A DNA stretch of 64,000 bases, from assembly GCA_964035545.1 (NCBI GenBank), contig OZ037767.1:24258628-24322627 (forward strand), in the 5' to 3' direction. The notes under the pieces were generated by a model. That model ran no database searches, was not told the origin of the DNA, and saw nothing but the letters and a program-made list of their open reading frames with translations. The stretch comes from Bugula neritina (taxonomy: Eukaryota > Animalia > Bryozoa). Numbering within the stretch: the stretch's first letter is position 1; each line of letters starts with the position of its first letter. Positions 1 to 64,000 of the stretch are shown in pieces. The translations under genes and the position numbers were made by a program.

Positions 1-3000
1 TCAGAGAAACTTCTATTTGCAGGAGGCAGAGGGAGGTAGCAATAAACAACAGAGCTGCTTGAACTCTGTTCCTTAATCATTGTGTTGATATCTGCAACAC
101 AAAAAAATATATATATATATCGTATAAATAATAATAATATAAATATATCGTATAAATAATAATAATATAAATATATTGTATAAATAATAATAATATAAAT
201 ATATTGTATAAATAATAATAATATAAATATATTGTATAAATAATGCTGCAAATTACATAAAAAGAAAGGAAATTACATGATTGCGTGTTTATGCTACATG
301 AAGATATGAACTGGCAGGAGATGCGTTACCAGACAGTGTTTATGCTACATGAAGAGATGAACTGGCGAGAGATGTGTTACCAGACAGTGTTTATGCTACA
401 TGAAGAGATGAACTGACAGAAGATGTGTTACCAGACAGTGTTTATACTACATAAAGAGATGAGCAGGCAAGAGATGTGTTACCAGACAGTGTTTACAATA
501 AACATGCCAAGCAGCATAATGCTGTGGGAATTAATTCTCCATGAAGAATTGTTTATGACAACAGAATCTGAAGTCAGCTGCAAGGTCAAGTGGTTGCAAT
601 AAAACATTATATCTAAAAATTATCATATTGTGTGATTTGTGACAAAGACAAAGTGAAATATTATCTGTAAATTCCTCTGAGACTGAGTGATAAGCTGTAG
701 TACCTGTCCAATGGCCAATATATTATATTAGAGAGTGGTAGTCTATGTTGTCCTATGGCACAAGTGATTGTGTGGAGTTCAACACAAAGAATGAAGATAC
801 TGGCACAATAAAGAAAACTTATGACAGGTTATATGACTCTACTGCATATACAGATGAAAATTAAAAAGGTAAAATATATACAAGTAAAATATATACAGAT
901 AATATACAGGTAAAATATATACGCATAAAATATATACAGGTAATATACAGGTGAACATGTAGTGGGTGTACAGGTAGCATAAATATCGGAAAAGCGAAAA
1001 TGTAGCATATAGGTAGTATAAAGGTAGCATACAGGTAGCATATAAGGAGTATAAAGGTAGTATAAAGGTAGTATGTGGTATAAGTATGACTGAATCACCT
1101 TGGATATATTCAGAGGGTAGAACTGGGGTGTCAAGTTGAGCCTGAGATCTTAAAGACGCAGGATAACGGTTGTCCACAATCTTTGACCAATCGATGGCCA
1201 CAATCTCCGCATCTATCCGTAGCTGGTTCAATATAACAGCCAACTTCCTCTTTTTAGTGTCTGTTTCCATCTCGTTACCTATCAACAGGAGAGAAGTCCA
1301 GTCTTATTTATGAAAAGGATTTATACAAACATATAAAATTCAATTTTATTTAAAATTAAATCTCAGAAGTCATTAGAAGTTGACACCAACTGAAACAGGC
1401 ACACATTTACATCTGTATAAGTGGTGCATGCAGCATTTAAGAAATTGTAATAAAATAAAGGAAACAATCATCTTAAATAAAAGAAATTAGATCATCAAAC
1501 CTTTGAAGTAAAAGTAAAATATAATTTCATAACTGGTGATGATATTTTCAAACCAGTAGACCTTAAAACAATTTTACTGAGTATTCACGCTATTAATGCT
1601 GATACAAGGAATCTTGACTTACTGGCGTGACACATGAACACCCGGAGAGAGGTGGACTGTTTCCACTTTTTCACCATATGAAGAACACAGGCTAATTGTA
1701 GCAGAAAGAGACAGCAGTTGTCCATATAGCTGGAGTTGTCAGGTATGAACATGTTCACCGGCCATACATCTATGTATGTCTTATTCCTGTAATTAACATG
1801 ACACAAAGCATGACGCAATGCGTGACGCAAAGTGTGACATAGTGCATGACACAAAGTGTTACACAAAGCGGCATACAGAGTGTGACATAGTGCATGACAC
1901 TATGTTCACTTTCAGCTGCTGGCAGTAAAATAATAAACCACGGAATATCCTTCTGATTCAGCACATTTTCGGACATGGATCATGAAAATGATTCCCTTGA
2001 GCATAGCATCACGTTACGTTTATATCAAGAATATTTATGTAACAAGAACGAAGCTTAAACTAGCTTAATAGAGATAGTGAAAGAATAATGGCAGATGGAG
2101 TCATGTTATTTGTTATCATTGTCTAAATTATGAACAGATTTGCTACCCCTAGAAATATTACATTAACAGGCACTTCCAGGAACAAAATAGGAACAGCCAA
2201 TATACGATTCTCATTTACTGTTAATCAACATTTTATCACCACTAGGCCAAAAAATTGTAAAACAATATTCAAAACATTAACAGAATAACCAATGACGCAT
2301 GACATAATACCAAGGTGAAGAATCAAAGACTCACTTGAATATATTGTCCTTGTTGAGTCGGTGGAAGTGTCGGAACAAGCAGATGTTTTTCTGCATTTTA
2401 AGGCAGTCTCTGATCATGTCCACATACTCCTGGCTGTTGACACTTCGAGCCTCACTGACAGACCGAACTGAGCGGAAGTAGTTTACGGCCATGTTGGTCT
2501 CAGCCGTCTCTATGGCTCCAAAACCACTGCAATCAAACAGAAAAAGTATTTTCCCGGTTAAGGGCACAAAGATTAGAATTTTGAAATGCTATCACTACCT
2601 GATAGCAGGAAAAACAGTGAACAAGAAAACAGGTGGCATAGAGAAACTGTTGACCAGGCAAGATATATGCAGAAGAGTTACTGTTGTACTAAAATATGGG
2701 TAAATAAAATAATTCTCCTTACAATCTGTTTCTCCTTGTGTGAGAATGAAAAGTATCCGTTGGAACAGCGTCGTCATAAAACCCAAAGCATATAGTATTT
2801 GGCTTCATACCTCCCAAACCAGAGATTCGCACGAGCTGTTGCAGACCCTCACGCACTGAGCTCGACAATGTCAGTTCTACAAAGGCCTTCACCTGCAAGA
2901 CAGCAAAGCTGGTTGGTGTCACAACTGGTATTCTAACAATATGATTGGCCACAGCTGCACCAATTGTAAGAAGGTTCAGAATGTTGTATGAATTTATAGG

Positions 3001-6000
3001 ATATACTGAAACTACAAACACTTCAGTGTGGTGTCTGACGTTACTAGAGAGGCTTTACATGCTTATGTCGGCAAACATAACACTATGTTGAATGTGCATA
3101 ACGGATGGCGGCATCAGTAAGATGTATACAATGCTGACACCAGACTGATGTATGACACCTTACGATGACAACCCACAATACTGGGTCATTCCATTACCAG
3201 TGTAAACATATACATTAACACCTTAGGCAGCGAAAGCCTAAGCATCAGCATTTCACAGCTTATACCTGAGTGGAAGTTGAAGCTGAAACTAGTTAGAACT
3301 CAAGACACACCTTAAGATAGTCAACCAATGACAGCCAATGTTTCTGTTCAGAGAGAGCTGGATCCTTCCTGCTGTTGTCTAGTTTGCCCAGTTTGACATG
3401 GCCGAGTATGTACAGTCCACTCTTCTTCATGTCGTTCACAAAGTCTATCACATTAGCCGACTGCCGGGGGTTGCCCACCATGTACAGCATCTGAGGGCGC
3501 CAGAACTTCACGTGATCCTTGCGGCTGTCCAACATCAGCAGATATTTCCTTACTTGGTGAAAGATGAGGGCCTGGCTGATAGATCCTACAACAAAATATA
3601 CAACCCCAGTAATACCACTCCTGCTTACCATCTCTGCATAGCAGATAATAATAAAATATACATTAGTCTATAATTTGCAGTAAATGTTGAGTTCTGTAGG
3701 AACATTTTTAATTTAGAAATGTTTAATTTATGAAATAGCTGACTGACACAAGTCAATAGGTGACTGACACAAGTCAATAAGTGACTGACACAATCCAGCA
3801 GGTGAGTGACACCATTCAGCAGCTGGGTGACACAACCCAACAGGTGAGTGACACAATCCAACAGGTGAGTGACACAATCCAACAGGTGAGTGATACAATA
3901 TAACAGGTGATTAACACATGTGCACGCTGAATAAAATAATAAATGACATGCATATCAAGTTAGTTGAGTGAACATACAATCGCCATTTTCCGACAACTTG
4001 AGACAAGTGATGTCCAAACTATTCAGCTAGAGATGACTCACCCCAGGAAGTGCTGACAGATCGAAAGTACAGTAGTATAATCAGCAGCATAGCCACAACA
4101 ATAGCAACAGCAGCATAGATAGGGTTAATAAGAAACGTTATGATGAGGCAGCATATAAAAGCTATAAGACACGTCCAAACATTGAAGTACTTGAAAGTTG
4201 GCCTACAAAAAGTAAAAGTTAGTTAGAAAGAGTAAACGTTTTATAGTCTATTAGAGAGGTGAGACACATGTTGGATGTTAAGCACAAAAATAAAATTTTC
4301 TTTAATCAAAATGGTTCTCTTAAGGTTCGTAACAGGAATGTTTCATCAAACACTGACTCAAAAACATACACCACTCATAAAACCAAAGTACTGCATAGCT
4401 GGAGTCCAAATTGGCTTTTTCACTATTGAATTACAACAATTAAAGCCAACATGTATCGCATAAGATTACATAATAACAAGTAGAATACATAATTACTGCT
4501 ATTACAAGAAAGCCATCAACACCCCATTTTCTGACCTGAAATTAGGTGCCGAGGTCAAGTCAAGGGCAAGACAAGCCACGTTTAGTGAGGCATATGAGAG
4601 CAGGAAGAAAACAGTGGTCATTGGAGCAATAGCATTCATTGAGCCAATCAGCAGCACCCCCTGGAACAAAATTATACCAACGTATATGTATTCTTATGAT
4701 ATATTTCACGTTAGAACACAGGCTTTAATGAAAGAAGTAAGTAGAGAGCTGACTCCCTCACAGCACCACCAGCAGACACAGCTGACTATAACCACAACTA
4801 GCTACAGATAGTGAGAGGTTTACCTGAACCAACACCCATGATATAATGACAGCCACCCACGGGTTACCACTTCTGGAGCTGATTCTGGCAGGCCGAGTGA
4901 ATATCCCTAGAAAGTCAAATGTTTCATTACTAATAAAGGTGAAACAAGATTGTTCTGGTGAAGGAAATCAGAATTATTATAATTATTATGAAGTGTTATC
5001 CTCACAACTAATATATTGAAAAAGGGAAAATGATTAAAAAAGGTAACTTTTGAATACTTTGTCTAAATTGTATAAAAAAAGTTACTTTTTGGAAAAGCCC
5101 AAGACAAATTGCTTGCACTACAATATTATGCTAGCAATGCTCATGTCTTTCTACCTAATAAATAGTAAAAGTGACATGGTGACAGAATGGAATGGTGACA
5201 CCATGAGAAATTGACACTGGATGGAGTGCAATGATTGACAAGGTGACAAATTGAAATTATGACAAACTGACATAATTGACACTATGGCAGGATGAAATTA
5301 TTGACATGGTGACAGGTTGACACTAGGCGAAGTGACATGATTGGCATGATTGACAAGCTAATATATTGGCACTTTGACAGAGTGACATGAAGACAGGCTG
5401 ACACTATGAGAGGGTATCGTCGTGACAGGTTGACACTACAACAGGGTGACATGGTGACAGGCTGACATTATGAGAGGGTGTCATGATGACAGGTTGACAA
5501 TATGGCGGAGAGACACTGTGACTTACAGAACAGGTCATCTCTTGCAAGAGCCTCCAGCACACGGGATGCACCAATCAGATTGCCGAGAGCTGCAGAGAGA
5601 GTTGCAGCAAATATTCCGATGTACACAAAAGGTCCCCACAAGTTGACTTCTTGGAGAAAGTTGTAATCAGCATGAAGCAGGTCTCTAAATTCGTAAAAGT
5701 TTAATACAGCCGTAGCTAAATGTATGAGCTTAGTCACAATATCATACATATATGATGACTACCATTAGGCTACTGTATATCACAATAGCACACAACAACA
5801 AATACCTATTATGCATATACCTAGTCTAAACTCTAAGAACTCAGTTTGCACTCTATCAGATACCAGTGAGCCTTGTTTGTGTTAGACTCTTTGCTCAACT
5901 GTGATGGGGGGGGGGGGAGGGTGGTCAACCCAAACCTACTTGTACAACATTCTAATTTTTTATAGCCTGGTAGAAAGAAACAACAGAGCTTCCAGCTTGT

Positions 6001-9000
6001 TCAATAGATTGTGAGAATGTGCATTGTGTGACCTGCACTCTAGAATTTCACAAGTTTACAAAATAGTTTTTATAATAATTCTTAAACTATATATAAAATG
6101 GAATGTGTGTAGACATTGGATTTGGAGTAGCTAAACGTAAAACATTTACTGCACACAGTGAGATTTATTCAAAGCTGTACATGAAGTTTCTCTAAGCCAA
6201 TCACAGTTGAAATCTACACCCGAGTAAAAGATGGCTGTAAATTATCAACAATCTAATAGTGAGGCTCACTCAAAGCATTATTATGCATCCAGAATATGAT
6301 TTTGATTAATTTACTTCACCCTCACAGCATTTAGTTACTGCAGTGATTTCAGGCTAAGATAGCCTCAGGTTAACAGAATTAGCTGACTTTATACAAACTC
6401 ACTTGGTGGTAGAGGCAGCGACAGACAGAGCCAGCAGCACATAAACAACAAATGTGCTACACACGGCCATCAGTGTTCCTCTTGGAATTGATTTACTTGG
6501 GTTCTTCAGCTCTCCTACAAGTATTAATAACACATACTATTTAGTAACTGTAACTCATCTGATAGAATAGGTGGGTTTAACCATCACATTACATAATAAT
6601 GTTTGAATAAGAAGTGTTTCTACAAGCTTTTTGAAGCAATATGAATTTCCTTTTGCCTGTCTGACTGAAAACCAGCCAGGAATCAGCACTCTACAGATAA
6701 AATTTACGGGTTTACAATATTTGTATTGACCAATCTGCTTCGCCTTTACACTTTTACAAAGCCAATAGTATTACTCGTAGTACTAGTACTGGGTACTCGT
6801 AGTACTAGTACTGGGTACTCGTAGTACTAGTACTGGGTACTCGTAGTACTAGTACTGGGCCCTTTGTCTACACTAGCATTAATTCAAAATTCTATTCATG
6901 CTTTCAGTAACATAAATTATACTCTATATTAAACTACACAGTCTTACGCAGGTTGCTCAGAGTAGACAATCCCTAAACATTGTCTTTGAAATAATTTGAT
7001 GTTATCAAATTTAGGAATTATTATAATAGAGTTCAACACTTACCCAAAATTTTACTTATCTATCAAAATACAACCTTTCTAACATCTTCGAAGACACAAA
7101 CTACATTTAATTGATCAAACAATTATTGTTGCTACAAATAAGATAAAATTAGCAAGTAATAACTAATAGCGACTAGCAATTTGTTTCAAAATCATTAGAT
7201 ATTTAGACCTCTAACTATAGAGTATAGATACAGGATATTCACCTGACATGTTGGCACCATTCATAATTCCTGTAACTCCAGAAAATAACACAGCAAACAC
7301 CACAAAAAAATCCAACTTCTTTCCAGTTGTAGTCGTATAATCTTTAGTATAAGTAGCTGCAATACAACAAACCATCATGGGTGCAATTACTTTATCAGTG
7401 ATATTCAGTTGAGAACTAAATCGAATTGAGAAAAAACCTAAATTTCTTCAACAACTTAAAACTGAGGTAGGTGCAGTAATTGGGAAATTGAGAAAAGCCT
7501 GAGTTCTAGATTAGAAATGTAGCAAAAGAAGTTATGTTCTCACAAAAATTTCAACCCACGCCTCAAACCAAATTTATAAAGAAATTTAAAGAACTTAGGC
7601 TATCTCAATTTCTCCTAAAACTTGGAAACACATTAAGTTCTAAATATCAAATATTAATAGAAACATGAATGAGTAACAATTCAACATTTTACAATGAAAT
7701 AAAAACTGTGCTATAAAAAATACATACCTTTGAAATTATTCTTAAAAGTAGTCATATTAAACCCGGTGTATCGTGCATACAGGTAGAATGTTTCATTCCT
7801 ATCATGTTCAGTGTTGAAGTAAATATCTCCACAACTGATGTTTTTTATTTTTGCATATCTGTCTTTATTCAGACAAGGAATGGCAACTCTCTTTTCTCCC
7901 ACAACCCAAGTGCTGACCAGAACGGAGCCAATGCAAATGGTGACAACCTAAAACAGATATAGGCAACATCGTGTGACACTCAAGGGCAAGTGTCATACTC
8001 AGTTTATGCTCTATGTGACAGTAGATAGCAAGTGTCATACTCAGTTTATGCTCTATGTGACAGTAGATAGCAAGTGTCATACTCAGTTTATGCTCTATGT
8101 GACAGTAGATAGCAAGTGTCATACTCAGTTTAGGTTTTATGTGACAGTATAGACTAGAGAGCAAGTGTCATACTCAGCTTATGCTTTATGTAACAGTAGA
8201 AAAAAGGCTATGCTTGTTTTGCAAATAAATTAAAATATTTTACAATTGCTAATCTATAGTAATAAAATTTTTGTTATTTCGTTGAGCTTGCAGATGCAGG
8301 TGCCAGTGTACAGAGGCAACAGCTAACTGATGCTGCAAACAGACTCTAATATACACAATATTCAATATCCCACGCTTACCTTCTACATCTGTCTCTGTAA
8401 ATTTCAAAATATTGTCTAATATTTTCTGCCAATTAATAGGAAATGTAATTCAAAATTAAATGAGAGCAAAAAAATCCATGTAAAACAACATATTATTTTA
8501 ACTATTATAATAAACACAATGATAGTTTATTGCAGTTATTAGTGACAGATAAGTACTAAGAATATAAAATGGTAGCATGACTCTAAATTTCAAGTGAGAG
8601 GTATTGTAATGATTGATGACTCAGAGTCAATCAGCTGATAAAACTAATCTGATAAGCGTTAACTTTATGATGCACAATTAATTCAACTTCCTGGTGTATA
8701 TCAAACCCTGTGACTGTTTTAACATGATAAACCACCAGATTGGCTTTATGATTCTAGATGCAAAGATAATCAATATGATATTATCTTCAAAAAATTATAT
8801 TACTTTACAAATCTTTTTAAAATTTAACTTTCAACTCAAACAACTAAGCAAATTCACCCATTAGGTGTTGCAAACTTAAACACTTTTAGGTAAATAAATA
8901 GCACATGCAATAGAACACCTGTGTGTACAGCATTTAATTGTTAATTGTCATTTGCTTGCAAAGCCCCTCCCCCCATCAGTTGTAACAAATGCTTTAGATA

Positions 9001-12000
9001 TACATCCCTGGCTCTTTATAACTCTAGACTCACTTAAACTGCAATATAGCAAAATAATAAGTAAATGAACAACAGATTGATGTCAACCCCACATAATTAA
9101 CTAGACCTATAGGAGCACGTGATGATAAGTCATGATTATATACACAAAATAGTGAAGACTCACTGCTAAAATCACTGAGGAGGTTTTCGCAAACATCTGA
9201 GCACCAATCATACATATGGCAAGGCAGAACACAAGGACGACTGTGCCATATGCATAGTTGTACCATCTACCAACCGGAAGGGGACGACCTACAATATTTC
9301 AGTCCATAGCTTCATATAATATAAATATCAATATTTTTATCTTAAACTACATCAAAATTTTAATCAACGCAATCAACAGATTTACAAACATTTTAATAAA
9401 GTGGTATAATCAGAGATCAAGTGTTAAGAGCAATCACCAGAATTTGAAGAGAATATAAACAATTGAACCTGAACCTGAATATTAATTTATTAATGTTAAA
9501 ATAAATAATTTCCCTGATTTCCTTAATAAATGCTGAGTTGAAAAATACAAACCAAGTTCTTCGCCACCTGTTGATCCCCAGGCATCAGCCACGCCTTCAA
9601 CAAACCCCGAGACATACACAGCACACGAGAATATGTTAGCTAGAAAGAAGAGAAGTCCGATACTTCCTCCAAACTCTGGACCTAAGGCTCTGCTTATCAT
9701 ATCTAATGAAAACTGTAAGGAAAAGTCACTCAAATGCATCAAGAAAAAGGCTGTATTTCTCCAACACCTGATATAATTTCATACAAATTTATATATCACA
9801 TATGAGAGAGCAGCCATGACCTATTAACTAGAGTACAGGCCTAGTAGGACATGGGTAATGGGTTTGGGTCCAGATCACCATTGATGCCAGGAAGAGCATC
9901 TGGTTTCAGCAAAAAACCCTCAAACCATGTTCCCAGGAAGGTAAGAGGCACAGTCTATAGCCTGATTAAAAGCATTTGTAGTCAGGGATTCTCACAGGGG
10001 TGGAGACTTCAGCTCTCGTGAGTTTTGCACATCACGCCAACCATTATTAATCTAACAGGGAAGAATTCATAAGTTATTATTCAGTACATCTGGCAGATTT
10101 AAATAACATCAAAGTTGTATGAGTAACATGAGCCTGGTAAGTGGGAGGTAAACCATCTATGCTAGAAGGGATGGTGTAATTTCAAAAACATTCACCAAAA
10201 TTGTGACTATACATGTAATTGCTATCAAGTCTACACAGAGTTTTACACTAGATACATATTTGCGTGGCAGCCAATGTTAACTATAGATGGTGATTCACTT
10301 TATTTTGCAAAATCAATGATTTTTTACTTTTCAGGAACCAAGTACATGCAGCTATAAAAAACAACTTTCAACTGTTAAAATGCAGTTATTTTCACAAAAT
10401 TTTGCAACTAATCTGCTTTTTTAAAATTCTAACTGGTTACCTAAGTTTTAAAATCCAAACTTTTAAAACCTGATGCAACAGCTGTTACTGAGTCGCTCAT
10501 CTGACTTTCACGACATTCATTACATTATACTTTGGTTTGTTATAACTTTATCATTAAGAAAGCAGTTGTCATCAACTTAACACAATATTGTGAAGCTCTG
10601 TAATTGAATTAATATGTTGTTATACTTAAACAATAGTGACAGATAAAAAGAAAGCTAGATAAAATATATTCGTAGTTCAATTTAGTTACTGTGTATAAAT
10701 TAGTTACTAGTAAAGGATACAGTATGCTCCACCGCCTTCTACAGCCCCATTCGTTGATATCGCACATATTGACAAGACAGTCAAACCAAGTATGGCATAA
10801 GCTAAGATAAACTGGGCTACAGTCAACCAAACCCCAGACTGTCCAACAACAAACCCTGCATAAAAACATACCTTTAGGTAATTCAACCTCAACACAAAAC
10901 AAAGTGCACAGTTAGCTATGTATTAAGTCTAGCAAATATGCAATCAGTATAATCTGGTTGACTAACCAGCCTTCAATAACCCCAGTTATTTTCACCATAG
11001 CAGTTATATAGGTCAGTCTGGGAAATTGAGTTAGAAATTGAACTAAAATAGTAACTTTAGAAAATAATAGTTTTAGTAATATCTAGTTGAATATTTAATG
11101 CAAGCATCCTCCAACTAGTATATCCTAAAATAGGTACACAAAAATATATAATACATGAGGATCTTTCCAGAGTTTAGGTCATGTAAGACCTAATTTTATT
11201 GGGTCAGTTTGAACTGATTAACAAGTCAATAGCTGAATATTCCTTTAAATATTTCCATAATTTTAACAGATTTGTTAAATAATTACATGCATTCAGTAGC
11301 ACAAAAAAGCAATTAATAGCTATAGTTTTAAATGCTGTAATTTTTTTATTATTTCTTAGCTAATTACTTATTTTAAATTAACTATGCCATACAGTGAAAA
11401 TATTAAATTTATAAATGTCTGAAATACTTTTGATAATGACTTGTGGAAAGAGTCAACAGGAATTTTTAGGTAAAATCTTATCAAGTCAATACTTATAGTC
11501 AAGGGATTACAAGTACCAAGCAAGTAAACTAAGCTAGATTATAATGAAACATTTAAATATAAAATTGTGACTAGAATGGAGTCATATAAATAGCTGTAAT
11601 TTACCACTTGATCATGAATTACTGAGTATTTATGGTTAAAGAACTTCAAACAACTTTTGAGTAAAACTTATTGTCCATAAAATAAAGCAGCTCCCAAATG
11701 GAAAAATTGAAAAGGGTAATGACTAAGGTCAATGTAACTTTGTGCATTGGAGATTTTCAATTAAAAAATAACTTAAAATTGATCAAACCTTAATATTTAA
11801 TAAATAAATGAACAAAAATAAGAGTGGTTATAAAAAATCAAATGTGATATGCAAATTAATAACATTCATATCCAACAATAAAAAACAGCTACTATAAGTT
11901 TTGTAAAAACTGAAACTCAAATTTGCAATAGTAAGCACAGTAACAATAATAATTAATTACAGTTTTAATAAAAGAGATTAAACAATCACAATGCAACTAG

Positions 12001-12316
12001 TAGTGATCTACCATAATATTATCTGTTCAAATTAAAGTTACTTACCTAATCTTAAAAATACTGTTGTACTAAATTGTGAGAGAGCCACGGGTACAAAGAC
12101 ACCAAAAAACGTATTTAAAACTCGAATGTTACTGTTATGGGTTTCAGTAGATTCTGTACTTGTAGTTGACGTGTGGTCATCATCTGAGGCTAGGTTTCTA
12201 CTTAAACTTCTAATAAGTAAAGGTTGATCAGCATTTTCATTTGCTTGCTGAGCAGAATATCCAACTATTTTGTGCAACTCCGAGTTTATAGGCTCTTCGT
12301 CATCACTCATAGTCAT
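1..12316 (-). CDS. SLC12A9: Solute carrier family 12 member 9 (cation-chloride cotransporter family), 17 exons in window, 3' end outside window
   Basis: Exons: 12046-12316, 10721-10855, 9553-9702, 9164-9288, 7728-7947, 7243-7356, 6403-6514, 5527-5684, 4824-4906, 4536-4660, 4042-4202, 3311-3585, 2723-2892, 2335-2526, 1623-1786, 1099-1278, 1-91. All GT-AG, phases consistent, about 908 codons. CCC motifs [116 protein letters not shown] and IDVWP fit SLC12A9. Confidence 0.95.
121..243. repeat. AT-rich minisatellite, ~29-bp unit, about 4 copies
   Basis: gtataaataataataatataaatatat(c/t) repeated. Confidence 0.9.
285..496. repeat. 51-bp minisatellite, about 4 copies
   Basis: gtgtttatgctacatgaagagatgaactggcgagagatgtgttaccagaca repeated with few changes. 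Confidence 0.9.
860..1085. repeat. Degenerate short-unit tandem repeat (aggtagtata / aaaatatatac-type units)
   Basis: Visible periodicity; source of the Y/I/L-rich spurious ORF tails. Confidence 0.7.
1797..1905. repeat. TGACA-core minisatellite (~12-bp units)
   Basis: catgacacaaag / tgtgacatagtg units next to the acceptor at 1787. Confidence 0.8.
3740..3918. repeat. 21-bp minisatellite
   Basis: caggtgagtgacacaatccaa repeated about 8 times. Confidence 0.85.
5170..5520. repeat. Degenerate TGACA-rich tandem repeat (~32-bp unit)
   Basis: gtgacatggtgacaggttgacactat-like units. Confidence 0.7.
6772..6859. repeat. 22-bp perfect minisatellite x4 with palindromic core
   Basis: tactcgtagtactagtactggg x4; contains palindrome agtactagtact. 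Confidence 0.9.
7465..7616 (+). mobile_element. MITE family A, copy 1 (right end degraded)
   Basis: Homologous to 37567-37727, 19350-19489 and 57733-57892 (shared core aaatgtagcaaaagaagttatgttctc...gaacttaggctatctc). Confidence 0.75.
7970..8200. repeat. 42-bp minisatellite, about 5 copies
   Basis: gcaagtgtcatactcagtttatgctctatgtgacagtagata repeated. Confidence 0.9.
9703..10720 (-). other. U12-type (minor spliceosome) GT-AG intron, intron 2 of SLC12A9
   Basis: 5' splice site GTATCCTTT (10720-10712). Branch-like TTTTCCTTAC (9724-9715) about 10 nt before the AG. Splits the codon T|AT in GGAY-Y-MISR. Confidence 0.9.
9810..9945 (+). mobile_element. Degenerate tRNA-derived SINE with GGAAGAGCATC core (Meta/MESC-like)
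   Basis: Similar to the reverse-strand copy at 20595-20699; tRNA-like head then gatgccaggaagagcatctgg. Confidence 0.4.
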
Positions 12317-13601
12317 AGTAATTGTGATTGTAAGTGTAACTCACGAACTTAATCCTAAACTAACATTAAGTAACTAACAGTAACACCAACAATTACAATA
12401 AGTGTATCTACCAAATACTAACTCTAATCTCTAAGACTAAAGCAACTTAGAAATTCTCAGTCGAACAGTCAGAATAACTAGTACTTAAAGATGTACTACT
12501 ACCGCTACGTCTACTACTAGTATAGTAAATGTAATACTACGTCTACGACTACTGGCACTGCTAGTGCTAGTACTATTAGATTTAGTGTTGGTATAACTCC
12601 TACAAGTGTCTATGAATATCTTCCGTTAAGATTGACATTCGTCTTTTTAGCTATTTTTGGTTAGTTTTTAAACAAAATGAGATGAATATAAAATATTGAA
12701 TTTTGGTTTGAAGAGATCACTCAGATTTACATCACTTTAGTTTAAAAAACAACTGTAACTGAGGAAAGCAGAAAAATTATTTCACTCAACCGAAGAAGCG
12801 AGCACGCAAAAAATGGTTTTAGCAACACGATGTTAATTAAACGTGCTATAGCAAAAGTTTAGCTAAATCTAATCACATGACAAGTCAGCTGATTATCTCC
12901 GCAACAGTATTGACTTTTTGATGAGACAACTCTTTTCCAGTAAAACTCTAATGGAGCCATATAAAAGTTTTCAACTGCCAACTTTTCAATAAATATAATA
13001 CATCACAATTATTTAGTGGCGTCAGTAAAACTTGTATTTGCTTCAAAACTTTTCCCATATTTAATTGTCTATAAATTCATTTAAGATACTTTAGCTTTAT
13101 TGTTGAAGACTCTATAATATTTGTACAGTGTTTTATTTTTTATTAACAATAATGGTTTTGTAAACTTTAATTTATATTTATAATTTAATTCAATTGGCAG
13201 ATGCAAAATGCATACGATCATCATAACAAAACTTGTAAATTTTTGGAACTAATAAAGTAGCTATACTATAAAATATATATATGCATCTATAGTTGAGCTT
13301 TAAACAAATTAAAGGTATGCGTTTGAATTTGTACTACAATAATTTGCATTAAAGTAAAGGTTTGCACACGTACTCTCTCCCTAGCAGCTATTTATTACCA
13401 AACACATGGTAAAACTTTTAAAATATTGCATATGCAAACTTATTTTGCATAAACGCAATGCTGATTCTATTTTATTTCTTGTAATGGTAAAAAATTTAAT
13501 AAAATTCTACACATCTATACATGTGGAGAAACAAGCATAATTATTTATCCTTATTAAATTTTTATTTCTATAGTTTAGTGCAGTAATAATAGTAGAAGTT
13601 A

Positions 13602-14092
13602 TGTAACAGCGCCTTGTTGATAGTGAAACCAATTACTCTGCCACATGCCTACGTATGTTAATACACAACATTATAGGTTATAATAAACCAGTACTAGTCG
13701 ATATTGTAGAGGATTTTAGTAATGCAATTAGTTAACCTATGAGTATATCGAAAGGGTCGACTCTATGTCATGCTACTGTGGAGGCCGACAGCTTCTCGTC
13801 CAGCCGACAGCATCTTATAGTCAACAATGGCACCACTAATGCTAGCCAATCAGGAGTGACTGTTAATTAGTACGAGGCGGAGCTATATGCGTATATTGGA
13901 AGCACGCTAGGCAGCTAGCCGGGCAGAGCAGCTTGGGACTTGATTATGAATAGTAGCGATAGTTTGCTCTGTGTTATGTAATCGTGTAAATTAGTGTATA
14001 GTAGTTTTATTTGCTGTATCTTTCATAAATAATAAACTCTGTATAATCGTGATAAACCTGGTGAAGTAGCTTTGAATAAGTAGACCCACACA
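13602..14092 (+). mobile_element. Solo LTR-like element
   Basis: Starts TGTAAC and ends CACA; CpG-rich relative to flanks; CCAAT, TATA-like and AATAAA (14031) in order; no clean TSD. Confidence 0.45.
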
Positions 14093-14763
14093 TTATAGAG
14101 GATTGTGAAATTCACTACAATATTATCTAGTATTTGGAGTTCACTCAGAAATGTCAACAAAAATTCATGATTTTCATTTAACTTGCTTTTTCTTCCAATT
14201 ATAATTTGAGTTAGAACAATGAGCTCTTTAATGACTTTAATTTAAATATAATATAACTCGATTGCCTAAAGTACCATAAGCAGTTCCCAATACCAACCTG
14301 TTCTCAATAATATAGTAGTACTGAACTGCCCCAGAGCTACTGGGGCAAACACACCTCCAAACCATCCTAACTTTTTGTTGTTATCAGCTTGCAGGAAACC
14401 ATCAGTACTGCAAAACATTCCAAATACTCAGACTTTAACCTGACAATCTGAATACGAATAGTATTATATAATACATTGTATAGTGCATGTTGTATGATAA
14501 ATAATAAATAATATAATATATATTTTATAATATATACATAATATATACCATATTATGTATATATTATAATATATCTGATATCATAATATATCATATCTTG
14601 ACATAAACTAAAAAATTGTGAACTCTTTAAAAATTTATGGTGAAAATAATGTTATAAAATTCAAGTTAAAGTTTACAAAACACTGAACTACTTCTTTGCA
14701 AGTTTAATATTGTTGCAGTACACATTGAATTAACTGTTTGCTTTCTTGGTTTTTACAGTTCAG

Positions 14764-15082
14764 TGTTACCAATGGCCTTTAGACCTACCCTATGAGAGCT
14801 TCCTCATCTTCTGGTCTCTGTTTAATATCCCTGGACCGATGGTAGCTGATAGTCAGTTGTTGAGAGCCTTCATAAGCTGTATTTACATTTCTGCACTGAT
14901 TGTTTGCCATTATAAATAGTATGTGTGTGCTGGTAGCAACACTCAACCTACAGACAGTGAGTTAGCTGAACTGTGTGCTCTATAAATTTCACTGCATATT
15001 TATCTGTTTTTCTATTTCAAGATGTATATTACAAATAAAATATATATTTCAATTTGCGCAAATTTTGAAGTTTCAGCTTACA
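14764..15082 (+). mobile_element. Possible solo LTR remnant
   Basis: TGTTA...TTACA ends with TATAAATA and AATAAA inside; no TSD found. Confidence 0.3.
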
Positions 15083-17040
15083 GCTCTTATATATATTAAT
15101 TGACTTTTGCGCCTAATTATAGAGAATAGGCTTTTATAACACTAACAAAAACACCAGCTAGTATGTTGCTGATGCTAATGCTATATCTTACAATCTTAGA
15201 TATATAATTAAGCATACATGCAATTAATATCTATAAGAGTTGTAAGCCATGAAGTTTCATATAATCACCAAAACGCACTTTCACCAACTATACACTTTAA
15301 TACAGCGCCAACTAAATAGTTTTGTGGAATCAACTATTTGGCAGGCTACAATGTACCAAGTATATACTAATAATATATATCAAAGAATGTCCTATCTAGC
15401 CTATTTCAAAGCAAATGCTATACAAGAACTTTCAAAAGTTTATTTAATGACATTTAAATGCAAAGGGCAACCTCTGCATATAAATAATACATTCATTATA
15501 TAGGCCTACTCTACTCTACACGCTACTAATAGTGTTTTAACATGATTATATTATATTAAAATCATTAACATTAGTTAACTGATTGAAGATTACTTCTAAA
15601 TTATATAGCTATTACAGCTGATACTGCTACTATAGATGACAGTTCAGAGTGCTCATTAAACTTGAAAATATCAATCTAATTTCTTCAATATACTATATAT
15701 TATGATATACGATCATTTAACATAAAAAAGACCATATGATTAGCTACTGATTTACATGACACACTTGAGTTTTTCAGCACCTAGACAGTAGATGTAGACG
15801 CAGACAAAAGTATACATAACTTTGCACTCACCTATGCAAGATACTCCAACAAGAAACTCCTTTAATTGACACACTTGTGCAGAGATGTGCAGCGAAACTT
15901 TGTAACCAATTACTAGAGAGTATCTACACTACATTTACATCTATTCTGTTTGTAACCATTGACTAGAGAGATTTGTTTATCATGATCACTGCTGAATTTC
16001 AGGAGATACTAGTACATTGTTATAACTTCATAATCAAATGCATAGTGCAGTAGCACATCCAAAACTGATAAGATTGTGTTAATCAAAGTTCATAGTTATT
16101 CCATGTTGATAGATATTGCAAGAATAAAACTAAATTTCATGTTTTCAATTTTTGTTAGTAAATGCAAATAAATCACGTGCAAAAAAAAGTTAAAACAAGC
16201 TGGAACACTAAAGGCAAATTGCAAGATATTAGCTCCATATAATATTATATGAATGCATTGAAGTAGATTGCTTAGTTTACAACACGGAGTTGTCCCTTCT
16301 TTATTATGCTCCCCCAATGCTGTAAAATTGTTTAAAGCAAATTTATCAAGCCAAAATTTATGGAAAAGATAACTCATCACAACTTGAAACTATCATGAAA
16401 GATGGAGATTTACTCCGCTTTGTAGTATTGTTGCTGACAGAGCAATGTGGATATGAGAAGATAACTCTACCTTGCTACTCATTATGCTTACACCAATACA
16501 TGTGGACAATTAATAAACTATTCACTAATAACAAATTGATAGAACTAAGTTTACATAGTTTGAATTAGGGTGAAACTCGTGCTAAGAGCAAGCAGTATTG
16601 TTTATATAATTTAAATATATACGTATATAAACAACTATAAACATGTAAGCAGCACAGCATTGGTTGAGTATTAGATTAGCATAGAATAAAAACATTTCTA
16701 ACATAAAACTATGATATACTTAAAATGTATAGTGAATTGGACTAAAAATACATGAATATGGGCTTCTACATGCATAATAAATTCCAATATGTATAAAAAA
16801 GAAAAATAGTGCTATAACAAATATGAAAATTTGTACAATCTATGATTGTTTAAAAGGGTTTCTTAGACATTTATATAAATTATAGCAAGCAGCTTGATAA
16901 AACATATTATATTAAAATGGCAGGCAACAAGGAATAGAAATATTTTAAGCAAAAACTGATGAGAAATAAGCTGAGAAATATTTGAGCATCAAATACCATA
17001 ATAGAATGAGATGTAAGTAAAACACAATACATGTTTTAAT

Positions 17041-20000
17041 TTACTCAACAGAAAACTTATAGCTTGTGGTATGGTGGTACTGCTCCCCTGGCCTCAGAAC
17101 ACAGCTTGGGAAGTTAGGCTACAATTTAATCAGATTCAAGAACTGAAACACATGTTTCTAATTAACATTTCTGATTGTTTGACTAATAGCTCTAAAGTCT
17201 AACCAATACAAAAATCACCATTAGTCTACATTGACTAGAGACACAACAGTAAAATTTCACTAAACATAATCTAGACACAAAACAGTGTCTGGTATTTGAG
17301 GTCAAGTTTGTTTATATCATAAATCAAGGCAGTTCACATTCCAACAAGTTTCATGAGAGAAATACCAACAGCTATATATGTCTAACTTTTACAACATTTC
17401 TAACTAGTACAGTTCAAAGAAAATACATTCCGTCATGCAAAAATTAGCCCAAGGGTCAAGAGGAAAATTTGGCTACAGAAACTTTAAATTTGAAAAGGTA
17501 TTGCAACAAATTTGGCAGTCAACGCAAAGACTAATCTCGGAGATTTAAAAAGGGTAAGAAATGGACTCATGCTCGCATTACTTCCTGAACTTACTTTATT
17601 TGGAGAGTCAGGATAGTGTTGAGTTTCCAGACAAAACGCAGAGTATGGCCCATAGTGATGGCCACTTTTACCATCTGCATTTAAATAGTAGCCTGTGTAG
17701 AACTGCACACCAGGTTGGGTGGTGTGCACTTCCATAACTCGGCCACCCGCAGTAACTCTACCAAAGTAAACAATGGTAGTCAAAGTCTATACACATGATG
17801 TGACATTTTATAGTATGTGACAGCCTATCAAGATAAAGAAATGATCTCAGAAAAACTTATACAATTATGTATCTTTTTATTTTGTTGGCTGAGAAACAGT
17901 CTATATTAATTAAATGCTGTCACTTTAGCAAAGAAAATCTCTGTAATATAAGCAATTATAAAATGTCTGTAAAAAATGCATTACAAATATCTCTTACCGT
18001 CCAACAAATCTCATCTCTCCAGTTTGACCCTCCACTACAAAGTTATGATCATAGCCCTAAAATCATAATGAGTTTGTAACACAAATTCTAACACAAGCAG
18101 ACACTAATATTTTACACCGAATTCGCTCTGAGAAATTGTCACCATAGGATTGATTAAAGTCCAATCTACTCCACACACTACTTCAACAAACGTAATTTCC
18201 ATCTCACTCTATCACATAGCAACTTTTCATCACAACATAAGTTGACAGTACTGTGGGTTTGGCAACTGCAAACTGTTAAGACTCAAATTTCACAATAAGA
18301 GTCAGTAAACAATGTATTTTCAATTACTTAGAGCTTCCAATGGATGTTTCCAAAACTCTATTAGCAGCTTAATTTAAAAGTAAAACTTTTTAAAAATAAA
18401 TACAATTGCAATAAAATAACTGAAAGCATACTAATCTGCTTTTAGTAGTTGTATTTGCAATGAAACTTTAGCAAAAATAATTAATTTTAACCCAAAAATA
18501 GAATTATCAAAACTCCAAGAGGCTAGATAATGCCAGCATACACTCATCACTGCCTCAGTCTGTACTGCTGTGTATTTACTAAAGACAAGCTGTTCTAACC
18601 TGATTATCTATAGATGCTAACAAGTCTTGCGTCAAAACTGTAGATGATCGAAGGTCAAAGTTAGTGTCAGTTACTGAAGTTATCTCCCCTGTAGGAATGC
18701 TGACATCGTCTTTAGGCGTGTACTCATTGCAAGCAAGTTGTATCTTATGTGAGAATATGTTTCCTGTAGCCTGAGAAACAAATGGAATAAACCGCTTTCA
18801 ATGGCATGATTGTAGAACTTAAATTATTCGAGTCCAGTGGGTAAAGGTTTGCTCAAGGTGAGTGAAAAAACTGTGGACAATGACACCAGTTCTACTGAAC
18901 CCGGTGAGTATTATATCATTTCTCCAGTGACATAGTATATACGAATAATAAAATATCACAATTTTAGTATCCGCTAGAAGTATAACACAGCTATATATCT
19001 TAATTTGAAAATGTTACAGCATTATAGGCAGCTGCCTGTTGAATTTAAAATTGTATTTTAATGGTGGCCATTTACTACCCTTTAAAAGTTACGATTCTAC
19101 AGTTTCTATAATAAACGCTGACTACAACTACTAATTTATCTTTAATTCATAAAAAACAAAACTAAAAATAATCACAAAATTCTAATTATAAACACTTGGA
19201 TTCCATGAATTGAGTATGAATAAAAACAGCTACTTGAAAACACAAAACCAAATTAACAAAGTCATATCTGCCAGAAGTTCTAGCTGACAGCATTTGCCAA
19301 ACATTTGACCAATGACAGTCTTTGCTAACTATCTTCTCCACCTGACAGGTGAGAAAAGCCTGTGTTTTAAAATAAAAATGTAACAAAAGAAGTAATCTTT
19401 TCTCGGAGGATTTTAACCCGGCCCCAAAACAAAATTTAATAAAAGAATAAGAAACTTAGGCTATAAAGATTTCTCCACCACAACACCTAAAGAACAAATA
19501 AAAAGTCACAAACAGGTTTCTAAAGTTGATGAATTAACATTCAGAAGTTGTACCATGAAATCAATTTGGTCGTGTATGTAACTCTAAAGCTGTATTTACG
19601 CCATCAAAAAATTTCTGCAGATTTTAATAAAACAAGAATGTAATTAGACAAGCCAACTTTATCAAGTAGAATACAAACAGTGGACGCATTATAAACCCCT
19701 GTAACAGCCATACCTCTCCCTCTAAGTTAAAGTAAGCGTGATTGGTCAGGTTCAGAATAGTTGGCTTGTCTGTAGAAGCTTCGTAGTCTATCACAAGTTC
19801 TGCGTTTTCAGTGACCTCATAAGTCACCTTGACCTTGAGTTGGCCGGGATAACTCTCTTCACCATCAGCACTGGTGTATGTCAGAACCAGCTTGTTATCA
19901 ACTATCTCATGGTCCCAGTTTTTCTACAAGATAAGCAAGATATTTATTGAACATGAGTTGCTGTCCTAAATTAAATTGAAGTCAGCAAGTAAACTTTGAG

Positions 20001-21847
20001 TAGAGTTACATAACACTGTAGCTGCCTCCTACATGCAAAATAAAAATAATGCAAAGCTCTTGCAAAACAGCTAAAACTGAAAAAAGTTGCTGAAAGTTGG
20101 GTACCTATTAGCAGATGTCTGAGATCCAGAAAGATACACAAGTCATTGTTTTCTCATTTCAGAACAAGATGACAGCATGACATGTATCTTGTATAAACAA
20201 GCAAGCATTCCAAATGCCCAGGTAAAACAATGTATGCAATACATAACACCAAAATACAGCTTTTACAACAAACTGCTAATAGCGCAAACATTTTTAAAGC
20301 TGTATTCAACTGTAGAACTTGAATAAATAATCTAAGAATACAGTATTATGACAGGAAATAGAATTTTTCATTGACTTGAAATCTGAAATTGTTATCAAAA
20401 ATGTCTTCTGACCAAATAGTTTATAATACAGGATATACTATGATAATTGAGGCTTCAAGCTTTCAAATGAGATTTTTCATTACTTTAACAAAGAGTATAG
20501 TCACCATATATGTGAGAACCCCCCCCCCCCCCCCCCCCCGATGGTAAGCATTTTTAAAATCGGGCTAAAGATTTATTCAGATGTGACACAGGAGTAATTA
20601 TGACTGAATGCTCTTCCTAACATCACCACCGGTGTTTGGACTTAAACCATTGACCCTGTGTTACACTAGGCCAGTGTTCCATCCACTAAACGCAGCGCCT
20701 CCCTTATGTTATAAAATATAGCCGATATTACACTATAAACTCACATTAGAAACTGATAGTCATAGTGACACACACCTTATCAAACCCTGAAAGCCCGCCA
20801 TGTAAATGATTTGGTCCATTATTCACTGCCAGCTGGTAACTAACACCATCAAGGGAAAACTTTCCATTCGCTATACGATTTGCAAATCGGCCAACCAGTG
20901 CACCGAAATAAAACTTCCCGTACTCTACAACAACAGTATGTCATGAAATGAAACCCATTTTGAGTTCTGAAACTATACTCTAAAGGCTGCCACTAATTAG
21001 TTTGGCAGCCATTCATTAAATTTAGGGTTTAACACAATATTTCTCATGAACTTTCATTCAATTACTAAATAATTATCTGGTTTAGAATTAAAGCAAGAGC
21101 CAACCTTGAGGAGTGTCATACCCTAGGGTGACATCTATTACTTCTCCCTGATTATTTGGAGCAAGAATACTCTGTATTACACCACCCAGAGAGTAAATAA
21201 CAACTTCTACACCACCACCGCACAGCTTATACCTACAAATATCCTTTGTTTCATCACAACACAGCATATTAGTTGAAACAGAAAATATCGAATTTTTAAG
21301 ATGAAATAGAAACTTGCTAAAAATTGCACAAGTTATAATTTATGCTGCACTATTTTATATTGAAATCATTATACTGATACAGTTTGGGTTCTAATTCTAG
21401 TTTGGTTTGTTGTAACACTGGGCTTAACCGTTATGGCAAATTAAATTAATTTATTAATTAATTGCTTACAATTTAAGTTGAGAACTGAAATTGAGGCTAT
21501 ATCATAACTTAGATAATACTACTTTGAGTAGCCATAAATGATAAATGCATTTAGTATCCCACAAGGATGAGAACTATGACTATCACAATGGCGGATGACT
21601 ACTATGACTATGGTAAGAACAACACCATACTTGTTTTGAGTCTTAAATTATTACGTTAGGTTTATAGTTTAATTTTTCATTTATTATTATATAACTCGTG
21701 TCCATTGCCACCTATAGCAAACCTAAAGATAAATGATCCAGTATGATTATGAGTATGTTCAAACTTGTGAATGAGTTCTAGTTTTACTCACTGAGCAGTG
21801 TTATCTTCCCACAGTTTCACCAATGAAATGGTTGCTGCAGATGCCAT
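17041..21847 (-). CDS. GALM: Galactose mutarotase / aldose 1-epimerase, canonical paralog, 337 aa, 8 coding exons
   Basis: Exons 21792-21847, 21105-21232, 20776-20924, 19714-19923, 18600-18770, 17998-18056, 17595-17757, 17041-17118 (1014 nt). Motifs [50 protein letters not shown] all intact. Confidence 0.95.
19350..19489 (+). mobile_element. MITE family A, copy 2 (diverged, left end degraded)
   Basis: gagaaaagcctgtgttttaaaataaaaatgtaacaaaagaag...aaacttaggctataaagatttctccaccacaacaccta. Confidence 0.65.
20595..20699 (-). mobile_element. Degenerate tRNA-derived SINE with GGAAGAGCAT core
   Basis: Minus strand reads GGCGCTGCGTTTAGTGGATGGAACACTGGCCTAG...GGTTTAAGTCC (A/B-box-like), then GGTGATGTTAGGAAGAGCATTCAG. 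Confidence 0.45.
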
Positions 21848-23519
21848 AACTGATCCTGATAAAAATTACCAACTACAATATAAATAAGCAAAAGGCTAGT
21901 GGCTAATGCTAAAAGTAATAGCAAATGTATGACTGCAATTTTTATTGTAAATCAAGCAATTGATCAAATTAAGGTCAAGGGCGTGAGCTTTAGCTAGCAA
22001 AAACTGTAACTAAGTGAAAATCTAATGGTTAATGAGTTATCCCCGTAATATTGTTTAACAGTCACAGTAATTGTAAAACTAAGTGTGATTGCTACCTGAA
22101 ACTGACAGTAAAACTCAAACTGAAATAGTAAAATGAAAACTACTCGAAGTAAAACTGAAAGTAAAATTAAAACTTAAATCATTCACAATTATTATAATCT
22201 ATAAATATTGCCAAAAATACAGAAGGTACAAAAATTCAAAATTTGCACAGTGGTTAAAGCTTATTTTACTTGTACCAGTATAACAATACAATAACTATAA
22301 AATTGCTTATAACAGTTACAAAAGATCAACCTTAATGAGCGCCGACTCTGAGCAAGTTGCAAAAGTGTAGCTGAGGTTTCATAATTTTAAAAGATGTTAT
22401 ATCGAGGCAGGCTTGCGCATCTCCAAAATTTAGAAGCTTTATGTAGGTTTCAATCCAAGGTTATTATACTAGCGATGCCATTCTACCCTTTATAGTAGGC
22501 GTGCCCTGTTTCCTTCAAAAATTCATATTTACTTACAATGTGCAATCTACATACTTCTAAAACTTGATAATTGAGAGAGGTAGATGTCTGGATTTACATG
22601 AATTGTTGCATAGAGGAGCTTGTTAAAATAATCTTAGGAAAACCCATTTAGTTTGCCATTTTATTAAAAAATAGTTATGAGTAATATTATATGGTATGAG
22701 CCTAAAAATTGTTTTTAACATCTAACAAACCTGTGTTTGCACTAATGAAATTTGGCCAACAATAAGAAAGTTTTTAAAAAACTACACTTTCGCTAAAAAT
22801 GAAAAAAAAATGAAGCTAGTTCTCCTGAAACTGTGAAAAGACTATGGGCTTGTAAAAAACAGTTTCTTGCTCAATCATATACTGATTTGTCAGCTGTAAT
22901 ATGGTAGCCACTGGACATTTGCATTAACTTTTGACATTTTAAAAAGCAAATTAAAAATTTTAGTTTACTATTGTTTGCATGTACACTATGATCATAGATA
23001 GAGTTTGAATTTGAGCCAAGGCATAGGTTTAAAATGTCTACATTTACAACTATATAACATCGATATTATAATATATTGTCACAAATTGAATATAGCCTAC
23101 TGCATATTTTCCCAATGTTTTTATTTTTCTTACAAATTGTTGAGAAATACAGCTGTAAAAATATATTTAAGTAATAATGATTTGAAAGCTTCAAAGAAAG
23201 AAAAATAAATCAAAAGTACATCATTAATGAAATATTGCAGTTTCCACTACATGTACAATTTATTAGAGTTGAGTAACATACATATAATAGTCAATATAAA
23301 AAGTGTACTTTAAATTGAATCTAATGAGAATTATAAATTCTAGCAGAACAAAACAATAGAACATAGTAAGCTCAAAAATCGCTTATGATGATCAAAGCAA
23401 ATTATGTATATTCTAAAATTTAGCCATCAAAATATTATAGCAGCTACTAGCTTCTTGTTAATGAGTGAATGTCAAAATCGGACGTGCATTGTGTTAGCAA
23501 GTACTTTTACTTGCTAGCA

Positions 23520-26500
23520 CTATTCCATTAGGAACTGATACCAGGTTGTGTCGCTGTATACCTCACCTGGTCTCAACACAGCTTGTGGGAATTGAGGCTG
23601 TAAAACAAACAAAAACATTTTATCAACTTATTAATCACTCAGCAATTATATAGAAAATAAAAACAAAGCAGTTAAGGTCTGCCCACATGAAGAAAAATTT
23701 CACATGTAAAACCTCTTTCGGAGTTACCTGCTACACACAATACTTTGACAGTTGGGGTCAAACTTCAGTGGCAAATTGTATTTGCCCACAGTTTGACTAC
23801 AAACTATTTTATTTAAAATCTCAATAATGCATAATAGACCGTAATAAAAGAACAAAAGGAATAAAAATAGACCGAGAAAAGCGGAATCACTAAGCAGTAC
23901 TGAGACAATTAGATCACCGCCTATAAGAAAATCTTCCAGTAATCGTTCAGCATGTTAATTGCACAAAACAGCCCTATTATGCTCTATGTGGCAAAACCTC
24001 AAGTAATTTAATAACTGTGGAATAATTAGCAGTATAATTTCAAGAGCTACCTTATTAGGAGAATCAGGGTATGCGTTGGGAAAAAGGCACATTGCAGAGC
24101 ATCTGCCGTAAGTAGCACCATTCTTGCCTTTTGGAACAGAGAGGGCATATCCTGTGTAGAAGTGCAATGAGGGGTGAGTGGTGTACATGTCCAGTATTCG
24201 TCCATCTGCACTCACCCTATAAATCACCAAGTTATACATACACCTAAATCAGAGTCAGCTACACATATATATACCAGCAGGCATGCACATATACACATAT
24301 AACATATGCATGCATTATATATATATACACACACGCACGAACGCACGCACACATGATAACATCCCGGTGACAATGAGCAACTAATCAGGGTGATATAAGT
24401 CAACTTTTTTAATTGACTGAGGTACATGGGTTAAAAATATTACATAAATGGTGCTTAAAACAATCGCCTGCATTGTATGTCCCTTCTAACTAAAACTTAC
24501 TGGCATACCTTCCAACATAGTTCTTACAGCCTTGTTTACCTTCTATAATGTAATTTCTATCAAAACCCTAAAAAACACAAAAGTATCACAAAAAGTGGAA
24601 ACATGTAAACAAGTATATGGTGAATACACACAGTGTCGTTAGTCAATACGATTGCTTCTGCTAAGCATGCAGCAAGTGCATTAGATTTTGGTAAAACTTG
24701 AGCTAGCTTCTGGTTCAACTTCCCTTTGACAAAAATGAAGCTGTAAAATAAATCATGTGATGATCAAATGTTTAATAGGATTGTCATGTAACAAGACATA
24801 GTGCCTTTATACTGCGTAGGTTATTGGCACACACTCAGTCTAAACTTGCTTACTATTTACATCTAAAGTATCATAGTCGTCACTGTTGAGTAGCTCCTGA
24901 GTCAGCAGCTTCCCTTGTCTCATGTCAGCATCTTTACCCTCCACCGACTCCACGTGACCATACGGAATCTTTGTGCCATCCAATGGTGTATATTCAGAGC
25001 ATTTCAACTTGACAACATGATTGGATATGTCTCCTTTACTCTAAAACATAAAAACAAGGTAAAAGCTTCAAACCTAATGCGATATTTCATATAATTACAT
25101 TAAAAATTAAGTCAGTTGTGTGGACACAGTAACATATTGACACAATGGCCTGCAGAGTAATAGGTAATATGTACTATAGAGCACCAGTTTTTAGCTCCAT
25201 ACATTCATCTCTGGCTCTACCATTTGACATTTTATTTCTAGCACAATGTGCATTGTATTTTTGGCGATTTCATGAGACGTAAATTTGCATGTACACTAGA
25301 AATTTTGCAACAAAAATGGCACAGATTGAAATTTCATATAAATATTTATAAAAAACAAACTTCAGAATTTCAAGAAGATGAAGTCTTACAGCTTTTTATG
25401 CAGCCTCATTTTTAGTAGATATTAGTAGCATGAGTTATTGCCTCTGTTTAATACAAAGCAGATGCATCATAAACCAACACACAAATCACTCAGCTAAATA
25501 AAACTACTTCTCAGCATAATTACAATTTAAAAGACCTAAGTTTATGAGCTAAACTACTGGAAAATTATACACCAACAGAAAATACTAGTAAAATACGCAC
25601 ATGGCCCTGCAGGTTAAAGAAGGCATGATTTGATAGGCTGACAATAGTCGGTTTGTCTGTGACGGCGGAATAATCCACGATGATTGTTGCGTCATCAGTG
25701 ACCTCATATGTGACCTTTGCCTTCAGTGTACCTGTCGTTAAAATAATATAATACTATGATATAATAATATAATAATAGCATAATATTATATTTTAAGTGC
25801 ATTCTAAACTATATATAAGAGCATAGCATATTCCAAGTTATAATTGACAGTTGTAATAAGGGTTATAGAGTAGAAAATGGCTCAATCCTAGGCTAGAAAT
25901 ATAAAGTTGATAACAACTGACTGAATGCATAATATATAAAGAACTGCTCATAGGCTACCACATATTTGCCAGTGTAGCTGTAACATGAATAAACACTAAG
26001 TGTGAGACATAACCAGCATACAACAAAGGGTTTCTGGCTCACCTGGGAAATTCTCTTCTCCATCAACACTGGAGTAAGTTAGAATTAACTTACTCCCACA
26101 TACTTCATACTCCCAAGGTTTCTGTGATAACAATAGGTTCAGTATTTTAAAAAGTGAGTCATGAGTGACAATAATGACATCCTAATTATATTATGACATC
26201 CTATTATATTACTTTCATAGACTGAAAATTTTCTATAAAAAAAACTACAATGAGCACTCATTCATATCAACTGTAGAAATAGTATTTATAGTAGTACAAG
26301 TGAAATGGCTCAAATAGAACCAACATCTACCTGGTCAAATCCAACAAGACCTCCGTGAACATAGTTTGGCCCATGGTTGATATTTAGTTGGTGTTGTTTA
26401 CCATCAAGTGTGAATTTGCCATTAGCCACCCTGTTTGAATATCTTCCAATAATACCGCCAATGTACTGCGCTCCATATTCTACAAACATATAACCGTTAA

Positions 26501-27005
26501 CACATGCATGTGTAGTTTATAACATTGATATGCATTTATTATGCATATAATATACGAGCCTTGCACGATACAAAACTCAATCAAGTTTTGCTTGCCCTAA
26601 TTTTTTTGTAATATAGAAGGAATTAATAATTGTTAAATCTCCTAAATACAGATGAAATATGTCTAACTTGCAATAACGTAACATATGGTAAGATAAAATT
26701 TGCAGCACACCTTGAGGAGTGTCATACCCAAGTACAACGTCTGCTAACTCTCCATCTTTATTGGGAACTTTGATGCTCTGTATAATACCACCTAACGAGT
26801 ACACAGTCACCTCAATGCCGCCACCACTTAGCTTGAACCTGGATCAAACCAGGCTAATAATCTCACCTGACTGTATACTTGGTGAACGCTAATGAAACTA
26901 TGAAAGAAGAGATTTATTTGAGGAAGTGGCATGGAGTAGAGCTACGCCTACTTACTCAGTGGTACCATCATCCCATTTCTTTACTATCTTCACTGCTTCA
27001 CTCAT
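23520..27005 (-). CDS. GALM: Galactose mutarotase-like paralog lacking the catalytic Glu, 339 aa, 9 coding exons
   Basis: Exons 26956-27005, 26711-26838, 26331-26479, 26043-26121, 25601-25731, 24861-25040, 24509-24567, 24051-24216, 23520-23597 (1020 nt, open). GRYSNRVANG, VHGG, SNHAFFNL, GFDRN retained; CLETQ replaced by CLFPN and VQFYTG by LHFYTG. Confidence 0.92.
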
Positions 27006-28149
27006 ACTGTTTTTAACCACCTCTTGTATGTTATGGCCTTGGAGACAGCTGCCACTATGAATACAATTCAAATAATCAAAACTATATAGTCACAGCCTTT
27101 CTATACATTTTGCTATAAATAGTAATACTCCATAGCAGCACTACCTAAATTTACAGTAAAAGTTAAAGTTAGAGTACTGCATGAAATAATAAGCTTACCA
27201 GCTTGATCACAGAGGTACATGTAATGCTTATAGGTTTGTAATGCAACATGGGACATGGGGTTTATTTTTCAACATGAGGTTTTGAACTCTTTATAAACAA
27301 AGCATGACCCATCAATGTTCTTTCTGCTGCTATCCCTTAGGGCTTAGACTAGACATCCTACTAGTCCAATGTGTGTATACAGACACCTTTTAGGTCAAGG
27401 GTTAATTTACACAATTGCACAATGTATATAAACATGAGCATTCATTGTGTAACTACTGCAACATCTAATTAGTCATTACTAATTTATAATAAATACTAAT
27501 TTATAATAAATACACAACTAACTTGGATTACTAATAGACTATTATTGCAATGACAATATTGATACAATCCAATGCATTATTTGTGTAGCACCAACTATAT
27601 CTGTTAGGTTTAACTTGAACTAGTATTACTATTAGTATTAATATAACTATACATTGCATATAAATTAAAATATTCTTCATTTACAATTACTCAGTCTCAT
27701 ATTCATATTGATATTATTGAAATTTATTATTGATACATTAATATTTTAATTTAAATATGAATGTAAATAATACTACTAATAGTAATAGTAATACTAATAA
27801 TAATATTTCACTAATATAATAAATAATGATAATTATAGTTGGAAACACATACATTTACGTTATTATTAGTATAAAATTTGATATTCATGTTGCTGTTGAA
27901 TATAATTATTGATAACTACTAAAATTAAAAATAAATTAAAATGGGAAAATCAAAATCAAAATGAAAATCAAAATGAAAGTGAAACTGAAAGTGGCTGTTG
28001 ACTGTTGTTATTTTTGCAATACACTTATAGTTACAGTTATAGTTACTGCTACACAACTCAATTCTGCCATTCAGCCATGTTATGTACATCATTATGATAA
28101 CTTCTAATGTTGAATCAGTGTTGGTAACATGTGAAAAAGCAAAACATGT

Positions 28150-28370
28150 CTTACTTAGGCTTTATTATTTTTTCTACTACTACTCATACACGCAGTGTTA
28201 CAAGTTGATGGTTACTTAGAGTTGTCCTTTCACAACATCGTGTTTTGGTTTACTAGCCTAGTACCGCTGCCAATAAGCTGAGAGGTGAAAATCGAGAGTG
28301 GCGCGTGTAGTACCCGCACAGTTAATTTTTTTTGAAACCTAGAACTAACATTTCAAGATGGCAGCGCCCA
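28150..28370. promoter_or_regulatory. CpG-enriched probable (bidirectional) promoter region of PAK1IP1 / GALM-like gene; YY1-like CAAGATGGCAGC over the ATG
   Basis: Local CpG cluster (gtggcgcgtgtagtacccgc); head-to-head gene arrangement. Confidence 0.4.
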
Positions 28371-31300
28371 TGAAGAGTCACGTTCCAGTAGAGGGCCTCA
28401 AAGTTGAACTTGTTATCGGATCATACTACCAAGTCTTGTATGGGTACGAGTTGAAAGAATCAAATAACAAGGTAGAACTTGATGTTTCGTTTACTAATAA
28501 TACTCACTGCGGGTCAGTCCGATCATTGGCAGTCTCTTCAAATAAACTACTAGCATCTGGTTCAACTGATGAAAATATTCAGCTCTTCGATCTGAAATCT
28601 AGATATGAGGCTGGGACGTTAATGAAGCATAGTGGCACTATTACAGACATCGAGTTTTATAATGAGTTTATGATATCTTGTGATGATTCTGGCATTATAT
28701 GTATCTGGAAAGTGCTTGGCAAGTCGTTTGAATGTATGAAAACGCTCTCCGGTCATAAGGGATCAGTTGCAAGCCTTTCTGTTCACCCTTCTGGCAAGAT
28801 ACTGCTATCTGTTGGGCAAGACAAGACTCTGCGTACTTGGAATTTAGTAACAGCTAAACGAGCTTATACTACAAACACTCCTTCTATGATAGACATTGTG
28901 CGTTGGTCTCCTGATGGGGAAAAATACATTCTTTGCTACAATGGAAAAATTGATATTTGTTCTATGGCTAAAGCTGCTTCTTTACATACAATTAAGTTAC
29001 CTGGAAGAGGCCATTCTTTAGATTTTGTGTTCAGTGAAATTTTTGCTGTCGGGTGTGAAAATGGTCTGTTAGTTTTTGTGAACGTCAACTCTGGTGTAAT
29101 CATTCATGAATACAAGACTGCAAGCAACAGAATAAAATGTGTTAGTGCTCACGAGTTAGACGACTGTAAATCCCTTCTTGCTCTAGCTACAAATGATGGG
29201 GTGGTTGAATTGTTGCTAATAAGTCACAATCTTGGCAAAGTCTCTACTTCTCTTATTGCTGCTACCAAACATGATTTAAGACCCATATGCCTTCAGCTGG
29301 TTGTAAATACGTATGAGGAGGAAAATAAAGAGGACAAGCCTACATTGGTGTCTACAGTAAGTAATTTAGTGCAGTTTTTAATTTGTGTTGTACCCCTAAA
29401 TCATTCAAAATGATAAAATAGCAAGGCAAAGTTTGGCATTTTTCAAATGTGTTCAGCTAATAAAAAATTTTGCATTTTTTACCTCAAGCTATATAAAAAA
29501 AGTATGGTTAATATTACAAATGTTCATTAGAAGTGCCGAAGAATAAAACAGTGTGATATGTTTTTCAATAGAAAATTTTAATTAAGCCCAATGTTTTGTG
29601 TAGTAAGCACATACTTCTGTTTAGCACATCAAATATTAGTCTACACTATAGATATTATATCATAAGATTATCCATTACTTGTATTTTATGTTTGACTTTG
29701 TGTTGTTTTAGGGTTGTGAAAAAGCTGTTGAGAAGGAGGCTGACAAGGAGCTGGATACTTCAATAGATGATCAGAAGGATGTTGCTGTCACAGGTGAGTG
29801 AGTGGAGTTGAATATAACCTTGAACTTCAAACAATTTTATATACCTTTTTATTGGATCAGCTGTGTTATACTCTGGCAACTTTCAGAATTAAGTTAAGGT
29901 AGAGAAAACGCTTGTTAGTTTTTCTATACTGTAGTGAATTAATGACATCTATAATTTTTATACATTTAAAACAATTTTTTATATGCAAATTGGTAGGTAA
30001 AATCCTTAACTTGTTGAATAATTTTTGTACCTGCTAATGACAATAATTTAAGTTCAAAATTAGTACTTACCCTTAAAATATTAAATTGTAATTATATATT
30101 AATGTCACAACTGTTACTTATAATATAATGTCATCTGTTTTATGTTAGTTAAATAGCATGCTAATAGCACTTTCCTTAAGATACTGACAAAATGCAGTAT
30201 GAACAGAAAGCTGAAAATAGCAACATGTGTATAGTTGGTTAACAGAGCACATCAAAATGTATAATTCATTAAACTGAATGTTCACCTAGAAGTATGTGCA
30301 CTGTGCTTTCATCAATATTTGTAAAAAGAACTTGGGGAGTTATCTTTTTCAGGTGTTCTAAAACCGCCCACTTATAAAATGGTGCAACATAAACTTAATA
30401 TAGATTTATAATGTATTAAAGGTATTTTTTGTGTTCCATAGTGCACATGTTGGAGTCTAATTTATTATGTATGAACATTATTATAACACTGTCACTGCTA
30501 TATTTATGCTCTGATTTTATTTTCACCAATTTAATGTTATCTCCTTATTTATTTCATTATAACTATTATCAATTGCTATGACTTATATTATAAATAAAAA
30601 TTAGGTTTATTATATTAATAATATATATTATTGTGTTGAGTTTCCGCACTTATTCTAGTATCCACGCTGACTTTGGAACTGCAGCAACCTTCACCTTTTC
30701 CTTTTTTTAGTTTCAAACTCAACGTACATTGCTCCCTCTATATCTCACTAAGCTTTGGGTTCAAAACCTCACTTTGTGACAGTAGAATATCATATTCAAC
30801 TCACGGATCCGTTAAATTCCTGTTAAATATTCTTATACACACATGATGTGTAAGCTACAAGACAGGGTCCAAGCCCTTCTCGTGACTTATGGAATTTTGT
30901 GAGAACCATGAGATACGGAGGGAGCATTGTATATGATTCTATGTTGACTACTGTCCCAGTGCTTGAGGGGTGCTGCATTTACTGGTGTCTTATATATCTT
31001 TCTTAGCACTCTTGTCAATTCCTGCCACTTCTCCATCCTCCACTTTACTTTGTTCTGAACTCTCTGGCTATCCTATTTTATGACATCCTATTGGCTAACC
31101 AAGTGTAGTCTCCTCTCACCTTGCTAGCCTGCCTCTACTAAACAACTCCACTGGGTTCTCCAACGCTCTTTGTGGTTTTAGCAGTGGTGTGTGTAGTGTA
31201 GTGGGTTACAATTTTGATTATATTTCAGACAGTATTTTATTATTGCAGTATTACTGGCCCTCACTCTACTTAATTGTTGATATTCTATTATATGTTATCT

Positions 31301-34300
31301 TGTTCTGTTAAAGTTTAATACCTCAGTGAAATTTTATTACCTAAAAGTTGCTATTCAAGTAACTGTATAATTTTATATTTTGATAGTAAGATGACTCATG
31401 TTTCATAGGTAATAGATTGTAAAAATATGCACCAATGAAATTCCCTGGAATTAAAGTTACCAGGAACCTGAAATATTGGCAACTGTGCTACAGTTCCTTG
31501 ATCAGCTTTTAGTTTTCTGTTTTAAAATTTTATTATTTTTATTATTCTATTGAGGCTAAAGATAGATTACAAAGATGATAGTAATACATAAATAGTTTTT
31601 ATTGAAAGTTGCATTTAAACTAACATCATTGGCGTTTTATAACAGGAATAAGACTTAAATGATTGTTATAGCAATCAAGGTGAAGTGTTTTACACTCTAA
31701 CTTGGTAGAAGTAGCTCACTGTCTTTCCATGATTCAGATTTGCACAATTCTATCCTGTTCAATAGTTGAACTTCATGATTTAGAAATAACACAATGATGG
31801 AGCAACTGTGTTGTCAGGCTAACCATTGAAACTCAGTCTCCCTATAGGCATCGCCAATAATAACAAATTGCTTTTGCATTTCATAAGACATCAAGGTTTT
31901 TTTGCAAGAGTTTATGTAGAAGTCACAGCTCCACATTTTAGTTTTTTATATCATATCTAGTTTGCCTAAGAAAGGTTGAAGCCTGAAGCTTCTTAGAATT
32001 GTTATCATAATGTACTGGAGGATGTTTTTTTATTTATGCTTACTATAAATTATGTACACACAACATATTCACATCTCTTAATTAAATAAATGCCTGTAAG
32101 TACATAGAAAGTTCACCTACAATGTCAGTAAGTTCCGTATGTTGCAATAGCTGTACTACTTGGCATACTGTGTTTAGTGTTGACTTGCTTGATTTATTGT
32201 TTATTTTTTGTGTCCATTCATCTTTTATCTGGACCTGTTAATCATTATACTGTACATACTCACTACACTAAGTGTTCCTATCATTTCGTCTTGCATTAAT
32301 GTTGATTTATTCAGTTGTAAACAACTGTTTACTTATTTAATGTTTTTCTGATTCTCCTATCATCTTTAATTTATTATTACTGCCAGCATTACACAGGCTA
32401 CACACAGTACACATTATTGCGTACTGTTCATACGTACAGTTGGTGCGTGACGGAACACATTAGAGTTTATATCCTGCTTGGTTACCCAATAGGGATCAGT
32501 TCAGTTATTATAAAGTAGTAATGATTACAAGCTACGTCACAGTTACATACTATAAATACTGGTGTTGTGGTAAGGAGCGTCATTGTATTACCACATCTAA
32601 CGTAACCCTGTTAGTAAGAGCTGTCTTTAATTTTCAAGCAGTAAAAAGTAAAGTTGTCAAGAAAAGGAAAAAGTCCCTTTCCGAAGAAAACATGAGTGAC
32701 CATTGTATGGATAAAATTAAGAAGATGATTGGTGGAAAAGGCAAAGACTCAAAATCAGATGCCGATCCTGTACATAACAAACACAAAGTAAGTTAGAAAT
32801 GGTTATTTGATACCACAGTTTGACTAATTTGTTTGGGAATTCCTTTCTAGCCAAAATTAACTTCAACTAGATAGGGTGTTTCTGAGCTACTGCTGGACTA
32901 TTTGTACACAGTTCTGGTAGCACTTGTATCCAATAGTAAGCAGTTACCTGGAAAACAGTATTTAGTAGGCAAACCTGGTCATCTTTGCAGCATTGTTGTT
33001 AGCCTAAAGGCAAAGGTGTTCAAAGATCTCATGCAAACAAGTAGGCATAGCAAATATTTTAGTTTGAGTATGTGGGTTGAAAATCTGGAGATAATATAAC
33101 TTTCACGGATATTGCTCATCTACAAATTTTTTCTCATTTTTTCATTGCTGCACCTACTCCGGTATTTTGGTTTGCAATATTATCTCTTGGAGCTAATAAA
33201 GAGAGTTAAGATGTCTCAATGTAAAACCACACGCTGACTATTTTCATTTTGTTCACATTCATTTGCTATTTCAAGTTAATTTGGTGCTCTCTCTTTGTAA
33301 ATGCAGCTAAAATTTCTTACATGCCAAGAGTCCGATACTTTTTCCTATTCACAGAGATTTGTGACCAGCCAACTTTTCACTAGTTTTTCTCTGATCTCAA
33401 CCTTCTATTTAGAGAAAAGCTGATTAGTTCTCTGTTCAGTGTTTGATTTAGTAATAATTCTCAATTTTTATAATCCATCATCATCTTTATATAACCAAAT
33501 GGTACTACCAGCTACTATAGTTAAGCTAATGGCCTCAGATGTGGTATTTTAATTACTTCAACTTGATGTTCATCTTGGCAAAATCTATGCGTGTCAGGAA
33601 GATACCTGTCAGGAAGATGAATGCTGTAGCAGGAACGTTTAGGTGCTGGTGTATAAAACCTAGAGTGGCAGCAGCCATCATCATTTCCTGCTGCCTGGAT
33701 GCCTTATCAATACCAAATAATGTATAATCTAATAATAATTACTGCATAATGAATACCAGTAGGTATTCTTTTATGCATTGGTTACCTAACTTAATCAAAA
33801 CAGCCTCCCAATATTATTTAATTTCCAAGAGTATTTTGTTGGTGAACATATAAGGGTAGTGCATCAGTAAATGTGAAATACGATAGGTAATTGGTTCCAG
33901 ACCCGTATAAATAATCAGTTATTTCCAGTTCAATTCCTGGCTTTTGTTGGTATGGCAGACATTGCGATGCAACACTAACTCTTTCACTAAACTAAACTTT
34001 GAGTTTGGCAAGGAGCCAAATATTTCAGTTACTATTTGTAATCATGGCTATAGGCTTCATTTCTCATGTTAAATTTATATCTTGTAATTTGGAGTTGGCA
34101 ACTATATGTTGATTTTTAAAATGACAATATTTTACCTACTTGGACTGCCAAAAAATAAACCAGAGCTCTCAGTTATTTCTCTGTTCTTTACTTTATTGAA
34201 TTCACTTGAATATTTTATCTGCAAAAATTAAGAAAACTCAAAAACACAGCGCCCTTCAATTTTTTGTGAGTTTTGATTGAGGTGATAAGTTGAATCTAAT

Positions 34301-35012
34301 ACAGGAACATAGCTTACTTTTCAAAGAGAAATTTTAGAACCGTATTTCAAGCTCAAAAATGTAAGACAGCCATTTTTAGTAATGTTAGAGAATGGTCTAC
34401 TGCTGGATATAAAATGGTTTTTTTTTCAAATTTCTGTCTCAAGAAATCTCTCTCTGGTCTTGTAAAGTCAGTATCTCTCTTCTCTCCACAGTTGGCTAGG
34501 TACTGCCCAGGGTATGGGATAGGATATCTGTCTATTAATCTCAAGTTAATGTTGCTTTAATGGGCCATCAAGTATATATAACAGCAAATTATTGCAACTA
34601 AGTAATCTTATAAGAAGTATTACAGCTATTCATGCATTGAGCTGTACTGTAAATTTTACTATAATATACTATACACCTTATACTCTTTCTATATACTATA
34701 CACTACCTACATGTTATACACTCTATACTCTGTCTATATACTCTATACTATACCATGCATATATGCTACACACCTTATACTCTGTCTATGTACTCTACAC
34801 TATATACATGCTATACACTCTATACTCTGTCTGTATACTATACACTACACACATGCTATACACTCTACACACTCTCTATATACGCCATATTATATTTTTA
34901 GAAACACATGAAACCAGTGGACAGTGTGAAGATAACTAAACAGAAATTCTCTAACCCAAAGAAGCAGCACGCCAAACACCATGATCAGCACATAGCTGAG
35001 GAATCTGACTAG
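28358..35012 (+). CDS. PAK1IP1: p21-activated kinase-interacting protein 1 (Mak11-like WD40, 60S biogenesis), about 446 aa, 4 exons
   Basis: Exons 28358-29356, 29712-29793, 32639-32787, 34902-35012. Motifs ELVIGSYYQVLYG, THCGSVRSLAVS, LASGSTDENIQLFD, LSVHPSGKILLSVGQDKTLRTWNL; Lys-rich tail. The tail exons are less certain than exon 1. Confidence 0.9.
30634..31210 (-). mobile_element. Solo LTR-like element containing a nested MITE
   Basis: Minus strand TGTAACCC...CTCAACA with CCAAT, TATATAAG and AATAAG in order; flanks attg/attt give only an imperfect TSD. Confidence 0.4.
30727..30929. mobile_element. MITE family B (Tc1/mariner pogo/Tigger-like), copy 1
   Basis: TA|cattgctccctctatatctca ... 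tgagatacggagggagcattg|TA inverted repeats with TA flanks; homologous to 36794-37013. Confidence 0.75.
34660..34885. repeat. Degenerate minisatellite (ctatacactctatactctgt-type units)
   Basis: Periodic units just upstream of the last PAK1IP1 exon. Confidence 0.8.
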
Positions 35013-36793
35013 TAGCGTGACATCACTTCCTGTATATTACACTAGGCTCATTACTACCTGCTATCATTTGTGCTGCGAAGTCTGCCAGTTGTGTGACACT
35101 GCCAGTTGTGTGCTGCTCCCAAGATGTCTCACTTTTACTAGAAGTAAAGCTGACCAATCACAGAGCAGCTGGTCACTGGACTCCTGTTTCTAAGAAGAGT
35201 TGTGACTGCAGGGCTGATCAAGTCTAACTATATTATATAATATAATACATAATATATAATTTATATAATGTATATTATATAATATAATATATTATATAAT
35301 ATATATCTCACTAAACTCTCTGCTAGGTTATTGCTGACAAAAATGTTATGAAATGCACATTATTATTTAATTGTAAACTGTACTTGTATATTATGAAGTT
35401 GTTATATAATATGCCATAGTAATCCTTTTATAATATCTTATATTGTGTTACAAATTATTATACAACCAGCATTGTGAAATGAAAAAATTGGCTGGGAATA
35501 CTATTCTGTATATATATGTAATTGGCTATAATTGTTGTTGCGATTCCAGAATGATTTGTATTGGCTAATAAAGTTTTCTAAGTCAAAATTACCTCTGATT
35601 TATTGATAGTTATAAAACTGAGAACTAGAAATCATAATAGTATACTCTCTACAGTCTACACTGTACACCCTTCTACCAGCTGCACTTATTCACAGCTTTT
35701 CCACTTTTCCATGGTTTAGATGCCGAAGAGGTGAAAGATGCAGCCAATGCGCAACATGAGTTAAGCAGTTTTCAATGACAAGTGTTTATAGATGCTGACA
35801 TGCTCATGTTTGAAACTCTTATGGTCACGTAGTTTGATGAAAGTAACTGACTAAAAGCTTTAGTTAAAATGAATATTTTCACTAATATATTATTTTAGTC
35901 GTTGTGATGTAATGGAATAGTAGGGAAGACGTTTTCATCAGTTTTACACGTTCTGTCTGTACTGCTAACCAATGTTAAAACCCATAAGCACCAGTGGTAA
36001 ATCCCAACTTGTTCTGTATATGGTTAGCTTTCTCTAGCATATACTATGCAGAGCTAGACTTATTTTCAAGTAGAGTTGCCTTCTCTTGCACATTATGCTT
36101 GCCTCTATAGTCTATAACATGTAAACTGACAGGTTTGCAGTCACTAGCTTAGTTAGTTGGTAGCCTAATAAATTTCATGCTTCAGCTTCAGGATTATATA
36201 CATTCAGCTACAAATAACTATTGCATATTCTCATACTTATTTTACAAACCACTAGAGCAGTTATCTGCTCTCTGGAGACCTGCATGCAATTAAAATAAAT
36301 TTTGTCCTAGCAAATAGCTGTTGCATATTCATAAACTTAAATATTGAGCAGTTCATTAATACTCAATATATATTATTGTGTTCAAGGCTGTGGAGATATA
36401 AGCATAATTTGTAGTGGAACTTTTTTGTGTTATCCATGCTTAGTAAATTCATTATTCTTCTCATTGACACAAGCAATATAGTGTATTCACTTTTAAATGG
36501 TGTATAATGCACAATATCACAAACATTAAGTATATTATAGTGTTTTATAGAGATAATAAATCAAGTTGGAGTAAAGCAGACGGTTCTGGTATGGACATGT
36601 ATGTTTGAGATGTAGGATCTCTTGAGATGTACTAAATTGAATTAGGAAGGTATTAGACACTGCTATGGGAAAAAGGTTCATAGAATCTGATGCATGTTGC
36701 ATTCAATTTACTTCATACTCCACAGCATTTACATAATCAACTGCTAATGTAACAACATCTGACATTCTTCTAATTATGCTATGGGTGCACATG

Positions 36794-37013
36794 CAGTGCT
36801 CCCTCCATATCTCACTACGCTCATGGGAGGGGGTCCGAAACCTCAATTCGTGATATAGTAGAATATCAGATTTAACTCACGGATCTGTTAAGCTCAGCTA
36901 TATTGTCCCTATACACACATAAATAGGCCATAAAATGGGGGTTCAAGCCCTTCTCGTGACCTCTGGAATTCTGTGAGAAATGGAATCCTGAGATGCATGA
37001 AGAGGGAGCACTG
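36794..37013. mobile_element. MITE family B, copy 2
   Basis: TIRs cagtgctccctc ... gagggagcactg; shared internal tagtagaatatca...aactcacggatc and caagcccttctcgtgac. Confidence 0.75.
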
Positions 37014-37465
37014 AACATCCGATGATTTGAATTATTTACCAACTTTGCATGTTTTCTGTATCTTTTTCTCATAGATATTACTACCTCTCATTTAATAGCT
37101 TCACTGGAGAGCTGAAGCTTTAAAAATTATAGTTTTTACCATCACTATAAGCAGGAGTTATAAACACAGTAGCTCCTATAGAATAGAAGTTAATAATCAT
37201 AAACCATCATTTCTAATCGGTCTACTGTATGATCCTGATACCTAATTTAAATTAATCTTGGATTAAATAACCCTTTGTTGACCAGTTGTGTTGATCTTTA
37301 ATGACATTTGTGTAACGGAATATGTTTGTATGAACAATCACATCAAATATTGTTCTGTACATAATGGAGCTATATTGGAATAGAGAAACTCTATCTAAAC
37401 TCAACAGATGAAGTTTTATATTGATCACCTCATCTTACACTGGAACAGTGATCCAACCTGTAGTC

Positions 37466-40400
37466 ATGTCACGGCCTGCTGTTACAGTTAGTATACTTGA
37501 AGAGACGAACCATGAACCTTTCAGGTATGTTGAGCTAATACCTCCAAGCTGAAAGTTGCGTTGAGGTAGGTGTAGTAATGGAGAAATTGAGAAAGCCTGC
37601 GTTCTAGATTAAAAATGTAGCAAAAGAAGCTATGTTCTCGGAAAAATTTCAACCTGCATCCCAAACCAAAATCTAATAATAAAATTAAAGAACTTAGGCT
37701 ATCTCCATTTCTCCACTACTGCTCCTATAAATGGTTGTGTTTTCATTATTTTTTCGCAGCCTTTATTCTACTCTTACACTCTCATCTCATGATATAATCA
37801 AACCACTGCATTGATAAATTAACTTTACTGTCTATTAGCATTATAAAAACTGTTGCAAAGAGCTTTATTTATGTTATAGTCTGAACTGCTATTAGCTTGC
37901 ACTGACATATAATGAACAATTAAAAAGTAGATGAGCTATTTTTTATTATATACAAGGAAGGCATTGTGTACTGTTTCACTGTTAACAATCGATCATATAT
38001 GGTATACTTGGAAATAGTATTGAAGTGTATAACTTGTAGCGTTAATGAACAGTTGATTCTTGATAGATTATTTAGCTCTCAATTTCTGTTGATTGGGTCT
38101 TGAATTATGCTAACTTTGAAATTCTAAGCTCACAAATTATAAAAAGAAATCCCTGGTGCTCATAGCTGTATTCATGCTGTGTAACTTTGTCTGGTATTGT
38201 AGAAAACGCTCACCAAAGTTTACAAGAGATACAGATAGCCGGAGCCCCCTCTCCTCAGCGTCTAGACGAAGGGAGACTCTGCTACCACCCATTGAGTCCA
38301 ATGACCAGCAGATTTCTGTGGCAGCCCGAAACATCACCAGTATATTTGCTAAGGTGACCCAATGAACTGTGTTATTTAGTTGTTTTATTGTATATGTGTA
38401 GTTGATATGGTATTCATTATTGATAATTATTACATCTTATATGTATTGTACTAAATTATTTTAACATACAATATATTGTGATATATAGAGGCTATATTAT
38501 ATGCTGCTATCTGCTATTATAGCCTATTCACATATCATTATGGTTATTATAATGCATACAATGTAGTTACCAATAATAAATCGAATAAAACTATTTTTAT
38601 AATGCCATATGCCTTCATTAATTAAGGTTTCATATTGCCTACCTAAGATATACATAGGTGCTACACAGTATTATATTATTATATTGTATGCTGTACCTAT
38701 ATTATGCAATTTGATATTGCATTATATTGTCATACACGTTTCCAATAGTGTTAGGTTGTTACCTTTACATGTCCTTAAATTTGTATGCAGTAAGGTTATA
38801 GCTATGGCATGTAGAGTAGTGGAAAAGTTTCATAGAAGCCATTCTGACCACCTCTGGAGTTACCCTGCTTTTTATCTTGAATATAAATCATAAATTGAAA
38901 TTCCAGTTTCTCCAGCATCATACTACTATGAACCAAAGCCCACAAGAACTGCAGTTGCTGGTCTTAATATAGAAGGATGAAAAAATACCGTTTCAGAAGT
39001 AAAAAACATGTCTTGCAATTTCTTTAACAAAAATCTAAATCCACTTTACACTAAATTTACATTTTATTGTAAAAAGCTGTTCATTTTTTCGTTCAAACTT
39101 TCAAATGCAATTGCAACTATATTTTGAGCTGCCCATGTCACTACAAATAGACAAATACAGTAGCAGCCAGTTTCATTGTAATATTGTAACGCATGTCTAA
39201 TTGCCATACTCAAACAGACCTTAGCAAGTAAAGCTTCTTCCACAAGACCAAATGATGCATTGGCTCTGGGCGCATATGCATCCCTCCTTACCAACAAGTT
39301 TAAACGAAGGCAATCTCAGGCCGCAAGCTACAACTCTGCTTCCTCTTTAGTCCATCACCATCACCAGACTACCGAACTTCCCACATACAGACTGGGGCCA
39401 CTGTCTAAGCAGACTGTGAGGTAGGTGTTTCACAGGTACCAACGTACCAGTTGTCATGTTTTACGGCCTCAGATGTTTTTGACACTGTCATACACACTAT
39501 GATCACCTGCTGCAGCATGCCATGTTGAAGTAAAAATCGTTTGATTGGCCGATACAAGTTTGTGAAATTTAAACTAGATACTCCAATCAAAAGGATACTA
39601 AACATTAACATGTTTGCTAATACTGTTTAGTTAATTTCTCAATCTGATTGAACAAGTATTAACAAATAAATTAACAACATATGCTTAATCACAATATCTT
39701 TTGCCAAATCATGTTGACTCAATTTTGGCTTATTAAATCTACTTAACTGGTTTTAGCAGGCAATACTTGGCTGCATCATGAACCATGTGGCTGTGAGCTT
39801 AGCTTGTGGTGCTTATAATACTAAAAGAGTTTGATATACAGTTCATAGACTGTGTAGACTGTTTCCGGTTCTAGCAGTTTGAAAACATTCCTTAGCATTA
39901 AGCCTTAGTTTAGTGATCACAGTTAACTGATTGGGTAAATAAATCACTTTGAATATAATATTTGATTCTCAACATTAATGTTTGAGGGCTCATATTTTGT
40001 AGCTCTAACATTCACTTGAACTTAATTTTTATTCTACAAATGTTGCAGCTGAACAGAGTTGCTACTGATGCATCTACTCTATAATATTGCAGCTAATAAT
40101 GTTAGTACAAAAAACTAGTAGCCATGACCATAATTGGCCAATCATGTGCTGCCAAAAGTGATATATAATAAACAGACATAATTATATAACTGACCGACTA
40201 ATTAGCAGCTTCCGTATATCATGCCATGACATGTTTACAATGTGCATAGCTTGATTGTCTTTAAACATTTGCTCAGCTACCTATGGAGTGTTTAATGTGT
40301 TTGATTTACCATATACACTGTTGTCATAGGATCAGGTGTATAACGCTTCTCACTACTGATTTGAATGCCGTTTGTTAAGAGATAAGGAAATGACTCCCAA

Positions 40401-42547
40401 GAAGTTGCATTTAAGAACTTTAAAGTTCTTGTACTAACAACTAATATAGCTTTTCTTCTGGCCAGTGATGAGTTAATGTCAAATCTAGTCAAGCCAAATC
40501 ATTGGCCAACCAATCAAATCATGGTTCTGACCAATATTGAAAAAATGTTTCAAGACCATATGTCTGCTTCAACGGTGAACTTGACTTGAATTGACATGCA
40601 AATCTTGGAACATTCAGTAGGCTCATAAAGTGTCTCATAAAGTTTTATTACATTTTAAACTATTTTTATTATTTGGAATTTTACAAAAGTTTCAAAACAT
40701 GTCAAGGAAATGTTATTAAACCTTTCTTAAAGTGTTTTAAGTCACTTTAATAAAAATTTTCAAACAGGTCCAACAGACTTATTTTAAAATTAAACTCTAG
40801 CAAATTTCTGGACTTCAGAGTTTATTATGCTTATTTAAATCATATATTACTGAATATTTTTAAACTCACTCAAATACTCTAGAGTCTTGACATTGTTTAA
40901 TGAGATTCTAACCGACTCTTGTAGTATCGTAAGTTTCAACAATTGTGACAAATAAAACGGGCCACTACAGTGCATTATGCTTTAGGTACTAAATCATGAT
41001 GCTATATTTTAAAATATTCCATCATATCTTGGGGCTTCTATTAGAGTATACTATAAATGACATTTTTTGCCAAGTTCTGCAAAACACCTCTAATAGTCTA
41101 AGTTTTGTTTCATTACATATGGGTGGTGAAACATGGCCCATGTTATATTATGATGTGTACTACTCGTAGGTGGGCAAGATTACAGATTATGGTGGATTCT
41201 ATACTGACAGATTTCATAAACAGAGGTGTGTACAACAAGATCCGAGCATCTCATTCTGCTAAAAACATATCAGCTAACATCAAGACTCTGGCTAAGGAAT
41301 TAGGCTATTCCAAGAGGTAATACTTAGTATGTCAAACATTATATTTTAGACAACTTTGAACTCATAAAGCGTTCAAGATGACAAGCTGTGCATAAATATG
41401 ATATCAAACAAAATACTTATATATAACAAGTTGAACAGGGTGGGGAAGTATGTTTGTTCCCTATCTATAGCTACATTTAAAAAGTTGAAATCTAGGCTCT
41501 GTGAAAGTTGTTGTAGATAATTTTGCAGGAGCTGACAACTCATAAATATAACTAACCTCCCTGATTTTATTACAAATGCAATATTGGCTGAGTGACTTTT
41601 AAGCATCATTTGTATTTATATACTTTTCTATAAATTAAGTTCATAGCTGGAGTTAGTATTTTGCAATTTTAGAATCAAAGGTTTCCGTATTTTCCATATT
41701 CTAAAAGGACATCGCTATATTGCATCAAACACGCTGTTGCATGTTATTAACTAGGTAATCTTTTATAGATTTACTCTCATGACATCAAAAGTAATATTTT
41801 GAAGTAATAGGGTAAACATTTGGCTAAATAAAGTAATAATATAACTCATCAAACTTTATGACTAAGAAAGTTAAGCAAAGATAGGCAGTTATGAAACTTA
41901 TATATTATCGTTATGTAAACTTGATCTCAGAGTGTAAAATTGATTTAAGCTGTTGTCAAATAGCACTCAAATGACGCTGCCAGGTATAAGCCTAGGTTTT
42001 TGTTTTAACTAATTGTGTGTCTTGCTAATCAAGCATAATTGCGAATATAGGTTGTTGAAAAAGACTTGCTTCAAAATAATAAAGTAAAGCACAATGTAAT
42101 AACATTTTTTATTAATTTATTTGAAAATTTTTGTATTTAATAGCTATGGTATAAAAATTTGATCCCTTTAAAAAATGTAAAATTGGTACAAAATAATGAT
42201 TTTTTTCAAACTGTGACATATAATGAAGCCAAAATATGTTTTAAACAAAATGGACGCTATAGTATATGTATAGTGATTATACACCGAAATATATTGATAC
42301 AGTTTATATATACAATGAACTTATGTATAGCCTGTAATCATTGCAACTCTGATATAATATGTATACTCATAATATTGTTAGGTATAAAATGGTGGCCACT
42401 GTAGAGATTGGTCAGAACACGGGTCAAGAGTTCACCAGCTCTAGTAGATGTCTATGGAATACAGATCTCGATGGCTTTGTAACTTCTTATAAGAAGTGCC
42501 CAGCTGTGTTTATTGTCGCCACTTTGTATCTGGTGTACACAGACTGA
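37466..42547 (+). CDS. Tctex-1 domain dynein light chain (TCTEX1D1/DYNLT5-like), 241 aa, 5 exons
   Basis: Exons 37466-37524, 38203-38353, 39218-39420, 41170-41316, 42382-42547 (726 nt, in phase). PTYRLGP motif and C-terminal RYKMVATVEIGQNTGQEFTSSSRCLWNTDLDGF...VATLYLVYTD* match the Tctex-1 family. Confidence 0.85.
37567..37727 (+). mobile_element. MITE family A, copy 3 (complete)
   Basis: About 32-bp imperfect TIRs taggtgtagtaatggagaaattgagaaagcct / aggctatctccatttctccactactgctccta. Confidence 0.8.
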
Positions 42548-44123
42548 GTGGTGATCAGTTATACATCTGTGATAATCGGCTTCAACGTATATTATAGTCT
42601 CAACACTTAAATATGTTATTATAATGAAACTGTAACATAAGCATGTAGATGTAATGTTATTGTTTTAAACTTTTTGTAGCTTTTAAAATTATTAAACTAC
42701 CGATTTACAAAATTGGAAAAATTTCCTCTCTCTTCTCTTGCATTCAAATCTATAGCTCAAAGTAATTCTTCACAGTAACAATATACTTAGGGACTAAACA
42801 CAAAAGTTTCCCAAGGTTTGCCATTACAGAACATTTGCTGCCGTCATTATATTTTCTATTTGCTATTGTTTGTCTGTTCAAAATGCTTGCTACACATGGA
42901 TGTGTGTGTGCGTGTGTGCATGTGTGCGTGTGTGTATAGTGTTAACTATTGCAAGCCTTATTAGTTATAGTTTTTTCTGTAACTGCTAATTGCTAAACCT
43001 AGACTTTTTAAACCTATTCTTCACATGTATAACATATAAGTTACGACTTGTCCCAGAACTAATTCCTACTCCAGACTGTTTTCTGAATTTGGGATATCTG
43101 ACTGATTACAGGCTCTCTCTAGGTAATATAGCTTTACTATACTAAATACTTGTATATAGAGTTTGTATATATTTTCATCTGTTGACCTGAAGACTGACGT
43201 ACTGCATGACAGTAGCATCAACGTATGCTCATCAGCAATTGTATTGATCACTGATAATCAATAATTACATAGTGATAGGCAGCCTAATGAACACTTCAAT
43301 TGTTTATATGGTGTTATTCCCACACCTTTTGTATAAGAATAAATAATAGTTCTACTATTACAACAATAGAAATCAATACAAACTTGATATTTATCTTCCC
43401 ACAAGAACATCATTGACGATAGTGTAATAATTATTATATAATCTATAATTACATCTCACTCACTGTGACCTTCAGCAATAAGTGACAATACATTTATATT
43501 CTGGTAGATGATTCTATACAATGTATTCTATTTCACTTTGTATCAACTACTTAAGGTCATAAGGCACAGGACTTAAATGACCTACCATTTCACACAATTA
43601 TAAACCATTTTAAACGTAATTAGTATCATTTCAGATGGCAACTGTTATACTTTGAAATTTATTTCAACAACATATCTCCTGGTAAGTTGTACTATACATT
43701 TTATTATAATCTAATAAGCTGATACAGATTGCAGATGTAAATGTATGATGCACTTTTTACATACAGTGTAGCCTACTATATTGTTTCAACATTGTTGAAA
43801 ACTATACTAGTGTGAAATAGCAAAGAATGAAATATTTATAAGAAAAAACACAACTGCCTAATCAAGCACAACTCCAAATTTTAGAGCCTATATAAGCCTA
43901 TCCACACCCAGTTTAAGTGGCAAGAGGCAAGCTATATACAATTGGCTTTGTAGCTCCCAGGCAGTTTCAATAATCGTAGATTACTTGCTACCTGTTGGTA
44001 CAAATCTGTAAGGATTTTGCTTCAGTGGGCACTTTGATTGCTTATGGAAAGATAAGTACAATTGCTATGCCCCTTTGTAGATCATCATAAATATAGTTAA
44101 TCTTAACTGTTGACAACAGTGGG

Positions 44124-44533
44124 ATGGCTCTGCAGCCTTATGTCCTCACAAGACTGTTGAATCAACGGGCGCGAATGAAGGCACCCTCACCTGAATTTCC
44201 CAGCCCACCCCCACAACTTCCTGACTGGGAGCCGGACAGTGATGCATATGATACAGATCTGGAAGAAGACACAGTAACCCAATCAAGTAAAGCCGAGTTT
44301 CAAGGTATTCAGTGTTTTGTTTCCATTCACTTGCATCTAGAAAAGCTCAACTAAATGTTGTGTATATAATTATAGCCTGCAGCATATTGTAATATTTTAC
44401 TAGTAAGTTGAAGCAATGCTGGATATAAATAAATGAACTTTTCCTGTTTGTGGTAACGCAGATTATTGGCTCTGTGAAATTGAATTTTTATATAACAACT
44501 TTGTCCTTTTGCCCATTCAGCAAGCCATCTATA

Positions 44534-44601
<68 letters not shown>

Positions 44602-47600
44602 TTATATATATATATATAATATATAATATATATGCACTAGATTGTGATGAATATGAATAAGAGCATATATTTGCGTTATACTTATATATCTGTACGTCTG
44701 CTGCAGAAAAGACCAGACTCGATACAGGAGTTGGTCTACTACTTTACAAAAAGATATGCAGTCAGATTGCATCACCCCCACAGTCTAGTATAGTAAATGG
44801 CTTGCCGGGTTCTGAAGTTAAAATACCTGGCAGAGAGATGGGGGCGGGTAATCTCACAGCCCTTATGTGTGCACTATTGGTAAGTGTCACTTAAGCTAAT
44901 TTATTAAATATAATAAATTGCTAAGTTTGCCATGACCTTTTACCAAGCAGTTCCTCTACTAAATTGTTGAATTATTATTTCCTTCTTTGGGGCATCGATT
45001 ATATCGATGAATAAATACTAGTGTGAAGCCTTCAGCCTTGTGATAGATTCTAAGAATAACCAATTAAGACAGCTCTACCTGCCAATTAAAGATGCTGTCT
45101 ACTAGTTCAAGGGCACTTGGTTTATTGGCAGGTCAAGTCCTGAAACTTAAGTGCTACAAGTATCATAGAGCAGGTGTATAATAATTGAAGACATGTTGAA
45201 CTTTATCTGTAATAATAATATGTTTCAGGCAAACACAAGACTTACTCAACTTGATCTAAGAGACAACCATCTTGGATATGAAGGTGGGAGAGAAATAGCC
45301 ACAGTTTTGCTTGTCAACAATTTTGTTACTCATTTGGTAAGTCATTATTGTAAGTAAGCCTAGGGCCACACTGTGCGTATTTTCGCATGCGAAAATTAAA
45401 ACCACGAGTAGAAAAGGTGTCCACTGTACGAGTTGCGAAAACATTCGCACTTGTCGCTCAGCATTCTGAACGCAAGTGCGATCGTCTCTGTCGTCGTCAC
45501 CTAATTGGTTGGTACTTATTTAGCGAGCGCAATTATTTTATTTTAGTGCTACATTCCAGTAAATTGCGTTTTATCGAAAGCGAGTGCGATTTAAAAATGA
45601 AAACTTCATTTATCCCGCACTTGTAGCCATAGCAACAAGGCGAACAGTAAAGTTAAACGCAAATATTATTGGCTAGTAGTTTTCCAATCTCACTGATGCT
45701 ACAGTGGACACCTTTGCTACTCGTGGTTTTAATTTTCGCATGCGAAAATACACACAGTGTGGCCCTAGGCTTAGTTTTTTAAAGTTACCTGATAACTTTA
45801 ACATAACTTAACACTGAGTTCTGTAATTCAATGGGAAAACTTTATTTGTCAATACATAATGTCCTTCAATTTTTTAAGCACAAAGAAAAGTATATGCATT
45901 ATGCAATGTAACTAAAATGACAAACTTTACTTCAAATCTCAACATAAAGTGCAGGAATATAATGAGTGACACAGCATGCATTTGAAACCTTTTTTATTTT
46001 TCTTTTGTGATACTTTTCTCTAGTAATAAATCTAATTTGTAAATTACATTTCTTTAGTAAATTCAAATGTTTATGATAAATAGTTCACTTTCTTTACTAG
46101 AATCTTTCTAGAAACGGGTTGGGTGCCACTGGAAACTCAGCATTTCTTGCCAAACTTTTTAGAAACAACAAGCTATTGCTCGAGGTCGACATATCAGGTA
46201 AAATCTATTTTACACAAAAATCTATTATTTTACACTTATATACGAATTTGAAGAAGCATTTGAAAACTTAAAGCTTATTTTGCCACAGGAATTGTTCAGA
46301 CATCTTATCATCTTCTTTAGTGTCCATGTAAATTTTAATATAATATTATAATGATCATAGTCATACTCATTGTCATACTATATAATTATAGGAATAATAT
46401 GAGCAGATCTGTTTTCATACCAAGTGCTACTGTTGTTAAACTCAATACAAAACACGTTACTATAAATTTTGTTGAATGACCAAATTATTTCATCTTACAT
46501 CCTTATATGATCCTATTATTTCATAAGACCTCATGTATTCTATATTCTAAAGTTTAAACGGTCTTAATTTTTAATTGCACTTTGTTACATAAATTTTACA
46601 TTTTGGCTGATAGAATCCTCACCGTTAAATACATAACCTAAAAATGGTATATCTACAATACAAAGTCATTAATTAAAGCGCTAGTAAAATTGCACAATAT
46701 GACCCTATAATTCCAAAATTACTACTTCTTCTTAGTATTGCTTTGCTACTTAATGCTTACTTTATTTTAGACAATAACTTTACTGATGAAGATGCAAAAT
46801 ATTTGGCTGCAGGGATTGAGGTAAGACAACTTCTTCTTTTCAAAACCTACACTTCAAACAGCATAAATTGTCTGCAGCAATTTAAATGGACTGTAATCTT
46901 TAAAGTGGGATAACATGGGGACATGCCTTTCGTGAGTTGTATTATAGAGTTATTTATTTATCTTGAAGTTGTGTGCACATGTAGCTGTTGGTACAAGGTG
47001 TGTCGCATGTCTACTGACCACTAGCCCATCACGTGACTGCAGTAGTCAGCCCACAGTACCAGCGTGATGTATGGCTATCATTTTGTATAGTACTGCTTCA
47101 TACTGAGAAATCTATGGCACACCAGATGGCCTATTGAATAACTCCTTTGATATTTCTTCTTCAGGCAAATGACTACATAGTTAAACTAAACCTAAGCCAC
47201 AACAACATCTGTGAAGATGGCGCTAGATACGTTGGTAAAGCTATTGCTGCCAATGATACTCTCGAAGACTTAGATCTCAGCTGGAATTCCATCAGAAGAA
47301 AGGGGGCGGTCACTATTTGCAAAGCTCTCAAGGTATCTAAGTCTATCTATAACCTTAGCTATTTTATGACATGGATGTGTTTTAGTTGTAAACTATTAAT
47401 AATGGTCACAAAGTTGTTTTTGAAACTTCTTAAAAACTATTTACTTAGCAATAACTATAAGCGAATAATCGAAGATTATGTAAACATGGTAAGATCTTGC
47501 AGAAATCCCAGTCAAGTTTAAAAAGTATCACGGGGCACATATCCTTCTCTTGTTTTATATAATTATATTTATAAAATAAAGTAAAATTAAACTATTTAAA

Positions 47601-50600
47601 TTAACCTTATATGTTCAATACTTGCTTCAGGAAAGGGTTGCAATTTCTATCAGTTTTATGCATCTATTATACTTTTATAATATATCTTATTCAGATGAAC
47701 TATTCTCTAAAGAAGCTGAATCTGTCATGGAATGGATTGTGTTATGAAGGAGCTCTGGCAGTCAGAGATGCATTGCGGACAAACAAGCACCTGCTAGAGA
47801 TTGACATCAGCAACAACAGAATAAACTGGGAAGGAGCTCAATTCCTGGCTGAAATGATCGAGAATAACTGCTATCTAGAAGTGCTCCGGGTATGTTGATT
47901 GTAAACTTTCAAATTTGCATATTGGCTATAGCCTTTGGAAAACCTGGTTCTATATCAGAGTATCTACTTCAATCACAGGCTGGGTGTAATCCGCTGACAA
48001 CCACAGGCTGTCTAGATATCATTGATGCAGTTTCAAGAAATGAAAACTCCGGGTTGACCCTTTTAGATCTCACAGTAAGTAATTAAGTTGTTACAGTTTT
48101 AATGTATAGTAGTGAAAATTTAAACTTCAACCTCATGCATTTTAAAGTGTTTTGCTTAGTTTTGCGTTATTGTATCTGCATTTTCTAAGAATAATGCTTA
48201 TTTGCTAAGCGAAATTGATTCTTTACATATTGAAGGACTTGAGAAAGTTGAAAATATATAATTTAGGATGTTCCTGTAATCAAGGATTTTGTATACATGA
48301 CTAAGAGAATTCAACAGGGGGGTACTAACATGCAGTTTATATATGGTGAAGTTGTCCCCCACCATGACGTACTTGGAGAGAGAAGTGGTAAGGCTATGCA
48401 CTACATTCATTTGCTGCATAGTCACATATTGTATAGTCACATATGTTGCAGTTAAGAGTTGTATAATGTGCTGCACTAATCAACTGCAGCTTTATAATGT
48501 GGTTGTCAAATGTATGCATGCAGTAGCCTATAAGCTATATTAATATTGCATTTCGAGATCGGGACGTGCTGTATAGCAACCTCAAATTAAAACATCATAT
48601 TATATAAATTGCCACTGTTTTTATTTAGGAAAAAAATATTGTATATAACTTTAACTATTTTTGCTGCTTCAAAGCAACATAGCACAGCAATATAATATTG
48701 TTTTTCTAAATTTATAAAAAATAGAAAAAGTAAAAAGTATCATATATAATAAATAATTGGCTAGCCACCCTTACAATTCTAGCTTGTATTTAAGAGCTCA
48801 ACCTGCATATTGGCGGTCATCAGTTTTCAGTAAAAGATACAAAATCTCATTATCTTCGTCTAAACTCTTTTTTCAGACCGCAAAATCCACCCGATGCAGA
48901 AGATAATCAACTACATGTATGAGAAGGAGATGAGACCCCTCGAGTTGCTGAGGAGTTTTGACAAAGACGGCAAATTTGTTGTCAGCGAAGATGAGTTTTT
49001 TGAGCGATTGTTGGTGAGTAGAAAAGTTACTTTAATTTTACAAATGCATCAGTTTAGATGGCAGTGCTGCTGTTCACAAAGTTATAAGCAGTTGAAATGT
49101 ACTTTTGAGTTGCTATATTTTATAATGATAGCTGCCTTAACCACATTTTTAAAGATGACAGTGCTACAGTTTATCAAGCAAGCCACTCAAAATGTACATT
49201 GGACAATGCATACGAGTTTAAAAAAAAGTTTTTACAAGTTGACAACATATATTAGATAATGATGTCTGCCTTTAACCTGATATGTGCATATTGACTTACA
49301 AAATATTTTCACCTATTGTCACTCTACAATAGCTTCATGTTTCAAATAAGTTTATTGTGTATTGAACTATAGTCTAAAGGAATTGATATCCGGAGCTGGG
49401 AGAGAGATGAACTCATGAGTTACATAACAGGTCAAGGTTATGGAGAGGGCAAAGGAATGGTTAACTACAAGTTAGTTTGTCAAACATGTCAATAAAATTT
49501 AAAAGCTACAGTAACTTTTTTAAAATATATAGAAAAATAATAATAAAACTCTCTAAAATCGATTTTTCTCTTATTATACTTATTCTTTTTGTAATTGCTA
49601 TCACCAACTGCATTTATGTGTATATGTACAGGCAACTTTACAAAGTATATATGCATTCTTGTCAAATTTTAACATGTGTAGTTTATATCTAAAATGCTTG
49701 TTCAAATTTAAGCAGCTTTCAACATTTTAGAATTGATTATAATGATGCATAGAACAATTATTCTATAAATTATAAAGTCAAAATCAGTTAAGCTACACAA
49801 GCTAAACTGTCAATTGACTACTATGACAAGCTTTCATGAAATCAAAATTTGCTTAAATGACAATTCATGTACTTTGAAAAGATTGTTGGCCTATATATAA
49901 TATAACACAACATACTAATATCAGAATTTGTAAATTGTTTGCAAATTGGTGTCTTTAAGATATATTAATAAAATTCCTAATGCAGTATTGATGTTTTAGA
50001 AAACTTGTGGAGAGTGTGTTTACTCAAATAGACACAGAGCGGAACTATAGGATCTCTCAAAGAGAACACAGCAAAGCTATGAGACTCTTTCATGAAAGAA
50101 TAATGCAAGCTGGTTTACCTCCATTGAATGTAGACTCAGCACTTGTACAGATTACTGGTAAGATGTTGGGCGTCTGTCACACCGTCCCTCAGCCATGACT
50201 ATGTTTAAAACGTTAAACTCCACATCAGAATTGTTTTGTTAAGTACATATATGTGAATATCTACATTTTGTAAATATAGGCTCAAAAAAAGGAAAACACT
50301 AGAGTGGAGAAATCAAAGGGGGTACAAGGGACAAAAGGAATGTAGTGTTGTGAAAACAATTTGAACATAATATAATATGTTCTCATATATTTCTAGGCAT
50401 AAAAGCCTCAGATCTTGAAAGAGATCCACAGTCAGTAGCCTTGCAATGTCTCTCGACTTCGTTACATGACAGGAAGTCCAACAGCTTCAGCTCAAAGATG
50501 GCTATGGCCAAGAACATACGAGTACCCAGTGACGTGAAACATGCAACTCCTCATGTTTCTAATTTTTCTAATTCAGTGAGTAGTTATACTATGGATATAG

Positions 50601-50954
50601 TTAGTAGTTATACTATTGGGGAACAGCAAATAAGTTTACGGAATGTTGGGCACAAAGCAATTTTTGATCTTTAGTGCATGCAAACTCTATAAGTTTACAC
50701 GTATGAACCGTATTAAATGCAATTCTCATGACAGTTACTTATATTAGTATATGATGAACTTACATTTACTCTTTCAAGACTTGATATATTATGCCGTCTT
50801 TTTTCAGCCTAGCTACGAAGACGTAGTTCCAGCTCGCCAACCAAGACCAGCTTCCAGAATACTGATGACATCTCCTTTAACTAGTATTAAGTCTAAGAGA
50901 GCCCCAACGGCTTCTCGGCGACGATCTAAAAGTGCTAAGGCTACACTTTCATAG
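44124..50954 (+). CDS. LRRC74A: LRRC74-like leucine-rich repeat protein with C-terminal EF-hand-like region, 635 aa, 14 coding exons
   Basis: Exons 44124-44304, 44707-44879, 45229-45336, 46101-46197, 46771-46820, 47165-47332, 47695-47889, 47979-48074, 48267-48387, 48877-49013, 49373-49470, 50000-50157, 50397-50575, 50808-50954 (1908 nt). AYDTDLE motif, RI-type LRRs (LNLSHNNI, LDLSWNSIRRKGA, LNLSWNGL, IDISNNRI), FDKDGKFVVSEDEF. A versus B paralog cannot be resolved. Confidence 0.85.
44537..44632. repeat. (TA)n microsatellite
   Basis: Direct. Confidence 0.95.
45357..45771. mobile_element. Young MITE (family C) with ~72-bp near-perfect TIRs and TA flanks
   Basis: agcctagggccacactgtgcgtattttcgcatgcgaaaattaaaaccacgagtagaaaaggtgtccactgta at the left, reverse complement at ~45700-45771 with 2 mismatches; CpG-rich. 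Confidence 0.9.
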
Positions 50955-52002
50955 CCCCAGAATCCTATATTTCCAATGCTCCTCACAGCAAAGCCATTTA
51001 CAAATATTTAAATGCTACAGAAACTCTATAATAAAAATAAAGTTGGTAGGCTACTAAAGTGGAAAAATGCCATAATGCGGTTTTTAGCCGTGGAACTAAT
51101 AAAATAGTTACTGTTTTCAAATATCATATTTTAGAAATTAGCTTTGGTTATCCTTAGCAAAGAGTTTTACTGTTTTAAATTAATAATATACATAAACATT
51201 TCTTACTGTCTTTATGGCTAAATACTCTTTCAAATGCATTGTATTTCTATATTGTATTCATTATATATAGTCACTGGCTATGGTAAGTGTTATAAATGCA
51301 TATTGTGACACTTGATTGCCTTTTCCCGTACTCTGTATTTATGTACTTCCACGACAGCTTTGTACTTCTATATTTTTGTAATATGATATGAGTATATTTT
51401 TATACATATAATATACTAGCAGTTCAAGTTACAATTGATTTTTTCTGGTGTACATCAATAAGAAATAAAACTAGTCTTTCTTTAAATAAAACTAAACAAA
51501 ATATAGGTTAGATAGCTTTAAACTAACTTTGATTAATTTTGGCCTGCAGTGCCCCAACATGACCTATATGGAATCTTGTGTGAAAGAAATCTGTAAGCTA
51601 TGAAGGAAAGGAGTGTACTAGATACGCCACAATCATATTACATTAGAGTGGTATGACAAATCTTCATGAAAGTGTTGTCCAAGTGCGAGTGTTTTTTAAA
51701 TTTTCTTAAGTTGCCAATGTCAATTACTAGTTATCTGAAAAAATCTACCTTCCCCTCAATATCTCCACCTTCTTTATATGAACAATAACATTTCAATTGC
51801 ACTTCACTATTAGTTATCATAAATTTAATGAAACTGAATAATAATATTATATACAGTATAATATTTACAATGTATTATAACAACGTGAGATGTGGCATGT
51901 GCAATATTTTTGAAGGATGGCCGTGCAGCTATAATGTGTGCATATATACTAGTATGTTACGAGTTTCCTTTCACTCAGCTCTCTGAAATTATCATTCGCA
52001 TT

Positions 52003-52010
52003 TGACGTCA
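52003..52010. promoter_or_regulatory. Perfect CRE palindrome TGACGTCA upstream of the secreted precursor gene
   Basis: Consensus CREB/ATF site about 370 bp before the ATG, followed by TATA-like CATAAAA at about 52038. Confidence 0.4.
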
Positions 52011-52375
52011 CTTTCACTCACCATGTGCTAATTTTCCCATAAAAGATAAAATGAAAACCGATTAATGCTCAAACAAGAGGATTGAAATAATTAAAAATAA
52101 TTCTTCACAATTTACCAGTTTTTAATAAACAACTCCAAATTTGCTTCAACTTTTTGTATTAAATGTTACAAACTTTAGTATAAATCAGTTCTCAATGTGA
52201 CATTTCAATATTATAATATAACAATAAGTATATCAATATGTCTATGTAATTGTAAATTCATCAACAACACCCCCCTAGCTCCCCCTATTATGTCTTCATC
52301 TCACAAGTGGTCACATCATTATAGTTATAGGGTTGTGGCAGCTGATATGCAACTAGTTAATTCTTAAAGAGCAAC

Positions 52376-54503
52376 ATGGAAGGTAAAATACTGCTCACAT
52401 CTTTGGTCCTTCTGTATTCATGTGTCTCCTTATCAACTTCTTGTGGACCTTTCGGCAAAAGACTTCTGTTGCAAGTTGGGGTAAGTTTCCAAAATGGTGA
52501 ACATGTTGCATTAACTATGGCATAATTATTGTCATCTGTGTAAGACAATCCACCATAATGAGGGCATACGTATGTATGCCTATCATTTATATCTTTTCTT
52601 CAGAATACACGCTTTCAACATATATTATAAGACTAATAGTGCCACAATATGTATCCCATAATGATGAAAATGTTATTTGTATATTACTAGTGTGGTGATG
52701 TAGTAGTAGTAGTGGTAGTAGTGGTAGTAGTGGTAGTAGTGGTAGTAGTGGTAGTAGTGGTAGTAGTGGTAGTAGTGGTAGTAGTGGTAGTAGTGGTAGT
52801 AGTGGTAGTAGTGGTAGTAGTGGTAGTAGTGGTAGTAGTGGTAGTAGTGGTAGTAGTGGTAGTAGTGGTAGTAGTGGTAGTAGTGGTAGTAGTGGTAGTA
52901 GTGGTAGTAGTGGTAGTAGTGGTAGTAGTGGTAGTAGTGGTAGTAGTGGTAGTAGTGGTAGTAGTGGTAGTAGTGGTAGTAGTGGTAGTAGTGGTAGTAG
53001 TGGTAGTAGTGGTAGTAGTGGTAGTAGTGGTAGTAGTGGTAGTAGTGGTAGTAGTGGTAGTAGTGGTAGTAGTGGTAGTAGTGGTAGTAGTGGTAGTAGT
53101 GGTAGTAGTGGTAGTAGTGGTAGTGGTAATGGTAGTGGTAGTGGTAGTGGTAGTGGTGGTGGTAGTGGTAGTGGCAGTGGTAGTGGTAGTGGCGGTGGTA
53201 GTGGTAGTGGTAGTGGTAGTGGTAGTAGTAGTATATAATTATTTTGTTAGTTATGATTATAGTGAATGCATTTGTGGTGTTGAGAGTAGCCAGTAGCCCC
53301 TGTGGTGTAATGATTAGCACACTTGCTTACAAGCCGGAGGTATGAGATTCAAATCAAAATGTTTTACGGCATATCACATACTTGCACCAAATTTCACTTT
53401 TGATTAATGAATGACATTAATGACTAGTTTTATTGCAATGATAAGTATTTACTAAATACGAACTGAAATAATTATATAATGTTCTTTAGGAACAATGTGG
53501 CAGCAAGCGCTGTCTTTTCTGGGAGAGTTGTGTGAACGGGAAATGTACAGATGAAAAGCCAATTTTTCATGATTTGCTGATGAGCAAAAGACAATTTGGC
53601 ATTTGTGTAGAGGTGAGTCGTGAGATATTCGGTAGGGCAAATAATGTGAATGCATTTGCCTGCATTTACATTATTTGTGTCAGGCATTTATATGCTAAGT
53701 GTCGAATTACAGGTAAAATACCTATGTATATAAATATATATATATCATATGTGTGTGTAATAGATAAAGTTGTTACCAATTGTTTTATTTGTCCGTTAAA
53801 TAAAGAAAGCATACATGGTCAAGTTTTTCTTTAGCCCTTTTTTGTTTTAATATATCTCTCATAACCTATTTCTGATTCATGCTAGAGTAGATTTCTTTGG
53901 GTTCGTTATGTGACACCAAGTGATAAATTAATTTTCAAACTTTTCATTTGCCTAAATTTAGTTGAAACTGAATAATAATATATGAAAGATTTGATATAAA
54001 AACTGTTTTATTTGTTCTTGCTTATTTTAATTTGTGTTTTGAAGTAAATTCTAAATATAATATATTAAGTAACTCTGTCAAATGTACAGAATGTAATATT
54101 CTATTATGTATCATTATATTACATTATATAACTATTAGGAAAAACTTCCTCCTCTTAAACTATTTCATAATTTGCTTGATAGGTACTTTTTTCCTTGAAT
54201 AAAGCCTAGTTCTGTTGCAAGTATCAAAAAAATATATTTTTAAAAAAATTCTTTCTCAACTATTTCAGTATTACATTCTGCATGATAATGATTAATTTAT
54301 TTTAGGAATGTTCATCTCATAGTGACTGCAAGTTTGGGAAGTGTGTCAGCAATGGCTGTGGTCATGTCTGTTCAAACTTTGGGAAAAGAACTCCTTGCAT
54401 AACACAGGGTGCTCCCTGTAGGTGCTTCTGTTTCCATGGTTACAAAGAGGATGCTAATGGCTGCAAGCTGTGCGAGTGCAAAGCTGCTCCTAAAGGAAGT
54501 TAA
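52376..54503 (+). CDS. Secreted Cys-rich prepropolypeptide, 141 aa: signal peptide, KR-separated modules, WAP-derived and antistasin-type domains
   Basis: Exons 52376-52480, 53490-53612, 54306-54503, two phase-0 GT-AG introns, AATAAA at 54565. Translation MEGKILLTSLVLLYSCVSLSTSCGPFGKRLLLQVGEQCGSKRCLFWESCVNGKCTDEKPIFHDLLMSKRQFGICVEECSSHSDCKFGKCVSNGCGHVCSNFGKRTPCITQGAPCRCFCFHGYKEDANGCKLCECKAAPKGS*. Confidence 0.88.
52700..53232. repeat. (GTAGTAGTG)n then (GTAGTG)n microsatellite, about 530 bp, in intron 1 of the precursor gene
   Basis: Direct; source of the poly-Val and His/Tyr ORFs. Confidence 0.97.
53296..53355 (+). mobile_element. tRNA-like (Val-like) SINE head or tRNA pseudogene fragment
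   Basis: A-box-like TGGTGTAATGATTAGCAC, loop CTTACAA, B-box-like GATTCAAATC; no 3' acceptor stem. Confidence 0.5.
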
Positions 54504-56644
54504 TATTATGTAGTATATATACTATATTACTGACTTTTGCAACTGCAAGTTAAATATGATTGAAAATAAATTTTACAAGTCAACACGGCTGTTGCTTTTA
54601 CAATTAATGTGTTTTTCAAGAAAAAAAACTTTACAATACATAATATTATGCATACTCTTAACGTATGTTATAATATAGCCTATTTTGGGCTGTACTTTGT
54701 GCAGGAGACTTTAACCTTGTCTAAATAATATATTGGTCATATTTCTGATATAACTCTAAGTTATGTTATAACAAATATGTTACATATAAACAAGCAAGGC
54801 ATCAACTTACAATAGCATAACACAACAATGCATAGACAAAAAGTATATGATATAAGAACAGGCAAAATGTATAAGTTTGTTTCCTTGACTGAAGCTCACA
54901 GTGTAACTCTTCAACTGGCTGCTAAAATTTTTACTTTTTGTTAAAGGTGATGTTCAAACACAACAAGATTTTAGCAATGAAGTCCAATAAAGCAGAAAAA
55001 AACACAAAAACCCATTTTTCATATCTTAAATAACTAACTTTGTTCAAATTACACTAACCTCTCATAGGATGTTATTATTCCAGATGCGGCAGAATAAAAG
55101 CAGTCTAATCTAAGAGACAGCTAATAGAACGGCTATAAGCTAGCTTTATAAACATACCATAATCATGACACACATTCAAATAAACTACTATAAAAGATCC
55201 AAAAATAAAAGTTTATGAAATTATTGTTTCTGCTTATATTTATAGTCAGCTGGTACTATCTGTTGCATGTGTTGGTATGTTTGTGCCTATAATTTTAAAA
55301 CAAGAAGGAAATAAACTAATGGATCACGTTTCTTATATCTATTTCGCAACAAGATATTTTACATTGTCATTAATAATAATTGACACTACATGTAATGTAG
55401 TTGAATGAATATATGATACTTATATATCCAGATTAGCCTTATACTTAAGGACGGCTAAATATTTTCCCATTAGGCAGTTTTGCATATTTTATGTTAGCAA
55501 CAATATTGCTCAATTTATTTAACAGCATAGTTATGATCTATTTCAAAATATTTCATATTCCATATGCTACTTTAAACCAACTGCTTAAAAAAACTGGTTT
55601 TATGGGTTTTTCTCATCCATTAGCTTGTTTGCTGGTCAGTTAAACCATCAGCAACATAGTTTTAGAGGGATCGTTCTTTATGCAGTGGAAACCCCAGCTA
55701 GGCTTTGTCTGTAATTTGAATGTGTCTAGTTTGCCCTGGATTGGCTTATTTACCTTTCTACAATATATAATCTTAATGACTATGGGAACTATATGATACA
55801 TACATGTTTGTTGAATTATTTGATAATCAGTCTGCTACGTTGTGTGACTAAGCAATGAAATAATATTTATTTCAGTTTCAAACTGGATATTAAAAACTCC
55901 AAAGAGAAATATGTCGAGTCATAAAATACATACAAACATAATATATATAGCATGGGGTCTATAGATAACGTGGTCTAATGATATTTTTATGCTATTCAGC
56001 AACCACAGGCATTTTTCTACTGCTTTGTGATGCTGAACATGAGGTATATTGGATAAGTAACGTCAAATTTGACCTTTAATATTAGTCTGTTAAGAACGTC
56101 ACATTGTACAATAAATAAAACATGACTAAGTTTGAACGAATGGATACACGTTGGATTTAGTGTGGTTACCATGGTAGCATTCGTGCTGTCTGTTGATGTT
56201 TGATGAATGATCACATGACATACACGTGGTCCGGAGAAGCGTTCAACCGCGACCTCAAGTAGCCACTGCTCAGCACGCACATGTTCTTATTACTAAGTCA
56301 TAAGTGAGTTCTATGGACTGGTGTACCAACGTAAGTATGCTTCAGTTTCTCTTTTTTGCTGGAATTCTTCAGGTTTTTTGCTTAAATTAATTACATTTTA
56401 GTAATAATCAACATAATTAGCAGTGAAATACTATAAATGTGTAAACCTCAGTTTGGCCCTACTTGTAGCCTTTGTAGGCTTTCAAGTTTTAACTCGAGTT
56501 TCAAAAGCAAGTACTTTGCAAATCTATAACGATGGACACGAACCTTATTTAATACAGAAATCCTGCAAAATAGTTAAATATAGATTTGTTTGCACCTTGC
56601 TCAAGCATTGGAACTTGGCTTAATACTTAGGAATTACTCTACTG

Positions 56645-56945
56645 CTGCTGCTACTACTAGCCCACTGTCTGAGTACAGTGATTAGCTACTACCACAACTG
56701 CTACTAACTCACTAACTGGTGACTACTACCACAACTGCTACTAACTCACTAACTGACTAGTGACTACTACCACAACTGCTACTAAACCACTGGTAGACTA
56801 GCTACTACCACAACTGCTACTAACCCACTATCTGACTAGCTACTACCAAAACTGTTACTCCCACTAACTGACTAATATACCATAACTGCTATACTAACCC
56901 ACTCACCAACTAACTACTGCCACAACTGTTACTAACTGACTAGCG
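56645..56945. repeat. Degenerate minisatellite (gactactaccacaactgctactaactcact-type units)
   Basis: About 7 units visible. Confidence 0.8.
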
Positions 56946-57634
56946 GACTCATTACTTTTCCAATGAGTAATAATACTTCTATATGCTGTACTCTCCAGTG
57001 TAGTGTAACTGAGGCTACTGTCATCCCTGCATGCTGCTAGGTACAGAGGAATACATTTCTTCTTTGTCTGGGTTTATAATTTTGGTTTCACATTAGAATT
57101 GCTTTATTTTAATGTCATAAAATTTCTCGTGCTACAAAGTTTTACTAGAACTGGTGCTGTTTAAAATAATGTGCCCATCTTACTACATGACACTATACTC
57201 TGACAAGTTCGCTGGTTGTCACTTTACTGATTCTACTCAATATATATAAATATTTTTGTTTTACTCAATCATCTTCTTAGTAATGGTTTGAAGTCTGGGT
57301 GCAAGATCTTCTATCCAAGAGCATACAACTTCTTCTACAACTAATTTCATCAGCTATGAGATATTGTATGCCATACAGTTCATTTGTTTCTTTCTTATCT
57401 ATCTAATATCCTAAATAATGGCAGTATTTCAATAAATTATGTCCTTTTAATATCAATATAATAAAAACGTTTTGTTTTGGACTCTAACTACAAACAAGTT
57501 TTATAGTTACAAGGATCAAACCAGCTTTCTGGAAGCTTCTACATTTTCACATTAATTCTGTTACTGCTCCAAACGCTGCTGTTAATGTCTTTTCTTATTT
57601 GTACTACAGGAAGAAGCAGAATGACAGTTCGGAA

Positions 57635-60600
57635 ATGTGGCTGACAATAAACTACTATATCTTATGCATCTCATTGCTCTCATGGCGACTATCCTGTGAG
57701 CTAATAGTGAACAAAGATGGGTAAGATAGCATTTAGGTGCAGTTGAAAAGAAGTTTTCATAGACCAAGTTTTTTATGAAATTTGGTTTGGGGCGCAGGCT
57801 GAAATTCTCGTGAGAACATAACTTTCTTTGCTACATTTTTCATCTAGAATACAGGCTTTTCCCAATTTCTTCTCTATTACTGCACCTACCTCTCAGTCTC
57901 TAAGATAACAGAAGTTGGTTATATTGATCTGTAACCTAAAAAATCATCTAAAACAAGGATATAGCTTTTATTAGCTTTTATTAACACTGCCATAAGTAAT
58001 ACAGATTACAGAATGAAGACCTTACACAATAATGCTTATAAGGTATTGCCAAGTTGTCATTATAGTAACAACCACTTAAGTCTTTCCTCCTCTACATACC
58101 ATTGGAACAAAACAAAATAAAGTTTACATCATATTCTGTCTTGTCACATTTAAAATCTATACCATTCATCCTGCCAGAAAGGAATTGTATACTAATATAA
58201 AGCTGTGCCGCCTTGTAAATATATCTATGTATTCCAGCATAAGTAAAACGAATAAGGGCAGTTCCATTACTCTTTTACATAATTAAAGCTTTCGAATGGA
58301 ACAAAATGGCCAGTAGCTCTGTTCACATTGAAATACAAACTCGAAGGCATTAACCTGTAGCTGTGCAGTAATTATATGTAAATTATACCGGAATGCAAAC
58401 TTTAGTTTTGAAGTTAGCCAACCATGCATAACACTATCTAAGAGTATTAAACTTTTATTTGTATTGCCGGTTTTTAGACAAATATATTTACACAATTACG
58501 AAACCTTATATGTCATGTAATTAGGCAGATTGATATATATTTTTTTTAATTTTTCTTCCTGTTTTATCAAACATAGCCACGAGTATAGTATGCTATCAAC
58601 AGTACATTCTTTATAGAATTATGGTCTGATATACTGTATATTTATTCTTATTCATAATACATATAATTATGTTATTATTGAGCTAAAGGGTATTCCTTGT
58701 GTGGTCCATCTTTATAGCTTCTCTAGGTGTAGATCTATTTGATAACTTGATATAAATAATCTTTATAGTTACAAAATAGTTTTCATCAGTTTTTTTGTTG
58801 TTTTTTCACATTCTATTGAACAATGTATTATTAGTGGAACAGTTTTTACCAAAATTACTAAATAATACTATCGATTTTTTTTATAAAAATGGTGCTTCAT
58901 GTTTTAAATAAGAGAACAAATATGACAACCCTTAGTTTTGATGTAAACTTTGAAGAGTTCGTGAAAACTACTAGCTGTGGAATTTTAAGTGTTTTACAGT
59001 TTTAACCATTTGCTTTCTCTTATAACACCATATTTGAATATTACACATTTTTCCTATTTTCCAGTGCTTATTAAATTTACATTTGATGTAAACCGTCACG
59101 TAGCCGTGCATTTATTTCACACTCAAACTACTAGCATCGCTTTGTCGTTTGGCTGCCAACTTTTCAACATTTTATTACATTGTTATTTTCAATTTATAGG
59201 CGAGCTGTTTTGACGTTCAGTGATTTGGAAAAAGTACCTCTGGCTGATGGGTATTCGTTCGGTACCATCATATCCATTGTTGAAGATGAGCTCAACCCCG
59301 GGGCTTACTTATTTGGGACTCTCAGCAATGTTGCTCTGCTAACCGCTAATAAGACGATTCATATGGTTGCTGGTAAGACTCCATGTTCCTGTTACTTCAT
59401 AAGTTTAATGCTTTCTGGTGTTTGGTACATATATATATATAGACCATGGCACCTGCAGGCCTATATTCTATCAGTGTTTCCTTTACCTGCGAGATTTATG
59501 TGCAGAATTTTCAGTCTTATGAATGGCATAAAAATTAGGAGCCAAAAGAATCAGGAAACGGGTTGTTAATTATTTTTAACTTTTATTAAAGTATAATGGC
59601 TGGCCTTTTTTGCATACTTCGAAGTGTCTATTAGTTCATTCTTGAAATCCTGAAAACAATTAAAAAGGTAGAACTTGATTTCGTAAAGCTTCTGCTACTG
59701 ATGTTTTGGATAACAAAATCTACATTCATATACTAGCCTTAGTTATGCAGCCGAGAGCTACTTTATTAGGGTGTGTACTGATTGTCCCGAACTTAGTCTG
59801 AGGACTTGAACCAGATCTGACTCAGCATAATTTCACCTTTGGGTACACGTAGTGTAGAGCATTACTAAACATTCTCTCACAATTGGTAATAAATTAAGAT
59901 GTAAACATGTGACACAATAAGATGAATAATTTAATAATTAGTACCAGCATTTCTGGCTCGAGTAATTACCTACCAAATGACATTACTGATTACAAAGCAA
60001 AATGTAGATGGAAGTATGTGATGCACATGGAAAATATCAGGAACTACCTATACATTCACTACTAATGCGATAAGTGATTAAGTTAAACCTAGTTCACTTC
60101 AGACTAGAGATTTTAGGGCCTTGTAGTTCCCTACCTGGTGGGGGAATTTTAATTTTTTAGGGGGAAAATTTTATTTCTAAAAATTTCACTTAGTTCATTA
60201 AGGATTTTTGAATTTTTGTCTCACTTTTCAAGTTCCATGTAGATCTAAGCTCCATGTATATCTATGGCACCTTTATCTTAATTCATCTATTTATCAGTGC
60301 CACATTTTACAATTTTACAAAAGCATCAGCTGCAGCTATCATATTATTAAAGTAATTAAACTGTTGTGTGTTTTATACATTCATAAAAATATTGCAACCA
60401 TTATATTTTAATCAAATCTAGTGGAAAGTATAGATTTTCAGCCTAATATAATGTTGTGTCAGTCTTTTTAAAGTACATATCAATTGCAATTTTTAAAAGA
60501 GTGGAAATTAATAGTAAACATTTATGAAAGGGGGAATGTTATGAAAAAGGTTGGAAACCACTGTTTTAGGCTTTCCTTAGCCAACACAAGGTGTGAAAGT

Positions 60601-63342
60601 TCTACATTTGAAGCAATTAAATACTATACTGTCAATAATGTTGCTAGATTAGAATCAGACATTGCATAAACCATCTGAACTTATTTCAGTATAACACCTC
60701 AAATATATATACCTGGACAAGCTTGGTTTGAATTATTACTTAAGTTGCGTTTATACTTTCATGATTTTCAGTCAGAATTTCAATTTGCCCGAGTTAAAAT
60801 TTCACCAAGTTGCATTGCATTGTAAAAGCCACTCGGTGAAATTTTTGTACTGTGATAACTTAATAGGCCGAGTTTAGAATAATAATAATAAAAAAGAATT
60901 ATAACTCTTTGTAAATGTCGGTATTTAATTATGACTTTGGCAATTAGAAGGACGTACCTATATGTTTATAACTATATATCGCTTTTATGCTGTCAACTTT
61001 CCTAATTCACAACGGTTTTAAAGGGAATCAAATAGCAATTAGGCGAGTCAGATTTCACTATTAGAAAGTAAGCTCCTGCATCGATATGATTTCACTGAGT
61101 TTCAGTTTGACTATGAAGGGGTACTCAGACTCAGAGTCTGCAAAGCAACTACTCTCTCATGAGTTAAGTATACAGGTACCGTATCAACTTGGAATTACAG
61201 TTTACCATAAAATATAAACTTCAGACGACAAATATATCATTGAAAATGCTATCCTGCTAAAGTTGCGTTTATACCTCTGCTGAAAAAAAGTACCAAGTTT
61301 CAGTTAATATTTACATGTAGTGCCCGTGCGTTATATTGTACAGAATAGACTGTAACAAACCAGTTAGGTCCAACTGGCTAATCAACCAACTCTTCTTAAT
61401 TAAATACTTATGTTTATTGGAATACAATGCTGTGTTACGGGAAGAACTGTTTTGTTGGCTTTTGTTCCTTTTTGCTATATTTAGTCTAAAGTAAAGAAAA
61501 AATACATATAACTAAAAAAACAAGTATTGTTAACAAGGCTCTTATATGGTGAGATAGCACTACAAATAGTTGGGTGCACAATGGTTGACAGTTGATGACA
61601 ACTTTTATTAAATGGGTTTAACTCCAACAGTCTAAGTGTCTTATTTTAATTTATCAATTTAGATGTGTCATTAGGTAGTTACTTGGCTCATGCTTCAAAC
61701 AAGCCTCTTTCTCCATGGCTCTAATTAAATTTGGCAGTTGTTTCCACATTGAAACTTGACTCTTTCATGACCTACATAGGTTTTTGGGTGTACTTTTGAT
61801 ATTGAGATGGTTAATATCGAGTTTATTGTAAAACTATCTTGTGTAGGTCAAGAAAACAATTCGGGATTTCAGAATGGGAACTTGACTGAATCGTTATTCA
61901 CCACCGTTCAGGATATAACACACTACAATAGCCCGTATGAGCTAATTGTCATGGATAGCAACAACCACTGTGTCAGAAAAATTAATAGACTAACTAATAG
62001 AGTGACTACATTTGCTGGGAAATGTGAGGAGAGTGGTAACGTGACCAGCTCCCTCTCAGCTAGCGCCACTAGAATGGAGCATCCCACCAAATTATTGTAT
62101 ATAAAAGAAGAAAGAATATTTTATTACTTGCTACGACAATCAATTCTGAAGCATGACTTAAAAACAGGTGAGTTTTGAGTTGAGCGTTTAAGTTAGGTAT
62201 AAGATTATACTGTTTACCCAGCAGCTTTCTTGGTAATGACCGACTAAGTCACAGCCTGATATACATACATAATATTTTTAGGAAATGAATTATTTGCATA
62301 ATATGTGTTATGATGGTTTACTTTTCTGCCGAACCATTTCAAGACATTAACTTCATGTAGGTCATTGAATTTCCTATAAACATTAACTTTTTACGTAGGC
62401 TGGCTAAAATAGATTATTACGTTTCCAGTTACAGCTAAGCTGAATTACAATAGCAGATATGTATATCAAATGGATTTGCCATTTTAAGGAGCTTTAGCAT
62501 TAAAAAATGCTTTTTGTTTTCAAATAGAAATAAAGGAGTCTAAAAATAACTTAACAGTCTCATACTATCACTCTATTATTATTATTATTGGCACTTCATA
62601 GAATAATACAACGCTTACCTAGTCTCATCACCTGTATAGGGTTAAGTTGAATATAACCAAGTTATCAAGTGTTACTGCTCTACATTTAAATCTAAAAGAG
62701 AAATGTCTGTAGATAGTATGGAAACAGCTTTCACTGCTCATGCTTTGTAATTGATTAAAATTATAACACAATTCTTTTTTATTTGTTGATGATGAAGAAC
62801 CAACTTGTAGTTAGTAAAGCAGAGAGACTAAAGCTATTGGACTAAACATAATGTGATTAGTTGTTATATATCTACCACACATAAGGCATAGTGACTACTA
62901 TACTTGTGTGCTCGTCAACATTATTTGGTTTAGTGATTCACTTATACAATGTACATGCATATTGTACATGTATAACGTATATGTATATATAATGTACATA
63001 CATAGTGTACATACATAGTGTACATGTATAGTGTACATACATAGTGTAAATACATAGTGTACATACATAGTGTATATGTATAGTGTACATACATAGTGTA
63101 CATACATAGTGTACATGCATAGTGTACATACATAGTGTACATGTATAGTGATGTGTATAACTTTGTAGATAGGATTACTCTGATGTACAAATCCAAAGAC
63201 AACTCTTTCAGATTAGCCAACTCCTTTGTGATAACCCGAGATCTTACATACCTTTATGTGGCTCATGTGGGAGGGGTGTGGAAATTCAGCACTGACACCT
63301 GGGAGCCCAGACTAATAGTCAGTGCTGACACAGCACAGGCAT
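57635..63342 (+). CDS. Secreted NHL-repeat (beta-propeller) protein, 3' part beyond the window
   Basis: Exons 57635-57720, 59200-59372, 61847-62167, 63169-63342, in phase. Signal-peptide-like MWLTINYYILCISLLSWRLSC; NHL-type VAGQENNSGFQNG...LIVMDSNNHCVRKINRLTNRVTTFAGKCEESG. Confidence 0.8.
57733..57892 (-). mobile_element. MITE family A, copy 4 (reverse orientation)
   Basis: taggtgcag ... attactgcacctacctc; reverse complement of the family A core. Confidence 0.75.
60119..60563. mobile_element. hAT-like non-autonomous DNA transposon
   Basis: Right end aaaaggttggaaaccactg; degenerate left end ccttgtagttccctacc; 8-bp flanks ttttaggg / ttttaggc (7 of 8 match, TSD-like). Confidence 0.55.
62950..63150. 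repeat. 16/12-bp minisatellite (agtgtacatacat)
   Basis: Direct; abuts the acceptor at 63168. Confidence 0.9.
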
Positions 63343-63389
63343 GTAAGTCACAAGTTGACTGGCTATCAGTCTAGTTATTAGCATGTCAT

Positions 63390-63482
63390 AGTAGTGGTTG
63401 TGGTGATGGTTGTGGTTGTTGTGGTGATTGTGGTTGTGGTGGTGGTTGTGGTTGTTGTGGTGGTGGTGTTGGTGGTGGTGGC
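63390..63482. repeat. (GGT/TGT)n low-complexity repeat
   Basis: Direct. Confidence 0.85.
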
Positions 63483-64000
63483 TGCGGCATTAAAGTTTGG
63501 AAATTGAGTTTAAAAATTTTTGGAGTATATCGGTTTTCAATATTTTTATAGGCCAAGCAATCTAAGATAGCTGGTACAGCTGGTGTGATAAATTGATGCT
63601 CTCTGTTAAAGGAAACAAATTCCATTGTTTTTGTTGGTGAACAAGGAAATGACTGAAGAAAGCTCTTGATTTAGATTTTGTAAAGGAAACCAACCATCTA
63701 GTCAAAGCAAGCTGTGAATGCAAATGGAACTCCAAACTTTATCTGTAGCTTAATTTTTAGGCTACCTCTTTGGACTAGGTTAACTGCAAATTTACCCATC
63801 ATTCTTAAATCTAGTTGTTAAAATTGCTGTTGAAGCATTTATTATGCAAATCTGATTTCAACTTCCACTTGCTCTAAATATTACAAGTCATTGCAACTTG
63901 CTAATACGGTTTGTGTTGACAGATGGTGGGCTAAACTGCTTCCACTTATAAACACACAAACAATTGTTTTTTACATCTTAAACTATATTGTAACTTCACG

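Follow-up and report, generated by a model that had tools for sequence, protein, structure and literature searches.

A tandem pair of mutarotase-family genes

The window analysed here is a 64,000-nucleotide stretch of the Bugula neritina genome. Two genes of the aldose 1-epimerase family, which we call A and B, lie in AT-rich animal DNA within it, both on the minus strand, with gene A 2.3 kb downstream of gene B (Table 1). We rebuilt gene B from the raw window sequence and found nine exons with a coding length of 1020 nt, corresponding to 339 codons and a TAG stop, and every intron has GT–AG borders. This rebuild bears out the complete 339-residue reading frame and intact splice sites claimed in a preliminary description of the DNA. 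The exon 1 peptide and its ATG are also kept in L012, a contig from a sibling Bugula lineage introduced below, and the N-terminus of the protein is hydrophilic and lacks a signal peptide.

Table 1. Positions in the window of genes A and B, selected codons and neighbouring features
Feature	Positions	Strand	Observations
Gene B	23520..27005	-	9 exons; aldose 1-epimerase family
Gene B exon 1	26956..27005	-	ATG 27005-27003; codons 1-16 plus 2 nt; GT donor
Gene B exon 2	26711..26838	-	AG/GT borders; paralogous to gene A exon 21232-21105
Gene B exon 3	26331..26479	-	holds Asn75-Arg76 and His101 of HGG; aligned to 1SNZ 72-117
Gene B exon 4	26043..26121	-	intron 3' of this exon absent in gene A
Gene B exon 5	25601..25731	-	SLSNHAFFN with acid His171; Pfam match, PDB alignment
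Phe173 codon, TTC	25619..25621	-	Tyr in 96% of family members (NHxYFN)
Gene B exon 6	24861..25040	-	most diverged exon; last 57 nt comparable in L008, L010
Gene B exon 7	24509..24567	-	GFDRNY with Asp242 (human Asp243)
Gene B exon 8	24051..24216	-	HFYTG and CLFPN; aligned to 1SNZ
His277 codon, CAC	24162..24164	-	opposite human Gln279
Phe304 codon, TTT	24081..24083	-	opposite human base Glu307
Gene B exon 9	23520..23597	-	TAG stop at 23522-23520
Gene A, canonical tandem paralog	17041..21267	-	CLETQ (Glu295), QFYTG, NHAYFN; Pfam matches
Gene A codon at base position, GAA	17625..17627	-	
Run of about 26 G	about 20515..20540	-	inside a gene A intron
WD40-repeat gene	about 28300..29400	+	single 350-aa open frame; seen through L012:1363-2415

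The family of gene B was determined by translating its exons and searching them one by one against Pfam PF01263 (Aldose_epim). Against a cut-off of 27 bits, exon 3 scored 49.7 bits (E 4.5e-13) and exon 5 alone scored 32.7 bits, and exons 6 and 8 matched profile positions 166–213 and 235–278, in order. The joined protein models of A and B were used locally for alignment, tree building and codon counts. A PF01263 search of the whole assembly recovered the same gene B exons and found A and B to be the only GALM genes in the genome. The sole other match in the assembly, at G000:C7:15408337-15408474 (L007:1321-1671), was considered as a third GALM copy on C7 and rejected; this weak match is a VIWNPW...CVEPG exon of glucose-6-phosphate 1-epimerase type, with the Glu kept.

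The two proteins are 55% identical, and 78% of the synonymous sites differ between the genes (pS 0.78, with a dN of 0.38). The paralogs are thus as strongly diverged as had been asserted, and since their synonymous sites are saturated, the duplication is old. All six introns of gene A occupy the same alignment column and phase in gene B, which therefore points to a tandem duplication at the DNA level. One gene B intron is absent from gene A: a single 210-nt exon of gene A (19714–19923) corresponds to exons 4 and 5 of gene B, which are split by a phase-1 intron, and this intron was either lost in A or gained in B since the duplication. A maximum-likelihood tree pairs A with B as sisters (SH-aLRT support 100%), and the branch of B, at 1.04 substitutions per site, is seven times longer than that of A (0.15).

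Several other features of the locus are recorded here as side observations. The 5' end of gene A can be placed at an in-frame ATG at 21267, or the gene may be spliced at an AG acceptor just upstream of 21232, which has the position and phase of gene B exon 2; use of this acceptor would imply a further first exon of gene A in the sequence upstream to 23519. A long run of G lies inside one of the gene A introns. The WD40-repeat gene is head to head with gene B, and a bidirectional promoter region may serve both.

Catalytic and sugar-contact residues of gene B

In human GALM the catalytic base and acid are Glu307 and His176, respectively, according to the structural work as quoted in PMC11441068, and the same source places Asn81, Arg82, His107, His176, Asp243, Gln279 and Glu307 around the sugar. 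The Asn-Arg and HGG alignments reveal that the chain index of the human structure 1SNZ runs two ahead of the native numbering. Phe304 of gene B, encoded by TTT in exon 8, is therefore opposite Glu307, with CLFPN aligned to CLETQ. The TTT codon differs from the GAA codon of gene A at all three bases, which excludes a one-step error. The general acid is kept as His171 in SNHAFFN (human His176), and five of the seven human sugar-contact residues are unchanged, namely Asn75, Arg76, His101, His171 and Asp242 (human Asn81, Arg82, His107, His176 and Asp243).

These results agree with most of the preliminary description. The change from CLETQ to CLFPN is found both in the 1SNZ alignment and in the raw sequence, the change from NHAYFN to NHAFFN is present as Phe173, and the NR, HGG His, NH His and FD Asp residues are retained as claimed. 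The change from QFYTG to HFYTG exists as well (His277), but it has no diagnostic value: of the best 150 library matches to exon 8, 146 keep the Glu, and 15 of these 146 carry His at the same position. His277 was rejected as a marker of lost function for this reason.

We compiled a table of conserved columns from A, B and 45 full-length homologues obtained in the representative search, in which 61 columns are at least 85% conserved. Gene A keeps 59 of the 61 columns and gene B keeps 52. Two of the nine departures of gene B are common to gene A and seven are its own. Among the latter, Ile77Val and Leu152Ile are mild; the remainder are Asn167Ser and Thr169Ser, which turn NLT into SLS just before the acid His, Tyr173Phe in NHxYFN, Glu304Phe, and Gln306Asn. 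Five of the seven sit in two active-site motifs (NLTNHxYFN and CLExQ), and the preliminary description had listed neither the change of NLT to SLS nor the Gln to Asn change in ETQ. The base Glu is invariant in all 45 full-length homologues. As judged from these alignments, the damage to gene B is concentrated on the base and its surroundings, and the fold and most of the sugar contacts are kept.

Among the best 150 library matches to exon 8, the Glu is kept in 146, and the only Phe at the base position is that of gene B itself in the sibling lineage. Two other kinds of substitution were seen in the course of the searches. An animal GALM-like gene at L013:7010-7204 (NCBI GCA_029979725.1, JARPNT010011249.1), found also in L014, reads VMS at the CLE motif, with Glu replaced by Ser, and keeps NR, HGG, SHPYFN and GYDHN; the mutarotase base seems to have been lost independently here. 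The metagenomic aldose 1-epimerase fragments P0044 and P0152, each of 151 aa, have CLQPQ, with Gln at the base position. Given the Ser in L013 and the Gln in P0044, loss of the mutarotase base therefore recurs.

Sibling-lineage contigs and selection on gene B

When exon 8 was searched against 1.84 billion representative proteins, one near-identical match came back, P0001, which is an open-reading-frame fragment from a JGI metagenome; the second-best match was an A-type exon from a Logan assembly. The contigs used for comparison were L008, L010 and L011 (JGI 3300002729) and L009 and L012 (SRR4020083/84). They are about 88% identical to the window, introns included, and are therefore orthologous loci of a sibling Bugula lineage whose genome is distinct from that of the window; we take this lineage to belong to the B. 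neritina species complex as well. The TTT codon is also present in two independent contigs of this lineage, L008 and L010 (fragments P0001 and P0151), in both haplotypes.

Across the 239 of 339 gene B codons compared, which come from short metagenome contigs mixing at least two haplotypes (L008, L010), we counted 13.5 synonymous against 4.5 non-synonymous differences, giving a dS of 0.090, a dN of 0.008 and a dN/dS of 0.09. The neutral expectation is that 78% of the differences would be non-synonymous, and the binomial P for the observed split is 9e-7. In exon 8 the window differs from L008 by seven synonymous and no non-synonymous changes, and intron divergence in these contigs amounts to 12.3% of the sites aligned. 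The corresponding dN/dS for gene A is 0.13 (99 codons). Gene B is under purifying selection and is as constrained as gene A. That it is maintained and free of disabling lesions had been proposed earlier, and two of the checks suggested with it came out in its favour: the codon is confirmed by the two independent DNA contigs, and the dN/dS against the sibling lineage is well below the neutral split. Rapid change in gene B once it had been duplicated, followed by constraint like that now on A, is the pattern usually left by a shift in function and not by decay.

The sibling contigs have a tandem duplication at gene B exon 7 (L010:361-482, L008:362-464), which spans 63 bp in L010 (all of the exon and a TTAG) and 44 bp in L008. 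A GT donor is present at the 3' copy alone. Were the upstream acceptor used, the L010 protein would gain 21 residues and the L008 reading frame would be shifted, and the duplication could disturb gene B splicing in the sibling lineage; it may be a real polymorphism or an effect of short-read assembly. In X1, the one public run found to contain the stretch, window positions 21050–27049 are covered by DNA contigs that fall into two groups, one at least 99% and the other 90–95% alike, which suggests a mixture of two Bugula lineages or of strongly divergent haplotypes.

Searches with exon 8, with P0001 and with metagenome patterns found no ortholog of gene B outside the Bugula neritina complex. 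A word search with gene B exon 6 gave no candidate, and one with P0001 residues 9–63 returned P0001 alone. The metagenome scan with exon 6 gave 171 pattern matches, none of which was confirmed, and the scan with a degenerate CLFPNAYPD pattern, which may omit records near the window's genome, gave no match.

Possible roles of gene B

Homologues of enzymes that are catalytically disabled yet under selection are called pseudoenzymes. One is recognised by close kinship to an active enzyme combined with the loss of a catalytic residue that is essential, by an intact gene under purifying selection, by expression as RNA and protein, and by absence of the parent activity. Gene B shows the first two of these, since its protein is 55% identical to that of gene A with the base Glu replaced and the gene is intact and under purifying selection; the parent activity is predicted to be absent. 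Of the two catalytic groups expected in a competent mutarotase (EC 5.1.3.3), the protein has the general-acid His and lacks the general base. Our preferred reading, which we hold to be moderately probable, is that gene B encodes a selected, non-catalytic pseudoenzyme that still binds a sugar-like ligand.

The history that we reconstruct and the mode of action that we propose are as follows. Gene B arose as an ancient tandem duplicate of a bryozoan galactose mutarotase gene (PF01263). It then evolved fast and lost the general base (Glu to Phe304) along with two conserved neighbours of the base site (Tyr to Phe173 and Gln to Asn306), keeping the fold and the sugar-anchoring Asn75, Arg76, His101, His171 and Asp242, and purifying selection has since been as strong as on the active copy A. 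The protein, which has no signal peptide, is most likely cytosolic. A sugar or similar ligand would enter the old active-site cleft, where Phe304 would present an aromatic face, and the ring would stay closed. Gene B would thus act by binding, as a sensor, a buffer or a partner of another protein. We infer the loss of mutarotase activity, the ligand binding and the role from the sequence. Glu304 mutants of the Lactococcus enzyme are said to hold sugar still in their crystal structures, which fits binding without turnover in gene B. A more specific version, drawn by analogy, is rather doubtful in our view: gene B may be a sugar sensor or regulator that uses the kept Asn/Arg/His/His/Asp set and the Phe platform, with a Gal3-like partner, or its Phe/His pocket may support a chemistry new to the fold.

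Three other explanations have to be weighed against a sugar-binding pseudoenzyme. Gene B could still be an enzyme, either a mutarotase with another base (His277 or His101, each of which might substitute for Glu, or a water held by Asn306) or one with a changed substrate or chemistry, for example acting on a sugar acid or sugar phosphate that brings its own base. We consider this unlikely, though a serious contender. It would suit the kept acid His171 and anchoring residues, the purifying selection on B that matches the active copy, and the His at the Gln279 position, a sugar contact in human GALM. It is opposed by the Glu itself, which none of the 45 full-length homologues has lost and which 146 of the 150 best matches retain. 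A His at the Gln279 position occurs together with Glu in 15 homologues, and so is not a known replacement of the base. Tyr173 and Gln306 are gone together with the Glu, which looks like dismantling of the site, and mutant studies argue in the same direction, as Thoden and Holden reportedly found no measurable activity when the Glu of the bacterial and human enzymes was replaced by Ala or Gln.

A role that has nothing to do with sugars, in which the cleft is closed or holds some other ligand and the protein serves as a scaffold or partner as proposed for the testis-specific, enzyme-like paralogs of Drosophila, seems improbable to us. With a bulky Phe and a Pro after it in the middle of the site, the cleft could be closed rather than sugar-binding, and the long branch of B (1.04 versus 0.15), the heavy divergence of exon 6 and of the insert before GFD, and the regulatory roles proposed in the Drosophila precedent would all be in keeping with this. 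However, five of the seven sugar contacts remain intact after a long divergence, which would be unexpected if the cleft were irrelevant. The last possibility, that gene B is a duplicate now silent or in decay, or else an artefact of assembly or sequencing, is all but excluded. In its favour, no RNA run in the index of public runs contains the stretch, and the one matching run, X1, consists of DNA contigs. The reading frame has nevertheless stayed open through a divergence that saturated the synonymous sites, all splice sites are intact and the dN/dS is 0.09 (P 9e-7); the TTT codon needs three base changes and recurs in independent samples. On these grounds the pseudogene and artefact readings were rejected.

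Compared with human GALM (PDB 1SNZ/1SO0) and Lactococcus lactis GalM (1L7J), gene B belongs to the same family, PF01263, and its protein has the same length and likewise no signal peptide. It keeps the Asn-Arg pair, the HGG His, the NH His and the FD Asp of these enzymes and differs from them at four positions: Phe replaces both the base (Glu307/Glu304) and the Tyr of NHxYFN, Asn replaces the Gln of ETQ, and His replaces Gln279. Yeast Gal3 is a sensor derived from the galactokinase Gal1, and is a duplicate of a Leloir enzyme that binds its ligand without catalysis. The logic would be the same in gene B, although the fold and family are different, and the partner Gal80 and the ligands of Gal3 are known whereas the likeness of gene B to Gal3 is one of analogy. 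Glycoside hydrolases and polysaccharide lyases contain non-catalytic galactose-mutarotase-like domains with the same beta-sandwich, often near bound carbohydrate. Those domains are parts of larger enzymes and remote in sequence, whereas the protein of gene B stands alone and is closely paralogous to a true mutarotase.

The nearest precedent is in Drosophila melanogaster, where Zaru and Marygold 2025 (PMC11836677) predict the Galml genes, from their loss of critical residues, to be catalytically inactive mutarotase paralogs. Galml1 is a tandem duplicate directly beside Galm1, and the fly paralogs are mostly testis-specific, with regulatory roles proposed (PMC11836677). Gene B is likewise a diverged paralog in tandem with a mutarotase and predicted to be inactive, but it comes from an independent duplication in another phylum, and purifying selection is measured directly for the bryozoan gene. 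Pseudoenzymes of mutarotase type lying beside an active tandem copy had therefore been predicted before (PMC11836677), and gene B would be a further case.

Gene B leaves the understanding of the family and of the pathway unchanged and would not surprise those who study pseudoenzymes. It offers a clean natural mutarotase without its base, with the sugar-contact residues mostly kept and under selection, and its active twin A stands beside it as a built-in control. It also contributes a dated example for Bryozoa, a phylum that has received little study. The pair is convenient for asking what mutarotase-like pseudoenzymes do, a question left by the Drosophila Galml genes, and makes gene B a well-controlled candidate for bench work.

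What the first reader, a model, noticed from the sequence alone, without database searches (positions are those of the whole stretch)
52376..54503. Hidden prohormone-like polyprotein that packages several different disulfide-rich peptides
Seen: three phase-0 exons splice to a 141-aa ORF not assembled in the ORF track: signal peptide | CGPF-GKR | LLLQVGEQCGSKRCLFWESCVNGKCTDEKPIFHDLLMS-KR | QFGICVEEC...CSNF-GKR | TPC...CECKAAPKGS. Three KR sites (52457, 53586, 54384) fall exactly at module boundaries, and two are F-G-K-R. Established: KR is the prohormone-convertase site, G-KR yields C-terminal amidation by PAM, and an N-terminal Gln cyclises to pyroGlu. Inference: one gene uses neuropeptide-style processing to release a mix of an F-amide peptide, a 4-Cys peptide, a WAP-type peptide and an antistasin-type protease inhibitor, plausibly a defence, antimicrobial or toxin secretion. 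I do not recognise this architecture from a described gene.
Basis: partly seen in the sequence, partly recalled or inferred. Interest (0 to 1): 0.9.

Follow-up and report, generated by a model that had tools for sequence, protein, structure and literature searches.

The report
Secreted WAP-antistasin inhibitor precursor gene
This is a real three-exon animal gene for a small secreted protein of the known WAP-plus-antistasin protease-inhibitor family; its pieces are separated by Lys-Arg sites that relatives suggest are cut, so it is an interesting variant rather than a new kind of gene.

Summary
The three-exon, 141-codon model holds as sequence: ATG, two GT-AG phase-0 introns, a stop and AATAAA. 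A contig from a probable RNA run joins exon 1 to exon 2. Junction 2/3 has no read support, but it recreates the family's WAP consensus and sits where a relative has its intron.

The protein belongs to the known WAP-like + antistasin inhibitor family. Antistasin passes Pfam's cut-off. The nearest relatives are echinoderm 'antistasin/WAP-like serine protease inhibitors' and ~100-aa mollusc proteins.

- A fourth KR lies inside the 4-Cys module.
- 'CGPF' is the first-cysteine segment of the WAP domain. A 1,129-bp insertion carrying intron 1 and a haemadin-like knot split it from the rest.
- The second FGKR is a 6-residue insertion that two relatives lack.

Cleavage is not shown. In 47 small invertebrate relatives, dibasic pairs sit almost only in pro-regions and linkers (53 observed, 11 expected; 1 inside modules). 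They are often followed by Gln or preceded by Gly.

Best reading (~0.55): a convertase-processed inhibitor precursor, a new variant of a known kind. The scan has unchecked notes on other antistasin/WAP-like clusters in this genome.

The parts
52376..52480 (+). Exon 1 (35 codons): start codon, signal-peptide-like region, then C-G-P-F-G-K-R and six more residues.
   Evidence: An X1 contig joins its 3' end to exon 2. The N-terminal exons of three relatives align with it.
52376..52441 (+). Predicted signal peptide (22 residues). Cleavage is inferred to fall just before Cys23.
   Evidence: The 11-residue hydropathy maximum is 2.2, and 2.9-3.0 in relatives. Small residues at -3/-1 before the invariant Ser-Cys occur in all four genes. 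This is a heuristic; SignalP was not available.
52442..52462 (+). C-G-P-F-G-K-R: WAP cysteine 1 followed by the first F-G-K-R.
   Evidence: S-C-x-x-F-G-[KR]-R is invariant in the window gene, L004, L009 and L002. In L004 this cysteine lies 10 residues before the G-I-C cysteine, the spacing seen in canonical WAP repeats of P0002.
52463..53591 (+). A 1,129-bp segment absent from the relative L004. It holds the last 18 nt of exon 1, intron 1 and the first 102 nt of exon 2, and is bounded by a 9-nt direct repeat.
   Evidence: L004 reads F-G-K-R directly followed by x-F-G-I-C-V-E. The direct repeat is family D2 at 52455-52463 and 53584-53592.
52481..53489 (+). Intron 1 (gt...ag). It contains a microsatellite at 52700-53233 and a dispersed ~90-bp repeat at about 53270-53361.
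   Evidence: The X1 contig skips it.
53490..53612 (+). Exon 2 (41 codons): 4-Cys module, linker, K-R, and the start of the WAP-like module.
   Evidence: It is a single copy in the genome.
53496..53546 (+). 4-Cys module (C-x4-C-x5-C-x4-C) that resembles haemadin. It contains an internal K-R at 53505-53510.
   Evidence: Pfam Haemadin scores 20.4 bits, below the cut-off of 25. PDB 1e0f_I residues 20-43 match at E 0.015. Atlas scores of 0.81 or less are not informative.
53586..53591 (+). K-R directly before Gln-Phe-Gly-Ile-Cys, the candidate convertase site that would expose an N-terminal Gln.
   Evidence: The same [KR]R-Q-x-G-x-C arrangement occurs in Haliotis, Aplysia, Elysia, Plakobranchus, Biomphalaria and other proteins.
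53592..53612 (+). First part of the 6-Cys WAP-like module (Q-F-G-I-C-V-E).
   Evidence: It aligns with the end of L004 exon 1 and with the WAP consensus of relatives.
53613..54305 (+). Intron 2 (gt...ag, phase 0), between the two Glu of V-E-E-C.
   Evidence: L004 has an intron at the same position. There is no read support for the junction.
54306..54503 (+). Exon 3 (65 codons plus stop): the rest of the WAP-like module, G-K-R, and the antistasin module.
54306..54380 (+). Second part of the WAP-like module (five cysteines, S-N-G-C-G-H-x-C signature), ending in Phe.
   Evidence: phmmer stretches 1-24 and 2-62 fall on WAP repeats of relatives. The equivalent stretch of relative P0092 passes Pfam WAP at 24.1 bits against 20.8.
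54372..54389 (+). S-N-F-G-K-R: a six-residue insertion relative to L004 and L002, the second F-G-K-R.
   Evidence: Alignment A4. It lies in the lower-confidence linker of the AlphaFold model, with pLDDT 64-65 against 80-83 on either side.
54390..54479 (+). Antistasin-type module with seven cysteines. C-R-C-F-C is aligned to the hirustasin C-R-I-R-C reactive-site stretch.
   Evidence: Pfam PF02822 scores 23.6 bits against 21.2. PDB antistasin matches at E 7.9e-4, with bdellastasin, hirustasin and guamerin alignments. The top Foldseek rows are the same proteins but are not significant.
54565..54570 (+). AATAAA polyadenylation signal, 62 nt after the stop codon.

Best explanation
The locus is a functional three-exon gene. 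It encodes a 141-residue secreted, cysteine-rich precursor of the WAP-like + antistasin serine-protease-inhibitor family.

After signal-peptide removal the protein starts with WAP cysteine 1. A haemadin-like 4-Cys knot has been inserted into the first WAP loop. A 6-Cys WAP-like core and an antistasin-type module with Arg at the predicted P1 position follow.

The Lys-Arg pairs at the module borders are most likely cut by secretory-pathway proprotein convertases, as appears to be a trait of the small invertebrate members of this family. That would release a 6-Cys WAP-like peptide that could carry pyroGlu and amide ends, the 4-Cys piece, and the antistasin inhibitor. The short N-terminal Cys peptide probably stays disulfide-linked to the antistasin piece.

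Shown here: the gene structure, family membership, the exon 1/2 splice, and the family-wide concentration of dibasic sites at borders. Inferred: cleavage, capping, disulfide pairing, and a protease-inhibitor or defence role.
For: Gene model. Spliced exon 1/2 contig and mostly synonymous variant differences.

Family membership:
- Pfam Antistasin is above the cut-off.
- phmmer gives E 2.7e-43 to a 19-repeat starfish protein, and the whole of exon 3 (residues 2-62) matches single WAP+antistasin units.
- Source names include 'antistasin/WAP-like serine protease inhibitor' of Stichopus.
- PDB antistasin, bdellastasin and hirustasin alignments.

Processing:
- In 47 small relatives, [KR]R occurs at 1 of 2,937 positions inside Cys modules against 53 of 1,529 in pro-regions and linkers.
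- Shuffling within those regions gives 11.1 +/- 3.0 against 53 observed. [KR]R-Gln is 25 observed against 1.0, and Gly-[KR]R is 11 against 1.0.
- Haliotis, Lymnaea, Bulinus, Biomphalaria and Physella proteins have G-K-R right after the last WAP cysteine.
- The TARA contig protein P0075 has three KR-flanked WAP-like repeats.
- S-C-x-x-F-G-[KR]-R is invariant in four clade genes.
- S-N-F-G-K-R is a discrete insertion at the border and lies in a lower-confidence linker.
Against: - No peptide or protein data exist. Cleavage, amidation and pyroGlu are all inferred.
- KR at 54384 is missing in L004 and L002 and in the exon-2 translation of L009.
- A fourth KR sits inside a disulfide loop. If all KR were cut, the 4-Cys module would be nicked.
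- Cysteines are odd in number in the N-terminal piece (1) and the antistasin piece (7), so clean release of four separate peptides is unlikely.
- The residues after two of the sites are Leu and Thr-Pro, which from my own knowledge are less favoured after convertase sites.
- Junction 2/3 has no RNA support, and one X1 contig retains intron sequence.
- The family statistics use related sequences, so the p-values overstate independence.
Confidence: 0.55

Rival explanations
1. It is an ordinary multi-domain inhibitor that stays in one piece. The KR pairs are linker residues without a processing role, or at most a pro-peptide is removed at one site. The protein acts as an intact WAP-like/antistasin protease inhibitor in mucus, matrix or immunity.
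For: Large echinoderm and Lottia WAP-antistasin proteins lack dibasic linkers, and the Lottia proteins run at their intact mass. KR at 54384 is not conserved in the nearest relatives. The odd cysteine counts per piece favour an intact or tethered molecule. An internal KR lies in the 4-Cys loop.
Against: The strong, position-specific excess of [KR]R, [KR]R-Gln and Gly-[KR]R at borders in small relatives is hard to explain by composition. F-G-[KR]-R is invariant after the signal peptide in four diverged genes.
Confidence: 0.3
2. It is a true signalling-peptide (neuropeptide or hormone) precursor. The conserved product is the short amidated N-terminal peptide (Cys-Gly-x-Phe-amide), and the Cys-rich modules are carrier or co-released peptides.
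For: C-[GN]-x-F-G-[KR]-R is the best-conserved stretch among four otherwise 27-34% identical N-terminal exons. Gly-Lys-Arg is the classical amidation signal (established knowledge).
Against: The cysteine is WAP cysteine 1 by spacing. It co-occurs with an extra antistasin cysteine in all four genes, which suggests a structural disulfide. No such peptide family is known to me. No expression site is known.
Confidence: 0.07
3. The model is not a working gene. It could be a decaying copy, or the exon 2/3 join could be wrong.
For: No read support for junction 2/3. An X1 contig retains intron 2 sequence and diverges 9 nt before the stop. No identical protein is in the collections.
Against: The frame is open through all three exons with canonical splice sites. 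The junction recreates the family consensus. The intron position is shared with L004. Five of six variant differences are synonymous.
Confidence: 0.05

Closest known systems
Antistasin/WAP-like serine protease inhibitors (Stichopus monotuberculatus AOY33895; starfish 'prestalk protein-like'; Lottia shell-matrix and Patella mucus WAP+antistasin proteins)
   Same: Both combine WAP-type and antistasin-type modules in a secreted protein. Exon 3 matches whole WAP+antistasin units at 42-45% identity.
   Different: Those proteins are long arrays (300-1,100 residues) of full 8-Cys WAP domains without dibasic linkers. The window protein has a single unit with a degenerate WAP (cysteine 6 lost), KR-bounded modules and an inserted 4-Cys knot.
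Small (~90-235 aa) mollusc proteins with 6-Cys WAP-like + antistasin modules (Haliotis, Aplysia 'antistasin', Lymnaea, Biomphalaria 'ghilanten-like', Littorina, bivalves), annotated automatically only
   Same: Signal peptide, a [KR]R (often followed by Gln) just before the x-G-x-C-V-E-x-C start of a 6-Cys WAP-like core, frequent G-K-R after that core, then an antistasin module.
   Different: They have no cysteine in the pro-region, no extra cysteine in the antistasin module and no 4-Cys insert. I found no paper describing their processing.
Pacifastin-family inhibitor precursors of insects
   Same: They work alike in concept: one secreted precursor with several disulfide-rich inhibitor domains separated by dibasic sites, compared by the authors to endocrine peptide precursors (PMC5691223).
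   Different: The fold and family are unrelated. No pacifastin domain is present, and here the modules are of different kinds.
Leech antistasin-type inhibitors (hirustasin, bdellastasin, guamerin, antistasin) and haemadin
   Same: The C-terminal module aligns with their reactive-site half, including Arg after the second cysteine. The exon 2 knot resembles haemadin residues 20-43 and, from my own knowledge, has the C-x4-C-x5-C-x4-C spacing of the hirustasin N-terminal subdomain.
   Different: In the leech proteins the two subdomains are contiguous. Here a WAP-like core separates them, the P1' position is a cysteine, and the haemadin match is below Pfam's cut-off.

Membership tests
Antistasin family (Pfam PF02822) | Profile match above the curated gathering score | tested here: met
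   23.6 bits against a cut-off of 21.2, exon 3 residues 37-58.
Antistasin family (Pfam PF02822) | Six-cysteine pattern of the reactive-site subdomain, with a basic P1 after the second cysteine | tested here: met
   All six cysteines align with antistasin, bdellastasin and hirustasin, and Arg aligns with the hirustasin reactive-site Arg. One extra cysteine sits at the P1' position.
Antistasin family (Pfam PF02822) | Serine-protease inhibition | not testable with these tools
   Needs a recombinant protein assay.
WAP four-disulfide core (Pfam PF00095) | Eight cysteines forming four disulfides | tested here: not met
   Seven are present. Cysteine 6 (the second of the C-C pair) is replaced, and cysteine 1 is separated from the core by a 38-residue insert.
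WAP four-disulfide core (Pfam PF00095) | Profile match above the gathering score | tested here: inconclusive
   Neither exon alone gave a WAP hit at E up to 10. The domain is split by intron 2 and the joined model was not searched. The equivalent exon of relative P0092 passes at 24.1 against 20.8.
WAP four-disulfide core (Pfam PF00095) | Core signature x-G-x-C-x-E-x-C ... S-N-G-C-G-H-x-C | tested here: met
   Alignments A1, A2 and A5.
Haemadin / leech antihaemostatic motif (Pfam PF09065) | Profile match above the gathering score | tested here: not met
   20.4 bits against a cut-off of 25. PDB 1e0f_I matches at E 0.015 over 23 residues. This is a resemblance only.
Convertase-processed peptide precursor (prohormone-like) | Signal peptide | tested here: inconclusive
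   A hydrophobic core and the -3/-1 pattern are conserved in four genes. No dedicated predictor was available.
Convertase-processed peptide precursor (prohormone-like) | Dibasic sites at module borders that are conserved in relatives | tested here: inconclusive
   Site 52457 is conserved in 4 of 4 clade genes. Site 53586 corresponds to the family-wide [KR]R before the WAP core. Site 54384 is absent in clade relatives but paralleled by G-K-R in gastropods. A fourth KR lies inside a module.
Convertase-processed peptide precursor (prohormone-like) | Observed cleavage products, amidation and pyroGlu | not testable with these tools
   Needs peptidomics.
Pacifastin-type multi-inhibitor precursor | Pacifastin domain (PF05375) | tested here: not met
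   No such hit on any exon. The likeness is in mode of processing only.

The most novel reading that the evidence does not exclude
Small invertebrate 'WAP/antistasin inhibitor' genes may in fact be a widespread, undescribed class of convertase-processed precursors. They would yield pyroGlu- and amide-capped three-disulfide peptides plus an antistasin inhibitor. This lineage would show how such precursors grow: a haemadin-like knot was captured between duplicated KR sites inside the WAP loop, a six-residue F-G-K-R cassette was inserted at the next border, and a conserved Cys-Gly-x-Phe-amide piece stays tethered next to the inhibitor's reactive site.
Probability: 0.25. Interest if true: 0.7.

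Novelty: new variant of a known kind. Interest (0 to 1): 0.45.

Why it matters
If the KR borders are really cut, a family now annotated automatically as 'antistasin', 'ghilanten-like' or 'WFDC3-like' inhibitors would be a source of capped, disulfide-rich secreted peptides in molluscs and other marine invertebrates. That bears on innate defence, mucus and matrix protection, and peptide discovery. The window gene would be a clear example of a precursor gaining modules and cleavage cassettes by small insertions. If they are not cut, it is one more small protease inhibitor with an unusual nested domain.

Tried and rejected
- Joined model: not searched, folded or run through signal-peptide or cleavage predictors. 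All searches were made exon by exon by reference.
- Read laying was given 53240-54620 only, to stay clear of the long microsatellite. The exon 1/2 junction therefore rests on a loose end. The oligo-dT RNA run X2 laid nothing, X13 is DNA, and no joint was reported.
- The search for related loci with exon 3 alone found nothing in metagenomes. With alignment A4 it found only L007 and L008 (the same gene as L004) and L009.
- A profile search with A4 found only P0092 and an ordinary WAP protein, so the clade has no annotated orthologue.
- The Atlas search of exon 2 scored 0.81 or less against mixed EGF, Dumpy and hirudin clusters, which is not informative.
- Foldseek on the exon 3 model ranked hirustasin, bdellastasin, guamerin and antistasin first, but at E 0.7-8. 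The VIA wide search gave no Z of 2 or more.
- The AlphaFold model of Haliotis P0140 was poor (mean pLDDT 65). It shows only that the pro-region and linkers are the weakest parts.
- No tRNA or Rfam family was found in 52000-55000 (tRNA) or 52300-54700 (Rfam).
- A paper search for a family motif, and for processing of antistasin or WAP precursors, found no description. One search term was malformed.
- I tried to name the organism through the intronless WD40 ORF, but it is not in the collection. The species remains unknown to me.
- I rejected the idea that KR is the WAP inhibitory P1. From my own knowledge, the elafin-type binding loop follows cysteine 2, and here only three residues separate cysteines 2 and 3.
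I redid the step with pattern logic and references.
Full report
**What is in the sequence**

The window is AT-rich animal DNA (about 33% G+C) from a 216-Mb assembly. At 52376 an ATG opens a 35-codon exon that ends in a gtaagt donor. A 41-codon exon runs from 53490 to 53612 (acceptor ag, donor gtgagt). A 65-codon exon from 54306 ends with TAA at 54501-54503, and AATAAA follows at 54565-54570. Both introns are phase 0.

Everything below rests on exon-by-exon references.

**Is it expressed and spliced as proposed?**

I laid four runs on 53240-54620 and left the long intron 1 microsatellite out.

- Run X13 is plainly DNA. It covers the introns and is identical to the window.
- Run X1 (RNA by guess) holds a 197-nt contig. 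Its last 44 letters lie on 53489-53532. Its other 153 letters end in a sequence that matches the 3' end of exon 1 with three synonymous changes. This supports junction 52480/53490 in a ~95-97% identical variant.
- Another X1 contig covers exon 3 but also 36 nt of intron 2, and it diverges 9 nt before the stop.
- No contig shows junction 53612/54306, and the oligo-dT run X2 laid nothing.

Indirect support for junction 2/3 is strong:

- The splice recreates the family consensus G-x-C-x-E-E-C-S-x-D-x-D-C.
- A relative's gene has its intron at the same point.
- The variant's listed exon 3 differences are two synonymous and one Lys-to-Arg.

**What family is it?**

- Exon 3 passes Pfam Antistasin (23.6 bits, cut-off 21.2). 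Exon 2 gives a sub-threshold Haemadin match (20.4 against 25).
- An exhaustive phmmer search with exon 3 found 131 proteins. The best is a 1,132-residue starfish protein at E 2.7e-43 with 19 matched stretches.
- Residues 2-62 of the exon match single repeat units there.
- Source names include 'antistasin/WAP-like serine protease inhibitor' of the sea cucumber Stichopus, and 'antistasin-like' proteins of crinoids and starfish.
- Papers describe WAP+antistasin proteins in limpet shell matrix and pedal mucus.
- PDB searches align the C-terminal module with antistasin (E 7.9e-4), bdellastasin, hirustasin and guamerin. Arg falls after the second cysteine, opposite the hirustasin C-R-I-R-C stretch.
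- The AlphaFold model of exon 3 has two confident halves and a weaker linker. Foldseek ranks the same leech inhibitors first, without significance.

The architecture is therefore not undescribed.

**Anatomy, from the nearest relatives**

The genome holds one weak paralogue (L002). Metagenome contigs hold two relatives, L004 (the same gene as L007 and L008) and L009.

All four genes start with a hydrophobic signal-like region followed by an invariant Ser-Cys-x-x-Phe-Gly-[Lys/Arg]-Arg.

In L004 this is followed at once by x-Phe-Gly-Ile-Cys-Val-Glu and the splice. There the first cysteine lies ten residues before the next, the spacing of cysteines 1 and 2 in canonical WAP repeats such as those of P0002. 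So 'CGPF' is the first-cysteine segment of the WAP domain, not an independent module.

In the window gene, 1,129 bp separate this segment from the rest of the WAP core. That stretch holds six codons, intron 1, and the 4-Cys knot with its linker and second KR. It is bounded by a 9-nt direct repeat. I read this as an insertion into the first WAP loop that duplicated the KR codons.

The knot resembles haemadin residues 20-43 (E 0.015). From my own knowledge, it has the cysteine spacing of the N-terminal subdomain of hirustasin. The match is weak, and the Atlas search was uninformative.

The WAP core has lost cysteine 6. From my own knowledge of WAP disulfides (1-6, 2-7, 3-5, 4-8), the remaining six core cysteines can pair among themselves and cysteine 1 is left over.

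All four clade genes also carry an extra cysteine in the antistasin module (C-R-C-x-C). I saw no cysteine at that position in the mollusc relatives listed, which also lack cysteine 1. I therefore infer a disulfide between the N-terminal cysteine and the residue next to the predicted P1 Arg. This is inference only.

Finally, the second F-G-K-R is part of a six-residue insertion relative to L004 and L002.

**Are the KR sites processing sites?**

Nothing here can show cleavage, but the comparison is telling. Profile searches recovered many ~90-235-residue mollusc proteins, and one TARA eukaryote contig, with 6-Cys WAP-like cores and an antistasin module.

In 47 such proteins:

| Measure | Observed | Comparison |
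|---|---|---|
| [KR]R inside cysteine modules | 1 of 2,937 dipeptide positions | odds ratio 105 against pro-regions and linkers |
| [KR]R in pro-regions and linkers | 53 of 1,529 positions | 11.1 +/- 3.0 after shuffling within those regions |
| [KR]R-Gln | 25 | 1.0 after shuffling |
| Gly-[KR]R | 11 | 1.0 after shuffling |

Typical arrangements:

- Signal peptide, a few residues, KR or RR, then Gln-x-Gly-x-Cys.
- G-K-R three to six residues after the last WAP cysteine.
- The TARA protein has three KR-flanked WAP-like repeats.
- Bradybaena uses Lys-Lys at the same borders.

Vertebrate 6-Cys WAP repeats in the same hit lists have none of this. The sequences are related, so the statistics overstate independence. 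Still, the pattern spans gastropods and bivalves.

By established knowledge, Lys-Arg is the convertase site, Gly before it is the amidation donor, and an exposed Gln cyclises.

Evidence against it in this gene:

- Site 54384 is not shared with the clade relatives.
- The internal KR sits in a disulfide loop.
- Cysteine counts are odd in two of the four proposed peptides.
- Leu and Thr-Pro follow two of the sites.

**Verdict**

- Best reading (about 0.55): a secreted WAP-like/antistasin inhibitor precursor that convertases cut at some or all module borders. The N-terminal Cys peptide is probably tethered rather than free.
- Main rival (0.3): an uncut small inhibitor.
- Other rivals: a true neuropeptide precursor (0.07) and a non-functional model (0.05). 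Both are unlikely.

The gene is a new variant of a known kind. The domain pair is known, and dibasic-processed multi-inhibitor precursors are known for pacifastins.

I found three things undescribed in the papers I could search: the nested 4-Cys insert, the inserted F-G-K-R cassette, and the family-wide KR-Gln / Gly-KR borders.

Other first-stage notes of the scan report further antistasin/WAP-like gene clusters in this genome. I checked only that the genome has at least 15 antistasin-domain matches.

Noticed in passing
window 52700-53233: A microsatellite of 29.5 copies with an 18-bp period (GTAGTG-type) fills half of intron 1. It creates long spurious ORFs on both strands.
   Followed up: yes
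window about 53270-53361: A ~90-bp dispersed repeat in intron 1 has at least 48 copies at 80-88% identity across the genome, and very high depth in the runs. Loose ends of contigs continue into tRNA-like sequence, but ARAGORN and Rfam find nothing here. It is probably a SINE fragment.
   Followed up: partly
window 52455-52463 and 53584-53592: A 9-nt direct repeat exactly bounds the 1,129-bp segment that the relative L004 lacks. It may be a footprint of the insertion that brought in intron 1 and the 4-Cys module. Another chance 9-mer repeat occurs in the same 1.2 kb.
   Followed up: partly
L002 (G000:C3:22966017-22969154, minus strand; exon 1 at L002:1902-2009, exon 2 at L002:1507-1641): The only paralogue in the genome has the same N-terminal S-C-x-x-F-G-R-R and C-R-C-L-C. 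It lacks WAP cysteine 2 and has an extra phase-1 intron inside the antistasin module, an intron that L004 and L009 share and the window gene lacks.
   Followed up: partly
proteins P0135, P0140, P0249-P0260, P0075 and others: Small mollusc WAP-like/antistasin proteins, named only by automatic annotation, carry [KR]R-Gln and Gly-[KR]R at nearly every module border. Some are clear multi-copy precursors (Haliotis, Bradybaena, a TARA contig). I found no paper on this.
   Followed up: partly
window 54251-54491 in run X1 (record 3): A variant contig carries 40 extra letters and a short duplication in intron 2, then leaves the window sequence 9 nt before the stop codon with the frame still open. It may be a structural allele or an assembly chimera.
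   Followed up: no
window 28358-29413: An intronless 351-codon WD40-repeat ORF. The exact protein is not in the 15-billion-protein collection.
   Followed up: partly
G000:C3:28.75 Mb, C3:29.49 Mb, C3:32.16 Mb, C4:16.76-16.77 Mb: The genome has at least 15 antistasin-domain matches above Pfam's cut-off, several in tight clusters. This agrees with other first-stage notes on antistasin/WAP-like gene clusters.
   Followed up: no
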